Counted from the stretch's first letter, positions 1 to 64,000 are shown. The stretch: 64,000 bases of DNA from a virus (IMGVR_UViG_3300028394_000059:1-64000); one strand, 5' to 3'. Made by a program: numbers and translations. The notes: generated by a model from the sequence alone, not told the origin.

Positions 1-243
1 GTTTGGGAGTCGCTTAATGAAGGCCATAAGCAATCAATTATTGCTCAAGGAAGCTTCTATAACTTAGACACAACTTACCAGATCAGAAATTTCTGGTCAA
101 CACGTCAACTTGGAACTAAAACTGTTGGAGTTCAAAAATTGGACGAGAATGAGAATACCGCTCAACAATCTACACAGGCTTATTCAAATGATTATATGAA
201 TTACATAGCTTCAGCTTTAGAGCAAAAATTCTCAAGAAGATAA
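1..243 (+). CDS. 3' end of probable prohead protease/scaffold (gp21/gp22-like) gene, truncated by the window edge
   Basis: Frame 1 is open from base 1 to TAA at 241-243 (VWESLNEGHKQSIIAQGSFYNLDTTYQIRNFWSTRQL...LEQKFSRR*). It lies directly upstream of the capsid gene, as T4 genes 21/22 do, and contains an SLNE|G cleavage-type motif. Confidence 0.6.
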   Translation, partial: VWESLNEGHKQSIIAQGSFYNLDTTYQIRNFWSTRQLGTKTVGVQKLDENENTAQQSTQAYSNDYMNYIASALEQKFSRR

Positions 244-270
244 AAACAAATAAAAAAAACAACTAATATC

Positions 271-1974
271 ATGAAATTGATTAACGAACAAGAAATCTAT
301 GATACCTGGTCTCCGATTATCGAGAGCAAAGCAGGAATCACTGATTCAAACAAAAAAGAGTGGTTGACTAAATATTGTCACTATCACTCATTAAACGAGT
401 CTGCCGGAGCATATAACTCATTAGGAGTTGTTAACGGTATGGGCGCAGTTTCTCCCCCATTATTCCCAGGAATGAGTTCATTTACGGGTAATGCTAATGC
501 AGGTTTTTATAACGCAGCAAACAGCGGATCTGGAGATAAATTCCCTTCATTATTACCTCTAGCAATTCAGGTTGCTGCTAAAACAATCGGTTTTGATATC
601 GTTCCAGTTATTCCTATGTCAGGTCCTACAGGTATCTTATCTTACTTAGATTACGTATACGCAGGTGGTAAAACTTCAGGTGCTACTTCAGCTACAGCTG
701 GTGACAGTTTAGCTAAAGCTCCTGCAATGATTAAATTCCCAGTTTATCAAAGTGCTGCAGGAACTGGTGTTACTGGTGCTACTGCAGGTACATTTACTGT
801 TGGTACTTCTTACACAGTTACTAATGCTGGTGTTTTAACTTTGCTCTTTGTCGGTCTTTCAAGAATTGATGGTTTCCCAATCTTTGAAATCACAAACATT
901 ACTGACGGTTATAATGTAGCTCGTATCATTAACGGAACAGCTGCACAAGTAGGTTCTACTGGATTCTACACTGGTGCTTCTTCAGTTAATTTTTCAGCTC
1001 AATTGGTTAAAGCTTTAGAAGATCATATTCAAGGTTTCTCTGGTGCTGGTTTCAATGACACGAATGATTGGCAAGGTCCTTACGTAGATGGTACTAAAAC
1101 TTACAACCCTATGTTAAGAGGAGTTGGAGAATCTACTTACTACAACTCAATGGGTCTTTCGACTTTCACTAAGTTCGTAGAAGCTGAAACTTTCCAAGTT
1201 GCTGCTTCAGTTACAACTGAGCAAATCCAAGATCTTAACAAACAATTCGGTATCGACGTTATTTCAATGATCGAGAACGCATTGGTTAATGAGGTTTCTC
1301 AAGCTATCAACAAGCACATACTTTCAAGAGCATTCGCTTTAGGTTGGTCTAATCACACAACATTCAGCAACGTAGAAAACCAAAACTTGAACTTGAACTT
1401 AATAATTAATGGTAGTGCTGGTACTACAACATCTTATATTAACAAATCTGACAGTAATGTCTCTATGCAATTACCTGCAGGTCCTGCTTCAACTAGCTAT
1501 GAGAACTTATCAACTCTACAAAGAAGATTGTTCTCTAGAATTCTTGCAGCTGGTAACGTAGTAGCTAACAGAGGTAGAAGAGGTCCAGCTAACTTCATCG
1601 TAACAAACGCTGCAGTTGCAAGTGCACTTCAAGATATCTCTCAGTTCACTTTCGCTCCATTCTCTAACACTTTAACTCAAAATAACGGTACTTTATACCC
1701 TGTAGGTTCTCTTGCTGGTATGACAGTTTATGTGGATCAGAATATGAGCTACAGCGATACAAGAGTATTAGTTGGAAGAAAAGGTGGTGATGACGAACCA
1801 GGACTTAAATTCATGCCTTACATGATGGCAGAGTCTATCCAAACTATCAGTGAGGGTACGATGAGTCCAAAAATAGCAGTAAAATCTAGATATGCTTTAG
1901 TTGAAGCTGGTATGTTACCTGAAACTATGTACTTAACATTCTTTGTTAACGTACCTACTGGTGGTTTAGCATAA
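271..1974 (+). CDS. gp23: Major capsid protein, T4 gp23-like
   Basis: gp23 motifs: VPVIPMSGPTG, TEQIQDL..QFGID, EVSQAINKHIL, RGRRGPANFIV, GSLAGMTVYVD, GLKFMPY, PKIAVKSRYAL. Codon usage looks like a highly expressed gene. SLNE|S is a putative maturation site. Confidence 0.95.
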   Translation: MKLINEQEIYDTWSPIIESKAGITDSNKKEWLTKYCHYHSLNESAGAYNSLGVVNGMGAVSPPLFPGMSSFTGNANAGFYNAANSGSGDKFPSLLPLAIQVAAKTIGFDIVPVIPMSGPTGILSYLDYVYAGGKTSGATSATAGDSLAKAPAMIKFPVYQSAAGTGVTGATAGTFTVGTSYTVTNAGVLTLLFVGLSRIDGFPIFEITNITDGYNVARIINGTAAQVGSTGFYTGASSVNFSAQLVKALEDHIQGFSGAGFNDTNDWQGPYVDGTKTYNPMLRGVGESTYYNSMGLSTFTKFVEAETFQVAASVTTEQIQDLNKQFGIDVISMIENALVNEVSQAINKHILSRAFALGWSNHTTFSNVENQNLNLNLIINGSAGTTTSYINKSDSNVSMQLPAGPASTSYENLSTLQRRLFSRILAAGNVVANRGRRGPANFIVTNAAVASALQDISQFTFAPFSNTLTQNNGTLYPVGSLAGMTVYVDQNMSYSDTRVLVGRKGGDDEPGLKFMPYMMAESIQTISEGTMSPKIAVKSRYALVEAGMLPETMYLTFFVNVPTGGLA

Positions 1975-2017
1975 GCGTAATTCAACTTTAGATTTTAATT
2001 AATTTACTGTAAATAAT

Positions 2018-2047
2018 AAAGCTCCAGTGAAACCTGGAGCTTTTTTT
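2018..2047 (+). terminator. Intrinsic terminator after the capsid gene
   Basis: AAAGCTCCAG-tgaaac-CTGGAGCTTT hairpin running into a T tract. Confidence 0.85.
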
Positions 2048-2054
2048 GATGTAT

Positions 2055-2062
2055 GATATATA
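2055..2062 (+). promoter_or_regulatory. Putative late promoter GATATATA
   Basis: Recurrent intergenic octamer, here 23 nt before ATG 2086. Confidence 0.65.
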
Positions 2063-2085
2063 CAATAAAAGATATATTTGGACAC

Positions 2086-3852
2086 ATGGAGCATTCTAAC
2101 GAATTACAATTACTGATTACTACCTTAATAACTTGCAGGGACACTGGAAGAAGTTCAACTGGGGAGTTTACTAGAATGAGAGGAAATATTACTCTCCTAT
2201 CCGAAATTAATATACTTACTGAATATCTTGATTATTTATATGATAATATAGAATTGGGTCAGAGATTATATCATCTCAGAGAAGGTATTTGTGATATTCA
2301 GTATTGTGGATGCTGCAAATCTGAGGGTCGTAGCATTGGTAGAAAATTCCACAGACTGAGCACGGGATATTTTGCAACCTGTGGTTCTAATGAATGCAAA
2401 AAGAAAACTAAAGTCGAATCATTTAAGACAACAATAGAAGAAAAATACGGGGGAAATTATTTCGGAGAAGGTTCTATAGCTAGGGAAAAATATAAATCCA
2501 CAATGCTAGAAAAATATGGTGTTGAACATAATTGGAAACCTGGTGAATTAAGAGATGTTGGCGAAACAACAATGCTTGATAGGTATGGGGTTAAGCATGC
2601 ATTATCCGATCCTGAAATGGTTAAAAAAAGAAATGCAACGTGTATTAAACGACATAATACGGTGGATTTTTTAAACTCCATAAAATCAAAAGAAACAACA
2701 TTAGCTAGATATGGAGTAAATAATGCTATGCAAAATAGTGAAGTTGCTAAGAAAGTTTCGGTGTCGTCATCAATAACAAAACAAAAGATGTTATCAGATA
2801 AGCTAGCTCCTTTTAATATAAATCTTATTGATTATAATTCTATTAGATCTAAATTTTTATGTAACAAATGTTCAACATTATTCGACAATCATCCAGTTAC
2901 CATAAATCATAAGATTAGAATAGCATCCGATCCCTGCACTAAATGTAATCCACCAAGTCTCACCTCATCGATGTCGGAGAATGAATTTTCAGATTTTATT
3001 AGCAGCATATATTCTGGACCTATTAAAAAAAATGATAGAAATCTTTTTAAGACAAATCCAAGGTTTTCTGAAGTCGATGTATATTTGCCTGAATTAGGAA
3101 TAGCTTTTGAATATAACGGTTTATACTGGCATTCTGAAATGTATAAATCCCCGACATACCATATAGAGAAAACGCAGCATCTATTAGGCAATGGCATAAA
3201 ATTATTCCATGTTTGGGAGGATGATTGGTTATATAAAAAAAATATAGTAAAATCTATGGTTTCTTCAATTCTTGGAAATTCCATTAGAATATATGCAAGA
3301 AAATGTAAAATTAATTATGTTACTTCTGCAGAGTATGTTAAATTTTCTAAGGAAAATCATTTAAAAGGTTATTCGACTGCAAGTAAAGTAATAGGTCTAT
3401 ATTATAATAATGAATTAATTTCATTAATGAGCTTTTCAAAGACACGTAAATTGATAGATTCAGGCAATAGCATATATGAATATGAATTAATAAGAAGCTG
3501 CACAAAAATGAATTATTCTGTTATTGGTGGGGCCTCCAAACTTTTTAATTTTTTTGTTAATAACATAGGTAAATCACTGGTAACTTATTGCGATGTATCA
3601 TTTTCACCAGATTTAATGGGTACTGTTTATAATAAATGTGGCATGAAATATTTGAAGCTAACTAGCCCGGGATATTATTGGGTAATAGACGGAAAGAGAT
3701 CAAATAGATTAAACTGGACAAAACAAAAATTGGTTGATGCTGGTTATTCACCAGAGAAAACTGCGGATCAGATTATGTCAGAACTTGGTGCTTATAAAAT
3801 ATGGGACTGCGGAAATCATAAATTTTCTATGATATTTAATGAAAAAATATAA
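2086..3852 (+). CDS. Free-standing homing-endonuclease-like protein: Zn-ribbon, KYG repeats, PD-(D/E)XK/Vsr-like nuclease, C-terminal Mom-like GNAT domain
   Basis: CGCC/TCGSNEC and CNKC..CTKC Cys pairs; repeated T..EKYG/RYGV units; EVDVYLPELGIAFEYNGLYWHS...FHVWEDDW nuclease motif; IYARKC..ENHLKG..YELIR..GGASKLF..TYCD..GTVY. Start moved to 2086 because ATG 2053 overlaps the promoter motif. Confidence 0.75.
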   Translation: MEHSNELQLLITTLITCRDTGRSSTGEFTRMRGNITLLSEINILTEYLDYLYDNIELGQRLYHLREGICDIQYCGCCKSEGRSIGRKFHRLSTGYFATCGSNECKKKTKVESFKTTIEEKYGGNYFGEGSIAREKYKSTMLEKYGVEHNWKPGELRDVGETTMLDRYGVKHALSDPEMVKKRNATCIKRHNTVDFLNSIKSKETTLARYGVNNAMQNSEVAKKVSVSSSITKQKMLSDKLAPFNINLIDYNSIRSKFLCNKCSTLFDNHPVTINHKIRIASDPCTKCNPPSLTSSMSENEFSDFISSIYSGPIKKNDRNLFKTNPRFSEVDVYLPELGIAFEYNGLYWHSEMYKSPTYHIEKTQHLLGNGIKLFHVWEDDWLYKKNIVKSMVSSILGNSIRIYARKCKINYVTSAEYVKFSKENHLKGYSTASKVIGLYYNNELISLMSFSKTRKLIDSGNSIYEYELIRSCTKMNYSVIGGASKLFNFFVNNIGKSLVTYCDVSFSPDLMGTVYNKCGMKYLKLTSPGYYWVIDGKRSNRLNWTKQKLVDAGYSPEKTADQIMSELGAYKIWDCGNHKFSMIFNEKI

Positions 3853-3867
3853 ATATCAAAAAAATAA

Positions 3868-3894
3868 AATACAGGTTCTGGTGGATGGTCATAA
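3868..3894 (+). pseudogene. Possible relic of a former capsid-gene 3' end (NTGSGGWS*)
   Basis: aat aca ggt tct ggt gga tgg tca taa aligns codon for codon with the capsid end aac gta cct act ggt ggt tta gca taa (NVPTGGLA*), and is followed by a terminator and GATATATA as the capsid end is. Confidence 0.45.
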
Positions 3895-3917
3895 ATACTA
3901 ATATTTCCTTTTAAATT

Positions 3918-3949
3918 AAAGTTCAAGTTTATCTAGGACTTTTTTTTTT
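3918..3949 (+). terminator. Degenerate intrinsic terminator
   Basis: AAAGTTCAAG-tttat-CTAGGACTTT imperfect stem followed by a long T run. Confidence 0.55.
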
Positions 3950-3956
3950 GTTTGAC

Positions 3957-3964
3957 GATATATA
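3957..3964 (+). promoter_or_regulatory. Putative late promoter GATATATA
   Basis: 27 nt upstream of ATG 3992. Confidence 0.65.
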
Positions 3965-3991
3965 GATAGTAAAAAAACAAATTGTGAGTAT

Positions 3992-5146
3992 ATGAAAAAT
4001 ATCCCTTCATTTAATGAATTTAAGAAATACGAGGATTTACTTGAGAAAGCCGATCGTTCTTTAGTTCAGGAGTTAGTAAATATAGAGAAAGCAGATCCGT
4101 ATCATTCGGTTAACGAAGGTCATGTTATGAATGTTCTTAAGAATACACTTTCCAAATTTTTTCTTGGATCCATGTCAAGAATATCGATGATCGACGAAGC
4201 TAGAAAAATCATATTAGATCTGGAGCTTGATATAATTGAAAAAAAGGATCAATTCGAAAAAGATATAGAAGCACTAGATACAAAAATATCTGAGCTATCT
4301 AAAATCGGTGAAAAAGAAAAGATAGTAGCATTAGAAAAGGAAAGAGAGGCAAAGGCTAGAGAAATCGAAACTTATCTTAAAGCTCAAAAATTAAAGATAA
4401 GAAAATCTAAGGAAGTTGCTAGTAAACTAGTGGACAGTAATCCTAGGAGAAGAGAATATCTTGAGGTTGGTTATTCAGAGGATGCAATAGCAATTGCTGA
4501 ACTTGAATATGAGTTAGCCAAAGATAGAGCTGAGGATCAGACCAAACTAAGAGATTATCTTGATAAAATCAAAAAGACTAAAGATGATGCTGAAGATAGA
4601 GCAAGGGATTTTAATGCTAAAACCGAAAAGGAAGCTAATAAGGACAAGGACGAAAACAGGGAAGATATCACTGTTGATCCGGAGAAGGAAAAAAGAAAAA
4701 TTGCAAGCAGAAAAGGTAAAGATTTAATCCAGAGAAAAAATGAACTCGAAAAAGAGATTGTTGATATCAGATCTGATATTGAAAGAAAATTAAGCCAATT
4801 TGAAGCCAAGGTTATAAAAAGTCCTAAAACAATCAATGGCAAGTATATTGAGGTGATCAAGATAGAACTCCTGGAGATGAGTTCAGCTCTTGACGCTAAA
4901 GAGAATTTACTGAAAGCATTTAGAGAACTTGGTAAGGGTGAGGATGAAATAACTAAAGTCCTAAGTAAAGAAAGCGATTTCACAAAACTTGCTAACAAGA
5001 TAAATCAAGGAATAGTTGATGGCGCCGATGCAAATTCTGGAACTAAAAAAATTATAAGTGATCTTTTCTCAACAATAGGATCCGGAGCTACCCCGACTGT
5101 TACTCCTCAGAATATTAAAAATGCTAAATCTAAATTAAACAAATAA
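3992..5146 (+). CDS. Coiled-coil protein, probable internal head protein
   Basis: N-terminus MKNIPSFNEFKKYE resembles the T4 capsid-targeting sequence; SVNE|G site; K/E-rich helical composition; paralogous to the next ORF. Confidence 0.6.
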   Translation: MKNIPSFNEFKKYEDLLEKADRSLVQELVNIEKADPYHSVNEGHVMNVLKNTLSKFFLGSMSRISMIDEARKIILDLELDIIEKKDQFEKDIEALDTKISELSKIGEKEKIVALEKEREAKAREIETYLKAQKLKIRKSKEVASKLVDSNPRRREYLEVGYSEDAIAIAELEYELAKDRAEDQTKLRDYLDKIKKTKDDAEDRARDFNAKTEKEANKDKDENREDITVDPEKEKRKIASRKGKDLIQRKNELEKEIVDIRSDIERKLSQFEAKVIKSPKTINGKYIEVIKIELLEMSSALDAKENLLKAFRELGKGEDEITKVLSKESDFTKLANKINQGIVDGADANSGTKKIISDLFSTIGSGATPTVTPQNIKNAKSKLNK

Positions 5147-6049
5147 ATGACACTTAAATTTAAAGAATGGGATGCTCTAAATGAGACCAATGTTTTTGAT
5201 AAGATTAAGACATGGTTTAGTAGCAATTTTGGTGGTGCAGTAAGCAAATTGGAAGGTTTACTTAGTGATTATAGATCTGCAGAGTTAGAATATGTCGATG
5301 AGTGGCAAGAAATTGCTGAAGAAATGGATAAGCTTGATCTTGAAAGAGAACAAACAAAAAGCGATCCTGCGGAGCTTAAGAAAATAGAAAGATACATTCA
5401 AAGAAATCGTGAGGTCTTAGCGAATTCAAAAAAAGCACACTCCAAGAAAATAGATTACATGATGAATGTGGTTAGAGATGTTATAAGTGACAATAGCAAA
5501 CTTAGAAATTATTGGGAAATGAATAAAGCTAGAGTTGATGCTGATGTTTCTGAAGAGATGTATAAGAGATCTAAGAATATTGCTGATCCGCTCTTTTCTG
5601 ATGGATTATATGACAAGTACAAAGCTGCTGTTTTGCTTGCAAAGAAAAAAGATACTGAATTTAGAGAAAAATATGGGGATCTTATGGGATCCGCTAAAAA
5701 GCAGGAAGTAAAATCTGCATCAAAATCAAATTCCGTGCAAGCTAATGAGGCATCCATTGATCTTTATATGACAATGTCGCTTTCCGATTTTACTGAATCT
5801 GTAGCTGATATGGAGCCAGCACAAGCTAAAGCTTTGGCATCTTCGTTGACTAAGAAAAGAAACGATCTGTATACCGAAATGGAGATGGAAAGAGAAGCTT
5901 TGAATGACGCAATCTCTAAAAAGACCGGTATAGGAGCAAACAGAGATGATGCTGCTAAGAAGATTAAAGAGATAAGAGAAAAGTATATGGAAGCTATCCG
6001 TGACTTAAGATCTAAAATAACAATAGCTAGAAGACGTGCTAATGCTTAA
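5147..6049 (+). CDS. Coiled-coil protein, probable internal head protein (paralog of 3992..5146)
   Basis: MTLKFKEWDALNE|T leader; aligns with the previous ORF (SNFGG../KFFLG.., DNSKLRNYWE/SNPRRREYLE, KKRNDL/QRKNEL). Confidence 0.6.
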   Translation: MTLKFKEWDALNETNVFDKIKTWFSSNFGGAVSKLEGLLSDYRSAELEYVDEWQEIAEEMDKLDLEREQTKSDPAELKKIERYIQRNREVLANSKKAHSKKIDYMMNVVRDVISDNSKLRNYWEMNKARVDADVSEEMYKRSKNIADPLFSDGLYDKYKAAVLLAKKKDTEFREKYGDLMGSAKKQEVKSASKSNSVQANEASIDLYMTMSLSDFTESVADMEPAQAKALASSLTKKRNDLYTEMEMEREALNDAISKKTGIGANRDDAAKKIKEIREKYMEAIRDLRSKITIARRRANA

Positions 6050-6314
6050 TTATAAACAATTCATATTAGGTGAAGCCGAAACATCGGATAACACAAAGGC
6101 TCAGACAATTAAACTCGAGCTTTCTAAAAAGTTTGATGAGATTTCTGAGGCAAAGAAATTAAAAAAAGAGGGAGATCCTAATTCGGAAATAGCTAGTATA
6201 GATAAACAATCTGCAATATACATAGAGATATCTGCACTGATGAAATCACTTTCTACTGAATTAAAAAGTAATGCAGCTAATAAAGATAGTGGCGGATCAA
6301 CCAACATATATTAA
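6042..6314 (+). CDS. Small probable internal head protein
   Basis: MLNYKQFILGE|A leader from ATG 6042, overlapping the upstream stop. Confidence 0.55.
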   Translation: MLNYKQFILGEAETSDNTKAQTIKLELSKKFDEISEAKKLKKEGDPNSEIASIDKQSAIYIEISALMKSLSTELKSNAANKDSGGSTNIY

Positions 6315-6323
6315 AAAATCAAG

Positions 6324-8879
6324 ATGATGAACAAGAACCCGTATTTAAACAATCCAGTAGCAAGATCTTTATTTGAAAGTTATAATGATATAATTTTTGA
6401 AAATGAGAAGGTTGATGCACTATTAAACAAGATATCCGATAATGCATTGGATGCTTTTAAGGTTTTAACTTTTGATCTAGCACCAGCTAGAGATAGAAAT
6501 CCGGATATCATGAGGGTTAAACTTTCTGATATTAGTAATTCAAAGAATGTTAAAGAACTAACTGCAAAATTATTGGATTATGCTGATGATAACGATTTAG
6601 TTAATCCAAAATACGCGGAAGCTAAAAGATTATATCTACAAGCTCTCGGTAAATTAGGGGATGCCCTAAATAGAGCTTCTGAGATAGCTAAGGGAAAGGA
6701 TGAGATAGTTTTAAAATCCTTCAGAATTGCTCCAATGAAGTTGCAGAATTCACTCGATAATATAGCTAAGCAAGCCGAAGAGGAGCTTAAATTAAAAAAG
6801 ACTAATGAATCATTGTTTATTGGGAATAGTTCGTTAAACGAGTCTATATTCACTGGCTACAGAGGAAGAATCGAAAATCTTAAAAAGCTTCTCACAAATC
6901 TAATAACATCATCGGAGGGTAGGGATCAGAAAAATGGTTACGGAAGAGATTGGAAAAGAACTTTCCTTGATCTTGATGAAAAAAGAAAGGTACTTGACAC
7001 GACAAGAGGTGGATTTGGAGAAAAAGACAAATCAGCATTATCTGATCTGGAAAAGCAAGTTGAAAAATTCCAGGATGATTTTAATAAATCTGTCGTGCAG
7101 GCTGCTACAAGATCTCTACAGAATTTAGAGGATGATGAAGAAGTTTACACTTCATATTCGGATGTTACTGAATTAACAAATAGTGCATTGGATCTTTTAA
7201 CCAGAGCAAAAACACAATATTCTTTAGCTGCTAAACAAATTAAGGATGATCATGAGGTTGAGGAAAATAATATGGTTAAAACTATATTCCCTTTAAAAAG
7301 GGGTGATACTGATGCTGATAAAAAAATAAAAGGAAGCGGATTAATATACGCTGTACAAAGTGCTTTAGTTAATGGTATACCATCGGCAGGAAAACTTATT
7401 AAATCTAAAGGAGGACCTAATGGTAAATATGGTCCAGCAACTAGTGCTGTTATATCAACCATTCAGAAGATGGAGGGTAATAAAAATACCAACGGCGAGC
7501 TAGATAAGACTCTTTTGGACGATATCCTTTCATCTGATTGGGTTGCTGAAAAGGATAAGAAGGCAATTGAAAAATCACTTCAGGTTGTTAGAGTTAAAGT
7601 AAACGAAAGCTTTAGTTCTGTAATGAGCATTTCAGATTTTTCTAACTCCTTGAATGAAGGTAAAATAGTTATAAATAACTCGGAATTTGAAAAAGAACTC
7701 GGTACCCAATATAAAAATGTTGCTGCTCTTTCCCCACCAGATAGTAAAAAGGGCGAGACTTACGAATCACCATCCAAAGGTGGATCATCATCGGGTGTTA
7801 AAGCTTTAGCCAAAAGTTTAAGAGAGGTTTATAATCTAAAAGTTGAAGAGGAGAATTTTGTTAAGCAAGATGGAAGCTTGAAATCTTCTTATAGTCCACA
7901 GTTTATCAAAGCGTGGAATTCAACCCTGGATGGAATAAAGAAAAATTCAGCAAAAGAGGATTATTCATATTTCTTTTTCTCTGGTGGTATCTATAATGTA
8001 AACATGTCATCCAGCTCACTAAAAAATCCATGCAACTGGAACAAATGGGCTGATGTTAGAAGCATAAAAACATTAGGTAATGATGATTCTGTAGATTTTG
8101 TTGAGAATTATCTGAAATCATGGAAAACATTTGGTATGATCAGACCTGATGCTAGATATAGCGGTATTAGATCCCTATTGAATTCTAATGCTGAAAACAG
8201 CGATCTTGATCTTGCTGGAGCTTACGAGAGAATGTCAGTATCAATAAAAAATAAAAGTATTCCATTTATCGACTATGATAATCTTAAAGGCGATGTAGCA
8301 AAAGCATTTAACCAGGCATTACAAAAGAGTGAGAAATCACCAGATTTGGGTATCGAAGAATTTGTTGCTATTAACAACTTCCTGATAATGGTTGCAAATG
8401 CTGTTTCTTTTGATGGAAGCAAATTTATAAGCTGCGTAAAATGGATACATGACAATGTATTAGGTGAGGCAACAGCAAAAAGAATAAGCGACGACAAATA
8501 TTTCACATTCAGTATGGATGATACAAATAAGGATAGCGGAAAATTATTAGGATTCGATGGATCAAGTATAGTGATAAGCAATGTTGATAAGATATGTGGA
8601 CGTAGAATTGATAAATCAGGAAGTATAACTGATGATCTTGTCGGCTTTAAATCAATTATCGCGGAGGGAAATTCAGGTTCAGCTGATGTCAGAAAGGCAC
8701 TAGGTACAAATTGCTACTATATAGCTGCTGACATATACCCTAGTATCAAGACGCATATAAAAAGAATGAATGCAACAAACTTCGATCAGGTTCCTCAATT
8801 CAAACCTTTTAAATGTGCAAACTATGATGGAGGTGAAGCTAAAGTATCTAAGCCATCCGGACCACTAGGAATTAGATAA
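6324..8879 (+). CDS. Large probable internal head protein with a peptidoglycan-binding-like domain
   Basis: Several xNE|S/G sites (KTNES, SLNES, KVNES, SLNEG); PLKRGD..IYAVQSAL..PNGKYGPATSAVISTIQ..NGELD matches the PG_binding_1 pattern. Confidence 0.55.
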   Translation: MMNKNPYLNNPVARSLFESYNDIIFENEKVDALLNKISDNALDAFKVLTFDLAPARDRNPDIMRVKLSDISNSKNVKELTAKLLDYADDNDLVNPKYAEAKRLYLQALGKLGDALNRASEIAKGKDEIVLKSFRIAPMKLQNSLDNIAKQAEEELKLKKTNESLFIGNSSLNESIFTGYRGRIENLKKLLTNLITSSEGRDQKNGYGRDWKRTFLDLDEKRKVLDTTRGGFGEKDKSALSDLEKQVEKFQDDFNKSVVQAATRSLQNLEDDEEVYTSYSDVTELTNSALDLLTRAKTQYSLAAKQIKDDHEVEENNMVKTIFPLKRGDTDADKKIKGSGLIYAVQSALVNGIPSAGKLIKSKGGPNGKYGPATSAVISTIQKMEGNKNTNGELDKTLLDDILSSDWVAEKDKKAIEKSLQVVRVKVNESFSSVMSISDFSNSLNEGKIVINNSEFEKELGTQYKNVAALSPPDSKKGETYESPSKGGSSSGVKALAKSLREVYNLKVEEENFVKQDGSLKSSYSPQFIKAWNSTLDGIKKNSAKEDYSYFFFSGGIYNVNMSSSSLKNPCNWNKWADVRSIKTLGNDDSVDFVENYLKSWKTFGMIRPDARYSGIRSLLNSNAENSDLDLAGAYERMSVSIKNKSIPFIDYDNLKGDVAKAFNQALQKSEKSPDLGIEEFVAINNFLIMVANAVSFDGSKFISCVKWIHDNVLGEATAKRISDDKYFTFSMDDTNKDSGKLLGFDGSSIVISNVDKICGRRIDKSGSITDDLVGFKSIIAEGNSGSADVRKALGTNCYYIAADIYPSIKTHIKRMNATNFDQVPQFKPFKCANYDGGEAKVSKPSGPLGIR

Positions 8880-8900
8880 TAATATACAATGTAAATTGCT

Positions 8901-8928
8901 AAGAGGATCTGAAAAGATCCTCTTTTTT
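8901..8928 (+). terminator. Intrinsic terminator
   Basis: AAGAGGATCT-gaaa-AGATCCTCTT followed by a T tract. Confidence 0.85.
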
Positions 8929-9003
8929 GTTTTTATTAATCGCGATCTTTTATTACTTTTGTACCTGTAATGAAAACAAAATCTAATAATTGATATAATT
9001 TAT

Positions 9004-9585
9004 ATGGTATACGTATTTGAAGGACCAAGAAATTCAGGAAAAACATTCCTCTCTAAATTTATAGCTGAGAAATTTGACATGCCAAGGTATCAGTTTGCCT
9101 TTGCTGATTATTTTTCTAAACTTAATCTAGAAAGTCGAAACAGTAGAGAAGCCCATGCTTTTGCTATGGGTAAGGAACTTATGCTTATGCAGCTTTTTAA
9201 AGATCTCGATCCCTGCAATTATTTAACTGATCCATTCTCTTTCATACACGATCGCGGGATTCTTACTGTTCTTGCATGGGGAATAATGGAAGGTAGAATA
9301 ACTGAAAGTGAAATGGATGATCAGGTCAAGATGATTAAACAGATGGGATTAATGGATGAAATCTCCATTATTTTCATAACTGGTGACAATCCGAATAAAG
9401 GTGATAGGAATAAAGACCAGTGGGATCGCATAGATGGCGACAACGGAGAGCTTGAATCATACGATAAAGTTATTTCAAAATTCGAAGAATATGGAATAGC
9501 AAAAATCCATAAATTTACAAATAGATTCGATGACGAGTCTCTTACAGATATTACATTAATGTTTGAAAATATATTATTCGATTAA
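9004..9585 (+). CDS. P-loop dNMP/thymidylate-kinase-like protein
   Basis: VFEGPRNSGKT Walker A at the N-terminus and IHDR motif typical of the dTMP/dNMP kinase family. Confidence 0.7.
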   Translation: MVYVFEGPRNSGKTFLSKFIAEKFDMPRYQFAFADYFSKLNLESRNSREAHAFAMGKELMLMQLFKDLDPCNYLTDPFSFIHDRGILTVLAWGIMEGRITESEMDDQVKMIKQMGLMDEISIIFITGDNPNKGDRNKDQWDRIDGDNGELESYDKVISKFEEYGIAKIHKFTNRFDDESLTDITLMFENILFD

Positions 9586-9587
9586 AT

Positions 9588-10994
9588 ATGTGCGGAATAC
9601 TATTAACTACTAGGGAAAAAATAAAACCATCTATTCTTGATTCTATTAAGCATAGAGGAATAGAAAGTTCTAAGGAATCGCTGGATGGCGTAACACTATG
9701 CCATCATAGATTACCTATACAGACTTTGGATGGCGATGAATGGAAACAACCAATAGAAATATCCGACGGTGTTTTTCTTATGTTCAACGGGGAGATTTTC
9801 AATTATGATTCCGCTTTATTTTCTTCAGATACTGAATACCTTTGTAATCTTTTTGCAAACTTCAAAGGTGGAAATCTTGAATTTTTCTCTGCGATGTACG
9901 TTCCGCATATAGTTAAATGGGATGGATTTTGGGCCATAGTTATCTATGATAGTAAAAGCGGTAATGTAATTTCATTCACTGATCCACTTGGTAAGAAGTG
10001 TTTATATCGTAACGAGCTTGGTGAGATTTGCTCGGAAATAAAAGGACTTTATACGGAGCTTTCTGATATAGATCAGATCTTCATAAGCTCAGTTAGAAAA
10101 TGGGGATATAACAAGGACAATAGAACAGCATACACCAACATAAAAAGGTTATTACCAAATAACATATATTCACACAACATAGCTTCTCCTATGTTTGAGA
10201 GCATTTACCCTGATTATTATAGAGCGTGGAATCTTCCAATACCTGAACTTAAGGGTGCAGATTACGAAACTCATATTGAGTGGTTATGGGAGAAGATGTT
10301 TGAAAGTGTTGGTAATAGACTTGCATCTAGAAATTACCCAATATCAATATTGGTATCTGGCGGACTTGATTCGTCAATAATTGCAGCGATTATAAAGGAG
10401 ATGGATGCCAAGGTTACCTGGTTTACAATAGAGAACGGAGAAACCCCATTTGTTAATGATTTAAGTGCTCATTTAGACACGCAAGCACATTTTCTGGACT
10501 ATACCATGGATTCTGATAAAAACGGTCTTATATACGCCCAATGGAATGAAAGTCCAATAGATCTTGGATCTGTGATACCACAATACCATTTATTTGAGGC
10601 AATCAGGAAGAATACAGATTACCGTATAGTTATTAGCGGGGATGGATCGGATGAGCTATTTGGTGGTTACTCAAGAATACATGAGTATGATTCACAGAAA
10701 TCTGATATCTTTGAAGAGCTTCCATTCTATCATTTACCTAGACTTGATAAGATGTCTATGGCTCATACATTGGAGCTAAGAAGTCCTTTTTTAAATCTTG
10801 ATATAGTGAGATTTGCTATGCACCTTCCCCTTGAATGGAGAAAAGACAAGAAGATTCTTAAAGATACTTTCGGACCTATGCTTCCCGAATCGATAGTGAA
10901 TAGAAAAAAAGAGGCTCTTAAGAATCCTGAGATTAAGAATGATAAATTGGCATATAGACAAAAAGCAGTTGATCTATTCCTTTCAATAGCTTAG
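9588..10994 (+). CDS. asnB: Asparagine synthetase B-like glutamine amidotransferase
   Basis: MCGI N-terminal nucleophile, HRG, NGEIFNY, D.LG.K.LY, SGGLDSS PP-loop, SGDGSDELFGGY, DKMSMAH.LE.RSPFL. Confidence 0.85.
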   Translation: MCGILLTTREKIKPSILDSIKHRGIESSKESLDGVTLCHHRLPIQTLDGDEWKQPIEISDGVFLMFNGEIFNYDSALFSSDTEYLCNLFANFKGGNLEFFSAMYVPHIVKWDGFWAIVIYDSKSGNVISFTDPLGKKCLYRNELGEICSEIKGLYTELSDIDQIFISSVRKWGYNKDNRTAYTNIKRLLPNNIYSHNIASPMFESIYPDYYRAWNLPIPELKGADYETHIEWLWEKMFESVGNRLASRNYPISILVSGGLDSSIIAAIIKEMDAKVTWFTIENGETPFVNDLSAHLDTQAHFLDYTMDSDKNGLIYAQWNESPIDLGSVIPQYHLFEAIRKNTDYRIVISGDGSDELFGGYSRIHEYDSQKSDIFEELPFYHLPRLDKMSMAHTLELRSPFLNLDIVRFAMHLPLEWRKDKKILKDTFGPMLPESIVNRKKEALKNPEIKNDKLAYRQKAVDLFLSIA

Positions 10995-11019
10995 GATTAT
11001 AATATTAGGATCTTACTTG

Positions 11020-11027
11020 GATATATA
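11020..11027 (+). promoter_or_regulatory. Putative late promoter GATATATA
   Basis: 20 nt upstream of ATG 11048. Confidence 0.65.
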
Positions 11028-11047
11028 GTTTAAATAAATTTACAAGA

Positions 11048-11719
11048 ATGTCAAAATTAAAAAAATTCGAAGATTTTTCTAGCAGTTCAGAAAATATACA
11101 GGAATCATTATTCGATGATCTAGGTGGTATGTTAGGTAAGGTTATTCCTTTTCTTGGTACAGGTCTTACTAAAACAATCAAACAAAAGATTTCTGCATCT
11201 TTACTTAAAAAGATAGGGATTAAAGAAAATTCAACTTTCTCCACTATAATTCAGGAGGTCGTAGATTCGATAGAATTAAAAGAAATGCCGGGATTATTAA
11301 CCGGAGAAAATGCAAATGCAGATTTTCTTGCTCCGAGATTAGCTCAAGCAGTTCAGGAGTACATACAAAGAAAAGGTTTGGATTCGCTGGTCGTTCCTTT
11401 AGGTATAGAGCCAAACGGATGGATGTATTCAACAATCAGAGAGAGCTTGCAAGGGGAACTAGGAAAGGAAAAATTAACTAATTTATTTTTAGGTGCTCTT
11501 GGATCAGATTCGATTGGAGCGGAAGCGCTTTCTAAATTAGATCCAAACAGTAAAGATCAACTTAAGGACACATTGGCTCAAAAACTAGCTAAGGAATATC
11601 CATATAAAAACAGCAGAACTGGTTCTTCTGGATCTAACTCATCCGGATCTGGAGGGGGTTTTTTTGACACGTTATCTTCAGTTTGGGACAGCTTTACGAG
11701 TGGAGCAAAAAATTCTTAA
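11048..11719 (+). CDS. Probable internal head protein
   Basis: MSKLKKFEDF...NIQE|S capsid-targeting-like leader; Gly/Ser linker near the C-terminus. Confidence 0.55.
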   Translation: MSKLKKFEDFSSSSENIQESLFDDLGGMLGKVIPFLGTGLTKTIKQKISASLLKKIGIKENSTFSTIIQEVVDSIELKEMPGLLTGENANADFLAPRLAQAVQEYIQRKGLDSLVVPLGIEPNGWMYSTIRESLQGELGKEKLTNLFLGALGSDSIGAEALSKLDPNSKDQLKDTLAQKLAKEYPYKNSRTGSSGSNSSGSGGGFFDTLSSVWDSFTSGAKNS

Positions 11720-11734
11720 TATAAAAATACAAAT

Positions 11735-12079
11735 ATGAATCAACAAAACGTAGCAAAGAGAGAGGTTTTAGATTTCGATAAATTTTTAACCAAAGTTCAT
11801 GACGATATTTATAAGCCATTTTCTGCAGAGAATCAAACTGCACAGCCAGAAAAAACCGGACTTTCTAAAATTACAAGAGAGCCAGCTTATGATTATGCAG
11901 GATATGCGGATTCTGTTTTCGGTAACCAATCAAAAATAGATGCTCCTGGATATAGAATAAATATGGGAAACGGTAAGGTTGGTATGGTTGACGCACCAGG
12001 TGTAGGCGGTATATTTAATACAGGAACTAATGAATCAGAAAATACTGATAACTTTATTAGAAGGCTAAGCGATTTTTAA
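11735..12079 (+). CDS. Small protein with capsid-targeting-like motifs at both ends
   Basis: REVLDFDKFL near the N-terminus; TNE|SE..FIRRLSDF at the C-terminus. Confidence 0.5.
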   Translation: MNQQNVAKREVLDFDKFLTKVHDDIYKPFSAENQTAQPEKTGLSKITREPAYDYAGYADSVFGNQSKIDAPGYRINMGNGKVGMVDAPGVGGIFNTGTNESENTDNFIRRLSDF

Positions 12080-12097
12080 TATAATCCATACGGAAAT

Positions 12098-12123
12098 AAA
12101 AAAGGAGCATTAAGCTCCTTTTT
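12098..12123. terminator. Bidirectional terminator between convergent genes
   Basis: AAAAAAGGAGC-attaa-GCTCCTTTTT. Confidence 0.85.
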
Positions 12124-12128
12124 ATGTG

Positions 12129-12860
12129 TTATGATACTGTTTCTATAAACTTTTCTTTTGCTAACTTGTATATTTCTGAATTCTCATCAAAATTCTCATA
12201 AATCTCTATCACGTGTAGTTCTGGTGACATTCTTTTTTCCGCTGCAAATTCTTCCAATATTTCGTGATAGATGTATTCATAGTTAAGTGAAAATATTTGG
12301 TTCTTTAGGTGTATTCTTTTAAGCACACATATCTCCTTATCACCATCCGCTGTTTTAAGAGTAACCGCACCTTGCCAGTAATACGATATGATTTTATCGG
12401 TTATCATATTTCTTACAACCAATATGCCAGAATTCTGTTTTTCTGTGCTGAATGAATTTATTTTTGAATTAACTCTAAATATTCGAATTTTAGATTCCTC
12501 TTGTTTTAATATCTCGAGACAAACCTCAGAGTATTCATATAGTGTCTCAAGGGATGATTCAACTATATCGATTATAGTGCTTTTATCTGAATCTGTTAGA
12601 TCATCGAATATAAACTTATTGACATAATCCCTTTCATCTTGTTTTATTTGACTTAAAACTCTGGAGCTTATTTTTTTATCATTCTTAAATTCATTTAGTG
12701 ACTTTATTATTTTGGAAACAGATCTTAGTGTCGAGTAGCAGTTATCAGAATTTAGATTCTTGCTGATTGATTTTAAATAATCAAGTAAAACGTATTCCTT
12801 GTGCTCAGGATCTATGGGATCCTTTATGAACCAAATTGGGCTTATATTCTTCATCTTCAA
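12129..12860 (-). CDS. Hypothetical protein (WF..PIDxEHKxYVLLxYL family)
   Basis: 243-aa ORF with its own upstream promoter-like motif and a downstream terminator; true start may be ATG 12854. Confidence 0.7.
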   Translation of the reverse strand: MKMKNISPIWFIKDPIDPEHKEYVLLDYLKSISKNLNSDNCYSTLRSVSKIIKSLNEFKNDKKISSRVLSQIKQDERDYVNKFIFDDLTDSDKSTIIDIVESSLETLYEYSEVCLEILKQEESKIRIFRVNSKINSFSTEKQNSGILVVRNMITDKIISYYWQGAVTLKTADGDKEICVLKRIHLKNQIFSLNYEYIYHEILEEFAAEKRMSPELHVIEIYENFDENSEIYKLAKEKFIETVS

Positions 12861-12882
12861 ACTTTTTAAAAATCATACTTAT

Positions 12883-12911
12883 CTTATATATTGGTATTAT
12901 AAAAATGTTAC
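12883..12911 (-). promoter_or_regulatory. Putative non-late promoter GTAAC-N18-TATAAG
   Basis: Same 18-nt spacing as the motifs at 14360, 14440, 25290 and 38185. Confidence 0.45.
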
Positions 12912-12915
12912 AAAA

Positions 12916-12923
12916 GATATATA
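12916..12923 (+). promoter_or_regulatory. Putative late promoter GATATATA
   Basis: 17 nt upstream of ATG 12941. Confidence 0.6.
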
Positions 12924-12940
12924 GATTAAAAAATACTAAA

Positions 12941-13387
12941 ATGGGAAGAATATACGATTATAATGCCTTTGCGGATAATAAGAAGGGCGGTAATGGTAAC
13001 GAATATTCATTTGGCTGCGAGATAAAGTATGTTGATATAGATGTATTCGGAAAACCGGAGGAGTATGAAGAGCTTTCCAATTGCAAGGCATTTATCGAAT
13101 ATTCGGTTGATCTTATTATTAAAAGAGCTGGTATAGATTCTCTGATGTTTAAAGTAAATTCTATAGAATTTGAATTTGAGGTTGACGATTATCCAAACGG
13201 TACTAAAGAATTTGATATTGATCTGATCCCAGGTAAAACCGTAGACTATAGTCAGATAAAAACTGAAGTTCACGATAGCTCGGTACCAACATATCCAGAC
13301 AAGCTGGAGATTAATATGAATAAATCAACGGATCCTAAAAATTTCGATATCACGGTTTATTTCGGTAATGACGTTAAATACAGATAA
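12941..13387 (+). CDS. Hypothetical protein, possible head-targeted protein
   Basis: Start reassigned to ATG 12941 (MGRIYDYNAF) after an A-rich leader and GATATATA; the longer ORF from 12836 overlaps the divergent gene. Confidence 0.6.
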   Translation: MGRIYDYNAFADNKKGGNGNEYSFGCEIKYVDIDVFGKPEEYEELSNCKAFIEYSVDLIIKRAGIDSLMFKVNSIEFEFEVDDYPNGTKEFDIDLIPGKTVDYSQIKTEVHDSSVPTYPDKLEINMNKSTDPKNFDITVYFGNDVKYR

Positions 13388-13388
13388 T

Positions 13389-14345
13389 ATGAGAATCCTA
13401 AACTTCAATGATTTTAAAATAAACGAATCCGATGATACTGAGGACTACATTTCTGTTGACGGAATTAGACCCATAATGGATGATGGATATGAGATTTCCG
13501 CCGAGAATTTTTGTGATTCAGATAGAACATTTCCGATGGGATCTATTATAGTTACAAAGGACAATAACAGTTTAATAACTATAGCATTCTGCGGTAGTAG
13601 CGGAAAAATACAAAATGAGTTAAGTATACCTAAGGATTCTGTTGATATAAAAATTGATGACAATAATAATTATATAGTTACGATAGACCCAAACAGAAGA
13701 TGGCTAAATGTTACCGGAAATAGAGCAGCCATTGAAGATTTCATCGAGGATTTTACTAACTGCAAGATGGAATGTGACAATCGCGACATTAGAATGATTG
13801 ATGGGATAAAGGATGATGTTTATACAATATTAGATATTATAGGAATTCCGTATGACATAGAAAGCGCAGATAAAATGGATGACAACCAGTACGAGGTTAA
13901 GCTTGGAAATGGCATGCTCATTGATATTAAGAAAAGATCCAATAATGATATGGTTGGTAACTTCGATGTTTATAAGAAGCATGACGACTCACGTCCAGCT
14001 TTTTCGATAAATAGTGACAAGGGCAAAATGGAATTCTCGTTTGATTCTGATGATCTACCAACATCCGAGGTTGAATCCAATATAACTGATGTTAGTAAGA
14101 ATGATTATCTAAACTACCTGCTTAGAAAATCTCTGGGAATAGAAACACATTCTGACAAAGAAAGATTATACAAGCACTTTGTTGATAGTATAAATTCACA
14201 TGACCGTGATTATGCAAAATCTGACGATATAAAAACACAGGAGAGAGGAAAGAAATCTGCAGATTATATAAAATCATTAAAGAATATGGTATCCACATTT
14301 GTACCGGAAAAAAGAATATCAGAGGTTTACCATAATAGGGATTAA
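13389..14345 (+). CDS. Acidic probable internal head protein
   Basis: MRILNFNDFKINE|S leader from ATG 13389, one base after the upstream stop. Confidence 0.6.
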   Translation: MRILNFNDFKINESDDTEDYISVDGIRPIMDDGYEISAENFCDSDRTFPMGSIIVTKDNNSLITIAFCGSSGKIQNELSIPKDSVDIKIDDNNNYIVTIDPNRRWLNVTGNRAAIEDFIEDFTNCKMECDNRDIRMIDGIKDDVYTILDIIGIPYDIESADKMDDNQYEVKLGNGMLIDIKKRSNNDMVGNFDVYKKHDDSRPAFSINSDKGKMEFSFDSDDLPTSEVESNITDVSKNDYLNYLLRKSLGIETHSDKERLYKHFVDSINSHDRDYAKSDDIKTQERGKKSADYIKSLKNMVSTFVPEKRISEVYHNRD

Positions 14346-14364
14346 TTTAATTTTACTACGAAAC

Positions 14365-14403
14365 AAAGGCCATCTTCAATTCTATAATTTAAGATGGCCT
14401 TTT
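14365..14403 (+). terminator. Hairpin/terminator overlapping a GAAAC-N18-TATAAT motif
   Basis: AAAGGCCATCTT ... AAGATGGCCTTT 12-bp inverted repeat followed by T. Confidence 0.7.
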
Positions 14404-14439
14404 AATATGGGCTTGACTCCCATTTATTTAATTATCAAT

Positions 14440-14468
14440 GGAACAATCCACCATAAAAAAAGTAAAAT
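14440..14468 (+). promoter_or_regulatory. Putative non-late promoter GGAAC-N18-TAAAAT
   Basis: Conserved spacing; upstream of the non-structural genes 14477-16362. Confidence 0.5.
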
Positions 14469-14476
14469 AGTTAAAG

Positions 14477-15148
14477 ATGCGCAACATATTTGCTCTTTTC
14501 GGTAAAAATAAAAAACGTAACAAAATGGAAATAACGGAAAATGGTCTGGAAGAGGCAAGATCTCTTTATAACGGAATGGAATTCCAATGGATAAAAGGTG
14601 ACGATATGATGAGCACCGAGTTATTTAAGGATGTTAGAATAAACGGAGATAACATGTTCATAGAATTTCAGAGCGGTAAGAGAATAAACTCTGAGCTACT
14701 TGAGGAGTTTATGACTTATTTTCCTGCTGCTCCTAGAGATCCTCAAAATATCAGTCATCCGAATATCCAGGTTTTACCTACCATTCATAAAACATCTACG
14801 GTAACTGATATAGCATATGATGATCAGCCACAGAAAAGAGGCAATGAAAATTCTCCGATATATAATCTATTAAGAAAACAAAAAAAGAATGTTGTTGAGG
14901 TTTCGATAAAGATAAAATTAAATCTTCCACCTAAGGATCTTTATGGTGTTCTTTCAAGTTCTTTTGATGATGCGGATAGTGAGATCATTAATTTTGTTTT
15001 AGATGGGGTTGATATAGATGATATCAAGACTTCATTGGGTGAATCTATTAAAAAATCATATTATCTAATACCAGATAAGAAGGATTTAGCAAAAGAAAAA
15101 ACCATAAAGAATAGTTCAAATACAAGAAATGTAAGAAATGAAGAATAA
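14477..15148 (+). CDS. Hypothetical protein
   Basis: 223-aa ORF; alternative start at ATG 14525. Confidence 0.7.
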   Translation: MRNIFALFGKNKKRNKMEITENGLEEARSLYNGMEFQWIKGDDMMSTELFKDVRINGDNMFIEFQSGKRINSELLEEFMTYFPAAPRDPQNISHPNIQVLPTIHKTSTVTDIAYDDQPQKRGNENSPIYNLLRKQKKNVVEVSIKIKLNLPPKDLYGVLSSSFDDADSEIINFVLDGVDIDDIKTSLGESIKKSYYLIPDKKDLAKEKTIKNSSNTRNVRNEE

Positions 15149-15731
15149 AAATAAAAAGGATAAAATACTTCTGAATACACCGAAATTTAATGTTACAGAA
15201 AGAGACGGTAAACCAGGAATAGTTGCAACAGTGGAAACTGTGATGCTTTTGCCATTCGTTACGGACGATAACGGGCTTCCCTTAATGCTAGGTGTACTTA
15301 AAGAAAGAAATCTATTTAGAGAAGGTGGATATTGCACAAGCCTAATAACAGGAACATGCGAGGATGAGGATCCCGATTATCTTGAAACTGCTAAAAGAGA
15401 GCTAAAAGAGGAGTCTGGATACGATGTACCTGATAATGATAAATGGTATTATCTAGGAACTGTTACTGCAACGAAGTTTGTTGACAAGGAGTACCCTTGT
15501 TTTGCTATAGATGTTACTGGGATAGAAAAGGGTGAAGCTTCAACTGATGGCTCTAAACAGGAGAGACTATCTTCTTTTCATTTTATACCAGCCAATGACG
15601 TTGTTAAATCTAAGGATGTTTTTATCCCCGCTTTATTTCTAAAGCTTTTTAAATTTGTTGTCGGTATGGATCTTTATAACAGAGACGATTCAGTTTTCGG
15701 TCAATCAAAAGGATTTTCAGCAGACATTTAA
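15138..15731 (+). CDS. Nudix hydrolase
   Basis: Nudix box GTCEDEDPDYLETAKRELKEESGY. Confidence 0.85.
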   Translation: MKNKNKKDKILLNTPKFNVTERDGKPGIVATVETVMLLPFVTDDNGLPLMLGVLKERNLFREGGYCTSLITGTCEDEDPDYLETAKRELKEESGYDVPDNDKWYYLGTVTATKFVDKEYPCFAIDVTGIEKGEASTDGSKQERLSSFHFIPANDVVKSKDVFIPALFLKLFKFVVGMDLYNRDDSVFGQSKGFSADI

Positions 15732-15743
15732 TTTTTTAAAAAT

Positions 15744-16043
15744 ATGAGCAACAGAAGAGAAAGAAGACAGCTGATGAGACAGCTTGGAATTACTAAGCCC
15801 AAGGGGAATAGTATTTCGGAGTTTAATTCTAGCAGGGAAGATGGACAAAATATACATCGTAAACATTTACAACGGGTTAAAAATGAAATTATCAGGAAGG
15901 ATAATGAAAGGAACCTATCTCCCAAGGAAGCTGATGATTTTTTCATGTATAAAAATCAAACTAACGAATATTCATCATTTCATACTCTGCTGAACAAAAG
16001 AGATTGGACTAATTTCGAATCTAATGGAGATAATGCAGAGTAA
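15744..16043 (+). CDS. Hypothetical basic protein
   Basis: MSNRRERRQ N-terminus; tightly packed in the gene run. Confidence 0.6.
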   Translation: MSNRRERRQLMRQLGITKPKGNSISEFNSSREDGQNIHRKHLQRVKNEIIRKDNERNLSPKEADDFFMYKNQTNEYSSFHTLLNKRDWTNFESNGDNAE

Positions 16044-16362
16044 TTCAAAAGTAAATTTCTACATATCCAAATACTCTCCGAAGGAAGCTAAAAAAAGAGC
16101 TATCGGTGGATCTGATTTTTATGTTGTTGATATATCAAAAATAATAAGAGAACTTGGATACGAGACAGATAACCTGGCTGTTGAATCTGAGTTTATAATA
16201 AACTACACTATTCGCAAGAAAATCCTACAAGGAATATATAGTACTAAGTGTGATGGTATACTTGTTTGCTATAAGAATTTATCCCAGGATTTCGTAGGAA
16301 ACCTAGAAAATTTTCTGGAAGAATACCCAGAAGCATTCGAATATACTATACATAGTCTTTAA
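16024..16362 (+). CDS. Hypothetical protein
   Basis: 112-aa ORF filling the gap before the baseplate genes. Confidence 0.55.
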   Translation: MEIMQSNSKVNFYISKYSPKEAKKRAIGGSDFYVVDISKIIRELGYETDNLAVESEFIINYTIRKKILQGIYSTKCDGILVCYKNLSQDFVGNLENFLEEYPEAFEYTIHSL

Positions 16363-16381
16363 AAAAGATTTAAGATAGTAG

Positions 16382-18229
16382 ATGTCAACCCTTCCAAGTG
16401 CTAGAGAACGTATTGCGAGAGGCCTAGGTGGCGATATAGTTAGTAACTATAGTAACCTAGGAACAAATAACCCATTCAAAGGACCAACCGCAAGGAGTCT
16501 ATTCTATGAAGCTGGTAAAAGGTCTCCTGGTAAATATGGCCAATTCCTCTTCTATTCATTGGGTAACAATGATAATAATTTTGTTGATGCTTATTATAAA
16601 TCAGAGAACGCTGAGTATAACACAAGGGTTTCCTCACTAAAATCAAGAAATCCGTCAGCAGGTTTCCTTGTAAGGGAAACGAATTACCTGGAGGCAGTTT
16701 CTGCTAATACCGGCGGAATGCTATCAGGTTTAAATTCAAGCTTTGAAAGAAGCATAATAGGTGGGCTATCTGCACCCTATTATTGGAAGGATTTCCTTTA
16801 CTGTAGATATTATGGAGCTATTCCAAACAACTACATGATAACTCTCAGAAGATTCCCTACCCCGGTACTTGATAATTTATCTGTACCAAACAGCGTAAAA
16901 TCTTCTGAATCTTATACCAAAGAAGGTGCAGCAAGGCCTGTTGCACAGGCTGTTACTTGGTTTGGTGGAAATACTTCTAATAAATTAAGTACACTTATCG
17001 AATTTACCACTGGATTAGCTTGGACAGACAAGACTCAAGCAGATATAGTTAATCAGGAGGCTTTTTCTAAGGGATTCTTTGGTGATCTCCCTTATAAATG
17101 GATTGCAGGAGCTGCTAGGACTGCAACTGGTACGGATACGCTATCTAATACTATAGGATCGGTTACGGAGGGAATTACAGTTGCTTTTGATCCGAATAAC
17201 ACAACAATAGATGATCTAAGATTTCAGGGTCTGAGAGATAGAGCAAAGGATGGCAGTTTTGGAGTCATGAGCGAATATATTTGGACCCCTGTGGATGTTG
17301 TGAAAAGGACGCAGGTTAGAGATTCTGGACTTAGTTTCACCTGGGGCACAATGGATATTGTTTTTGAATATGATCTAACATCTGTCGGCGAGGTTAACAC
17401 CAAAGCTGCAATGCTTGATATTATGGGTAACTTACTCTCCATTGGTACCAATTACGGTAATTTTCTAACCCCTGATATAAGATATAGCTCCAATTTTCCT
17501 GCATTTGGATTTCCTGGTGGTGATGCTGGATTAGCAACGTTTTACCAGGATCCACTGGCTTTTATATTAGCATATGGATCTAAACTAACAAATCCGACAG
17601 GTGATGCAGTAGCATCAGTGGATGAACCTGCCTTAACTCAACAAATAGGTGGCGGTGGAGGCGGAGCGGATGACTCCGGGCTTGCTGATCTAAAAAAACA
17701 ACTGGAACAAATTACATCCGAAGGTATAAGTGTTGAAAAAATAAAGGATCTGGCAAAGAAATTTGGTTCAGGATTTGGTAAGCTTCTTAAGCTTGCTGTT
17801 ACCGAAGATATGGTAACTAATTTGAAGGTACCGATGAGCTTATTAACTGGTGCACCCATAGGTGAATGGCACCTAACAATAGGTAATCCGTGCAATCCTA
17901 TCGCTATGATGGGAAATTTAATTTGTGATAATGTAAAGGTCGAATTTGGAGATATACTAGGTCCTGATGATTTTCCTACAACACTGAAGGCTACATTTAG
18001 TCTTAAACACGGAAGGGATAAAGAAAGGGGTGAAATAGAGAGTATATTCAATAGAGGTGACGGAAGACTTTATCAAACATCCCAATCAACAACATCCAAT
18101 CTTCAATCATATAATTCATTTGCTGATACAGCTGGTAACGTTCTTAGTGAGCAAACTAGGGATAATTATCTGAATGGTAATCCTTTTGGATCGCCTGATA
18201 ACCAACAGTCACCTGCTGGAACACCTTAA
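16382..18229 (+). CDS. Baseplate/tail-tube-junction-like protein (gp48/gp54-like)
   Basis: First gene of the baseplate cluster; C-terminal GEWHLTIGNP.NPIAMMGNLICDNVKVEFG...DDFPT.LKATFSL resembles a tube-fold ending. Confidence 0.5.
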   Translation: MSTLPSARERIARGLGGDIVSNYSNLGTNNPFKGPTARSLFYEAGKRSPGKYGQFLFYSLGNNDNNFVDAYYKSENAEYNTRVSSLKSRNPSAGFLVRETNYLEAVSANTGGMLSGLNSSFERSIIGGLSAPYYWKDFLYCRYYGAIPNNYMITLRRFPTPVLDNLSVPNSVKSSESYTKEGAARPVAQAVTWFGGNTSNKLSTLIEFTTGLAWTDKTQADIVNQEAFSKGFFGDLPYKWIAGAARTATGTDTLSNTIGSVTEGITVAFDPNNTTIDDLRFQGLRDRAKDGSFGVMSEYIWTPVDVVKRTQVRDSGLSFTWGTMDIVFEYDLTSVGEVNTKAAMLDIMGNLLSIGTNYGNFLTPDIRYSSNFPAFGFPGGDAGLATFYQDPLAFILAYGSKLTNPTGDAVASVDEPALTQQIGGGGGGADDSGLADLKKQLEQITSEGISVEKIKDLAKKFGSGFGKLLKLAVTEDMVTNLKVPMSLLTGAPIGEWHLTIGNPCNPIAMMGNLICDNVKVEFGDILGPDDFPTTLKATFSLKHGRDKERGEIESIFNRGDGRLYQTSQSTTSNLQSYNSFADTAGNVLSEQTRDNYLNGNPFGSPDNQQSPAGTP

Positions 18230-18244
18230 AATAAGATATAAGAA

Positions 18245-18838
18245 ATGTCATATTTAATTATAGATACCCTGTCCAAAAACAAATCGATTTTTAATCCTCA
18301 AACAACACTTGAGAATACAAGCTCATATGGTATATGGGATCTCACTAGAGCATCCATTTCTTATCGGAATACTGCAGTTAATATAGATAGTCTTTTTATA
18401 ATTACTGAATATTATCAGATGAGACCTGATTTGATTGCAGCTATAAAAATGGGGGATCATGGTAAAATGGGATCCATGCTAAAATTAAATAATATAAGCA
18501 ACCCATTTGCAATAATGGAGGGTAAGATCATGGCAATACCAACCGGAAGTACTGTTCAGGGTTCATATAATAATAAGAAAGCAATAAATCAAGCAGAGGC
18601 TTCGTCCAATACCAACACAAATCCCAATCAGGTGTTTAGAAAAAATCAGGAACAGAAAAAATTTAAGGTTAGTGAGGGTAGAAAAAAATTCTTGGATTCT
18701 AAGATTAAAAATCAACCAGCAATGGTTCTTCCTCCAAATGTAGCTCAGGAAGGTGACAAGGCGGTAGCTAAAAGTAGCGGATTCCTTATATTTGCTCCTA
18801 ATGCAGGTGGAGGTGGATTTAATAGACCAGTTAACTAA
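18245..18838 (+). CDS. Baseplate wedge protein, gp53/LysM-like
   Basis: MRPDLIA..MG....MLKLNNISNPF.I.EG.IMAIP is the gp53/LysM-type signature. Confidence 0.7.
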   Translation: MSYLIIDTLSKNKSIFNPQTTLENTSSYGIWDLTRASISYRNTAVNIDSLFIITEYYQMRPDLIAAIKMGDHGKMGSMLKLNNISNPFAIMEGKIMAIPTGSTVQGSYNNKKAINQAEASSNTNTNPNQVFRKNQEQKKFKVSEGRKKFLDSKIKNQPAMVLPPNVAQEGDKAVAKSSGFLIFAPNAGGGGFNRPVN

Positions 18839-20397
18839 TGGGAATGACTAGTGAAGATATAAAATTTGGTACTCTTGCTCTGAATAATATGAAGCTGGAT
18901 GAGATGATCCAGGTTGATAGATCAAATGGTTCGAATGATGCCAATGTTAAGAGGGACACTGCAGCAAATGCAGAAGCTGCAACTGGATTAACCTCACCCT
19001 TCATAACAATAAATGCATATAACGTAACAAATTTTCTAATTAATTTTAATCTCGATCTTAGTGGATTTTTGCCCACTGTAAGATTTACTTTTTCTGCAGG
19101 AGATCCTGTTTTTATTTCTGTAAACTATCCTAAGGATGGCGATATTGTTTCAGTGTATATGAAATCTCAGGGAGATTTATATAAGGCCTTCAGAATGGAC
19201 TTTAAGATATTAACTGTATCCGGTGATGTTTCAAGTAAATATGCGGAAAGCGGAAGTGATCCTGAGGGAACATATTTTAAATTTATAATTACTGCCGAGT
19301 GTAATATACCTGGCTTGTATTCTCCAAAAATAAAGTCTTTCAAATCAATGGCATCCAGTGATGCCCTATTGGAGGTTTCACAGGAGCTAAATCTTGGTTA
19401 TTCTACTAATGAGAAAGCTACTGATGATAAGATGACATGGATATGCCCAAATTATTCATATTACGACTTTATACAGGAGGTTGCTATTAGAGCATATAAG
19501 GACGACGAGGAGAGCTTTTATGATTGCTGGATAGATAGTTACTATAACCTAAATTTTATCAATCTTGGAACCCAATTTGCGTTCACTGGAGATCCCAAAC
19601 AGGAGATCGTTATAATACCAGGTAACACTAAACAGGGTGTCAATGTTGATGCACTTATTCCAGGTACACCTAAGCCCAGTCCTGCTACTTTACCCCTTGT
19701 TTTAACCAACGGAGCTGGAGCTGGAACGAATCCTTTTACAATAAATGGATATACACTGACCTCGGTATCTGGATCTAATACCAATAGGATGGGATACATC
19801 ACTACCATCGGATTTTATGACGAGGGCATGGTAGCCGAAGATCCAAATACAAAGTACATTAAGTATGATATGGAATCGCAGACCCCGGAGCATGTTCCTG
19901 CGGGTGGAATTTTACAGAAGGGGAGAGCAAGGAGTAACGATTATAAGCAAGAAACCAGAAGAGAATGGCTTGGTGTATTAAACACCGATCCTAATGGTGT
20001 GGACGGAGTACATAAAAACTTCTATCATGCTAAGGTGCAGAATCTAATCAATATAAACGATGTCACTAAGATGACATTGGAGGTTGAACTTACTGGCTAT
20101 TTCCCTGGTATCTATAGAGGTCAGGTAATACCCGTTGTTATTTATGCATTTGGTGCTAGTACAAGACAACAGAATGTTGGGGATCTGCCAAATAAATCGC
20201 CAAATACAAACACAGCACCGACAAAGGATGAATTTTTATCTGGACTTTATGTTATAACTGGTATGAATGTGTCATGGTCACAGATGTCTGGGGGAATGAC
20301 ACAAAGACTTATACTTTCTAAGAGAATGTGGACAGCTAACTCATCGGGAGCAATACCTAAAGCATTCCCGATATCAGTACAAAGTAGACAATTTTAA
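18838..20397 (+). CDS. Baseplate hub protein (gp27-like)
   Basis: Position between gp53-like and gp5-like genes; D.MTWICPN, FPGIYRGQVIPV, DEFLSGLYVITG motifs. Confidence 0.6.
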   Translation: MGMTSEDIKFGTLALNNMKLDEMIQVDRSNGSNDANVKRDTAANAEAATGLTSPFITINAYNVTNFLINFNLDLSGFLPTVRFTFSAGDPVFISVNYPKDGDIVSVYMKSQGDLYKAFRMDFKILTVSGDVSSKYAESGSDPEGTYFKFIITAECNIPGLYSPKIKSFKSMASSDALLEVSQELNLGYSTNEKATDDKMTWICPNYSYYDFIQEVAIRAYKDDEESFYDCWIDSYYNLNFINLGTQFAFTGDPKQEIVIIPGNTKQGVNVDALIPGTPKPSPATLPLVLTNGAGAGTNPFTINGYTLTSVSGSNTNRMGYITTIGFYDEGMVAEDPNTKYIKYDMESQTPEHVPAGGILQKGRARSNDYKQETRREWLGVLNTDPNGVDGVHKNFYHAKVQNLININDVTKMTLEVELTGYFPGIYRGQVIPVVIYAFGASTRQQNVGDLPNKSPNTNTAPTKDEFLSGLYVITGMNVSWSQMSGGMTQRLILSKRMWTANSSGAIPKAFPISVQSRQF

Positions 20398-20403
20398 ATG
20401 TCG

Positions 20404-20411
20404 GATAAATA
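20404..20411 (+). promoter_or_regulatory. Late promoter variant GATAAATA
   Basis: One mismatch to GATATATA and one to T4 TATAAATA; 18 nt before ATG 20430. Confidence 0.45.
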
Positions 20412-20429
20412 TAGAAATAATCATCTTAA

Positions 20430-22781
20430 ATGTCATTAGGAGCAACAGATAAACAGAGAAGTTTATTTCTCAAGGGATTTAAACTATCAAAGCAAGGAAA
20501 CTATGAAGATCCAACGTATCTTGGGTTTAAGATAATCTTTGATTTTGGAACATTGCCAATCAATGCAGAGGATGGCCTACCACCAAGTCCTCTTTTCAAG
20601 GATGATAGTTATTATTACGGAGCTCAGAATAATTTTTTTGGTAGTAATCCATTCGGACAACCCCAATATGATTATTTAACACCAGGATTAAACGGTAAGG
20701 TTGCATACTATTCTGCAGCAAGCTATTTAGAACAAAGGGAAGCTAACTACCCATATGGCGGGAAAAGAGCGGATATGCTTAGACAATTTAAGATAATACT
20801 TAGCGATATCTTATCAAATTCGCCCTGGTTTATACAATCTATAGATGGCCTCGATAATCTGGCAAAAGTTGCTAGACCTGGATATCAACCAGGAGGTGAG
20901 GGTACTTTTAGTGCGCAAAGAACAGCCAATAAAGTTCTGGAGTTTAAAACTCTTGAGTCAATGAACTTGAGAATGTCAGCTTTAGCAGATCTTTACAATC
21001 AAGCTACTTTTGATTATGATAATATGAGAGAACTTATACCCAGAAACCTCAGAAAATTTACCATGTACATTTTCGTTTCTGAGATAAGAAACTTTTTTAA
21101 AACATCGAGACTTATTGGTGCATCTGCTGCACTAACTGCTATCGATAATCTTTCAACGCTACTTGGCTCTGGTAATAACCCAGGAAGCAATCTTGGTGTT
21201 GTTGATACTATAAGTGGTGAGCAAAATCAGAATATTAATTCTGGCGGATCTAATATAAATCCTGCAAGTGGATTTAATTCATTTGTTGGTAATATACTAA
21301 ACCAATCGGGAGTTGATAACGATCTGTCTCTTTTTAGAAACCAGGAAGATCAATCAGGTATTAAACCAATGATGGTTTTTGAATGTAGAAACTGTGAATT
21401 TGATTTTACTGATAGCAGTCCTATAAGTAGCACCATAAATATAGGTACTGCTGCTGAGCAGGTAACCCAGAAATTTAAAATACATGTTGGTAAGGTTAGA
21501 GTAAGAAACCAATATCCAAACATAAGACAGGATGGCAAACCTTTAATACTTGGCGATGGGTGGGATTCTGCTAGATCTGCGGTTCAAAAATCACCAAGGG
21601 ATACAAACGATGTTCTATCTCTTGGAGGGGAATTACTAACTAACTTTGTAGCTAATTCACTTAATGATTTAATAAATGAGGGCGTTGCAAGTTTTATTAA
21701 ACCAAATCTTGCAGGTCTGGATAAATTAGCTTTAGGTAATGCATACAGCTTTAATCCTGGGGAGCTAACATCACACTTATCATTTAACAATGCACAGAAT
21801 TTCTTAAATAGCATACCTGGGGTTAATGCAGGATTTAAACAAACATCTTTTCCTACCCCACAATCAACTGGACTCGGTGGACCACCGCAGAGAGTCTACC
21901 CTGCTCCTGGTGGTGATGTTTATGCTAAAGTACCTGGAAGAGATCTTGGTGTACCTGATAGAGTTTATCCACCTCCTGGTGGTGATGCTTATGGTAATGT
22001 ACCAGGCCCGGATTTAGGTGTCCCTGATAGGGTTTATCCGGTTCCGAATGGTGATGCATACGATACAGTTCCTGGACCAGACCTAGGGGTACCTGATAGA
22101 ATCTATCCTGCTCCTGGTGGTGATGCTTACGCTAATGTGCCAGGATCAGATTTAGGAGTTCCCGACAGAGTTTATGCTGCACCTAACGATGATGTTTATG
22201 CTAATGTACCTGGATCTGATCTGGGAGTACCAGATAGAGCTTATTTTGCACCTAACGATGATGTTTATGCTAATGTACCTGGATCTGATCTGGGAGTACC
22301 CGATAGAGCTTATCCTACTTTTAATGAACAGGTTTATGGTACACCACCAACTCCGGGTCAGCTTACTAATAATGAGGTTGTTTATACCGATCCACCAACA
22401 CCAGAAAACCTACGGGAAACACAGGTTTATCCCGATATTACACCCAGTCAATCCACTAATAATCTAGGTGGACAGGTATATCCGGATGTCACATTTAGTC
22501 AATCACCTGATAATTTAGGAGGTCAAGTATATCCGGAAGCTAGAGTCGTTTCTTCTGATGGCGAATTAAGGGACCCTTCGAATACATTTGAACAAAAACC
22601 TTCACCCGTTTACACCAAACCCAAATCAGATACAAGAAGGGGTGATATAGGAAAGGTTTATCCGCCAACTAGTGGTGATTTTATGGTAGACAATCCTAAG
22701 GATTTAGGAAACTTAAAACCTCCTACAAAATATAATATAAGTAAGGGTGGATTTAATACACCTAAAACTGAATTTGAATAA
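20430..22781 (+). CDS. Baseplate/tail-tube-like structural protein with a Pro/Gly repeat tail
   Basis: EDPTYLGF, PWFIQSIDGL, LESMNLRM, P.NLRKFTMYIFVSEIR motifs; baseplate context; 23-aa repeats. Confidence 0.5.
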   Translation: MSLGATDKQRSLFLKGFKLSKQGNYEDPTYLGFKIIFDFGTLPINAEDGLPPSPLFKDDSYYYGAQNNFFGSNPFGQPQYDYLTPGLNGKVAYYSAASYLEQREANYPYGGKRADMLRQFKIILSDILSNSPWFIQSIDGLDNLAKVARPGYQPGGEGTFSAQRTANKVLEFKTLESMNLRMSALADLYNQATFDYDNMRELIPRNLRKFTMYIFVSEIRNFFKTSRLIGASAALTAIDNLSTLLGSGNNPGSNLGVVDTISGEQNQNINSGGSNINPASGFNSFVGNILNQSGVDNDLSLFRNQEDQSGIKPMMVFECRNCEFDFTDSSPISSTINIGTAAEQVTQKFKIHVGKVRVRNQYPNIRQDGKPLILGDGWDSARSAVQKSPRDTNDVLSLGGELLTNFVANSLNDLINEGVASFIKPNLAGLDKLALGNAYSFNPGELTSHLSFNNAQNFLNSIPGVNAGFKQTSFPTPQSTGLGGPPQRVYPAPGGDVYAKVPGRDLGVPDRVYPPPGGDAYGNVPGPDLGVPDRVYPVPNGDAYDTVPGPDLGVPDRIYPAPGGDAYANVPGSDLGVPDRVYAAPNDDVYANVPGSDLGVPDRAYFAPNDDVYANVPGSDLGVPDRAYPTFNEQVYGTPPTPGQLTNNEVVYTDPPTPENLRETQVYPDITPSQSTNNLGGQVYPDVTFSQSPDNLGGQVYPEARVVSSDGELRDPSNTFEQKPSPVYTKPKSDTRRGDIGKVYPPTSGDFMVDNPKDLGNLKPPTKYNISKGGFNTPKTEFE
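21891..22316 (+). repeat. Six tandem 69-bp (23-aa) coding repeats plus a partial seventh
   Basis: Units start at 21891, 21960, 22029, 22098, 22167, 22236 and 22305; consensus RVYPAPGGDAYANVPGSDLGVPD. Confidence 0.95.
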
Positions 22782-22783
22782 TT

Positions 22784-23461
22784 ATGCCAAGTGAAAAAAC
22801 CTATCTCGGTAAAATAGTTGATATACAAGATCCACTTTACCAAGGGAGAGCAAAAATTAATGTTTACGGTATATTTGATGATGTTCCGGTCGAGGACCTC
22901 CCTTGGGCCGAGCAGATTGCTGGTATGTCATTCGGTGGAAATTTTGGTGGCGGTAATATATCCATACCTAGATTGGGTTCTGTTGTGGCCGTTAATTTCG
23001 AGGAGAATAATTACTATAAGCTACGGTACCATTATATAAAGGAAATGTCTAGGGACCTTAATGAGGAGCTAAAGACAGAGAATTCCTATGAGGGAACGCA
23101 TGCAATAGTATATGACGGAGAAGCTCTGCCAGGGGTGCTTAAAATGATATATACGAAAAGTAAGGGTCTCGTGCTGTCGCTTGGAAATGCATCTGTTCAG
23201 CTGGACACACAAAACGGTGGGGAATTAAGGGTTGTGGTTAAGATGGGAAATGACGAAATACGAATGGAGCAAAGTAAAGTAATAGTTAAGTGTCAAAACA
23301 TAGAGCTTGGTGAGGGTGCTATAGAAAAATTAGTTAAAGGTAGCACATTCCTCACATATTTCAATTCGCATACGCATCCGACAGGGGTAGGTCCATCCGG
23401 GACACCAATAGTGCCAATGGTTGATGCAACCCACCTAAGTCAGGTATCAAAAACTAAATAA
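22784..23461 (+). CDS. Baseplate central spike, gp5/gpV-like (OB fold plus beta-helix, no lysozyme)
   Basis: YLGKIVDIQDPLYQGRAKINVYG..LPWA..IPRLGSVV OB-fold motif; C-terminal NSHTHP HxH motif. Confidence 0.85.
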   Translation: MPSEKTYLGKIVDIQDPLYQGRAKINVYGIFDDVPVEDLPWAEQIAGMSFGGNFGGGNISIPRLGSVVAVNFEENNYYKLRYHYIKEMSRDLNEELKTENSYEGTHAIVYDGEALPGVLKMIYTKSKGLVLSLGNASVQLDTQNGGELRVVVKMGNDEIRMEQSKVIVKCQNIELGEGAIEKLVKGSTFLTYFNSHTHPTGVGPSGTPIVPMVDATHLSQVSKTK

Positions 23462-23463
23462 AA

Positions 23464-25269
23464 ATGGCAGCAGACTGGAAAACTTTTATAAGTAAAGTTA
23501 GCGATAAACTGACTTCACAGTCGATCCAATCATACGAGGAAATGGCAGACTTCCTTAGAAATGAATACATTTCTGCGACCGTTGGTAAAGCAGCATCACC
23601 ATATGGACAAACCCACGTAAAGGGGCAGGATGCCATTATGTTTGATGCATTTAAAAAGGGATTTAAACTACTTTATGAGGGTGGGGATCTAACATTTGAG
23701 GAGAAAAAAACTAATCCTGCATACGCTGATTTGGTTGTGGAACCACCTACTATTGATGTATCTGGTGCTGCCGACCAGGTTGACATAGATTTTAGAGAAT
23801 GGACAGAAGAGAACGAATCAACAATACCGGATTTTACATATTCCCAGTTTTTTTCCCAGTACCCTAATTTTCCAGCAAATAGAACCCAAGCAGTTCTTGA
23901 AATAGCTAGAAAAATACTACACCAATTCGATGGGACAAGCTCATATTTGCAATGGATGTATACATTAAGAACTGGTGCATACAGTGATTGGGGAAACCTA
24001 ATAATGGACCAAGTGGTAAAATTTATCAAATCAGAGGTTGATGCACCTTTGAAAGTTGGTGATGTTGTTAGAGGATATGCAAAATACAGGAACACTGATA
24101 GTGTATATTTCATTACCTCCCGGAATGGTGATATTAATGCAAATTCATATACCACAACTGAACCTACCAACTATTGGCAGGGATCTAATAACTTTACCAC
24201 TAAGGGGTTGGCTGAAGCATTTAATATAATTAAGGGTGACTTTAATATTGATAGCAGGGATCTTACTAGTTCTGCAATTCAACTAAGCAAGGAAAATCCA
24301 CCTTTTGAAAAAAGTGATATTGTGGACGGTAGAATAGTATCAACTTCTTCCGGAAAAATAAGGGTCTCATATTTTAGTAAACGCTATAACAGAAACTTTA
24401 TTAAGGAGTTAATTCCTGGAACGGCAAGCAAAAAATTAGATGTGAAGGAAATTGCTGCAAATTTACCTTCCGTTTTATTAAGCGATAAAGTGTTACAAGA
24501 ACAGGATCTTATGAATCCTGATAAAATACCAGATTATTTGACTGCTAGATTTATAACTACATTCACATACTCCCCTAGATATGATACCAAATATCTGAGA
24601 GCTGTGTTAAATACAAGAGCAAATGATCTTGGTCAGCAAGTAATAAAATCAATAGAAGATGAATTTGACGATTCCTACCAGTATGCTGATGAGATAGTTG
24701 GTCTATTTTCTGGTAATTCGAAAAGAAGCGGATTTTTTAGGAGAAATATAGGTTATTTTACTGGAACAGGAGGTTTTGATTTCAATAGGATAAGATCCCG
24801 TAGAGACCAGAATAAAGAAATTGAATATAAGGCGGAGGAGAATAGGTTCAGGGAACTTAAGATCCGTTGGATAAATGAATTAGCTGATGCTGCTAAAAAA
24901 AATGAGGATCCCGATAAACCCGAAGATGGCTATTTTGTGATGGCTAAGGGTGTTATTGATTATTGGAAATCCTGCAGTGTGCAACCACTAAGTAATGCAC
25001 CTGCTGCACCACCCGCAATAATTCCTACCCCTGGTATATACATTAAGATATATTTAGGCAGTCAATCAATGTTGGGAAGCAATATCAAAAGAGCATTCAA
25101 TACGGGAAAAAGAATACCAGAAAAACAGATTGCAGCCAAGATGGTTGCGTCCGCATTGGCATATTCTTTTTCAATGCATCTATTGGAACTTAAGTTTATT
25201 TACTCGGGTGCTATACCTGCTTCACCTGGAACTGCACCTATGATAGGATTCATTCCCCTGGTCTATTAA
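23464..25269 (+). CDS. Hypothetical baseplate-associated protein
   Basis: 601-aa ORF starting 2 nt after the spike gene. Confidence 0.6.
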   Translation: MAADWKTFISKVSDKLTSQSIQSYEEMADFLRNEYISATVGKAASPYGQTHVKGQDAIMFDAFKKGFKLLYEGGDLTFEEKKTNPAYADLVVEPPTIDVSGAADQVDIDFREWTEENESTIPDFTYSQFFSQYPNFPANRTQAVLEIARKILHQFDGTSSYLQWMYTLRTGAYSDWGNLIMDQVVKFIKSEVDAPLKVGDVVRGYAKYRNTDSVYFITSRNGDINANSYTTTEPTNYWQGSNNFTTKGLAEAFNIIKGDFNIDSRDLTSSAIQLSKENPPFEKSDIVDGRIVSTSSGKIRVSYFSKRYNRNFIKELIPGTASKKLDVKEIAANLPSVLLSDKVLQEQDLMNPDKIPDYLTARFITTFTYSPRYDTKYLRAVLNTRANDLGQQVIKSIEDEFDDSYQYADEIVGLFSGNSKRSGFFRRNIGYFTGTGGFDFNRIRSRRDQNKEIEYKAEENRFRELKIRWINELADAAKKNEDPDKPEDGYFVMAKGVIDYWKSCSVQPLSNAPAAPPAIIPTPGIYIKIYLGSQSMLGSNIKRAFNTGKRIPEKQIAAKMVASALAYSFSMHLLELKFIYSGAIPASPGTAPMIGFIPLVY

Positions 25270-25289
25270 CAAAAAACCGGAGTAACAAA

Positions 25290-25318
25290 GGAACTTACGT
25301 TGTGATATATAGTACAAT
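25290..25318 (+). promoter_or_regulatory. Nested promoters: GGAAC-N18-TACAAT with GATATATA (25304-25311) in its spacer
   Basis: Both recurrent motifs overlap upstream of the S1 gene. Confidence 0.55.
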
Positions 25319-25353
25319 AAATAATACTTTTAAACACCTTTAAACAAAAAAAT

Positions 25354-26514
25354 ATGGATTTTAATACTGATGAAAATTTCGACTGGGACGTTACTAATGG
25401 ATTGGTTGTTAACTCTAAAATAAAAGCCCCTGGGGGTTCAAAGATCTACTCACATGAGTCATATGCTCAAGAATTAGCAGATCTTTATTTTAAAAGTTAT
25501 ACTGATCTTGATAACGGATCTAAGGATCTTGTTGATGGAGCGGTTTACCCTTGCACAATAATAACACTAAAAGAGGATGAAGCTTTAGCACAAACAACAT
25601 CAGGACAAACAATTTATATTGATCTTAAGAGAGAAAGAAGAGATGCTGAAAAACTAAGTTTACAAGGATTAACATTTAACCCTGGAGAAGAAGTCAACGC
25701 TAGAGTTAGAAAAGTTAACGGAAGCTATAATGGATCTGTTATTGACTATTATATACATAGCTTAAGAGCTGAGTTATTCGAGCAGATCAAGAAGGAAAGT
25801 AGCGCATATAGAATCAAAATTCTTAGCGTCAATAAAGGAGGCTATATTGCTGAACTATCAGGAATCAAATGTTTCCTACCTGGATCACTTGCTGCTGCGA
25901 ACAAAATTACTGATTTTGAATCATACATCGGCAAAGAAATGCACGTAATGATAGACGGATATGTTGAAGCGAAAGACATATTCATCGTATCGTATAAGAA
26001 ATACTTAAATAAGATCATGGATTCCAAAATTCAAGAACTTGATCTTACTAAGAAATATAAGGGTTATGTTACTGGAACTAGCGGATTTGGTGTTTTTGTT
26101 GAATGGGACAGTGTTTATACTGGACTTATCCATAAAACTGAATTCTCTGATGACAACTCATTATCACTACTTAGCTCAGGATCCGAAATTGAATTCTATG
26201 TTAAGGAGATAAAAGATAATAATAGACTTACACTTACTTTAGATAAACCGTTGGAGAGAAACGTTATTATACAAGATTTAGAAAATCACGTAAAAGACGG
26301 AACAGGTGAGCCATTAGAAGCTAAGGTTAAGCATAGAAGAAAAAATGGAGCTCTTGTTGAGATCGTACAATACGGACTTATGGCTTTAATACCTCAGGAC
26401 AGATTGGGTAAGAAAGGTGCTAATATTAAAACTGGAGATGACGTAACCGTTACTCCCTACGAGGTTGATACGATCACCGGAAAAATATATGTCGAACTAA
26501 TAAATGTCGGATAG
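25354..26514 (+). CDS. rpsA: Phage-encoded ribosomal protein S1-like protein (about 4 S1/OB domains)
   Basis: NKGGYIAELSGIKCFLPGS..IVSYKKYL, YKGYVTGTSGFGVFVEW..TGLIHKTEFS, LEAKVK..GALVEI; ENFDWD N-terminus. Confidence 0.8.
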   Translation: MDFNTDENFDWDVTNGLVVNSKIKAPGGSKIYSHESYAQELADLYFKSYTDLDNGSKDLVDGAVYPCTIITLKEDEALAQTTSGQTIYIDLKRERRDAEKLSLQGLTFNPGEEVNARVRKVNGSYNGSVIDYYIHSLRAELFEQIKKESSAYRIKILSVNKGGYIAELSGIKCFLPGSLAAANKITDFESYIGKEMHVMIDGYVEAKDIFIVSYKKYLNKIMDSKIQELDLTKKYKGYVTGTSGFGVFVEWDSVYTGLIHKTEFSDDNSLSLLSSGSEIEFYVKEIKDNNRLTLTLDKPLERNVIIQDLENHVKDGTGEPLEAKVKHRRKNGALVEIVQYGLMALIPQDRLGKKGANIKTGDDVTVTPYEVDTITGKIYVELINVG

Positions 26515-27910
26515 CAGAACACATTTTGATAAGATACATGCACTTGATTCATCTGTAATAGGATTCGAATTCGAATTCTATACGAATCTTTTGAAGGGGC
26601 AAGCTGCTGATTCATTATCCAAGCTTATCAAGAAAAAAGTTGTGGTTTCTGAAAAGTATCATTCATTAATACCGGTAGACGCAGATAATTTTAAGCTTGA
26701 ACCTGATTACTCGGGAGGTAGTAAAATGATGGAACTTATTACTGGGCCACTTCCCTATAATGAGGCAATGCCAATACTTATAAAAATATTAAATTGGATT
26801 AACGAGAATGGCTGGACCTCAGACAGATGCGCTTTCCAATTTTCTGTGAGCTACGCTAAAAATAGAAGAGACATAAAGGATAAGATTGAAAATCTCGATA
26901 AGCTTAAGTTTACATTAGGTCTGGATGAGGGATTTATATATTCCAGATTTGGGAGCAGGGAAAAAAACGTCTATGCGAAATCTATAAAGAAAGTAATTCC
27001 TAGAAATAGATTTTCAATTCTTGAAAATATACAAAGTATAGATCCTAAAATGTACAGAGTACCTGAGGACAAATACTATGGGGTTAACTTCACAAAGATG
27101 CCTAAGGGATATATCGAATTTAGATATTTGGGTAATAGAGATTATCAGAAGAAAACTAAGGAAATCAGAGAGGTAATAGATTATATAATTCTATACCTTT
27201 ACGATTTACTAAGCCATAGAATAATGGGCTATAGCAAAGATGATTTAGCCACTCTTCAGGGAATGATGAATAAATACTCTAAGGTTGTTAGATCATTCAG
27301 CAATCCTGATTTTTTCTTTAGAAATTATCCGGATTTCCACGTCTTTGTCGACCTTAAAGGGTGGGACGAGAATATTAAAACATATTTCCCGATGATAAGA
27401 GATAAAATATTTGATCTTATTATAGAGGGAAATATAACTGCATGCTATTTTAATTATGATACCACTACTGGAAGATCACAAGTAAAGGAGGCAAGATGCA
27501 GAAATGCATTTGAAATTGTTGATATGGATCTTATATTTTGCGATATTAAAAATGCTAGTATAAAAAACTGTAACATCTATAATTGCGACATAAAGAAATC
27601 TGCAGTAGAGGATTCTTATATTTTTGCAGGCACAAAGGTTTCATTTTCTAAAATTAAGGCTACAATTGTTGATTATAGTAATGATCTTAATGATTGCTTT
27701 ATAGATTGTGAAGGAAAAAACATAAATTGTAAAATTACTGGTGGTGTTTTAAGAGCTGGACTTATTGGTGAAAATGCTGAGATTAGCAAAGAAACAATGC
27801 AGATAAAGAGTCGAGACGACCAAAGAATGCTTAGATTCGTTACAGATAAGAGACTAAAAGATCTTAATGATAGATTGAATAGTCCTAAATTTGGTAATAT
27901 GAATTACTAA
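26504..27910 (+). CDS. Putative amidoligase (COOH-NH2 ligase type 2) with a C-terminal beta-helix-like region
   Basis: IGFEFEF, LEPDYSG..MELITGPL, KYYGVNF, YIEFRY motifs; C-terminal IKNCNIYNCDIK-type repeats. Confidence 0.7.
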   Translation: MSDSRTHFDKIHALDSSVIGFEFEFYTNLLKGQAADSLSKLIKKKVVVSEKYHSLIPVDADNFKLEPDYSGGSKMMELITGPLPYNEAMPILIKILNWINENGWTSDRCAFQFSVSYAKNRRDIKDKIENLDKLKFTLGLDEGFIYSRFGSREKNVYAKSIKKVIPRNRFSILENIQSIDPKMYRVPEDKYYGVNFTKMPKGYIEFRYLGNRDYQKKTKEIREVIDYIILYLYDLLSHRIMGYSKDDLATLQGMMNKYSKVVRSFSNPDFFFRNYPDFHVFVDLKGWDENIKTYFPMIRDKIFDLIIEGNITACYFNYDTTTGRSQVKEARCRNAFEIVDMDLIFCDIKNASIKNCNIYNCDIKKSAVEDSYIFAGTKVSFSKIKATIVDYSNDLNDCFIDCEGKNINCKITGGVLRAGLIGENAEISKETMQIKSRDDQRMLRFVTDKRLKDLNDRLNSPKFGNMNY

Positions 27911-27924
27911 AAAAATAAGAAGCA

Positions 27925-28707
27925 ATGACACAAGACGAATTAGTACAGGAAATAGCAGACGCACTTTCTTTTAGCTGTGCGTTACCTTATAATCTTAATG
28001 CAGCAGAAACTGAAAGAATCATAAAAAGAGCTAAAGCATGGTTTTATGATAACTATCAGTATGCAGTGGAAGAGAGAGTTTTCGTTCTTGCGAATGATAT
28101 TTTTCAGCATAAGGAGTTTAAAAGAACACGTCAAATAAAATTACCAGATTCCATAATAGGTGTTTTTGATGTAAGAGAACTTGGCGGGTATGGTATATCG
28201 GGTAATCCTGATAGGGACTTTGGTGATTCTAAACTTCTTGGATCTGAGCTTCTTCTCTCACCTTTTGTGGGTGATAACTTGGTTTATAGAACCGTTATGT
28301 ACTCATATTTTGATTTGGCAAAAGCATATTTATTAAACACATTTGCATTCAAGTATAATAAGAATACGAAATTTTTAACAATACTCGGAAGAGATCCTAA
28401 TAGATCAGGTAAAGGACAGGGACAACTAGCTCAAGGTTTTGGTGTTGGCGGTACTGATGTATCTGTTAGATGCCACGTAGCAATACTTGATGAATATCTA
28501 TATGACGATGAACTTTTCGTTAGATATTGCATTGCTAAATGTAAAATTGCGCTAGCTAACATGCTTAGTGTATTCACGTATAATCTTCCTGGCGGCGTTC
28601 AGATAAACTCTTCAGACATAAGATCTACTGGTGAAGCTGAACTTCAGGAGGTGATGGATATGATCAATGGTGAGAACACGCCTTCCTATTTCCTCCAGTG
28701 GAATTAA
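27925..28707 (+). CDS. Neck/head-completion protein, gp13-like
   Basis: C-terminal F.YNLPGGVQINS.DI...GE.EL..V motif. Confidence 0.7.
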   Translation: MTQDELVQEIADALSFSCALPYNLNAAETERIIKRAKAWFYDNYQYAVEERVFVLANDIFQHKEFKRTRQIKLPDSIIGVFDVRELGGYGISGNPDRDFGDSKLLGSELLLSPFVGDNLVYRTVMYSYFDLAKAYLLNTFAFKYNKNTKFLTILGRDPNRSGKGQGQLAQGFGVGGTDVSVRCHVAILDEYLYDDELFVRYCIAKCKIALANMLSVFTYNLPGGVQINSSDIRSTGEAELQEVMDMINGENTPSYFLQWN

Positions 28708-28726
28708 AAAATTAATAGATCTATTT

Positions 28727-28734
28727 GATATATA
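28727..28734 (+). promoter_or_regulatory. Putative late promoter GATATATA
   Basis: 21 nt upstream of ATG 28756. Confidence 0.65.
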
Positions 28735-28755
28735 CATAAACAATTACTATATTTT

Positions 28756-29955
28756 ATGTGCATATTAGAAAAAATAAAATCATGGAGAGATAAAAAGGGC
28801 CAAGCATTTGGCTCCTATTTACACCAGATATCAAAAACCCAGGACGAACTGGACCAGTTAGAATCTCTAACACAATTTCTTTCAAATTTCTATGATAATA
28901 TACCTTTCCAGCAGAGGTTTTATCATGTGTGGTTTAATTTCTATGATATGGAAAAATGCCCATATTGTAACACCCCGAGAAAATTTTCAAAGGTTCCCAA
29001 ATTTTCCATAGATCGTTACGGCGAGTCTGTAACAAATTCTGTTAATTATTATGGCACCTGTATGGCTATTGAATGTCAGAAAAGATTTAATTTAGATAGA
29101 ACACAAAGTGTTCTATTAGAAAAATATGGGACAAAAAATATTATGAAAATCCCAGGTGTTCTGAATAAAATAAAAGAAACTAATAATGCTAAGTACGGTT
29201 CTGATTTTTTCATGGGAACTGAGGATTTTAAGAATCAGGTAAAAATAACATTTGATTCAAAATATAATGGGCATCCAACAAAACTAAAAGAAACACAGGA
29301 TAAGAAGAAAAAAACAAATCTGGAAAAATATGGTCACGAGCATTCGTTGGATAATGCTGATGTAAAGGAGAAGTCTAGAATTACTAATAATTTAAAGTAC
29401 GGTGGAAATTCCTCTATGTGCTCCGAGGAGACAAAGAAAAAATCCATCGAAACTAATAAAAGAAAGAGAGGCACTGACTGGTACGTTCAAAGCGATGATT
29501 TTAAGAAAAAATTTAAAGAGACCATGCTTTTAAGATATGGTGTTGAACAGGTTATGCATTATACCCCATCCTTTGAAAAGTCTATGGACACCTCATATAG
29601 AAAGAAAATATACGCATTCCCGTCGGGCAGGATTGAAAAAATACAGGGATATGAGGGATTTGCAATTAACAATCTTTTGGATTCGGGTTATCCGGAGGAT
29701 GATATTATAATATCAAATAGAGAGATAGAAAAATATACTAAAGTTATATATTATAACGATACAACAGGAAAGAGAAGAAAATATTATCCTGATGTTTATC
29801 TGAGGTCCAAAAACGTAATTATTGAGATCAAATCTAAATATACATATGAAACTAATATCGTTTTGAATAAATTAAAAAAACAGGCTTGTCTAGATTTGGA
29901 CCTCGATTTTGAATTTTGGATTTATGATAAAAAAGGTAATAAAATAATAAAATAA
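28756..29955 (+). CDS. Free-standing homing-endonuclease-like protein (Zn-ribbon, KYG repeats, PD-(D/E)XK)
   Basis: CPYC..TCMAIEC; repeated TN..KYG units; QGYE, YYPDVYL..NVIIEIKS nuclease motif; N-terminus homologous to 2086..3852. Confidence 0.75.
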   Translation: MCILEKIKSWRDKKGQAFGSYLHQISKTQDELDQLESLTQFLSNFYDNIPFQQRFYHVWFNFYDMEKCPYCNTPRKFSKVPKFSIDRYGESVTNSVNYYGTCMAIECQKRFNLDRTQSVLLEKYGTKNIMKIPGVLNKIKETNNAKYGSDFFMGTEDFKNQVKITFDSKYNGHPTKLKETQDKKKKTNLEKYGHEHSLDNADVKEKSRITNNLKYGGNSSMCSEETKKKSIETNKRKRGTDWYVQSDDFKKKFKETMLLRYGVEQVMHYTPSFEKSMDTSYRKKIYAFPSGRIEKIQGYEGFAINNLLDSGYPEDDIIISNREIEKYTKVIYYNDTTGKRRKYYPDVYLRSKNVIIEIKSKYTYETNIVLNKLKKQACLDLDLDFEFWIYDKKGNKIIK

Positions 29956-29993
29956 CATATAACATATCCCTTTTATCCCTCTCTACACTTATG

Positions 29994-30001
29994 GATATAT
30001 A
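29994..30001 (+). promoter_or_regulatory. Putative late promoter GATATATA
   Basis: 17 nt upstream of ATG 30019. Confidence 0.65.
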
Positions 30002-30018
30002 AAAGGAATTAATTCCCC

Positions 30019-30390
30019 ATGAGAGAGATTTATAACAGAGACCCGGAGGATCCAAATTACAATCCTTATCAAATAGAGACCACAGATCCTACTGAGATCT
30101 GCGTGGGCCAACTTAAAATGATACTTCTTACCAATAAGGGTGAAGTTTTAGGTGATCCTAAATTTGGTTTAAATCTGGAGGATTTAATATTTAATCTTGA
30201 ACTATCGGAATCCAGTATAAGAAAGGAGCTAGATCTTTTTCTGAAGATTTATTGTCCGCTATTTTCTACGCTCAATGGCACGTATGATCTTAAATTTTAT
30301 GTTGGTACACTAAGAGATATTGCTACATTGGATTTTAAAATACCGGAGGATGGAAAATTAAGTCCATTAGTATCATTAAGATTAACATAA
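30019..30390 (+). CDS. Baseplate wedge subunit, gp25-like
   Basis: ILLTNKGEVLGDPKFGLNLEDLIF signature. Confidence 0.85.
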   Translation: MREIYNRDPEDPNYNPYQIETTDPTEICVGQLKMILLTNKGEVLGDPKFGLNLEDLIFNLELSESSIRKELDLFLKIYCPLFSTLNGTYDLKFYVGTLRDIATLDFKIPEDGKLSPLVSLRLT

Positions 30391-30399
30391 GAAATTGAA

Positions 30400-32124
30400 A
30401 TGAATATATTTAAGAAGAATAACATCCTGATCAACGGATTGCTAAATGACACTTTTAACTTTTTGCAATCAACTTACAGTCAGACAGCAAACGTTTTTAC
30501 CGTTGCATCTGCTTGGGGACAAATACTATTTGTGCTCCAGAATTTATCGCAACTTATCCTGTATTTTATCGAGGATTCCATCACCGAATTGAATATGCAG
30601 GAAGCCACTAGGGATTATTCAGTGCGAAGCTTAGCCAGAATCGCTGGATATGATCCTGGACGTGCGAGTGCAGCTCAGGGAGAAATAACACTATCCTGGA
30701 ATACAATACAGGGGGATGTTGGAGGTGGATCTGTTATTATAAAAAATAATTCACAAATTAGATGCCTTCAGAACGGTAAGATTTATTCATTGAGATTTGG
30801 AAGTCCAGAAGTTACGATTCCGTTAGTAAGAGGTAATGAACTAAGAGCAAAGCTAGCTCAGGGAACCTTTGAAAATGCCGTGGTAACAGGTACCGGACAA
30901 GCTTTACAAAGTTTCAATCTTCCCTCCAGTGCTGGTGCATTCCAGGATCAATTTTATATTGATGTTTATGTTAATGAGGAAAAATGGAAAAGATACGACT
31001 CAATATATGACATACCTCTAAATGGCAAGGGCTACCTTGTTAAAACCGGTATACAGGAAGGACTAGATGTTTATTTTGGTAATTCAAATTTCGGAAGGGT
31101 GCCTCAAAGGGGTGCAAGAATAAGAATCGAATATTTACAGACTAGTGGAATAAGTGGTAATGCAAATTCAACCAAGGACACTCCGTTAACATATAAATTT
31201 TCTAGTACAGGTACTGATTTATTTGGGGGTGAGATCGATCTTAATCTTTACATTGATATCAAGAATGAGATAGATCCATCATTTGGAACAAATCCGGAAA
31301 CGACAAATCTGATAAGACTAGTCGCTCCAAAAACCAGTAGATCTTTTGTTTTTGCTAATGCCCAAAATTATGAGATATTCTTAGATAAGCTTGGTATATT
31401 TTCACAGATACATGCGTTCTCAACATTTGATGATGACTATTTGGATGACGATAATGTGGTTTACCTATATTTAGTTCCTGATATAACTCTGAACCTTTCC
31501 TCGAATGAGGATTATTTTAATGTTGCTACACAAAGTTTCCTTCTTACTGTGGATCAAAAAGCTAAAGTTATTAATCTAATAGAAGGAACAGGATCTATGA
31601 TCGCAACTACGGTTATAAAGATTGTTCAACCAGTAATAACTAAATATGTTGCAAATGTTATACTTGGAATATTTGAAGGATCCGATCCTGCAACAATCAA
31701 ACAAGCAATCAGAAAGAACATCTCTGATTATATGATAGGCCTTAAAAGAAGAGACAAGATACCAAAGTCAGATTTTATTGCTATTATAGAAGGTGTATCT
31801 GGTGTTGATACTGTATCGTTTTTCTTTGTCGGCCAAAAGAACGAGGAAAATCAGACAGCTATTAAGGGATTAACTAATGTTTCACAACAACAACTGGATG
31901 AGGTTATAGGTATGGATCAATTCGGTGATATTATAATCGGAAGAAATGAATTGGTGTTGCTAAGGGGTGGATGGCAAGATAGAAATGGCACACAGTACAC
32001 AGAATCTATCATTGACGGTAAACCAGGACCACTTAATATAACTGTTGCTTCAATAGTTCCTAGAAATTACAGAAGTGATATGAGTGCGGGTCTTAAAGCA
32101 CAAATTATAAGTCAGGGATCTTAA
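30400..32124 (+). CDS. Baseplate wedge subunit, gp6-like
   Basis: SVRSLARIAGYDP.RA.AA.G, VYFGNSNFGRVP..G..IRIEYL.TSG..GN, ET..IR..AP, NYE motifs; follows the gp25-like gene. Confidence 0.85.
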   Translation: MNIFKKNNILINGLLNDTFNFLQSTYSQTANVFTVASAWGQILFVLQNLSQLILYFIEDSITELNMQEATRDYSVRSLARIAGYDPGRASAAQGEITLSWNTIQGDVGGGSVIIKNNSQIRCLQNGKIYSLRFGSPEVTIPLVRGNELRAKLAQGTFENAVVTGTGQALQSFNLPSSAGAFQDQFYIDVYVNEEKWKRYDSIYDIPLNGKGYLVKTGIQEGLDVYFGNSNFGRVPQRGARIRIEYLQTSGISGNANSTKDTPLTYKFSSTGTDLFGGEIDLNLYIDIKNEIDPSFGTNPETTNLIRLVAPKTSRSFVFANAQNYEIFLDKLGIFSQIHAFSTFDDDYLDDDNVVYLYLVPDITLNLSSNEDYFNVATQSFLLTVDQKAKVINLIEGTGSMIATTVIKIVQPVITKYVANVILGIFEGSDPATIKQAIRKNISDYMIGLKRRDKIPKSDFIAIIEGVSGVDTVSFFFVGQKNEENQTAIKGLTNVSQQQLDEVIGMDQFGDIIIGRNELVLLRGGWQDRNGTQYTESIIDGKPGPLNITVASIVPRNYRSDMSAGLKAQIISQGS

Positions 32125-32141
32125 ACCTAATATAAAAAGAC

Positions 32142-32672
32142 ATGCAAAATTATTCACCATTTTTTGGTAACGAAGACGGATCAATAAGTTATACTGTTAG
32201 TGGGATAAAACCAAAGACTACTAACACGACTTTCTATGATAGTAAGGACGTTTATCCGAATGCTGATTTAGCTTTATCCCGTGCTTATAATATTGGATGT
32301 TCTGGCTATAGAGCGGTAATTACTAATGCAAATGGACAATATAGCTTTTCCCCTTGTACAAATTCTGCTGATTATAAAAAAATAATGAAAGAAATGTCGA
32401 AAGTATCAGTAGAAAGAAGATACTATGAATTCGATCCTAATCAGAACATATACGACATAAGGGATAATATAAATAATAATCTCTATGAGGGATTTGATTA
32501 TCAACATCAAATCATGAAGAGATCGCTATCCAATGTTATTTTTAGAGATCCAGTAAAAGAAGGAATTCTTAGTTATTTTGAGAGAGTAGTTTATGGATTA
32601 ATAGAAACTACAAAGCAGATAAAGAATTTCTTTAACTATACGGTTAAGAAGAATAACAGAAGGGTTTTTTAA
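32142..32672 (+). CDS. Hypothetical baseplate-associated protein
   Basis: 176-aa ORF between gp6-like and gp7-like genes; RAYNIGCSGY...PC motif. Confidence 0.6.
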   Translation: MQNYSPFFGNEDGSISYTVSGIKPKTTNTTFYDSKDVYPNADLALSRAYNIGCSGYRAVITNANGQYSFSPCTNSADYKKIMKEMSKVSVERRYYEFDPNQNIYDIRDNINNNLYEGFDYQHQIMKRSLSNVIFRDPVKEGILSYFERVVYGLIETTKQIKNFFNYTVKKNNRRVF

Positions 32673-32678
32673 TTTAAG

Positions 32679-35600
32679 ATGGCAAACGTAAGACTTAATT
32701 TTTTTAACAAGGAGGGTAATCCATTAAACTTCGATTATATCGGACCTACCGGACCAACTCCATTGGATTCTAGATTCACATACATCACATCAGTATCAGG
32801 CTCTGCCAATGCTGGTGATATACATATTGATGATCCAGTATCGCCATCAACCCAATATTCGATAGAGTTGAATATCAATGATCTTAATGGATTTGATCTA
32901 ACTGCATGGGCTAACGAAGCGACGGATTTCATATTAAAAGGTGCTGATGTGTATTTAAGCGGAGAGGTAGCAGGAGGGCAAAATTTTAGATGGAAGATAT
33001 TCTCTACATCTATAAGTAGCGGATCAGTTTATGTTGCTGTCGATGAGGATGATTACGAGGGGCAAAGAATAATAAGTCCAGGGAATCAGATATACTTTAC
33101 AACAGCCTATGATAAAAGACCAGGCGGGCATTTTAAAGGAAATATATATTTTGAACCGGTTTCTTCTGGACTGTATGAGAATGAGCAGATATTCATAGTA
33201 CAAGAATTTGATACACCATCAGGTAAGCAATATGGCGTGCCTCAGATAGGAGCAACAGGAGCAACAGGATCTCCTAAATGGAGAACAAGATGGGCCAATG
33301 ATAATTATGGGGAGACTGATGTAAGCGAAATTATATTTACGTATGCAATACAGGATGAGTTACCTGGTGGTGATGGACAGCCTTTGATAGTCAGCTATCC
33401 TAATCTTGTCATCCCTGTCATTAAAGATCCCAACTCATATTATACTAATGGGTATATCTACACAACCATCAATTCATCAGAAGCAATTGCAATAAACGTT
33501 GCTACTAATGCACCGGATGAGGCAGGGAATATCTACGAGAGAAAACTTATAGTTGAAGATATTACAACCGGTACCCCCGAAAAGGTACTGGAAGTGGATT
33601 ACTATGCTGAGATTGTTGGTGAGGATGAAAGATTCAGCGTGCTTCTTGAAAATCTTGGTCGTGCATTCTACAAGAGCGACTCCGTGATACTTAGGGATCA
33701 TGATCCAGCAGAGCCCAATGCAAACTTTTTAGAGATTAACGAGAAAAGAAAGGAGCTATTAGTTACAGGTGAGGATATATTTCCGTATATAGGAAGTTAT
33801 AAGGGTCTTATTAATGCTCTTAAGTTTTTTGGTTATCAGGATTTAAGAATAAAGGAATATTGGCTAAATCTAAACTATAAGAGTTTAAAATTAGAATCAC
33901 CATTACAACAGAATCAGACTTTTCTTAATGCAATAAAATCGGAGCAATCAAAGGGGTATAGTCAGAGCTATCAGGTTGGCGACGTTTTGAATAATGAGAA
34001 TTCTGGTAAATATAAACTAACACAAACATATGGACCTGATAATAAAGGAAATTATGTTCTTAGTGTTACTTCGGAGGATTCATTGGTACCTAGCCGGACA
34101 TATAAGAAAACATCACTATTTGGTCTCTATTACGATCTAAATAAACCTACCGATGGCATAGATGAGTTTGGTTATCCTGTTGTCGTAGATGCCTTTAAAT
34201 TCACACAAGAGGAGGTTCTAATAAAGATATTTGCTTTAAAGGAAAGGCTTAAAAGGGATTATCTTCCGCTAAATGCAAGAATAATTGATATAACTGGTGA
34301 GGGTGTATATTTTAGTATTTATAATACACGTTCTTGGACCGATGTCATGGAAAGATTTGATGTCGAATCGGGATTTTATTTTGATTTCTATCCCAATCCG
34401 GACATGGGGTTTATAGAGGATCTTAGAAATTTTTCAACAAGGAAGCTATCAACAGGTATACAGACACCAAGCTCGTATAATAATTCATATAAGACAGGTG
34501 TTGATTTTGTTGGTGGTACTGGTAGCGCTATTTCTTTCTCCAACACATTACCATATGGTGTTACTGGATATAATCCAACAATAACATTAACAGCAGGGAA
34601 TGCATACGAATTTGATGTTATTGATAGTGGTGGATATGGTTATGATTTTATAATAACTACTGACCCATCATTAACTCAAGTTGATCCTCTTGGTATATCG
34701 AATAACGGTGCAACCGGCGGGTATTCTGTTTCTTGGTATATTGAACCCGAACAAACAACTCCGGTTTATTATTACTCATCCAACAACCCGCTATTATTAA
34801 AGGGTGTTATTAATGTGCTTACCCCGACAATATCTGATCTCGGGAATATAGTGGATCCGCTGGATGTGCAGCAAAATTATAATTCTGCTCAGAATACATC
34901 CCTTTTAGAGGCTATTAAAAATTTCTATGATCTTAAACAGAATGGTGATATCATAGAACTAGGAGACGATAGATTCGATCCTGTGGCTTATATTGATCCT
35001 AATACGGGTCAACCATATCAGCTTCCAATAGGCATGCCTGTTATACTGGAATTGATATTGGATAAATGGCAATGGAACGAGCTTAATATCGATTGGAATG
35101 CTTTAATAATACCAACATTTAAGGTTGGAGATAGAGTCCAATTTAAGAATCCGGAAGCATTCTATAATGGGCTTTTTGGTACGGTTGATGCGGTAAGCTA
35201 TTCAACAGGAACATATTCTGTTATGATCGATCCACCTTATGGCTTTTCCATACCTGTAGGAGAGGCAGAATTATATTCATCTATTCAGATTTATAATCTG
35301 CTTACTTGGGACGTTATAGATTTTTCCAATATGATGGAGATCGAGTGGATCCTGAATAAATCAGCTACTCAAAACGGAACACCATATCACTTTGAATTTA
35401 GAGGCCCAATAACGGACTTTTATAAGCTGGCACACTTCTTACCTTACACTGGGAATTATCAGGTCATATGCAACATCTATGATGCTTTTAATGCTAAGAC
35501 AACAATAATTAAGAATGGTGTAATTACGGTACAACCAAAGACTGTTGATATTGATTCATGGACAAGATTTAGGGAGGTTGAGAATTATCTATGGGATAAC

Positions 35601-37469
35601 GTTGATAGAGGATGGGGAGATTATGATTCAATTTGGGAATATCCCGCAGAAGGTGAAAGTATAGAAATACTAGAGAAATCAATACCCCGAGAAATACTCG
35701 ATTTCGCAACATATGGTAATAAATCGGAGGAGGGTCAAAGCCTTTATGTTAAAGTCAATACCTCACCAATTGGTGCTACCGGGTCTATCACATTTACACA
35801 GACGGTAACCAATATATCGGAGATATATTCTCTTCAGATAGGGGGTACGGGTTCTTCCATATATGGATATGCCACTATATCCAGTGCTACCCCACATGGA
35901 TTGGTTGATGGTGACGAGGTAAATATATCCGGCACTGTATCTCAGCTTAATGGGAGATGGTTAGCTATACTCGATGGGGCAACAAATACATTTAGAATAC
36001 CAATAGCTCTAAGCTCATCATTTAATGGGATATTATTGGAGACATCACCTGTTAATAGATATGTTACGGATCCCTTGGTGTATACTAATCAGAAATTTGG
36101 TGGAGCGGGTAGCATAACTATTTACGCTGGTGGAAGATTAATAGGAAAATCAGAAACTGGTGATATCCTATATAATACTGCCAATGAAATAACATCCGCA
36201 ATAAACTCATTCAGAACATACCCTGATTATTTTGCTTCTTGTTTAAATCCTGCTGCTGATCCTGTTACTGTTACTATATCAGCACCAAATGAACTTGGAG
36301 CCGATCAGAATGGAGTGTTACTGGGATCAACATTAACGGGTTCGCTAGTAACGGTTTCTGCAGATAGCATATTGTCTAACGGTGTAAGTCCAGCTGATAC
36401 CTATGTTTACTGGTCGGAGAATGATCCAGATCAACCCAATGCAAATCTTAAGTATTGGGGAACTAAAAGATTAAACTGGGAGGTATTTAATAGTACCACA
36501 TGGGAAAATGGGTATGCACATAGTTGGTATGATTTTGAGTTTAATAATGATTGGCTGGGCGGATACGAGTTGCATACTCTTGTACCAGGAGATCATGTTA
36601 AGATCAGCACAGGAAACAGCACATATCCGTATCCTGTTGGTGTTACATTTACGAATGGTTTATCAGGTCTAACGATACAAGAAGCAGCAGACCAGCTTAA
36701 TAATTCGGATGAACCCCACATAACAAATTTCTATTATAGACCAATGCCAAGCGATGTTGGAGGTTTAAGTACCACAGCGGGAGCAGTAAATGTCACTTCT
36801 GGTAATCACCTTTTATTTAATGGTTTATTTCAACCACCACCATCATTAATTGGAGGTAGCCAGCTATTGATCCCTGGATTTGGTTATACTGGAGGTGTAC
36901 AAATAACAACGTCGACGACAACAACGACAACATCAACATCAACAACATCAACAACGACGACGACAACAATAGCACCAACAACAACAACAACATCGACGAC
37001 ATCGACGACAACAATATCACCAACAACAACAACAACAACAACGGCTGCCCCTATTTGTACATTAGCAGGAACTGCTACAATGGTATACCCAGCGACAACA
37101 ACGTCTACGACTACGACTACAACAATAAATCCTGCACTAAGTACAGTAACGATTTATTGGAGAAGAATATCGCTTGTTCTAGGCGGTGAGTACTTTGGCG
37201 TGGAGGTAGATGATGGAACTGGTAATATAATCGCTGTATTTAGTGATGATGCATTTGGTAGTACGACTCTTGTTATGCCAGTTGGTGGTATTATGGTTGC
37301 TTATATTGTTACGGGGCCAGGCTCAGTTGGCAGTTCTATAGTTATATACGACAATTATCCAACAAATAATAGTCAAGTAGCATATGCCTCTGGTAGTAGC
37401 CCTATAACAGACCCTATTACTTTAGTAGCTGGTAAAACATATTACATAGGAGCAGCTGTAGATGTGTAG
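32679..37469 (+). CDS. Very large baseplate wedge protein (gp7-like) with accessory domains and a C-terminal poly-Thr extension
   Basis: FPYIGSYKGLINALKFFGY..IKEYW wedge motif; SH3-like (FKVGDRVQF), TPHGL..GD.V.ISG and PKD-like segments; many G-x-T-G; Thr tracts. Confidence 0.6.
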   Translation: MANVRLNFFNKEGNPLNFDYIGPTGPTPLDSRFTYITSVSGSANAGDIHIDDPVSPSTQYSIELNINDLNGFDLTAWANEATDFILKGADVYLSGEVAGGQNFRWKIFSTSISSGSVYVAVDEDDYEGQRIISPGNQIYFTTAYDKRPGGHFKGNIYFEPVSSGLYENEQIFIVQEFDTPSGKQYGVPQIGATGATGSPKWRTRWANDNYGETDVSEIIFTYAIQDELPGGDGQPLIVSYPNLVIPVIKDPNSYYTNGYIYTTINSSEAIAINVATNAPDEAGNIYERKLIVEDITTGTPEKVLEVDYYAEIVGEDERFSVLLENLGRAFYKSDSVILRDHDPAEPNANFLEINEKRKELLVTGEDIFPYIGSYKGLINALKFFGYQDLRIKEYWLNLNYKSLKLESPLQQNQTFLNAIKSEQSKGYSQSYQVGDVLNNENSGKYKLTQTYGPDNKGNYVLSVTSEDSLVPSRTYKKTSLFGLYYDLNKPTDGIDEFGYPVVVDAFKFTQEEVLIKIFALKERLKRDYLPLNARIIDITGEGVYFSIYNTRSWTDVMERFDVESGFYFDFYPNPDMGFIEDLRNFSTRKLSTGIQTPSSYNNSYKTGVDFVGGTGSAISFSNTLPYGVTGYNPTITLTAGNAYEFDVIDSGGYGYDFIITTDPSLTQVDPLGISNNGATGGYSVSWYIEPEQTTPVYYYSSNNPLLLKGVINVLTPTISDLGNIVDPLDVQQNYNSAQNTSLLEAIKNFYDLKQNGDIIELGDDRFDPVAYIDPNTGQPYQLPIGMPVILELILDKWQWNELNIDWNALIIPTFKVGDRVQFKNPEAFYNGLFGTVDAVSYSTGTYSVMIDPPYGFSIPVGEAELYSSIQIYNLLTWDVIDFSNMMEIEWILNKSATQNGTPYHFEFRGPITDFYKLAHFLPYTGNYQVICNIYDAFNAKTTIIKNGVITVQPKTVDIDSWTRFREVENYLWDNVDRGWGDYDSIWEYPAEGESIEILEKSIPREILDFATYGNKSEEGQSLYVKVNTSPIGATGSITFTQTVTNISEIYSLQIGGTGSSIYGYATISSATPHGLVDGDEVNISGTVSQLNGRWLAILDGATNTFRIPIALSSSFNGILLETSPVNRYVTDPLVYTNQKFGGAGSITIYAGGRLIGKSETGDILYNTANEITSAINSFRTYPDYFASCLNPAADPVTVTISAPNELGADQNGVLLGSTLTGSLVTVSADSILSNGVSPADTYVYWSENDPDQPNANLKYWGTKRLNWEVFNSTTWENGYAHSWYDFEFNNDWLGGYELHTLVPGDHVKISTGNSTYPYPVGVTFTNGLSGLTIQEAADQLNNSDEPHITNFYYRPMPSDVGGLSTTAGAVNVTSGNHLLFNGLFQPPPSLIGGSQLLIPGFGYTGGVQITTSTTTTTTSTSTTSTTTTTTIAPTTTTTSTTSTTTISPTTTTTTTAAPICTLAGTATMVYPATTTSTTTTTTINPALSTVTIYWRRISLVLGGEYFGVEVDDGTGNIIAVFSDDAFGSTTLVMPVGGIMVAYIVTGPGSVGSSIVIYDNYPTNNSQVAYASGSSPITDPITLVAGKTYYIGAAVDV
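36906..37124 (+). repeat. (ACA/ACG)n low-complexity coding tract (mucin-like poly-Thr)
   Basis: TTSTTTTTTSTSTTSTTTTTTIAPTTTTTSTTSTTTISPTTTTTTT ... TTTSTTTTTT. Confidence 0.95.
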
Positions 37470-37515
37470 GACCTTAAGAACCTTAAGATTTAAAATGCAA
37501 TTTAATTAATAAAAA

Positions 37516-38172
37516 ATGGAAACAGCACTAATAACATTAACAACAGCGGGAGCGGACACGGGTTCTTTTAGTTTATCCTCGAATACAACCGGATTTGCAA
37601 CCACCTTTGAAAGTGGAATATCTAGAGCATCACTGCTAGCTGGATACACATCCAATTTGGTTCCTCCCGGAACAACAACAATCAGGGTTAAATCAAATTC
37701 GGTTGGTTGCAGTAATTTCGTGGATATAGTTGTTGGTGGAATAACGACCACATCCACAACAACAACAACAACATTACCACCATCCAATTCATTTCTTACT
37801 AATTATTCCATAAACGACATTACCATCAGTTTTCAATTATATGCTAAGGCTGGTAGCTCCTCTTATACCCTCTTTTATGCAACACCAGCAGCAGTAACTA
37901 TCTCGAAGGGAGGAACCTATGGATTTAGTACGTCATATCCCGCAGGTTTAGGAAGCGGGACACGTTCTTTTAAGCTTGTGATATCTGCGGGAAGCACAGG
38001 AATAGTAGCGAATGTATCAGCGTTCTATCTTAATTCAGATTTGGCCTCAACATCAGTGGTGAAATTTTCTGGTAACACTCCGGCGGCTGGGGCTTTTCAA
38101 GCTGTTAGTGTTGTAGAGGCAGGGGATAGCGTATCATTCATAGATGCATATATCACAACTACATTTGTATAA
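37516..38172 (+). CDS. Small Thr-tract protein, probably virion-associated
   Basis: N-terminal LITLTTAGADTGSF.L..SGISRASLLAGY..RVKS..GC domain, TTTSTTTTTTLPP linker, beta-rich C-terminal domain. Confidence 0.65.
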   Translation: METALITLTTAGADTGSFSLSSNTTGFATTFESGISRASLLAGYTSNLVPPGTTTIRVKSNSVGCSNFVDIVVGGITTTSTTTTTTLPPSNSFLTNYSINDITISFQLYAKAGSSSYTLFYATPAAVTISKGGTYGFSTSYPAGLGSGTRSFKLVISAGSTGIVANVSAFYLNSDLASTSVVKFSGNTPAAGAFQAVSVVEAGDSVSFIDAYITTTFV

Positions 38173-38184
38173 TTTTCATAAAGT

Positions 38185-38213
38185 GGAACAGAACGTATTA
38201 ATTTCCATATAAT
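38185..38213 (+). promoter_or_regulatory. Putative non-late promoter GGAAC-N18-TATAAT
   Basis: Exact spacing match; 20 nt upstream of ATG 38234. Confidence 0.55.
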
Positions 38214-38233
38214 AATCATAAATAAAATTAGAT

Positions 38234-39199
38234 ATGATTAATAAAAAGATGACATTTATATGTGCTCAGCCGGATGTTCCATATTTTCACTGGCAGGTTG
38301 AGGTGTTCATTCATAGTGCAATGAAATCTGGGATTAATCCAAACTGGATAGAAATCCTATTTGCGTATGACGAAACACCATCTGACGAGGGCTTAAAATT
38401 AGCTCAGAAATATCCATTTATTAGATTTTTCTTTTACCAGAAAACTGTGAGCGAAAATTATGGATATATTCCTATATTAAGACCGGACGTTCTGGAACAA
38501 CACTTCTTTAAATATCCAGAATTGTCTAACGAGATAATATTCTATCATGACTCCGATATAATATTTAGAGAGCTACCCGATTTTAATTTGCTAAATGATG
38601 ATGATTTTTGGTATCTCAGCGATACTATTTCTTATATTGGATCCGATTACATAAAAAGTAAATCTGATAAGTTACTCACCGACATGTGTAATATAGCTGG
38701 TGTTTCTAGAGAACTTGTTGAGGAAAATAATGCAAACTCTGGTGGTGCCCAATATCTTATGAAAGGCATAGATCATCTTTTCTGGAGAGATGTTAAATTC
38801 GTTTCTCTGGATCTTTATAAATATATGCTTGATGCAGAGATGGCAGAGAGACCAACATTAACAGGGGAGGAGCTAAATACATATAATCCCATTCAAAAAT
38901 GGTGTGCTGATATGTGGGCAGTGTTATGGTGTGGACTAAAGACTGGGCATCAGGTCAGGTTATCGCCTGAACTTGGATTCAGCTGGGGATCTTCATGGGG
39001 ATGTCATGAATGGAATCTTCATAAAATAATGCATAATGCTGGAGTAACCGACAACATGGGTGGAAGATGTTTCTATAAGGGAGATTATATAAACCAACTC
39101 CCTTGGGATGTGGATTTTTCTGGGATTGATCCGCAAAGTAACACATACAACTACGTACAGGCAATTCTTTATGCCAAGGTGATGCGAACACAACTATAA
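38234..39199 (+). CDS. GT-A-fold glycosyltransferase, resembling GT95/GT96 protein O-glycosyltransferases
   Basis: YFHWQ..V..HS, Y.PILRP, IFYHDSDIIF (DxD), GGAQY, WCADMWA, IMHNAG. Confidence 0.6.
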   Translation: MINKKMTFICAQPDVPYFHWQVEVFIHSAMKSGINPNWIEILFAYDETPSDEGLKLAQKYPFIRFFFYQKTVSENYGYIPILRPDVLEQHFFKYPELSNEIIFYHDSDIIFRELPDFNLLNDDDFWYLSDTISYIGSDYIKSKSDKLLTDMCNIAGVSRELVEENNANSGGAQYLMKGIDHLFWRDVKFVSLDLYKYMLDAEMAERPTLTGEELNTYNPIQKWCADMWAVLWCGLKTGHQVRLSPELGFSWGSSWGCHEWNLHKIMHNAGVTDNMGGRCFYKGDYINQLPWDVDFSGIDPQSNTYNYVQAILYAKVMRTQL

Positions 39200-39220
39200 T
39201 TTTAAGACCTTCTGATCTGT

Positions 39221-39228
39221 GATATATA
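39221..39228 (+). promoter_or_regulatory. Putative late promoter GATATATA
   Basis: 23 nt upstream of ATG 39252. Confidence 0.65.
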
Positions 39229-39251
39229 AGGAAGCAATCAATCATTAAAAA

Positions 39252-41105
39252 ATGGCAGATATTCAGATAGGTGTAAATCAAGGAGACACAGTTTATTATT
39301 TTGATCAAAGTATAGGAAACATAGTCTCCAGGGATTGGCTTTTTATTGGTGGAACACCAACAGGTGGGACATCCTACGGACCTGCAATAAAGTACAATAG
39401 TACGAATGCATTGGGATATAATACCTCACTACTTGTTACCGATGCAGCGGGTGTTACTGGTGCAGCCAATAAAACCAATATAATTGTGGTTTATCCTGAG
39501 GTTATGACAGCACAAATTACTGCTACACCAAATTCTACCTCGATGGATGTCAACGTTATTTATCAGAGTATTGGGTTAACTGGTAGTGGATATGCTTCAT
39601 ATAATTGGTCAATACCTGGATTAGGAGCAACATCGGGTTCTTCACTGGACTCCGTTACTGGTCCCTACCCCGATTGGTATACTCTGACAGGATTATACAC
39701 TGGACTTCCTGGCTCAACATATATAGGAACTGCAACATTATCGGTAACAAGCAACGTTGGTAATAACGCTAATACAGCAACCAATGTTACATTTTATAAA
39801 TATGGACCCTACGAGGATATAAATTATAATGACAATCCATATTATCCTATAACCGGTCCTTATTACACCTGTAGTGTTTTGAGTGCCAACTCGACAGCCA
39901 TAGGTTTAGGTGGTAGTAATGTTGTTCTTAAGATAGATCAGAATGGCAGCCATTCTGGACAGATGTGGGATAACTTATATTTTCATTCAACAAATGAGTA
40001 TTGCAACTATTACCCAAACAATGATGATATACTCCAAAGCCAATACGCAGGGCAAACATTTGGGATTATTTCAACCAAGATTATATTTTCGGGAGCTTCA
40101 TTAACACTTGCTGGTGCTTCATATACACCTGATTCAAAAATAGATCTTGGAAATTATATTACCACTGGATTTATAAACACAAACCTGAACGATACATTTT
40201 ATATAACGGATTATCCGCAGGGAGGACTATTGACTGGCGCTAAAACGGGAAATAGAGAATGGTCTAATGGTGCTATAAATGAATATATGTCAAATAAATA
40301 TTATTTAACAACTTCCTCAAAATACATAGAGAACGGTGGATTTACATCAGGAAAAATTCCGAGAGTAAATCTAGCCTCCGTGGAGGCATCAGTTAATCTT
40401 GATGCGGGCTCATATAAGTTTGATGGTGGATATGGAGCGGGAGGAACAGCACACGGACCATGTGTACCTAGCTCTAAATTTTTTGATGATAAATTTGGTG
40501 TTAGTGATATAACCGTGGATGTAACAATACAAATTGCAACTGAAAATGCGGTAGCGTACAGCTTTAATGTTACGCTCTCCGATTCTGATAGTGCTGGTAA
40601 TACGCCGGATGTTTGGCTTATTACCGCACAGGATACCGCTTATGGAACTGGTACAGGATTGGTTTCTATATTTAACACGGCTTTAGGATTAATAGGTAGT
40701 ACTAATAAATTATCCGATTTTATTGGATTTGAACAGTCCCCGTATTTTGCTGCCTACGAAAACGGTGGTGCTTCAAATAATGCAGCAAAACAATATGACG
40801 CTGCAAATTTTCCGGGCATCAGGTTTTATGTTAAAGACCCTGCAGTTGAAAATACAGGAACAGTTTTAGATTCAGAGAATATAGCATCTGTTAGTATTAG
40901 TTGGGGACCCGGCTGGGCGGCTGGTGTTGAGGGACAAGGTTACTTTACTAGTGACAGAAAATTAACATCAGTATTAGGATCTTTTAAGAGTGATATTGCT
41001 TCCTGGATTTCCTGGCTCGGATTCAAGTCAAATTGTGGACTTCCTTCTTCTTTTGTAACGAAGGCTAATTATTTAAGAGGGTGGAGAATAGGCGGATCCG
41101 TATAA
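39252..41105 (+). CDS. Virion protein with N-terminal PKD-like domains
   Basis: GDTVYYFDQS.GNIVSRDWLF.GGTP...P.IKY...Y...L.VTD..G pattern, then YNWS. Confidence 0.6.
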   Translation: MADIQIGVNQGDTVYYFDQSIGNIVSRDWLFIGGTPTGGTSYGPAIKYNSTNALGYNTSLLVTDAAGVTGAANKTNIIVVYPEVMTAQITATPNSTSMDVNVIYQSIGLTGSGYASYNWSIPGLGATSGSSLDSVTGPYPDWYTLTGLYTGLPGSTYIGTATLSVTSNVGNNANTATNVTFYKYGPYEDINYNDNPYYPITGPYYTCSVLSANSTAIGLGGSNVVLKIDQNGSHSGQMWDNLYFHSTNEYCNYYPNNDDILQSQYAGQTFGIISTKIIFSGASLTLAGASYTPDSKIDLGNYITTGFINTNLNDTFYITDYPQGGLLTGAKTGNREWSNGAINEYMSNKYYLTTSSKYIENGGFTSGKIPRVNLASVEASVNLDAGSYKFDGGYGAGGTAHGPCVPSSKFFDDKFGVSDITVDVTIQIATENAVAYSFNVTLSDSDSAGNTPDVWLITAQDTAYGTGTGLVSIFNTALGLIGSTNKLSDFIGFEQSPYFAAYENGGASNNAAKQYDAANFPGIRFYVKDPAVENTGTVLDSENIASVSISWGPGWAAGVEGQGYFTSDRKLTSVLGSFKSDIASWISWLGFKSNCGLPSSFVTKANYLRGWRIGGSV

Positions 41106-41134
41106 TAAAAACAAAAAGTAAACTAAAGATATAG

Positions 41135-44100
41135 ATGGCAAGCTACTATTTAATAATGAATCAGATTGACGTGGACTCGGAATTCTATGTTTGGGGATCT
41201 GGTCAGGATTTAAGAAGATTCGATGGAAATACATGGGAATACTATAATTATACAAATTCTGCAGTTCCTAGTGGTGCACCTTATTTCTTAGATACAAGAT
41301 CAATATCAATAGATCCTGCTGATAGAGTATGGGTTGGATGTGCGGAAGGACCAACATCGGGACTTAATGAAAATGCGGTTTTCTATATTGATAGCAATGA
41401 TGTTAGTATAGGTGATAGTTGGACATTTTCTGATCTTGGTAGTTTTACTGAACCACAGGAAATCTCACATATTTATGCTTGTCCATACGGGGATGACATT
41501 CTTGCTTTTGCTACACCACTTAATGGTATAGGTGGAACAGGAACTACCGGATACACTCAAATAAATGGCGTTACTGGCGGTAGACTTTTCCATTATCTAA
41601 TTGAAAATGAGGAGTGGAAAGAAACTGTTCCTGAGTACATCTGGCCCCATATATATGATACGATAGCTAAAGGGTATGATGGTAAGAATTACTTCTATTA
41701 TGTTGCAACATCGGAGGGTCTTTTTACAATACCGCAGGGTACATTGGAGAAGGAGACTCTTTTGGGTGGATTTGAGATAATAAAACAAGCTCAGGTTTAT
41801 AACACAAAGACCAGTGGGATAATATCAGATAACGTTTATTCTATTGACCTTGACGAGGATGGAAATCTATGGATAGGAACGGACGTTGGTCTATCATTCT
41901 TTGATGGAACCGAATTCTACAATTACCCCATAGCTACAGGTCCCGTTACCAAAGTTAAATCCAGACCGAACGGGCACGTATTTTATTCTTCCGGGGATGG
42001 TGAGCTAAATAGCGGTACGGGTCTTTGGCATTTCAACGGAGTGAATTACACACAATACACATCAGCAACTGGTGGTATCGCCAATGATAATGTTCTGGAT
42101 ATAAAACTAGTTGAATACAACATAACACAGAACAGCTCGGTTGTTTATGAGGATGGACTCTGGGTTCTTTGTTACAATTATCTTTCTGATTTTGACTATG
42201 ACATTCCTCATGTTTATGGATCATCCAAATATGAGGGTGCAACGGGATGGAACTTTACATACTACACACCAGATCAACCAGAAATAAATCCAGCTATTCC
42301 CAAGATCAATAAATACACATGGTCTTACCCGGAATGGAGAACATACCAGGATGGGTTTCTAAAGTATAAATTTCCAGGACTAGATCCAAGAAACCTATTT
42401 CTAACTACGGAACTTAGTGATATTGCTGATGGTAAGGCTGGTAAACAACCATATTGGGATAATTGGCCAATTCCATCATATGAGGAGGAAGTTTTAGTGG
42501 AATCGATAGCTGATTATGATTGGGCTGATAATATAGTGATAGGAGCAATCGACTCTTATGGGGGTACTGGAAATATTGCCATAACCTCATCAGCAAGTAT
42601 AAAAACACAATTTGGTACCAAGTACTATGTTGGTGGGTACATATCAGGAAATACAAATGCAAACTTTGGTTACTATAACAACAATGATGTAGCTTCAATA
42701 TCAAATCAAAATCCAACATTAGGTGGCAGATCGGGCGTTGGCGGTTCTAACACTTCCACTGGTGCTCAATCAATGGGATTTATAACTTGCTATAACGAAA
42801 AAGGGATAGTTGATTCAATTCTCCCTTTCAGAGGTTATTTCACAACAATTGAAGATCTGGCACCTTCCCCGGACGGATCCTCAATTATTGCTACTGGACA
42901 ATTTAAAAGATTTATAGAAAATGGTGATTATGTATGGGATTCAATCGAATTGCTAAATGATACTTTTGAGGGAGGTCCTACAGGAGCACCTATAGGGGTA
43001 ACCAATCCTTATATAACTGGATTAACATCCGGATCATATTCGTGGATATATGATCCAACATCACCGGTAACTACATTTAGTGATGACTGGTTATTTGATA
43101 ATACAGTGAATACACCATCTTCCGGTAATTTTGACACGCAGACATTAAATTCTTCTGGACTATATGAGGATGTAACATACATATCATTAAATTACACTTC
43201 CGATTCCTCTGCTAATCTCACTACGGAACTTGATGCGCTTGTAACCGGAAATACACTGAGCCTATATTCATACTCTCCCGCTTTGGCTTATTATAGAATT
43301 GATCGGATATCAGCATTCTCGGGTGGGCTAAAATTCAACGTTACATACATGTCAGGAGCTACTGGGGCCATTGGAAATTTGAGCGTCGGTACTGCATTCG
43401 CTATTAGCGGATATGATTATACGCCGGATACCTATCCGATGGTAAGGAATCTGCAATATATGACGGATACCCTAAATCAATGGGAAGCCGGTATAAAAAA
43501 AGATGTCCAATCCATAGGCCTATTTGTTACTAAAATAAATGGTGATCTTGGTGGTGTATCTTCATTGGCACCGTTAATAAATTATGCTGACTACAATTCC
43601 GCGGCACGTAAGTATTTTAGAACCACCGGATTTAGACATTTCCCAAGAGCATCAGTTATGCGTCATTCAGATGGTGATGATGATAAACAAATAAAACTGG
43701 ATGTTACTAGGTATTCTATAAATCTAGGTATAAAAAATGATGAGAACTGGAATAGTATGGGCGGAAATCCGCTTGGAGGATTTGCAACTCTGAAAAATCT
43801 GTGGAATAGAACAAATGATGGATTTTTTACGACCGATTATATTGCACAGAGCAATAGAAATACACTCTATGCATTTAACCAGGATACTGTATTCTCGTAT
43901 GTTAGATTATCGGTTGATGATTTTTCTCTATTATCTACCATAACATCGGAGAGTCTTAACTTCACACCAGTCGGAGCTTTCAAAATTGCTAGCGGTCAAA
44001 TAGGATCTGTAAAATCTCTAAGAGGAGATAATACAACTTTAGTGACTGGATATGTTGATAGATCATTTACTATGGGGGGAATCGAGATATCAGCGACAGG

Positions 44101-45250
44101 ATCGGATAGACCTTATTATATAATAATGAATAAGGACGGTGTTGGTGTAACTGGAGCTCTAATATCCGATGGGTATTCGGGTGGTGCATATAATTTACCA
44201 GCAGCTAGTAAGGATGATTCCACATATTACGTTACAACCATATTCGGCGGATCAGGAAGCTATTTTGGTAATGCCTTTGTAGCTGGATCAACAGGAACCA
44301 CATATTTGCTAACCGCAAATATAACGGAGCAGGCTGTTTCCAAATCAATGTTTGCTGTCGATCTGGATTTTGAGAATACAAGTTACATGAACCTTAATTC
44401 CAGCGGACCAATACTTGACGATCAATATTACATGATATATGGAATTTCATTGGGTGCTGCCGGTGTTACTGGAACTAATATTATAAAGACAAATCGCAGT
44501 GGAAAAATATTAGATAGCATAAATTTTGGAGGAACTGGCGGATATAACCATACCGTTCAGCTCGATGCGTTTTCTGCTAATTGCGATGTCGATGGTAATC
44601 TATTTATAAACGCTGTAAATAGAACAGGAGTTACTGGGAGTGGTTATTATCAATCTAACCCAAAATCAGCATTCTCATTGCTAACAGAACAATATCAACC
44701 TGAACTAGGTATCAATCTGGGTAATATTATTTCTAGAGCTGGATCGGGAACTTGGACATGGTGCGATGTGCATTCAACAGATATGGGTATGCAGGTACCA
44801 ATTTTATCGACGGTGGTATTTAATAATTACGCTTCAAACCTATACGGAAAACAAAATAATAATTGGATATTAAGTGATTCTAAAACTGGAGATGAGTTAC
44901 TAAATGTAAAGGGAAGCCCTTATTTTATATACACATTTAGCATTGCTGGTAATTACACAATATACAATAGTGTGGAGGATTCGATGGGCAATGTCTATAT
45001 GACAACTAAACCTGGTTATATTGAGGTTATTGACCACAAGATTAAAAGACCTGATGATAAGAATCCTGATGAAGTTGATTCGTTTGATTATGGGCAACCA
45101 GAACCTTTCTATGGAAGGGATTATCAAGCACAGAAACTTGATAAGGATATGTTGATTGAGCAGGAAAAAATATTCAGAGGAGAACAGCCTCAATTTGGAT
45201 CCGAAGTTGTTATACCTAATAACCCTGATGCAACATTTAGAACGGATTAA
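41135..45250 (+). CDS. Large virion protein with Reg_prop-type beta-propeller repeats and a C-terminal PKD-like segment
   Basis: SGIISDNVYSIDLDEDGNLWIGTDVGLSFFDG, GLWHFNG..GGIANDNVLDI, YTFSIAGNYTI; 12 G-x-T-G motifs by manual count. Confidence 0.6.
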   Translation: MASYYLIMNQIDVDSEFYVWGSGQDLRRFDGNTWEYYNYTNSAVPSGAPYFLDTRSISIDPADRVWVGCAEGPTSGLNENAVFYIDSNDVSIGDSWTFSDLGSFTEPQEISHIYACPYGDDILAFATPLNGIGGTGTTGYTQINGVTGGRLFHYLIENEEWKETVPEYIWPHIYDTIAKGYDGKNYFYYVATSEGLFTIPQGTLEKETLLGGFEIIKQAQVYNTKTSGIISDNVYSIDLDEDGNLWIGTDVGLSFFDGTEFYNYPIATGPVTKVKSRPNGHVFYSSGDGELNSGTGLWHFNGVNYTQYTSATGGIANDNVLDIKLVEYNITQNSSVVYEDGLWVLCYNYLSDFDYDIPHVYGSSKYEGATGWNFTYYTPDQPEINPAIPKINKYTWSYPEWRTYQDGFLKYKFPGLDPRNLFLTTELSDIADGKAGKQPYWDNWPIPSYEEEVLVESIADYDWADNIVIGAIDSYGGTGNIAITSSASIKTQFGTKYYVGGYISGNTNANFGYYNNNDVASISNQNPTLGGRSGVGGSNTSTGAQSMGFITCYNEKGIVDSILPFRGYFTTIEDLAPSPDGSSIIATGQFKRFIENGDYVWDSIELLNDTFEGGPTGAPIGVTNPYITGLTSGSYSWIYDPTSPVTTFSDDWLFDNTVNTPSSGNFDTQTLNSSGLYEDVTYISLNYTSDSSANLTTELDALVTGNTLSLYSYSPALAYYRIDRISAFSGGLKFNVTYMSGATGAIGNLSVGTAFAISGYDYTPDTYPMVRNLQYMTDTLNQWEAGIKKDVQSIGLFVTKINGDLGGVSSLAPLINYADYNSAARKYFRTTGFRHFPRASVMRHSDGDDDKQIKLDVTRYSINLGIKNDENWNSMGGNPLGGFATLKNLWNRTNDGFFTTDYIAQSNRNTLYAFNQDTVFSYVRLSVDDFSLLSTITSESLNFTPVGAFKIASGQIGSVKSLRGDNTTLVTGYVDRSFTMGGIEISATGSDRPYYIIMNKDGVGVTGALISDGYSGGAYNLPAASKDDSTYYVTTIFGGSGSYFGNAFVAGSTGTTYLLTANITEQAVSKSMFAVDLDFENTSYMNLNSSGPILDDQYYMIYGISLGAAGVTGTNIIKTNRSGKILDSINFGGTGGYNHTVQLDAFSANCDVDGNLFINAVNRTGVTGSGYYQSNPKSAFSLLTEQYQPELGINLGNIISRAGSGTWTWCDVHSTDMGMQVPILSTVVFNNYASNLYGKQNNNWILSDSKTGDELLNVKGSPYFIYTFSIAGNYTIYNSVEDSMGNVYMTTKPGYIEVIDHKIKRPDDKNPDEVDSFDYGQPEPFYGRDYQAQKLDKDMLIEQEKIFRGEQPQFGSEVVIPNNPDATFRTD

Positions 45251-45270
45251 TTTCTTAATCCGTTCTTTTT
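45239..45270. terminator. Terminator between convergent genes
   Basis: AGAACGGATTAA-tttc-TTAATCCGTTCT 12-bp stem followed by T. Confidence 0.8.
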
Positions 45271-45275
45271 AATTT

Positions 45276-46037
45276 TTATTTGGTTGTTTTGTAATTATCT
45301 TCCCATTCATCGAATGTTTCTTCGATTAATTTCACAATCGGATCTCTAACAATATCATTGATACTAAAGCTCATCGTTCCGATGTCTTCTTTGTTTTCGA
45401 ACAGCTTAACTACCAGATCTAATGATGAGAGTTTAGTGTTCTTCATATCGATCTGCTTGGTGTCACCCGTAATGATCATTTTGGTATCTGTACCGATTCT
45501 TGTCATTGTTGATCTCATATTTTTCTGAGTTATATTCTGAGCTTCATCAACAATAATGATTGCGTTGTCTATCGATCTTCCTCTAATATAAGCTAGCGGT
45601 AAAACTTCAATAAATCCCTGATCCAGCATAATCTGAGTTAATCCCTCGCCAATAATTTTTTGAAAGTTATCTAGAAATGAAATGGTGAATGGCAACATCT
45701 TTTCTTTAAGGTCCCCTTTTAGAAATCCAACTTCTTCGCCTTCAAGAACAGTTACACTTTTAACAAGAATTATTTTTTTAAACCTGGAATCACTTTTTAA
45801 AAGTTTTAAAGCCTGAGCACATGCAAGATATGTTTTGCCTGTTCCTGCTGGACCTGCTGCTATTGTTATTTTATTGTCATTTATTAGATTCATAAGATTT
45901 TTCTGACTTTCATTTTTATACTTATAATCTAGCCTCAATTTCTGCAGATCAAACCTTGACCCATTTTGGTGTTGATGTCCGGATGGGAATGTTTCGTAAA
46001 ACTCTTCGTCAGCGATTCTCTTCTTTCTGTTTGCCAT
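45276..46037 (-). CDS. phoH: PhoH-like ATPase
   Basis: GPAGTGKTYLA, GFLKGDLKEK, PLAYIRGRS, IIVDEAQN, TRIG..K.IITGD.KQID, DIVR. Confidence 0.93.
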   Translation of the reverse strand: MANRKKRIADEEFYETFPSGHQHQNGSRFDLQKLRLDYKYKNESQKNLMNLINDNKITIAAGPAGTGKTYLACAQALKLLKSDSRFKKIILVKSVTVLEGEEVGFLKGDLKEKMLPFTISFLDNFQKIIGEGLTQIMLDQGFIEVLPLAYIRGRSIDNAIIIVDEAQNITQKNMRSTMTRIGTDTKMIITGDTKQIDMKNTKLSSLDLVVKLFENKEDIGTMSFSINDIVRDPIVKLIEETFDEWEDNYKTTK

Positions 46038-46041
46038 ATTA

Positions 46042-46215
46042 TTATTTTATTTTTGGGTGGTAATGCTCCGATTTAATACAATTCGGGTGATTATTGGATT
46101 TGTTAAAAAAATTATTGGTATTTTCTGGATTTTTATCGGAATAAATCAATGATTTTGCGCTTAAAGATATATCAATAAAGCGTTTTTTGTGAGGTTTGAT
46201 TTTTTGTCCTTCCAT
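46042..46215 (-). CDS. Small hypothetical protein upstream of phoH
   Basis: 57-aa ORF from ATG 46215, ending 4 nt before the phoH start. Confidence 0.4.
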   Translation of the reverse strand: MEGQKIKPHKKRFIDISLSAKSLIYSDKNPENTNNFFNKSNNHPNCIKSEHYHPKIK

Positions 46216-46238
46216 ATTTAAGTGTTGTCTGTGACGAT

Positions 46239-46246
46239 GATATATA
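46239..46246 (+). promoter_or_regulatory. Putative late promoter GATATATA in a divergent intergenic gap
   Basis: 30 nt upstream of ATG 46277. Confidence 0.6.
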
Positions 46247-46276
46247 TTTCGCTTTAAAAAACAAATAAAAAGAAAA

Positions 46277-47185
46277 ATGGCAACTGTAAACATTAATGAA
46301 ATTTTAGGATCAGATTCGATATCTGGATCTAGAGTAACCCTTAACTCAAACTTTTTGATATTACAAAACTGGATAAATGGTTACGTAACCGGGTTTGGAA
46401 TTGATACCGTAAATGGTATTATTAATCTATCTAACGCTTCCACAGGAAGGGTACAGGCAAAGATCGGTAAATTCGATTCAATCTCACTGCCATCAACTGG
46501 AGCTTCCCTAGCATCATTAAGTGCTTTAGGTGCTGCTTCCTTTACTGATGTGCAAACAACAACATTCACAGCTTCTGGAGCTCTAAATGCAAATTCCGTT
46601 GTGACATTCGGAGGTCAATCAGTATTTGTTGTTGGTGGTACAGCTTCTTTTAACGCGAGAACAACCTTTAATTCAGCTAACGTACTTGGTGTTCAGGGAC
46701 ATGTAATAAGTCAGAACACAACGTATGCATCAGGAACTGCTGGTACACCATTCCCTTCAAATGCATCAGGCATTGGAGGTGGGGGAGTATTAACATCAAT
46801 TAATTCACCCTATGCTATAACTGGATTGGAGGATGTGCTCTATGCAAATTGCGGACCTACTGGATTCTATATGAAGGTTGTTGATGGAACTTCACCCGTC
46901 GGTGGAACATTACCAAATATACCACAAGGAACTAGAGTTACTATTGTTAATACTTCTGCTGCTACTGGTTATATCTATACTGGAGTTACTGGATCTACTT
47001 CATACTACACCGGATTTAATAATGCTGCATTATATGGTGGATATTCAACTAGTGGTTTAAGTGTAAGCCAGAATAAGTCATACAGATCATCTGTAACTTT
47101 ACAATGGGAACCTAGAGTTGGACAGGGACAAGCAACACAGAACGGTTCTTGGATAGTACTGGCATCAACCAATATTACGGTATAA
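46277..47185 (+). CDS. Virion fibre-like protein
   Basis: INEILGSDSISGSRVTLNSNF anchor similar to the three fibre paralogs; G/S/T-rich. Confidence 0.55.
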   Translation: MATVNINEILGSDSISGSRVTLNSNFLILQNWINGYVTGFGIDTVNGIINLSNASTGRVQAKIGKFDSISLPSTGASLASLSALGAASFTDVQTTTFTASGALNANSVVTFGGQSVFVVGGTASFNARTTFNSANVLGVQGHVISQNTTYASGTAGTPFPSNASGIGGGGVLTSINSPYAITGLEDVLYANCGPTGFYMKVVDGTSPVGGTLPNIPQGTRVTIVNTSAATGYIYTGVTGSTSYYTGFNNAALYGGYSTSGLSVSQNKSYRSSVTLQWEPRVGQGQATQNGSWIVLASTNITV

Positions 47186-47203
47186 TAAAATAAATAGAAA
47201 TCG

Positions 47204-49405
47204 ATGGCAAAAACACCATTTATAAGACCTTTACAAGTTCAGGGTGGTACATTCTACACATTCACGTCTTCAGCGGAAGATCTTTCTTTCACATTCAATA
47301 ATTCGGTTAATAAATTTAGATTCTCGAAGTTTGCTCTTTTGAATCTTCCTGATATAAACAACACATCAAACGGATCTGAGGATAATTTCATAAGATTGAA
47401 TGGACCTGACGGTGCATTTCTTGATTGGGCTAATGCAACAGGGAATATAATAACTGGTGACGGTAATATCGATTTCTCACAAAGTTTTCAGAGTTATTGT
47501 TTAAATCTGGAGTCAACAATAACGGCAACGGATGAATATGACTCAACACTAAAGCAAAACGTATCGGAAAGAATTTTCTTTAAATGGCTTAGAGAGCTCG
47601 GAGCAATAAGATTTAGAGGAGCTAATTCCGATGAGGTTGTTCCTACATTGGATCAAACAACCGTTACTACTGTTAATGGTTTACCAGTTACGCAAAAGAG
47701 ATATGCTGAGGGAGATGCACCAGCTGGAACAACTGGAGCATATGGAATGACTGGTGGTTATTATAGTAGAGTAGTCCAATATGTCGGTAATCTTGATATA
47801 GTAAACTCGGTAAAAAACTCCACCAACACTTATTCTGAGGTTTATGTTTACGTTCCGACAAAAGATGGTAATACACCATATGTTCTATTTAAGAATATTG
47901 CCGATAAAAACTATTATCCGGATTATCAATGGACAAACAATCCTAATAATCCTCTGAATGATGAATATCTGGTTGGAAGAAACTATGACGAGACAAATCC
48001 AAGCGGATTAACAAATCTAGCAATTTTCGATGATGATGTTCTTGGTGTACCTACTGCATCGTATATCGATACAGGTGTTAGTGCCTCAACAATAGCGGGT
48101 AATTGGTATTCTCCAAGAGATACTGCAAACACATATTTTACTGACTCATCTTTTGTCGATCCTTCCAATTACATTCTAACAAAGACTGATAATTCTAATA
48201 GTTTAACGTACATCAGAAGTAAGCTTGATTCGATAGGTATTGATTTCAATCCTAATTCATACCAGGGTATAATATCTGATCCTAGTATATCTACGTTGGA
48301 GGAGTTTAACTCTACCGCAGGTTCCTCAGACTTTGCGTTTAACGCGGTATTAATCTATTATGATGTATACGACCCTGCTATTCCTACTGATGTAGCTACG
48401 AACTTATATGGTGTTTTATTCCTAGACGATGTCAATACATCTAGCGGTGACATCTTTATCCCTAGACTACCGAAGCATAGACCTAATCCGGTTACTAAAT
48501 TAAATGGTAATTCATACGGATTTAAGATAAATTTAAAATTTGATACCGATATAGATCAAACTGGGGTAGAGCAAGCTATAAATGACTACTCTCCCTTCTC
48601 TTTATCCATGTTTATGGACGCTATGAACGTGTTACAAGACGCTAGCGCAACCTTAAACAATGCCTCAGTTGATTTCATCAATCTGAGCGATAGAGTCACT
48701 AATTTGGAGAATATAACGCTTTCGTCTCAAACCTCAGCTAATTTAGATAGAAGAATAACGGGACTGGAACAAACATTGGCAGCAAATCAGGCTTTATTTA
48801 ATAACACACATTCCATAATGGGTCTTATCAATCAGAATTATGATATGGTTAGAGCCATAATCAATAACAAGACGAGCGTGGAGGTGTCCTATAATTTGGA
48901 TCTTTTCAAACAAGGAAGTGGAATTTCTCTAGATAGATCAACTCCTAACGAGGTTACTGTTAATAGTATAAATCAAGATTTTACCATCGGTAACGATATG
49001 GGTAAAGGAACGCTTACACAAAATGGTAATAATGAAATAAATCTACTCAGATTCTCTAATTACTTTAAACACGTAAACAACGAAAATCCATTAACGTTAA
49101 CGGGTGACTTAACCATAAGAATAAATGATAATCCAGCAAACTGGAAGAATGGACAGAGGTTTAGATTATCATTTGGTGATATAGTCTATCCTGGTGAATA
49201 CTTCATTAACATATTAACAAATTCACAGGGTAAATATCCAATTTCTAATCCAAGTACTGTTAGTTATTCAACTACTATAATCACTCTGGATGATGATATG
49301 TTTAAAACACAAGGATATAAGCCAGTTTTGGATATAGTTTGTATCGATGAAAACAATTTAGAATTCCAGGTTGATATGATAGGTAAAAGCTTAACCAACA
49401 ATTAA
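47204..49405 (+). CDS. Virion structural protein
   Basis: 733-aa ORF in the structural run; short coiled coil (LSDRVTNLE..LDRRITGLE). Confidence 0.55.
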   Translation: MAKTPFIRPLQVQGGTFYTFTSSAEDLSFTFNNSVNKFRFSKFALLNLPDINNTSNGSEDNFIRLNGPDGAFLDWANATGNIITGDGNIDFSQSFQSYCLNLESTITATDEYDSTLKQNVSERIFFKWLRELGAIRFRGANSDEVVPTLDQTTVTTVNGLPVTQKRYAEGDAPAGTTGAYGMTGGYYSRVVQYVGNLDIVNSVKNSTNTYSEVYVYVPTKDGNTPYVLFKNIADKNYYPDYQWTNNPNNPLNDEYLVGRNYDETNPSGLTNLAIFDDDVLGVPTASYIDTGVSASTIAGNWYSPRDTANTYFTDSSFVDPSNYILTKTDNSNSLTYIRSKLDSIGIDFNPNSYQGIISDPSISTLEEFNSTAGSSDFAFNAVLIYYDVYDPAIPTDVATNLYGVLFLDDVNTSSGDIFIPRLPKHRPNPVTKLNGNSYGFKINLKFDTDIDQTGVEQAINDYSPFSLSMFMDAMNVLQDASATLNNASVDFINLSDRVTNLENITLSSQTSANLDRRITGLEQTLAANQALFNNTHSIMGLINQNYDMVRAIINNKTSVEVSYNLDLFKQGSGISLDRSTPNEVTVNSINQDFTIGNDMGKGTLTQNGNNEINLLRFSNYFKHVNNENPLTLTGDLTIRINDNPANWKNGQRFRLSFGDIVYPGEYFINILTNSQGKYPISNPSTVSYSTTIITLDDDMFKTQGYKPVLDIVCIDENNLEFQVDMIGKSLTNN

Positions 49406-49427
49406 TAAAATTAAATAACCAAAGGAA

Positions 49428-52400
49428 ATGGCAGGAACACAAAATTCAATAAGTTCTTTAGTAGCACAGTTTTTAAGACTGCAGAAAAATTCATTAGAGA
49501 TAATCAATGGATTAAACGAAGTTGCTGTTTCTACTAATAATACTGTAAGTATAGAAGTCCTGGATGAGCAGGGATTACCAAAGAACGCAAATATACCTTC
49601 CTATGGATTTCTAAGAGGGGAGATTCAAAGATTAGACAATAATATAAAATCACTTGCTGGAATAGGGGATACCTCAGCTACTGTTAGAAATCCTGATGGC
49701 ACTTATTCCCAAGTTTTTAAATATGATATACTAAGAGAACCCAGACCTCTAACCAACTTAGGTGTACCTAGCACTTTTAGTGTTAAGGATAATTGGTTTT
49801 TTGAAAGCTTTCTAAGCCCATTGCTTTATATTAATATAAATGTAACTGGACAGATAGTAGATGCTGCTGATAGAATAGTGGTTAAGAGAATAATAGCAAA
49901 CACTACAACAGAAACACAAAAAGCTTATTTTGACAGAGAGCTTAAGGGAAGGAATGATTTAACCTACGATCAGTATATACAGGCTTTATCCGATAATGGT
50001 ATACCTTACTTTGTTGATGAGGATATAATACAATTGCCACTAAGAACAATCCGATATATTGGTAATTTCAGTGTTCTTAGCTATTATGATGATACCGTTT
50101 CAGTAACGGATCAGAATGGTGCTACCGTTCAGGAATTAAGAAGAAATTATAAACTGGACAAGTTAAATTATACGGATACACTTACCGATGTTAAGGATGG
50201 AAAATCATTAAATGTTAATGATCAAGTTGCTACGCAAGACGGAAGCTTATATCAGATAACATCTATTGATAGGGATCAGGCATCATTTCAGGCGAAAAGG
50301 ATTTCAGGATATCAACCTATTCAGATAGGAGTAAACTCTTTATCCATATCATCAACAGATTTCGGACCTAGATTTGTCCAAGTAAATGTTGGTTATAATG
50401 AGAGACAAGGAGTTTTCTTTAAAACGATAGATGATAATTTTAATATAGTTAGCGCAAGTTGGTCAACGGGGGTTGTTTTCTGGAGTAATGAATTGCAGAC
50501 AAAAAATTCAAGCGGTGAATTAGTAACCCTGGAGAAATATTATCTAACTGAGGTTGCAGATTTGGGTAAAGTTTTTCTTGGTGCTGCCAAGGAGAATAAG
50601 ATCCCAGCAATACAGGGACTCGAACCAGATGCTCCCCTTCTTACTGATAGTAGTTTTAAGGTCGTACAGATAAACAAACAGGTAACTCAATCAACATCGA
50701 TTAAAGTTGTTTCTGATAAGCTTAACATTAAAACTACACTAAAAAGTGAGATTGATGCACTCGATGAATCAATAAATGACGCTAGATTACAATTAAATAC
50801 AGGCTTATCAAGATCTGATACCTATTCAGCACCTTCGAGATTTACCGGGAGAGGGGATGATGACTTTAGCGGAAGAGGATTTTTTGGAACGAGAAGATTA
50901 GCTTATCTTGTTGAAAGTCCATTAACATCACCTAGAGGTATTAATGTAGCTTCCATCAGAGCTAATCTTAATAATTTAATAGACGAAAGAACCAAAAAAG
51001 CTCAGCTTTATGCATCTTTAGTTGATGAAGTTAGTGTTTTAGTACAAGATGTACCACAAATAATTACACCAGCAAAATATAGGGTTAGGGGATTTTGGCC
51101 ATTTCCTGCTCCCAAAGTTGAGCCAGGTTCAGGACCTCAACAGGTTATACAATTCTCTGTTAAATACAGATATCTAAACGATAGCGGTTCATCGCAACCA
51201 TCCGAGCAGATAGAGTTTATCGATAATGATGGTGCTGCCAAAAATGCTGCATTTTCTAATTGGACGGAATATAAAACGGATATTAGAAAGAAAGTTTATG
51301 ATACAACTAGAGGTGTATATGTTTGGGCTGATGAACAGACATCTGATGCTAATGTTCAGAATATAAACCAGCTTGATATCCCTATAACAAAGGGAGAAAA
51401 AGTTGAGATTCAGATCGCATCAATATCAGAAGCTGGCTGGCCAGAAAATCCTCTGACCTCTGAATATTCTCAATCTGTTACTATATCCTTCCCCGATAAT
51501 CTTAGTGTTGATGGTGTTTCTGATACTCTTAAACAGAACAATGAGGATGCAGCGGTAGTTAAAGTTCAAAGAACCCTTGATGCCCAAGGATTACCAGCCC
51601 ATTTATCGCAACAGTTTACTTCCGGTGATAATACATATTATCACGACTCAATTGGTATAGCGAGCGGGTTTTATAATAGCGCAGGAACAGTAATAAATTT
51701 ATTTGATAAATTAACGGAGCTTCAGAATCAAATAGCTAATCTTTCTGCACAAATATCTACAGCTAAGGGTGTACTTGAAGTTTACATAGTGGATTCAAGC
51801 AGCAATAAGATTAAGGTTTCTAGAGGATCAACTGTTAAAATAGTTTCTGGTTTCTATAGCGACATATTTTCGGATCCTCTTGCAGCTGATGCTGGTAAGA
51901 TTGCTTCGTTTACGTATAGCATACAACTTTATAATGGTAAGGCATCATCGGTTGAATTGGCATCAACTATGCCAGGCGGACTTTCACAGAAAGTGCCATT
52001 TGCCATAACCCCTCAGTCTTATCCAGTGGGATATGACAGCAATCTTAGATACGGGGATTGCCCTATATCAATATCGTCTCTAGTATTAGCTGATACGTCG
52101 ATTGTTGATAATACTTACTTTAGACAAGCCCCACCATTTGCATCAGTTAGCTCATATTCCCAGTTCATATACCCTAGATACAGAACTGTTGGATATGATC
52201 AGCAGCTTTACACAGGGGAAAGCTTGGGTTCAAGTTTTTCTGCAGTATCGTCAACATCATATACATACGATGGACAGTTAAGTGTAACTAATTTTGGTAT
52301 AGCTGGAACATACCCACAGAATGGTACGATAATGATCCCTTATGATCCTACTCAAACAGCAGATTACTTAACTGTTACAGGAGCAGCAAATTCGAGTGTA

Positions 52401-53078
52401 TGGAACGGTACATATACAGGGACAGCTCCTAATGGGGGAGGCCTCATATCAGAATTCTGTATAGATAAGACACACCCATATCTAATTTCAGTTGGCAACG
52501 CATCGTCTTTTGTTGATTATGCAACATTAGTTAAACCATTTGCTACTAATGGTAAGGTGTATCCACCATTTAGACACACACAGACTTTCTGGGGTGATAC
52601 CACGTTAGATTACTATTGGGTGCAACAACAATATAGAACACCAGATACATTTGCAACCGGTGCAACTGCAGCTATATTTGACACCATGTATCCGGATAAA
52701 CTTGGGTTCACTTCAAATGACGAATATCTAATTGGTAAATTCTCCTGCGGATCATATCTTTACTTAGGTCCAGCATCAGGAACATCAACGCAAGTACAGG
52801 GAACAACATCCCTTTCGACGAGAACCCTTATGGAGGGTGATTCAAATGCTATTAATATACCTCTTGTTTTTCAATTTAGAGCGGTGGATAAAGCTGGATA
52901 TATCGGTGGATTCAGAAAATCAGGGAATCTTACAAACATAACATACGCTAAGAAAATTGGTGTGGATATTCAGGTCCAGAATGAGGATACATTCTCATTT
53001 GACGTACAGATCAGCGGATCATATAAGAACGATACTCTTGTTGCACCCAACTTTGACAGTGGACTTAGTTCAGTTTAA
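49428..53078 (+). CDS. Large virion structural protein
   Basis: 1216-aa ORF with coiled-coil segments and beta-rich domains. Confidence 0.55.
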   Translation: MAGTQNSISSLVAQFLRLQKNSLEIINGLNEVAVSTNNTVSIEVLDEQGLPKNANIPSYGFLRGEIQRLDNNIKSLAGIGDTSATVRNPDGTYSQVFKYDILREPRPLTNLGVPSTFSVKDNWFFESFLSPLLYININVTGQIVDAADRIVVKRIIANTTTETQKAYFDRELKGRNDLTYDQYIQALSDNGIPYFVDEDIIQLPLRTIRYIGNFSVLSYYDDTVSVTDQNGATVQELRRNYKLDKLNYTDTLTDVKDGKSLNVNDQVATQDGSLYQITSIDRDQASFQAKRISGYQPIQIGVNSLSISSTDFGPRFVQVNVGYNERQGVFFKTIDDNFNIVSASWSTGVVFWSNELQTKNSSGELVTLEKYYLTEVADLGKVFLGAAKENKIPAIQGLEPDAPLLTDSSFKVVQINKQVTQSTSIKVVSDKLNIKTTLKSEIDALDESINDARLQLNTGLSRSDTYSAPSRFTGRGDDDFSGRGFFGTRRLAYLVESPLTSPRGINVASIRANLNNLIDERTKKAQLYASLVDEVSVLVQDVPQIITPAKYRVRGFWPFPAPKVEPGSGPQQVIQFSVKYRYLNDSGSSQPSEQIEFIDNDGAAKNAAFSNWTEYKTDIRKKVYDTTRGVYVWADEQTSDANVQNINQLDIPITKGEKVEIQIASISEAGWPENPLTSEYSQSVTISFPDNLSVDGVSDTLKQNNEDAAVVKVQRTLDAQGLPAHLSQQFTSGDNTYYHDSIGIASGFYNSAGTVINLFDKLTELQNQIANLSAQISTAKGVLEVYIVDSSSNKIKVSRGSTVKIVSGFYSDIFSDPLAADAGKIASFTYSIQLYNGKASSVELASTMPGGLSQKVPFAITPQSYPVGYDSNLRYGDCPISISSLVLADTSIVDNTYFRQAPPFASVSSYSQFIYPRYRTVGYDQQLYTGESLGSSFSAVSSTSYTYDGQLSVTNFGIAGTYPQNGTIMIPYDPTQTADYLTVTGAANSSVWNGTYTGTAPNGGGLISEFCIDKTHPYLISVGNASSFVDYATLVKPFATNGKVYPPFRHTQTFWGDTTLDYYWVQQQYRTPDTFATGATAAIFDTMYPDKLGFTSNDEYLIGKFSCGSYLYLGPASGTSTQVQGTTSLSTRTLMEGDSNAINIPLVFQFRAVDKAGYIGGFRKSGNLTNITYAKKIGVDIQVQNEDTFSFDVQISGSYKNDTLVAPNFDSGLSSV

Positions 53079-53109
53079 TTGGTAAAATAAATTTTTATAA
53101 AAACAATAT

Positions 53110-56100
53110 ATGTCCGGAGCAAAGCTTTTTGATTATAATTCATCATTTTCAGTTATAAGAACAAATCCCAAATTAACCGGGAATTTTAGAATAACCGTTG
53201 ATTCTAATGGTGAGGTTAATTTCAATTCCATGAGTGTTAACCAAACATTAAGTGATAATAGATTTAAGGCATTTAATATTACGGGGGAGAATAGCTTTTC
53301 TCTTGACCTATTCAACTTCTTTGATAAAGGACAAACCCCTTATAATACTATCTTTCAGGTAGGTGAATTTACCAAAGGTGCAAGACAGATAGTTAAGGAG
53401 TATTCTGAACAATATGATTTCTATTATGCAAGTGGAGCATCACCACTAGCGGATAAAAATTACGGTGAATCATTTAGCTATTTTGCACCACTGTGGATAA
53501 AAAACGAGATACCAGACTATTTTGTTATATTTAAAGTTCCTGGACCGATTGCTTATCCATATTCAAAGAATTATACCACGATATCTCCAGGCATTAATTA
53601 CAAGATAGTCAAGGATTATTATAGCGAGGAAGATTTTAAGATAATATACGGTAAGGACCCTTCAGGTAACGATATAGTTTTAGGTAGTGGTGATATATTT
53701 ACCGGTAATAGCGTATATAATACATATACAATAATGAGTGGTGTTGGTAGAGTTGTTATCTACAACGAGCTAGAATATCTTGAAGAGAGTAATGATATAA
53801 ACACATTGTTTACACAAAAAATATTACCAAATCTTACCATAGTTAAAACATTCGATATTAGGGAAAATACAAAGATAGGAAAATATATTAGATCAGTATT
53901 TAATAACCCTCAATTCTCTAAATCCCCTATAGACGTTAGCTTTGGCCCTAATGCATACACCTATTTCAATGGTGTTTCCGTTAAGGATGGTATCTATACA
54001 AGGAAGGGTGAAATATTATCCACGTATTATTCAGGAGATTCATCGGATAAAATGATGGATTTCGAATCCTATGTAACATCTGGATTTTCTAGAAATGGTA
54101 TGATTTGTCCGAATCTTCTTAATATGGAATTCCTGTTTGATGATGATGACTCCGATATGTATACCATAAATAGATACATGGGATTCTATGTATCCAGAAA
54201 TGATATGGCATCACTGAGATTGGATGGTAATGCATTTTACGAATATAGAAACATGCCGGGTAATAATGATTTACCTAAGCCATCCAGAAATTCATTTGGA
54301 TATTATTATGACAATACCACATATGGTGTAACTGCTTCTAACGGGGTCAGATTATTCTATGAGGGTGCTAGCGGGTATCTTCCTGGATCTTGGGACGTTA
54401 ATAATTTGGATAGCAATAAGGTATTCTATCTGACCGATAAATATGACAATTTTTACAACCTAGGTAGGGCTAAGGATCTTGCTTTATTTGATTCGGCCAA
54501 CAATCCAATACCGGATGTTTCTTATGGACCATTTGATCCAGCTACCGGTGGATTTGTTATATATGGATCTTCGGGAGCAGCATCGGGTAACGTTCTTCTG
54601 CAGGACATGAATGTCGACCTACTTAATTTCACCGGGACGGATAAGAAAGTTGGAACAATACCAGGAACAAGAGCTACATCAGCGGGTAAAGCATATTGTG
54701 AAATAGAATTTACTAAGAACTATGATCTCAATACACCATTAACATTTAAGATATATTGGCCCAATGGTAAAAAGAAGGAGGGATCAAAAAGGTATGATAT
54801 TGTTACTGCTGATGATTTTTCTTCGTCACTGGTATGGGTAGCAGGTTCATATTATTCTACCGGATCTGACTATTATTTTAATGCAAAGGATGGTACATAC
54901 GAGGAGATAGCTACATCATTATCCAATCTATTGGATGAAGTTAATTATTCAACATGGGAAACTGGGGTTAATTTGAATTCCACAATCATAAGATTAAACG
55001 ATTCAGGAATATACGGGAATACGGACTATTCCATTAGTGTTTTCGATGATTATGCAGCTTTTGTTTCGTTATTTAGAGGTAATTGGTCAAACTCATTGTC
55101 TTATTCTATAAACGAGATAGTTATCTATAATGGCAATTACTATCAGACAAGCTCAAATATATCAGCTCCAGCCCAGGGTAGCTTTAATAGCAATCCCGAT
55201 GCTGCTGCTGGATGGACTCATTATATGACATTTTCTAATCCGGGATACCTTAAAATAAATGGTACCGATGCCTCCGCTATAGGCAGTGCGGTTTATTTTG
55301 AGGGGGGTACTAGGAGCATTAACAATAGGATAATATTCCCTGCGGAATATGATGGATTAGTGGAACCTGGATATTACATCAAAACCACTGCGGGATATTC
55401 TATTATTACTAGTGTTACCAAATATGTTGATTTACCCAAACTGGATTCAGTAACAAGAAAAATAATAGGGTTTGATGATTTTACATATCTTAGGGTAGCT
55501 AATATCGGTGAATCGGTAGTAACCTCGACTAACCGTCTTAACACTCCATTTACACCTATTGTTGAGCTAGGATCGGATAATTCTTTTAATACATATAAAA
55601 CCCCCGATTTAAAAATAGGAGTATTTACATTCTTTGATTCTAAGGAATTTGATTTTGACTTTTGGAGTTCTGCTTATGGATATACACCAACAGCGGAAAC
55701 GTATAAATACTTTCAACTACAGCCAGATGTAGCAAATACAATAGTAAAAAATATACCATACGTAATAAAACAGGGTCAAATAAATTATGCAGGATCCCTA
55801 TATGACCAGGGAAACATATTTTATGGTGCTACCGGATATACATCCTTTACTGATGCTAATCCTAATTTATTCAAGGATCTTATAGTTATACCAGCTCAGT
55901 ATTCAGATATTGACTATGATCCTTCCGCTTTAAATTATTCACAGATAGGCTATAATGGGGATTTAGATGCTTTTAATGGATTCATAGGTATACAGAGTTT
56001 AACACCAAATACTCTAGCTGACACAGCATCCAAATTGCAAATATTTAACAGGGGTAAATTAGACACCGAGTATGAATATTTGCAGGAAAATTATACCGCG

Positions 56101-58677
56101 GAGAGAGCCAATGTTTCCAGAATAGTTCCTTTTATAAATAAATGGGCATATACTTCAGGTACAGATTCTAGGGGTAACAATTATAGACTTAATGTTAGCC
56201 CTGCATTCTCTCCGACAAATTTTTCACCTAGTTTGGATAAGAACGTTCCTGACTCAAGATATGTTACGCATGAGTGGTTCTTATTGGAACAGCCGCCCGT
56301 AGGATTTCCTGTAGATCAGATGCAGAATCAAAATAGTTATCTTCCGGGAAAGATAGATTTGGATAAAGCTAGAAGTGCAGATCCTTCGGATTACCTGTAC
56401 CTTAATTCATATTTTACAGTGGAACCGTCCGATTATGAATCACAATATGTTGATAATACCTCATATACAAAAGAATTATTTACACCGTTTAAATATAATA
56501 AATCGGATGGATATTACGAGACTCTATTTAGAGGAGTAAAGGTTACTTTAAGGAAAAGATCAAATATCTCGGATGCTTATTCAAATTCTGCAGATAAATA
56601 TATTCCTAAATACAGAGGATATGAGGATTATAAATTTGCTGCTATATTAAGGCCAATAGACGAGAATGACTCCACAATACAGGATCCTGTTCGATATGAA
56701 ATAATAGAAAATCAACAGCAGAAATTCATACTATTTGTTTGTGATGTTTTGATGGGTGATTATAAATCTTTACCAATAGGATATACGGGTGGAACCGGTG
56801 GGACAGGTGGGACAGGTGGGACAGGTGGAACCGGTGGATCACCTGTTCTTGATTATACACTATTGTATTCATTAAGTAATAAGGAAAAATTAAGAAATCC
56901 GTTATCCGTTGGTGAAAAATATTATGAGATGGCGGACATAAAGTTAAGCTCAGCTCTAGATCTATCGCTTTCTTCAGGTAGCATAGTAGATACATCAAGA
57001 AGCCCAGGTATAATAAATTATATACCTAGTAGTACATATGATACTGATCTTAGAGAGGAAATACACACATTTTATGCTGAGAACTCTGTTGGTGCAGTTT
57101 CTGGACCAAGTCCAACCGGTATCGGAAGCTTCGATGTTCCGTCTATATCAGGAACATATCCTTGGCCCATAGGGGTCGGACCTAATTATATCGAATTCGG
57201 AAAGGTTGCAACCGGTGCTGCTAACTACACATTTCAGATACCGTTTTCTGCATCCAATCCAGTGACAGTCCCTGTTGGACCAGCATCCGTATATAGGGGC
57301 AATCCTGTTTTTCAGAAGGGTGGGGGTGAGAATTATTATGATTCTATATTAACAAGAATAACAGCTGCTGATATCTCAGCAAGAATAAATAGAGGATCTA
57401 AATACATCTTGTATAAAACCTACGTCTGGGATGAAGTAAATTCTGTCACTGTTGAAAAATCTGATGATTTCCAGCTGCGTTTGGATAGACCGACAAGGAT
57501 AGTTAAAGGGAAGGGTACAAGGATAACCGATTTCTACGGGGGTCCACAAACAATCGGGCAATATACACCTACAGGTTACACTATTCAATCAAATCAGGAT
57601 CTTCCCTCAACACTACTTAGGTATTCTGGAGGGTATGAACCTTTATTCAGAAAAGTAATACATTTTGATGGTGATAAAAGTGATAAAATATCGGGATATA
57701 CCGCTTTAGATCTATCATTTAGAAATTGTAATTTTGCACCGAATAAATTATATTTCGGTGTATCAAGAAATCTACAGTTCGCTAAGGTTTCACCCGATAG
57801 CAATATATTATCATTAAGCGAAAATTTACCGGAGGGACCTGTATATCCATTGGTTGGACAGTCACCTATATGGAAGAAAGACTTTAATTTATTTTCTTCC
57901 TCATGGGATCCTGGTTATTACCAAAAATTTACTGGGCCCTCAGTATATACTGATGTAGCGGGTACAAGATCGATGAAAGAATATAAAAACTTCTTTGGGT
58001 CAAAAATAATGAAGACACCGGATCCTGTTGATTTTGATAATTACATAACCCTGCAGATATCTAGAACTAATGGTAATACCGACGTTGCAGCACTGAATAA
58101 TTCTATAGATTCTTACATAAAATCAGTCCAGGAAATATCGCCTACCAATTCGGGGACCGGTATAGGAAGTGTTGGACCATATCTTTCCGGTGTGGATTAT
58201 GATAAAATAGATCCTAATATATTTCCTGATGCTGAAATCATTTGGCAATATTTTAAGGAGACGAATCTAATAAAGGGTACGATAAGGCTAGATAAAATGC
58301 TAAGGAGATATCTTCTTAACTCCGGAATAAAACAAGTATTTATAGATAATATGATTTCTGATTTTGGAGTAGGAAGTCCTGATTCAATAGATGATGATGT
58401 TAATACTTATATAGATCTTAATGTATCCCCTTTATATATGGGAAATATTTTTGATCTTTATGTAAATAAAAACGGAACTACTGAGGGCAAATTAATGGAT
58501 CCTAACTACATGGTAAGAGGTGATATAACATCGTCGGATAGATATAAAATGGGATATATCAATGAGATCAATTATAAATTAACAAAAAATAAGGATTTAA
58601 TTTATAATTTTGAGTATAATCTGGAGAGCAATTATAATTATTCACTGCTCTTTGACCTAGGAATAACTAAGATATAA
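53110..58677 (+). CDS. Very large virion structural protein with a CBM5/12-like module and (GGT)n insert
   Basis: 1855 aa; RGNWSNSLSYSINEIVIYNGNYY...PDAAAGW carbohydrate-binding-like motif at about 55075-55216. Confidence 0.55.
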   Translation: MSGAKLFDYNSSFSVIRTNPKLTGNFRITVDSNGEVNFNSMSVNQTLSDNRFKAFNITGENSFSLDLFNFFDKGQTPYNTIFQVGEFTKGARQIVKEYSEQYDFYYASGASPLADKNYGESFSYFAPLWIKNEIPDYFVIFKVPGPIAYPYSKNYTTISPGINYKIVKDYYSEEDFKIIYGKDPSGNDIVLGSGDIFTGNSVYNTYTIMSGVGRVVIYNELEYLEESNDINTLFTQKILPNLTIVKTFDIRENTKIGKYIRSVFNNPQFSKSPIDVSFGPNAYTYFNGVSVKDGIYTRKGEILSTYYSGDSSDKMMDFESYVTSGFSRNGMICPNLLNMEFLFDDDDSDMYTINRYMGFYVSRNDMASLRLDGNAFYEYRNMPGNNDLPKPSRNSFGYYYDNTTYGVTASNGVRLFYEGASGYLPGSWDVNNLDSNKVFYLTDKYDNFYNLGRAKDLALFDSANNPIPDVSYGPFDPATGGFVIYGSSGAASGNVLLQDMNVDLLNFTGTDKKVGTIPGTRATSAGKAYCEIEFTKNYDLNTPLTFKIYWPNGKKKEGSKRYDIVTADDFSSSLVWVAGSYYSTGSDYYFNAKDGTYEEIATSLSNLLDEVNYSTWETGVNLNSTIIRLNDSGIYGNTDYSISVFDDYAAFVSLFRGNWSNSLSYSINEIVIYNGNYYQTSSNISAPAQGSFNSNPDAAAGWTHYMTFSNPGYLKINGTDASAIGSAVYFEGGTRSINNRIIFPAEYDGLVEPGYYIKTTAGYSIITSVTKYVDLPKLDSVTRKIIGFDDFTYLRVANIGESVVTSTNRLNTPFTPIVELGSDNSFNTYKTPDLKIGVFTFFDSKEFDFDFWSSAYGYTPTAETYKYFQLQPDVANTIVKNIPYVIKQGQINYAGSLYDQGNIFYGATGYTSFTDANPNLFKDLIVIPAQYSDIDYDPSALNYSQIGYNGDLDAFNGFIGIQSLTPNTLADTASKLQIFNRGKLDTEYEYLQENYTAERANVSRIVPFINKWAYTSGTDSRGNNYRLNVSPAFSPTNFSPSLDKNVPDSRYVTHEWFLLEQPPVGFPVDQMQNQNSYLPGKIDLDKARSADPSDYLYLNSYFTVEPSDYESQYVDNTSYTKELFTPFKYNKSDGYYETLFRGVKVTLRKRSNISDAYSNSADKYIPKYRGYEDYKFAAILRPIDENDSTIQDPVRYEIIENQQQKFILFVCDVLMGDYKSLPIGYTGGTGGTGGTGGTGGTGGSPVLDYTLLYSLSNKEKLRNPLSVGEKYYEMADIKLSSALDLSLSSGSIVDTSRSPGIINYIPSSTYDTDLREEIHTFYAENSVGAVSGPSPTGIGSFDVPSISGTYPWPIGVGPNYIEFGKVATGAANYTFQIPFSASNPVTVPVGPASVYRGNPVFQKGGGENYYDSILTRITAADISARINRGSKYILYKTYVWDEVNSVTVEKSDDFQLRLDRPTRIVKGKGTRITDFYGGPQTIGQYTPTGYTIQSNQDLPSTLLRYSGGYEPLFRKVIHFDGDKSDKISGYTALDLSFRNCNFAPNKLYFGVSRNLQFAKVSPDSNILSLSENLPEGPVYPLVGQSPIWKKDFNLFSSSWDPGYYQKFTGPSVYTDVAGTRSMKEYKNFFGSKIMKTPDPVDFDNYITLQISRTNGNTDVAALNNSIDSYIKSVQEISPTNSGTGIGSVGPYLSGVDYDKIDPNIFPDAEIIWQYFKETNLIKGTIRLDKMLRRYLLNSGIKQVFIDNMISDFGVGSPDSIDDDVNTYIDLNVSPLYMGNIFDLYVNKNGTTEGKLMDPNYMVRGDITSSDRYKMGYINEINYKLTKNKDLIYNFEYNLESNYNYSLLFDLGITKI
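56785..56838 (+). repeat. 9-bp tandem repeat encoding (TGG)6
   Basis: acgggtgga accggtggg acaggtggg acaggtggg acaggtgga accggtgga. Confidence 0.9.
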
Positions 58678-58683
58678 AAGAAT

Positions 58684-64000: not shown

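Follow-up and report, generated by a model that had tools for sequence, protein, structure and literature searches.

Comparative genomics supports coupling of a phage glycosyltransferase family to poly-threonine tracts in virion proteins and suggests mucin-like stalks

The locus and its poly-threonine tracts

In the window, the whole 64-kb stretch of viral DNA analysed here, a large baseplate-module gene, a short ORF (ORF218) and a predicted glycosyltransferase (GT) gene follow one another on the same strand (Table 1). The original prediction was that threonine (Thr) tracts lie beside the GT gene, and they do: a six-frame scan finds three poly-Thr tracts in the entire window, all upstream of the GT, within 1.4 kb, and all in the two ORFs that precede it. 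The same scan of the whole 86.8-kb record returns no further tracts beyond these three. Tracts were called at a density of at least 8 Thr per 12-aa window, and the tract coordinates given here follow a looser rule.

Table 1. Coordinates of the genes, tracts and motifs at the glycosyltransferase locus
Feature	Position	Strand	Remarks
1596-aa baseplate-module protein	32679..37469	+	core to ~aa 1406, two poly-Thr linkers, 111-aa C-terminal domain
Poly-Thr/Ser tract 1	36897..37046	+	aa 1407-1456 of the 1596-aa ORF; proposed O-glycosylation acceptor; from tract scans
Poly-Thr tract 2	37086..37133	+	aa 1470-1485 of the 1596-aa ORF; from tract scans
Distal domain, 111 aa, after the tracts	37134..37466	+	from translation
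218-aa protein (ORF218)	37516..38172	+	~75-aa conserved N-terminal domain, poly-Thr linker, variable C-terminal domain
Poly-Thr linker of the 218-aa protein, GGITTTSTTTTTTLPP	37735..37782	+	aa 74-89; from tract scans
GT-A glycosyltransferase (predicted), 321 aa, phrog_4417	38234..39199	+	soluble, without N-terminal membrane anchor
D106-S107-D108 codons, DxD metal/nucleotide-sugar motif	38549..38557	+	D106 and D108 invariant in alignments
GATATATA, putative late motif	39221..39228	+	ahead of the next gene (39252); first copy since 29994

The large gene comes after a phrog_219 baseplate-wedge gene, so its product can be called "gp7-like" by gene order only. The sole PHROG match of this protein is phrog_28177, of unknown function, and it has no sequence match among solved structures (PDB). 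It had been described as ending in Thr tracts. The tracts are present but do not form the C-terminal end: a 111-aa domain lies behind them, which makes them inter-domain linkers. This distal domain has no blastp relatives among 62 distal domains of other loci. The next ORF carries the further tract that had been claimed for it, and in its orthologues the N-terminal domain and linker persist while the C-terminal module is swapped.

The third ORF contains the whole motif series from which a DxD GT-A protein had been predicted (YFHWQ, YIPILRP, FYHDSD and WCADMW). It has no match in Pfam or NCBIfam and matches phrog_4417 (E=6e-63), an enzyme family so far without name or annotation, with 823 representative homologues. 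The AlphaFold model has a pLDDT of 96.8 and, by Foldseek, 219 PDB matches at E<=0.001, the top matches listed being all GT-A enzymes: WbbM, UGGT, LgtC, alpha3GalT, LARGE1, XXYLT1 and AgtA (E 1e-7 to 1e-5, TM 0.4-0.5, identity 8-14%). Matches in BFVD are mostly viral proteins named glycosyltransferase, some of them GT8. Alignments of 48, 148 and 112 sequences show no change at D106 or D108; in those of 48 and 112 homologues H267, which presumably binds the metal as its counterpart does in GT8 enzymes, is fully or almost fully conserved. The high-confidence predicted fold, its GT-A matches and the invariant aspartates bear out a GT-A glycosyltransferase with a DxD motif. In some homologues the GT domain is fused to Glyco_transf_7C, GT6, GT2, GT25 or Gly_transf_sug domains, and also to a methyltransferase, partners typical for glycan building.

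A separate, non-late promoter had been proposed for the GT at 38185, and this found no support. Allowing up to two mismatches, the motif GTGGAACAGAAC has 7 matches vs 3.8 expected, a number that 10 of 100 shuffles equal; no recurrent promoter motif like it was found, and sigma-70-like sites show no excess. The putative late motif GATATATA has all 13 of its copies in the window on the + strand, mostly just before ORFs, a count not above chance (11 of 100 shuffles reach 13). No copy lies between 29994 and 39221, which suggests that a late baseplate operon ends with the GT, and the copy at 39221 likely marks the end of the cassette's transcription unit.

Coupling of the enzyme family to the tracts

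The co-occurrence of the GT family with poly-Thr ORFs, put forward as a check on the cassette, is clear upstream and nearly nil downstream. Among 80 homologue loci from IMG/VR, 69 have an upstream poly-Thr ORF on the same strand that ends within 2.5 kb of the GT, and in 65 of these it ends no more than 150 nt before the GT start. Under a stricter rule a tract lies within 2 kb upstream in 56 of 73 loci vs within 2 kb downstream in 1 of 72, and bins more than 3 kb from the GT carry tracts in 0-9%. Many of the sampled loci are close relatives, the 80 reducing to 16 GT clusters; of 14 dereplicated GT clusters, 11 are tract-positive. About 11 of the 80 loci are without an upstream tract. One locus (L046) has poly-Ser in place of poly-Thr, and four (L037, L045, L080 and L082) have no tract within 10 kb of the GT.

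The same arrangement is found in GenBank phages. Nine of the 77 matched were examined (phiFL1A, Semele, iLp84, MA9V-3, vipetofem, PT1-4, phiCTP1, CHPC836 and R3.3), and all nine have poly-Thr on a virion protein at or near the GT. The carriers are a capsid protein, a tail-tube protein or a small structural protein annotated "major tail protein", and in those phages that infect Gram-positive bacteria it is the C-terminus of the capsid or tail-tube protein that bears the tract. The tract is all that the carriers have in common, the 62 distal domains falling into 40 blastp clusters. The family extends over jumbo aquatic phages, phages of lactic acid bacteria, enterococci, staphylococci and clostridia, and the Chryseobacterium phage MA9V-3 (Bacteroidota). 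A phage-encoded GT together with a candidate acceptor on virion proteins, the feature tested for the virion O-glycosylation class, was found.

Presence and absence point the same way. Orthologues of the 1596-aa protein occur at 31 loci, and the GT is present in 16/16 of those that have the Thr extension and sufficient sequence beyond it, while both GT and ORF218 are absent in 10/10 of those without it; across these loci ORF218 is found only where the GT is present. Whether the orthologues of GT-less phages stop before the Thr tract had been raised as a further check, and all ten do, 4-36 aa past the aligned core. No GT was found in the whole records of these extension-less orthologues (positive control 5/5). 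Thr extension, ORF218 and GT make up a single ~2.3-kb unit that is present or absent exactly past the conserved core, in keeping with the idea that it was acquired as a unit, and in relatives that lack it the next conserved gene comes directly after the core of the large protein. The presence/absence tree needs three changes, of which at least two are forced.

With GT and tracts so close together, one deletion of no functional significance could account for their joint loss at the large protein, and unlinked tracts alone argue against this. These come from a comparison of two GT-less and three GT-bearing genomes of one phage clade. The GT-bearing genomes G367, G368 and G365 carry 5, 3 and 4 tracts, some of them ~100-230 kb from the GT; the GT-less G355 (250 kb, 92% complete) and G356 (290 kb, 100%) have no tracts and no runs of 5 or more Thr. 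The orthologue of a remote-tract protein in G355 has the same two domains, with a short GPSIV linker replacing the poly-Thr. Together, these comparisons of sequences support a genomic and evolutionary coupling of the GT to poly-Thr tracts in virion proteins.

A sister branch of the family consists of fused chromosomal copies in Bacteroidota genera. There, 42 of 48 copies sit beside C39-peptidase ABC exporters, LanC-like or radical-SAM genes, and the precursors in two clusters that were read have a GG-leader and are Ser/Thr-rich. Neighbours and precursors of this kind link the family to peptide substrates a second time, in a context independent of the phage one. A poly-Thr tract is found at 1 of the 48 copies, so poly-Thr is not the universal acceptor of the family.

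Proposed mechanism and alternatives

The pairing of enzyme and tract across phages suggests sugar-coated, mucin-like stalks on the particles. We consider it likely that the GT O-glycosylates the Thr linkers of virion proteins and so creates such stalks, a pairing that comparative genomics strongly supports. The GT is predicted to be a soluble, cytoplasmic, metal-dependent (DxD) GT-A enzyme, and it probably uses a host NDP-sugar. Its acceptors here would be the threonines of the poly-Thr linkers in the 1596-aa and 218-aa proteins, products of the same late operon, and in relatives the linker-bearing proteins encoded elsewhere in the genome would be additional targets. Once densely O-glycosylated, each linker would become a stiff and hydrophilic stalk that resists proteases and keeps the variable distal domain away from the particle. 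Of the phage protein O-glycosylation module originally proposed, the coupling of GT and tracts thus stands on comparative genomics; from it we infer the glycosylation itself, with Thr as the acceptor, the starting rather than the extension of the glycan by the GT, and the physical role of the stalks. The nearest solved folds are retaining GT8/GT24/GT6/GT77 enzymes, and these structural neighbours of the model suggest a retaining (alpha) stereochemistry. No biochemical or mass-spectrometric evidence on any family member was found in the literature searched. A wider reading, to which we give somewhat better than even chances, is that of a widespread, hitherto unrecognised phage "mucin" system in which phrog_4417 glycosylates poly-Thr linkers, so that capsids, tail tubes and baseplates bear sugar-coated stalks or tails, while the fused sister branch glycosylates GG-leader bacteriocin-like proteins in Bacteroidota.

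Could the first sugar be set by another enzyme? In every close structural neighbour of the GT (LgtC, UGGT, XXYLT1, LARGE1, alpha3GalT and AgtA all use sugar acceptors) the acceptor is a glycan or lipid-linked and not directly a peptide, so the GT could extend a sugar that a host enzyme or another phage enzyme has added to Thr. GT2-family genes, which occur in both GT-bearing and GT-less relatives, could do the other steps. We nevertheless hold this to be unlikely: at most loci phrog_4417 is the sole GT beside the tracts, and fused forms have the phrog_4417-type domain at the N-terminus and the second GT behind it, the order expected of an initiator followed by an extender. The GT-less relatives keep their GT2 genes yet have zero tracts, and the tracts therefore depend on the phrog_4417 family in particular.

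Harder still to sustain is a non-protein target (phage DNA, host envelope polysaccharide or teichoic acid) for a GT that travels with Thr-linker genes in a mobile structural module. The roles for which phage GTs are mainly known are DNA glucosylation and serotype conversion (PMC12619734), and since GT and tracts are physically linked, their joint gain and loss is partly expected. However, the adjacency recurs with unrelated carriers (capsid, tail tube, "major tail protein" and baseplate-module proteins) and spans phages of Bacillota, the Chryseobacterium phage MA9V-3 and uncultured jumbo phages. Unlinked tracts follow the GT genome-wide, the second context of the family is that of peptide-bacteriocin clusters, and the GT gene lies within late structural operons, away from replication and integration genes. 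The least credible reading is that the tracts are plain, flexible, unmodified linkers and their association with the GT a by-product of shared ancestry in the sampled phages: Thr-rich linkers without known modification do occur in many proteins, and many sampled loci are close relatives, but the dereplicated clusters mostly stay positive, the association spans very distant phage groups, the presence/absence tests hold with at least two independent changes, and 540 kb of GT-less genomes contain 0 tracts.

If the Thr linkers are glycosylated by phrog_4417 as proposed, glycosylated phage proteins and virions would become predictable from the co-occurrence of a poly-Thr tract and a phrog_4417 GT, a low-complexity feature often seen in the structural proteins of phages would be accounted for, and a large "hypothetical protein" family would receive a name. 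Such glycosylation would matter for the stability and adsorption of phages, for mucus adherence and for recognition by the immune system. The cassette occurs in hundreds of phage lineages, including phages of dairy and gut bacteria, enterococci and staphylococci that are in use or under consideration as therapeutics, and the Bacteroidota branch would indicate a new class of glycosylated bacteriocin-like proteins.

Comparison with known glycosylation systems

Plant hydroxyproline O-arabinosyltransferase (GT95, HPAT) and peptidyl-serine alpha-galactosyltransferase (GT96) are DxD glycosyltransferases that act on repetitive, extended protein tracts, and it is this combination of a DxD enzyme with an extended repetitive target that is proposed for the phage GT. 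The proposed phage acceptor is Thr, not Hyp or Ser. GT95 enzymes belong to the secretory pathway and have a type II membrane anchor, whereas the phage enzyme has none: it begins MINKKMTFICAQPD, the first strand of its model runs from residue 6, and no N-terminal hydrophobic helix is seen in sequence or model. A GT95-like kinship had been claimed from the motif order. The Pfam HPAT model (PF23452) matches 0/112 family representatives at E<=0.01, 1/48 homologues (at E=0.23), nothing on the window record, no GT gene in 49 viral records, and 0/301 Bacteroidota genomes. In an ESM Atlas feature search with a protein language model, a lead that gives neither alignment nor E-value, HPAT-bearing clusters are the nearest named neighbours (22/30 named matches). 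With this search as the sole pointer, membership of GT95/GT96 is not supported; phrog_4417 may be a prokaryotic or viral cousin of the plant GT95 protein O-glycosyltransferases.

GT8, GT24, GT6 and GT77 enzymes, the best structural matches, have the DxD in common with the phage GT, which also has the conserved His (H267); their known members use glycan acceptors, and TM values to the phage GT are only 0.4-0.5. The Pfam GT8 model (PF01501) matches 0/112 members and 0/5 related phage genomes (three with GT, two without), which leaves the likeness to GT8 in the fold only.

Mucin-type (ppGalNAc-T) and serine-rich-repeat adhesin (GtfA/B) systems create extended stalks by dense O-glycosylation of low-complexity Ser/Thr tracts, and the serine-rich-repeat systems employ dedicated cytoplasmic GTs encoded next to the substrate gene. 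The likeness proposed here is in the way of working, the enzyme families being unrelated to the phage GT. Unlike in those systems, the candidate substrates belong to the virus particle and a secretion step is absent.

A precedent comes from mycobacteriophages, whose GTs act on the C-termini of the capsid and tail-tube subunits of the phage itself (Che8 gp108-110, Corndog gp38 and Myrna; Freeman et al. 2023; PMC12363180, PMC12619734). In the portions of this literature that were available, virion glycosylation by phage enzymes is demonstrated only in mycobacteriophages, where it shields the particles against antibodies (PMC12363180, PMC12619734). As far as these portions describe the Che8 type, it resembles the cassette in joining phage-encoded GTs to the C-termini of capsid and tail-tube proteins, the place of the tracts in the phages of Gram-positive bacteria. 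Homology to the Che8 glycosylation genes was rejected for gp110, which has no profile similarity to the phrog_4417-type family (hhalign probability 0.1%); no Mycobacterium phages are named among the organisms listed for the 77 tblastn matches, and poly-Thr tracts are missing from the capsid and tail-tube proteins of Che8. By Pfam, Che8 gp108-110 comprise GT2/GT25-type enzymes and a methyltransferase, and they lie at the far genome end, whereas the phrog_4417 GT adjoins its candidate substrates. The cassette thus differs from the mycobacteriophage case in its enzyme family and in a proposed acceptor simple enough to be read from sequence.

Thr-rich linkers and a glycosyltransferase gene

The window covers the first 64 kb of an IMG/VR contig of 86.8 kb (CheckV completeness 29%). 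Contigs with orthologous loci are up to 250-434 kb long, so the source is a jumbo-type tailed phage. A six-frame scan finds exactly three Thr-rich (poly-Thr) tracts in the window, and the same three in the whole record. They lie within a long plus-strand stretch of late structural genes, just upstream of a gene for a GT-A glycosyltransferase (GT) that has the motifs quoted in the original prediction; this arrangement is real and far beyond chance. The larger carrier, a 1596-aa protein whose name “gp7-like” takes its support from gene order only, was thought to end in these tracts. A 111-aa domain follows them instead, and in the next gene product (ORF218) a domain of about 130 aa lies behind the tract, so that the tracts are internal linkers and not termini. 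Amid the baseplate genes, a 399-aa ORF (28756-29955) matches homing-endonuclease PHROGs (phrog_3339, E=2e-20).

Poly-Thr tracts and neighboring genes in the window, and poly-Thr carriers in nine named phages
Source	Feature	Position	Strand	Remark
Window	Baseplate-wedge gene phrog_219	30400-32124	+	precedes 1596-aa ORF
Window	1596-aa ORF	32679-37469	+	
Window	Poly-Thr tract	36897-37046	+	in 1596-aa protein
Window	Poly-Thr tract	37086-37133	+	in 1596-aa protein
Window	ORF218	37516-38172	+	218 aa
Window	Poly-Thr tract	37735-37782	+	in ORF218
Window	GT	38234-39199	+	321 aa
Window	Next gene	39252-41105		
phiFL1A	Poly-Thr			on major tail protein, immediately upstream of GT
Semele, iLp84	Poly-Thr			on small structural proteins, annotated “major tail protein”
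MA9V-3	Poly-Thr			on 429-aa protein
phiCTP1	Poly-Thr			on tail-tube protein
CHPC836	Poly-Thr			on capsid and major tail proteins
R3.3	Poly-Thr			on unannotated protein just upstream of GT, and another downstream
vipetofem	Poly-Thr			on major tail protein and ORF overlapping capsid gene end
PT1-4	Poly-Thr			on two overlapping ORFs

The GT had been credited with its own promoter at 38185. No recurrent motif supports this, and sigma-70-like sites number 38 against 41.8 expected. The motif GATATATA occurs 13 times (window 2055-62225), always on the plus strand and in most cases a short way ahead of an ORF; so many copies are not more than chance would give, since 13 is reached in 11 of 100 shuffles, and the bias in strand and position is compatible with a late-promoter role. 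Because no copy falls between 29994 and 39221, the GT looks like the last gene of an operon encoding its proposed substrates, and transcription seems to start afresh ahead of the gene that follows.

Megablast finds no DNA-level relatives among GenBank phages. The GT has no match in Pfam or NCBIfam. It belongs to phrog_4417 (PHROGs, E=6e-63), whose function is unknown, and its family comprises 1802 proteins at E<=0.001 in a 90%-clustered database, or 823 representatives at 50% clustering. Both aspartates of the FYHDSD motif (D106 and D108) are invariant in family alignments, and W20, Y78, Y134, G171, M227, F249, H267, F280 and K282 are invariant or nearly so. In longer homologues the family domain is N-terminal, and behind it stand other GT domains, a methyltransferase or a radical-SAM/SPASM domain. 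The N-terminus of the GT lacks a hydrophobic segment, so the enzyme should work in the host cytoplasm.

Is this enzyme a relative of the plant GT95 and GT96 families, as first proposed? An AlphaFold model from a 48-sequence alignment (pLDDT 96.8, pTM 0.93) bears out the GT-A fold. The top Foldseek matches in the PDB, at TM 0.4-0.5 and 8-14% identity, are without exception retaining GT-A sugar transferases: WbbM, UGGT (GT24), LgtC/XXYLT1/LARGE1 (GT8), alpha-1,3-GalT and GTA/GTB (GT6) and AgtA (GT77); kinship with GT95/GT96 is not confirmed. Among viral models, the best match is a near-identical uncultured-phage protein (61% identity, TM 0.97), followed by Lactobacillus phage LP65 Orf49 (TM 0.71) and then by giant-virus GT8-like proteins. 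The Pfam model for GT95 (HPAT, PF23452) gives no usable match in the window record, 5 bacterial genomes or 301 Bacteroidota genomes, nor on the GT in 49 viral records or in 48 + 112 family members. The nearest named neighbors in the ESM Atlas are HPAT-bearing clusters (scores 0.96-0.97), in which HPAT is carried by 10% of one viral and 58% of one bacterial cluster; coming from a feature search without alignment, they are a lead only, and the plant label should be dropped for now. DUF7164 (PF23741), also suggested by the Atlas, has 0 matches in 48 or 112 family members or in 10 scanned proteins. The only matches of the family profile to PDB sequences are TALE-repeat proteins, through one 31-residue stretch matched repeatedly (GT residues ~139-169, window ~38648-38740), which ends NSGGAQY where TALE repeats read NSGGKQAL; they were rejected as chance because their scores sum many weak repeat matches.

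Linkage and co-loss across phages

The predicted co-occurrence of this GT family with poly-Thr ORFs holds across phages. Related loci were taken as the best 80 of 594 confirmed in IMG/VR. Under a strict rule (a 12-aa window holding 8 or more Thr and 10 or more Ser+Thr), a same-strand tract lies within 2 kb upstream in 56 of the 73 loci whose upstream DNA reaches that far and within 2 kb downstream in 1 of 72, and per-kb bins more than 3 kb from the GT hold tracts in 0-9% of loci. Of the 17 negatives, most have tracts close to the threshold, a poly-Ser ORF (L046) or a tract a short way downstream (L047); L064 and L069 have weak Thr- or Thr/Pro-rich stretches only, and absence seems real in L037, L045, L059, L080 and L082. 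A slightly looser rule places the end of a tract-bearing ORF within 2.5 kb upstream in 69 of these 80 loci, and in 65 of the 69 it ends no more than 150 nt before the GT start (median gap 34 nt). By position, 65 of these tracts lie inside the protein as linkers and 4 form C-terminal tails. When the GTs are grouped by single linkage at 60% identity, 16 clusters result, and 11 of the 14 informative ones are tract-positive. A conserved docking domain behind the tracts was also considered and rejected: 62 distal domains fall into 40 blastp clusters, and because these are mutually unrelated, the tract is the only feature in common.

Several loci depart from the common layout. The poly-Ser ORF of L046 (8877-9215) encodes 113 aa, 52% Ser with a long poly-Ser run, and stands upstream of the GT in place of poly-Thr. 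Loci L015-L017 (13126-20949) and L014 (7413-8024) have a giant ORF of 2608 aa, with 35% Ser and SGT-type repeats, about 2 kb beyond the GT on the downstream side. In many aquatic-phage carriers (L050-L085), the C-terminal 65-72 aa of the tract ORF, past its last tract, form a small Cys-rich module (~66 aa), and several of these tracts are preceded by Cys.

The family also appears by tblastn in 77 GenBank phage records at 31-42% identity, with hosts including Lactobacillus, Enterococcus, Staphylococcus, Lactococcus, Clostridium and Chryseobacterium. Poly-Thr occurs on structural proteins at or near the GT in all nine examined, which were picked for diversity and not at random. In Enterococcus phage vipetofem, a poly-Thr ORF (L277 3671-3826) overlaps the major head gene at its 3' end in another frame, where the record annotates an opposite-strand gene; in Staphylococcus phage PT1-4, a poly-Thr ORF likewise overlaps the 3' end of the ORF upstream (L278 2469-3017, 2956-3207). 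These overlaps could reflect programmed frameshifting, by which some subunits would gain a poly-Thr tail.

Orthologues of the 1596-aa protein, sought with its core (aa 1-1407), occupy 31 loci. At 16 of these the ORF extends 156-238 aa past the core with poly-Thr tracts, and an ORF218 orthologue and the GT are present in every case. At 10 loci it stops 4-36 aa past the aligned core, as predicted for phages that lack the GT, and tract, ORF218 and GT are absent from all 10; of the others, 2 have the extension and end before the GT position, and 3 run off the contig. The 10 GT-less records hold no GT family member anywhere, and the search that showed this picks up a single copy from each of 5 GT-bearing records. 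Tracts number 0 in the GT-less loci (193 kb in total) and 47 in the 16 GT-bearing loci (307 kb). The orthologue of the next gene begins 33-92 nt past the stop in 5 of the 10 GT-less relatives (L173, L174, L186, L187, L190), which makes Thr extension, ORF218 and GT a clean indel of about 2.3 kb; the other 5 have no match to that gene. The core tree requires the trait to change three times, and well-supported branches force at least two of these changes. Within this set, the ORF218 orthologue of a 373-kb phage (L171 12816-14012) has 399 aa and a C-terminal part that by eye is Hint/intein-like (C...TLI...THNHVV...). A 189-aa ORF between the large protein and the ORF218 orthologue in L167 (12825-13391), by eye methyltransferase- or spermidine-synthase-like, could encode a putative SAM-dependent enzyme that modifies the glycan.

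Since GT and tracts are adjacent, their joint loss may be one deletion, and whole genomes were therefore compared. In two near-complete relatives without the GT (250 and 290 kb), ORFs of at least 100 aa contain neither a tract nor five Thr in a row. Three near-complete relatives that carry the GT (271, 319 and 373 kb) have 5, 3 and 4 tracts, including some in proteins 100-230 kb away from the GT. In one remote carrier, from the GT-bearing genome G367 (188058-189209), poly-Thr links an N-terminal to a C-terminal domain; GT-less G355 has an orthologue with the two domains and a short GPSIV linker between them. In this small sample from one phage clade, the unlinked tracts go the way that a substrate-enzyme relation predicts.

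A second context in prokaryotic genomes

Eighty loci from prokaryotic genomes divide into 32 unfused copies and 48 of at least 450 aa. The unfused copies come from Bacillota, Bacteroidota and MAGs of other phyla, and structural-gene neighbors suggest that several of those in Bacillota are prophage-borne; 18 of the 32 are preceded by a tract, which often ends 4-80 nt ahead of the GT, and 2 have peptide-cluster neighbors. The long copies (~450-830 aa) occur in Chitinophaga, Pedobacter, Mucilaginibacter, Sphingobacterium and relatives, and most are fused to a second, Glyco_transf_7C-like domain, as in L095 and P0132/P0136. Only 1 of the 48 has a poly-Thr tract, and 42 have a C39-peptidase ABC exporter, a LanC-like gene or a radical-SAM gene no more than 6 kb away. 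Two such clusters encode precursors of 170 and 232 aa with a double-glycine leader and Ser/Thr-rich bodies. Copies grouped with exporter, LanC-like, radical-SAM and GG-leader precursor genes include L090, L093, L095, L105, L113 and others of L086-L165. The Bacteroidota clusters look like an undescribed class of glycosylated bacteriocin-like proteins. This independent context points to peptides or proteins as the acceptors of the family, and it shows that poly-Thr is not the sole one.

Proposed activity and known virion glycosylation

There is good support for functional coupling between the GT family and the poly-Thr linkers of virion proteins. The likeliest mechanism, and one we infer with fair confidence, is direct O-glycosylation of Thr, in which the GT would add sugar to the Thr residues of these linkers. 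The literature searched, which includes few subscription journals, holds nothing on the phrog_4417 family, DUF7164, PF23452 or a phage poly-Thr/GT cassette. Four glycosyltransferase groups, which might include this gene, are reported in a jumbo-phage lineage (PMC12619734). The closest known phenomenon is virion glycosylation in mycobacteriophages, where capsid and tail-tube subunits are reported to be modified at their C-termini by GTs of the phage (PMC12619734, PMC12363180). The enzymes of Che8 are of GT2 and GT25 type, with a methyltransferase, and the one aligned by profile, gp110, shows no similarity to the phrog_4417 family; the Che8 genes lie at the genome end, whereas the phrog_4417 GT adjoins the tracts. 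Unlike the tract carriers described here, the capsid and tail-tube proteins of Che8 are without poly-Thr.
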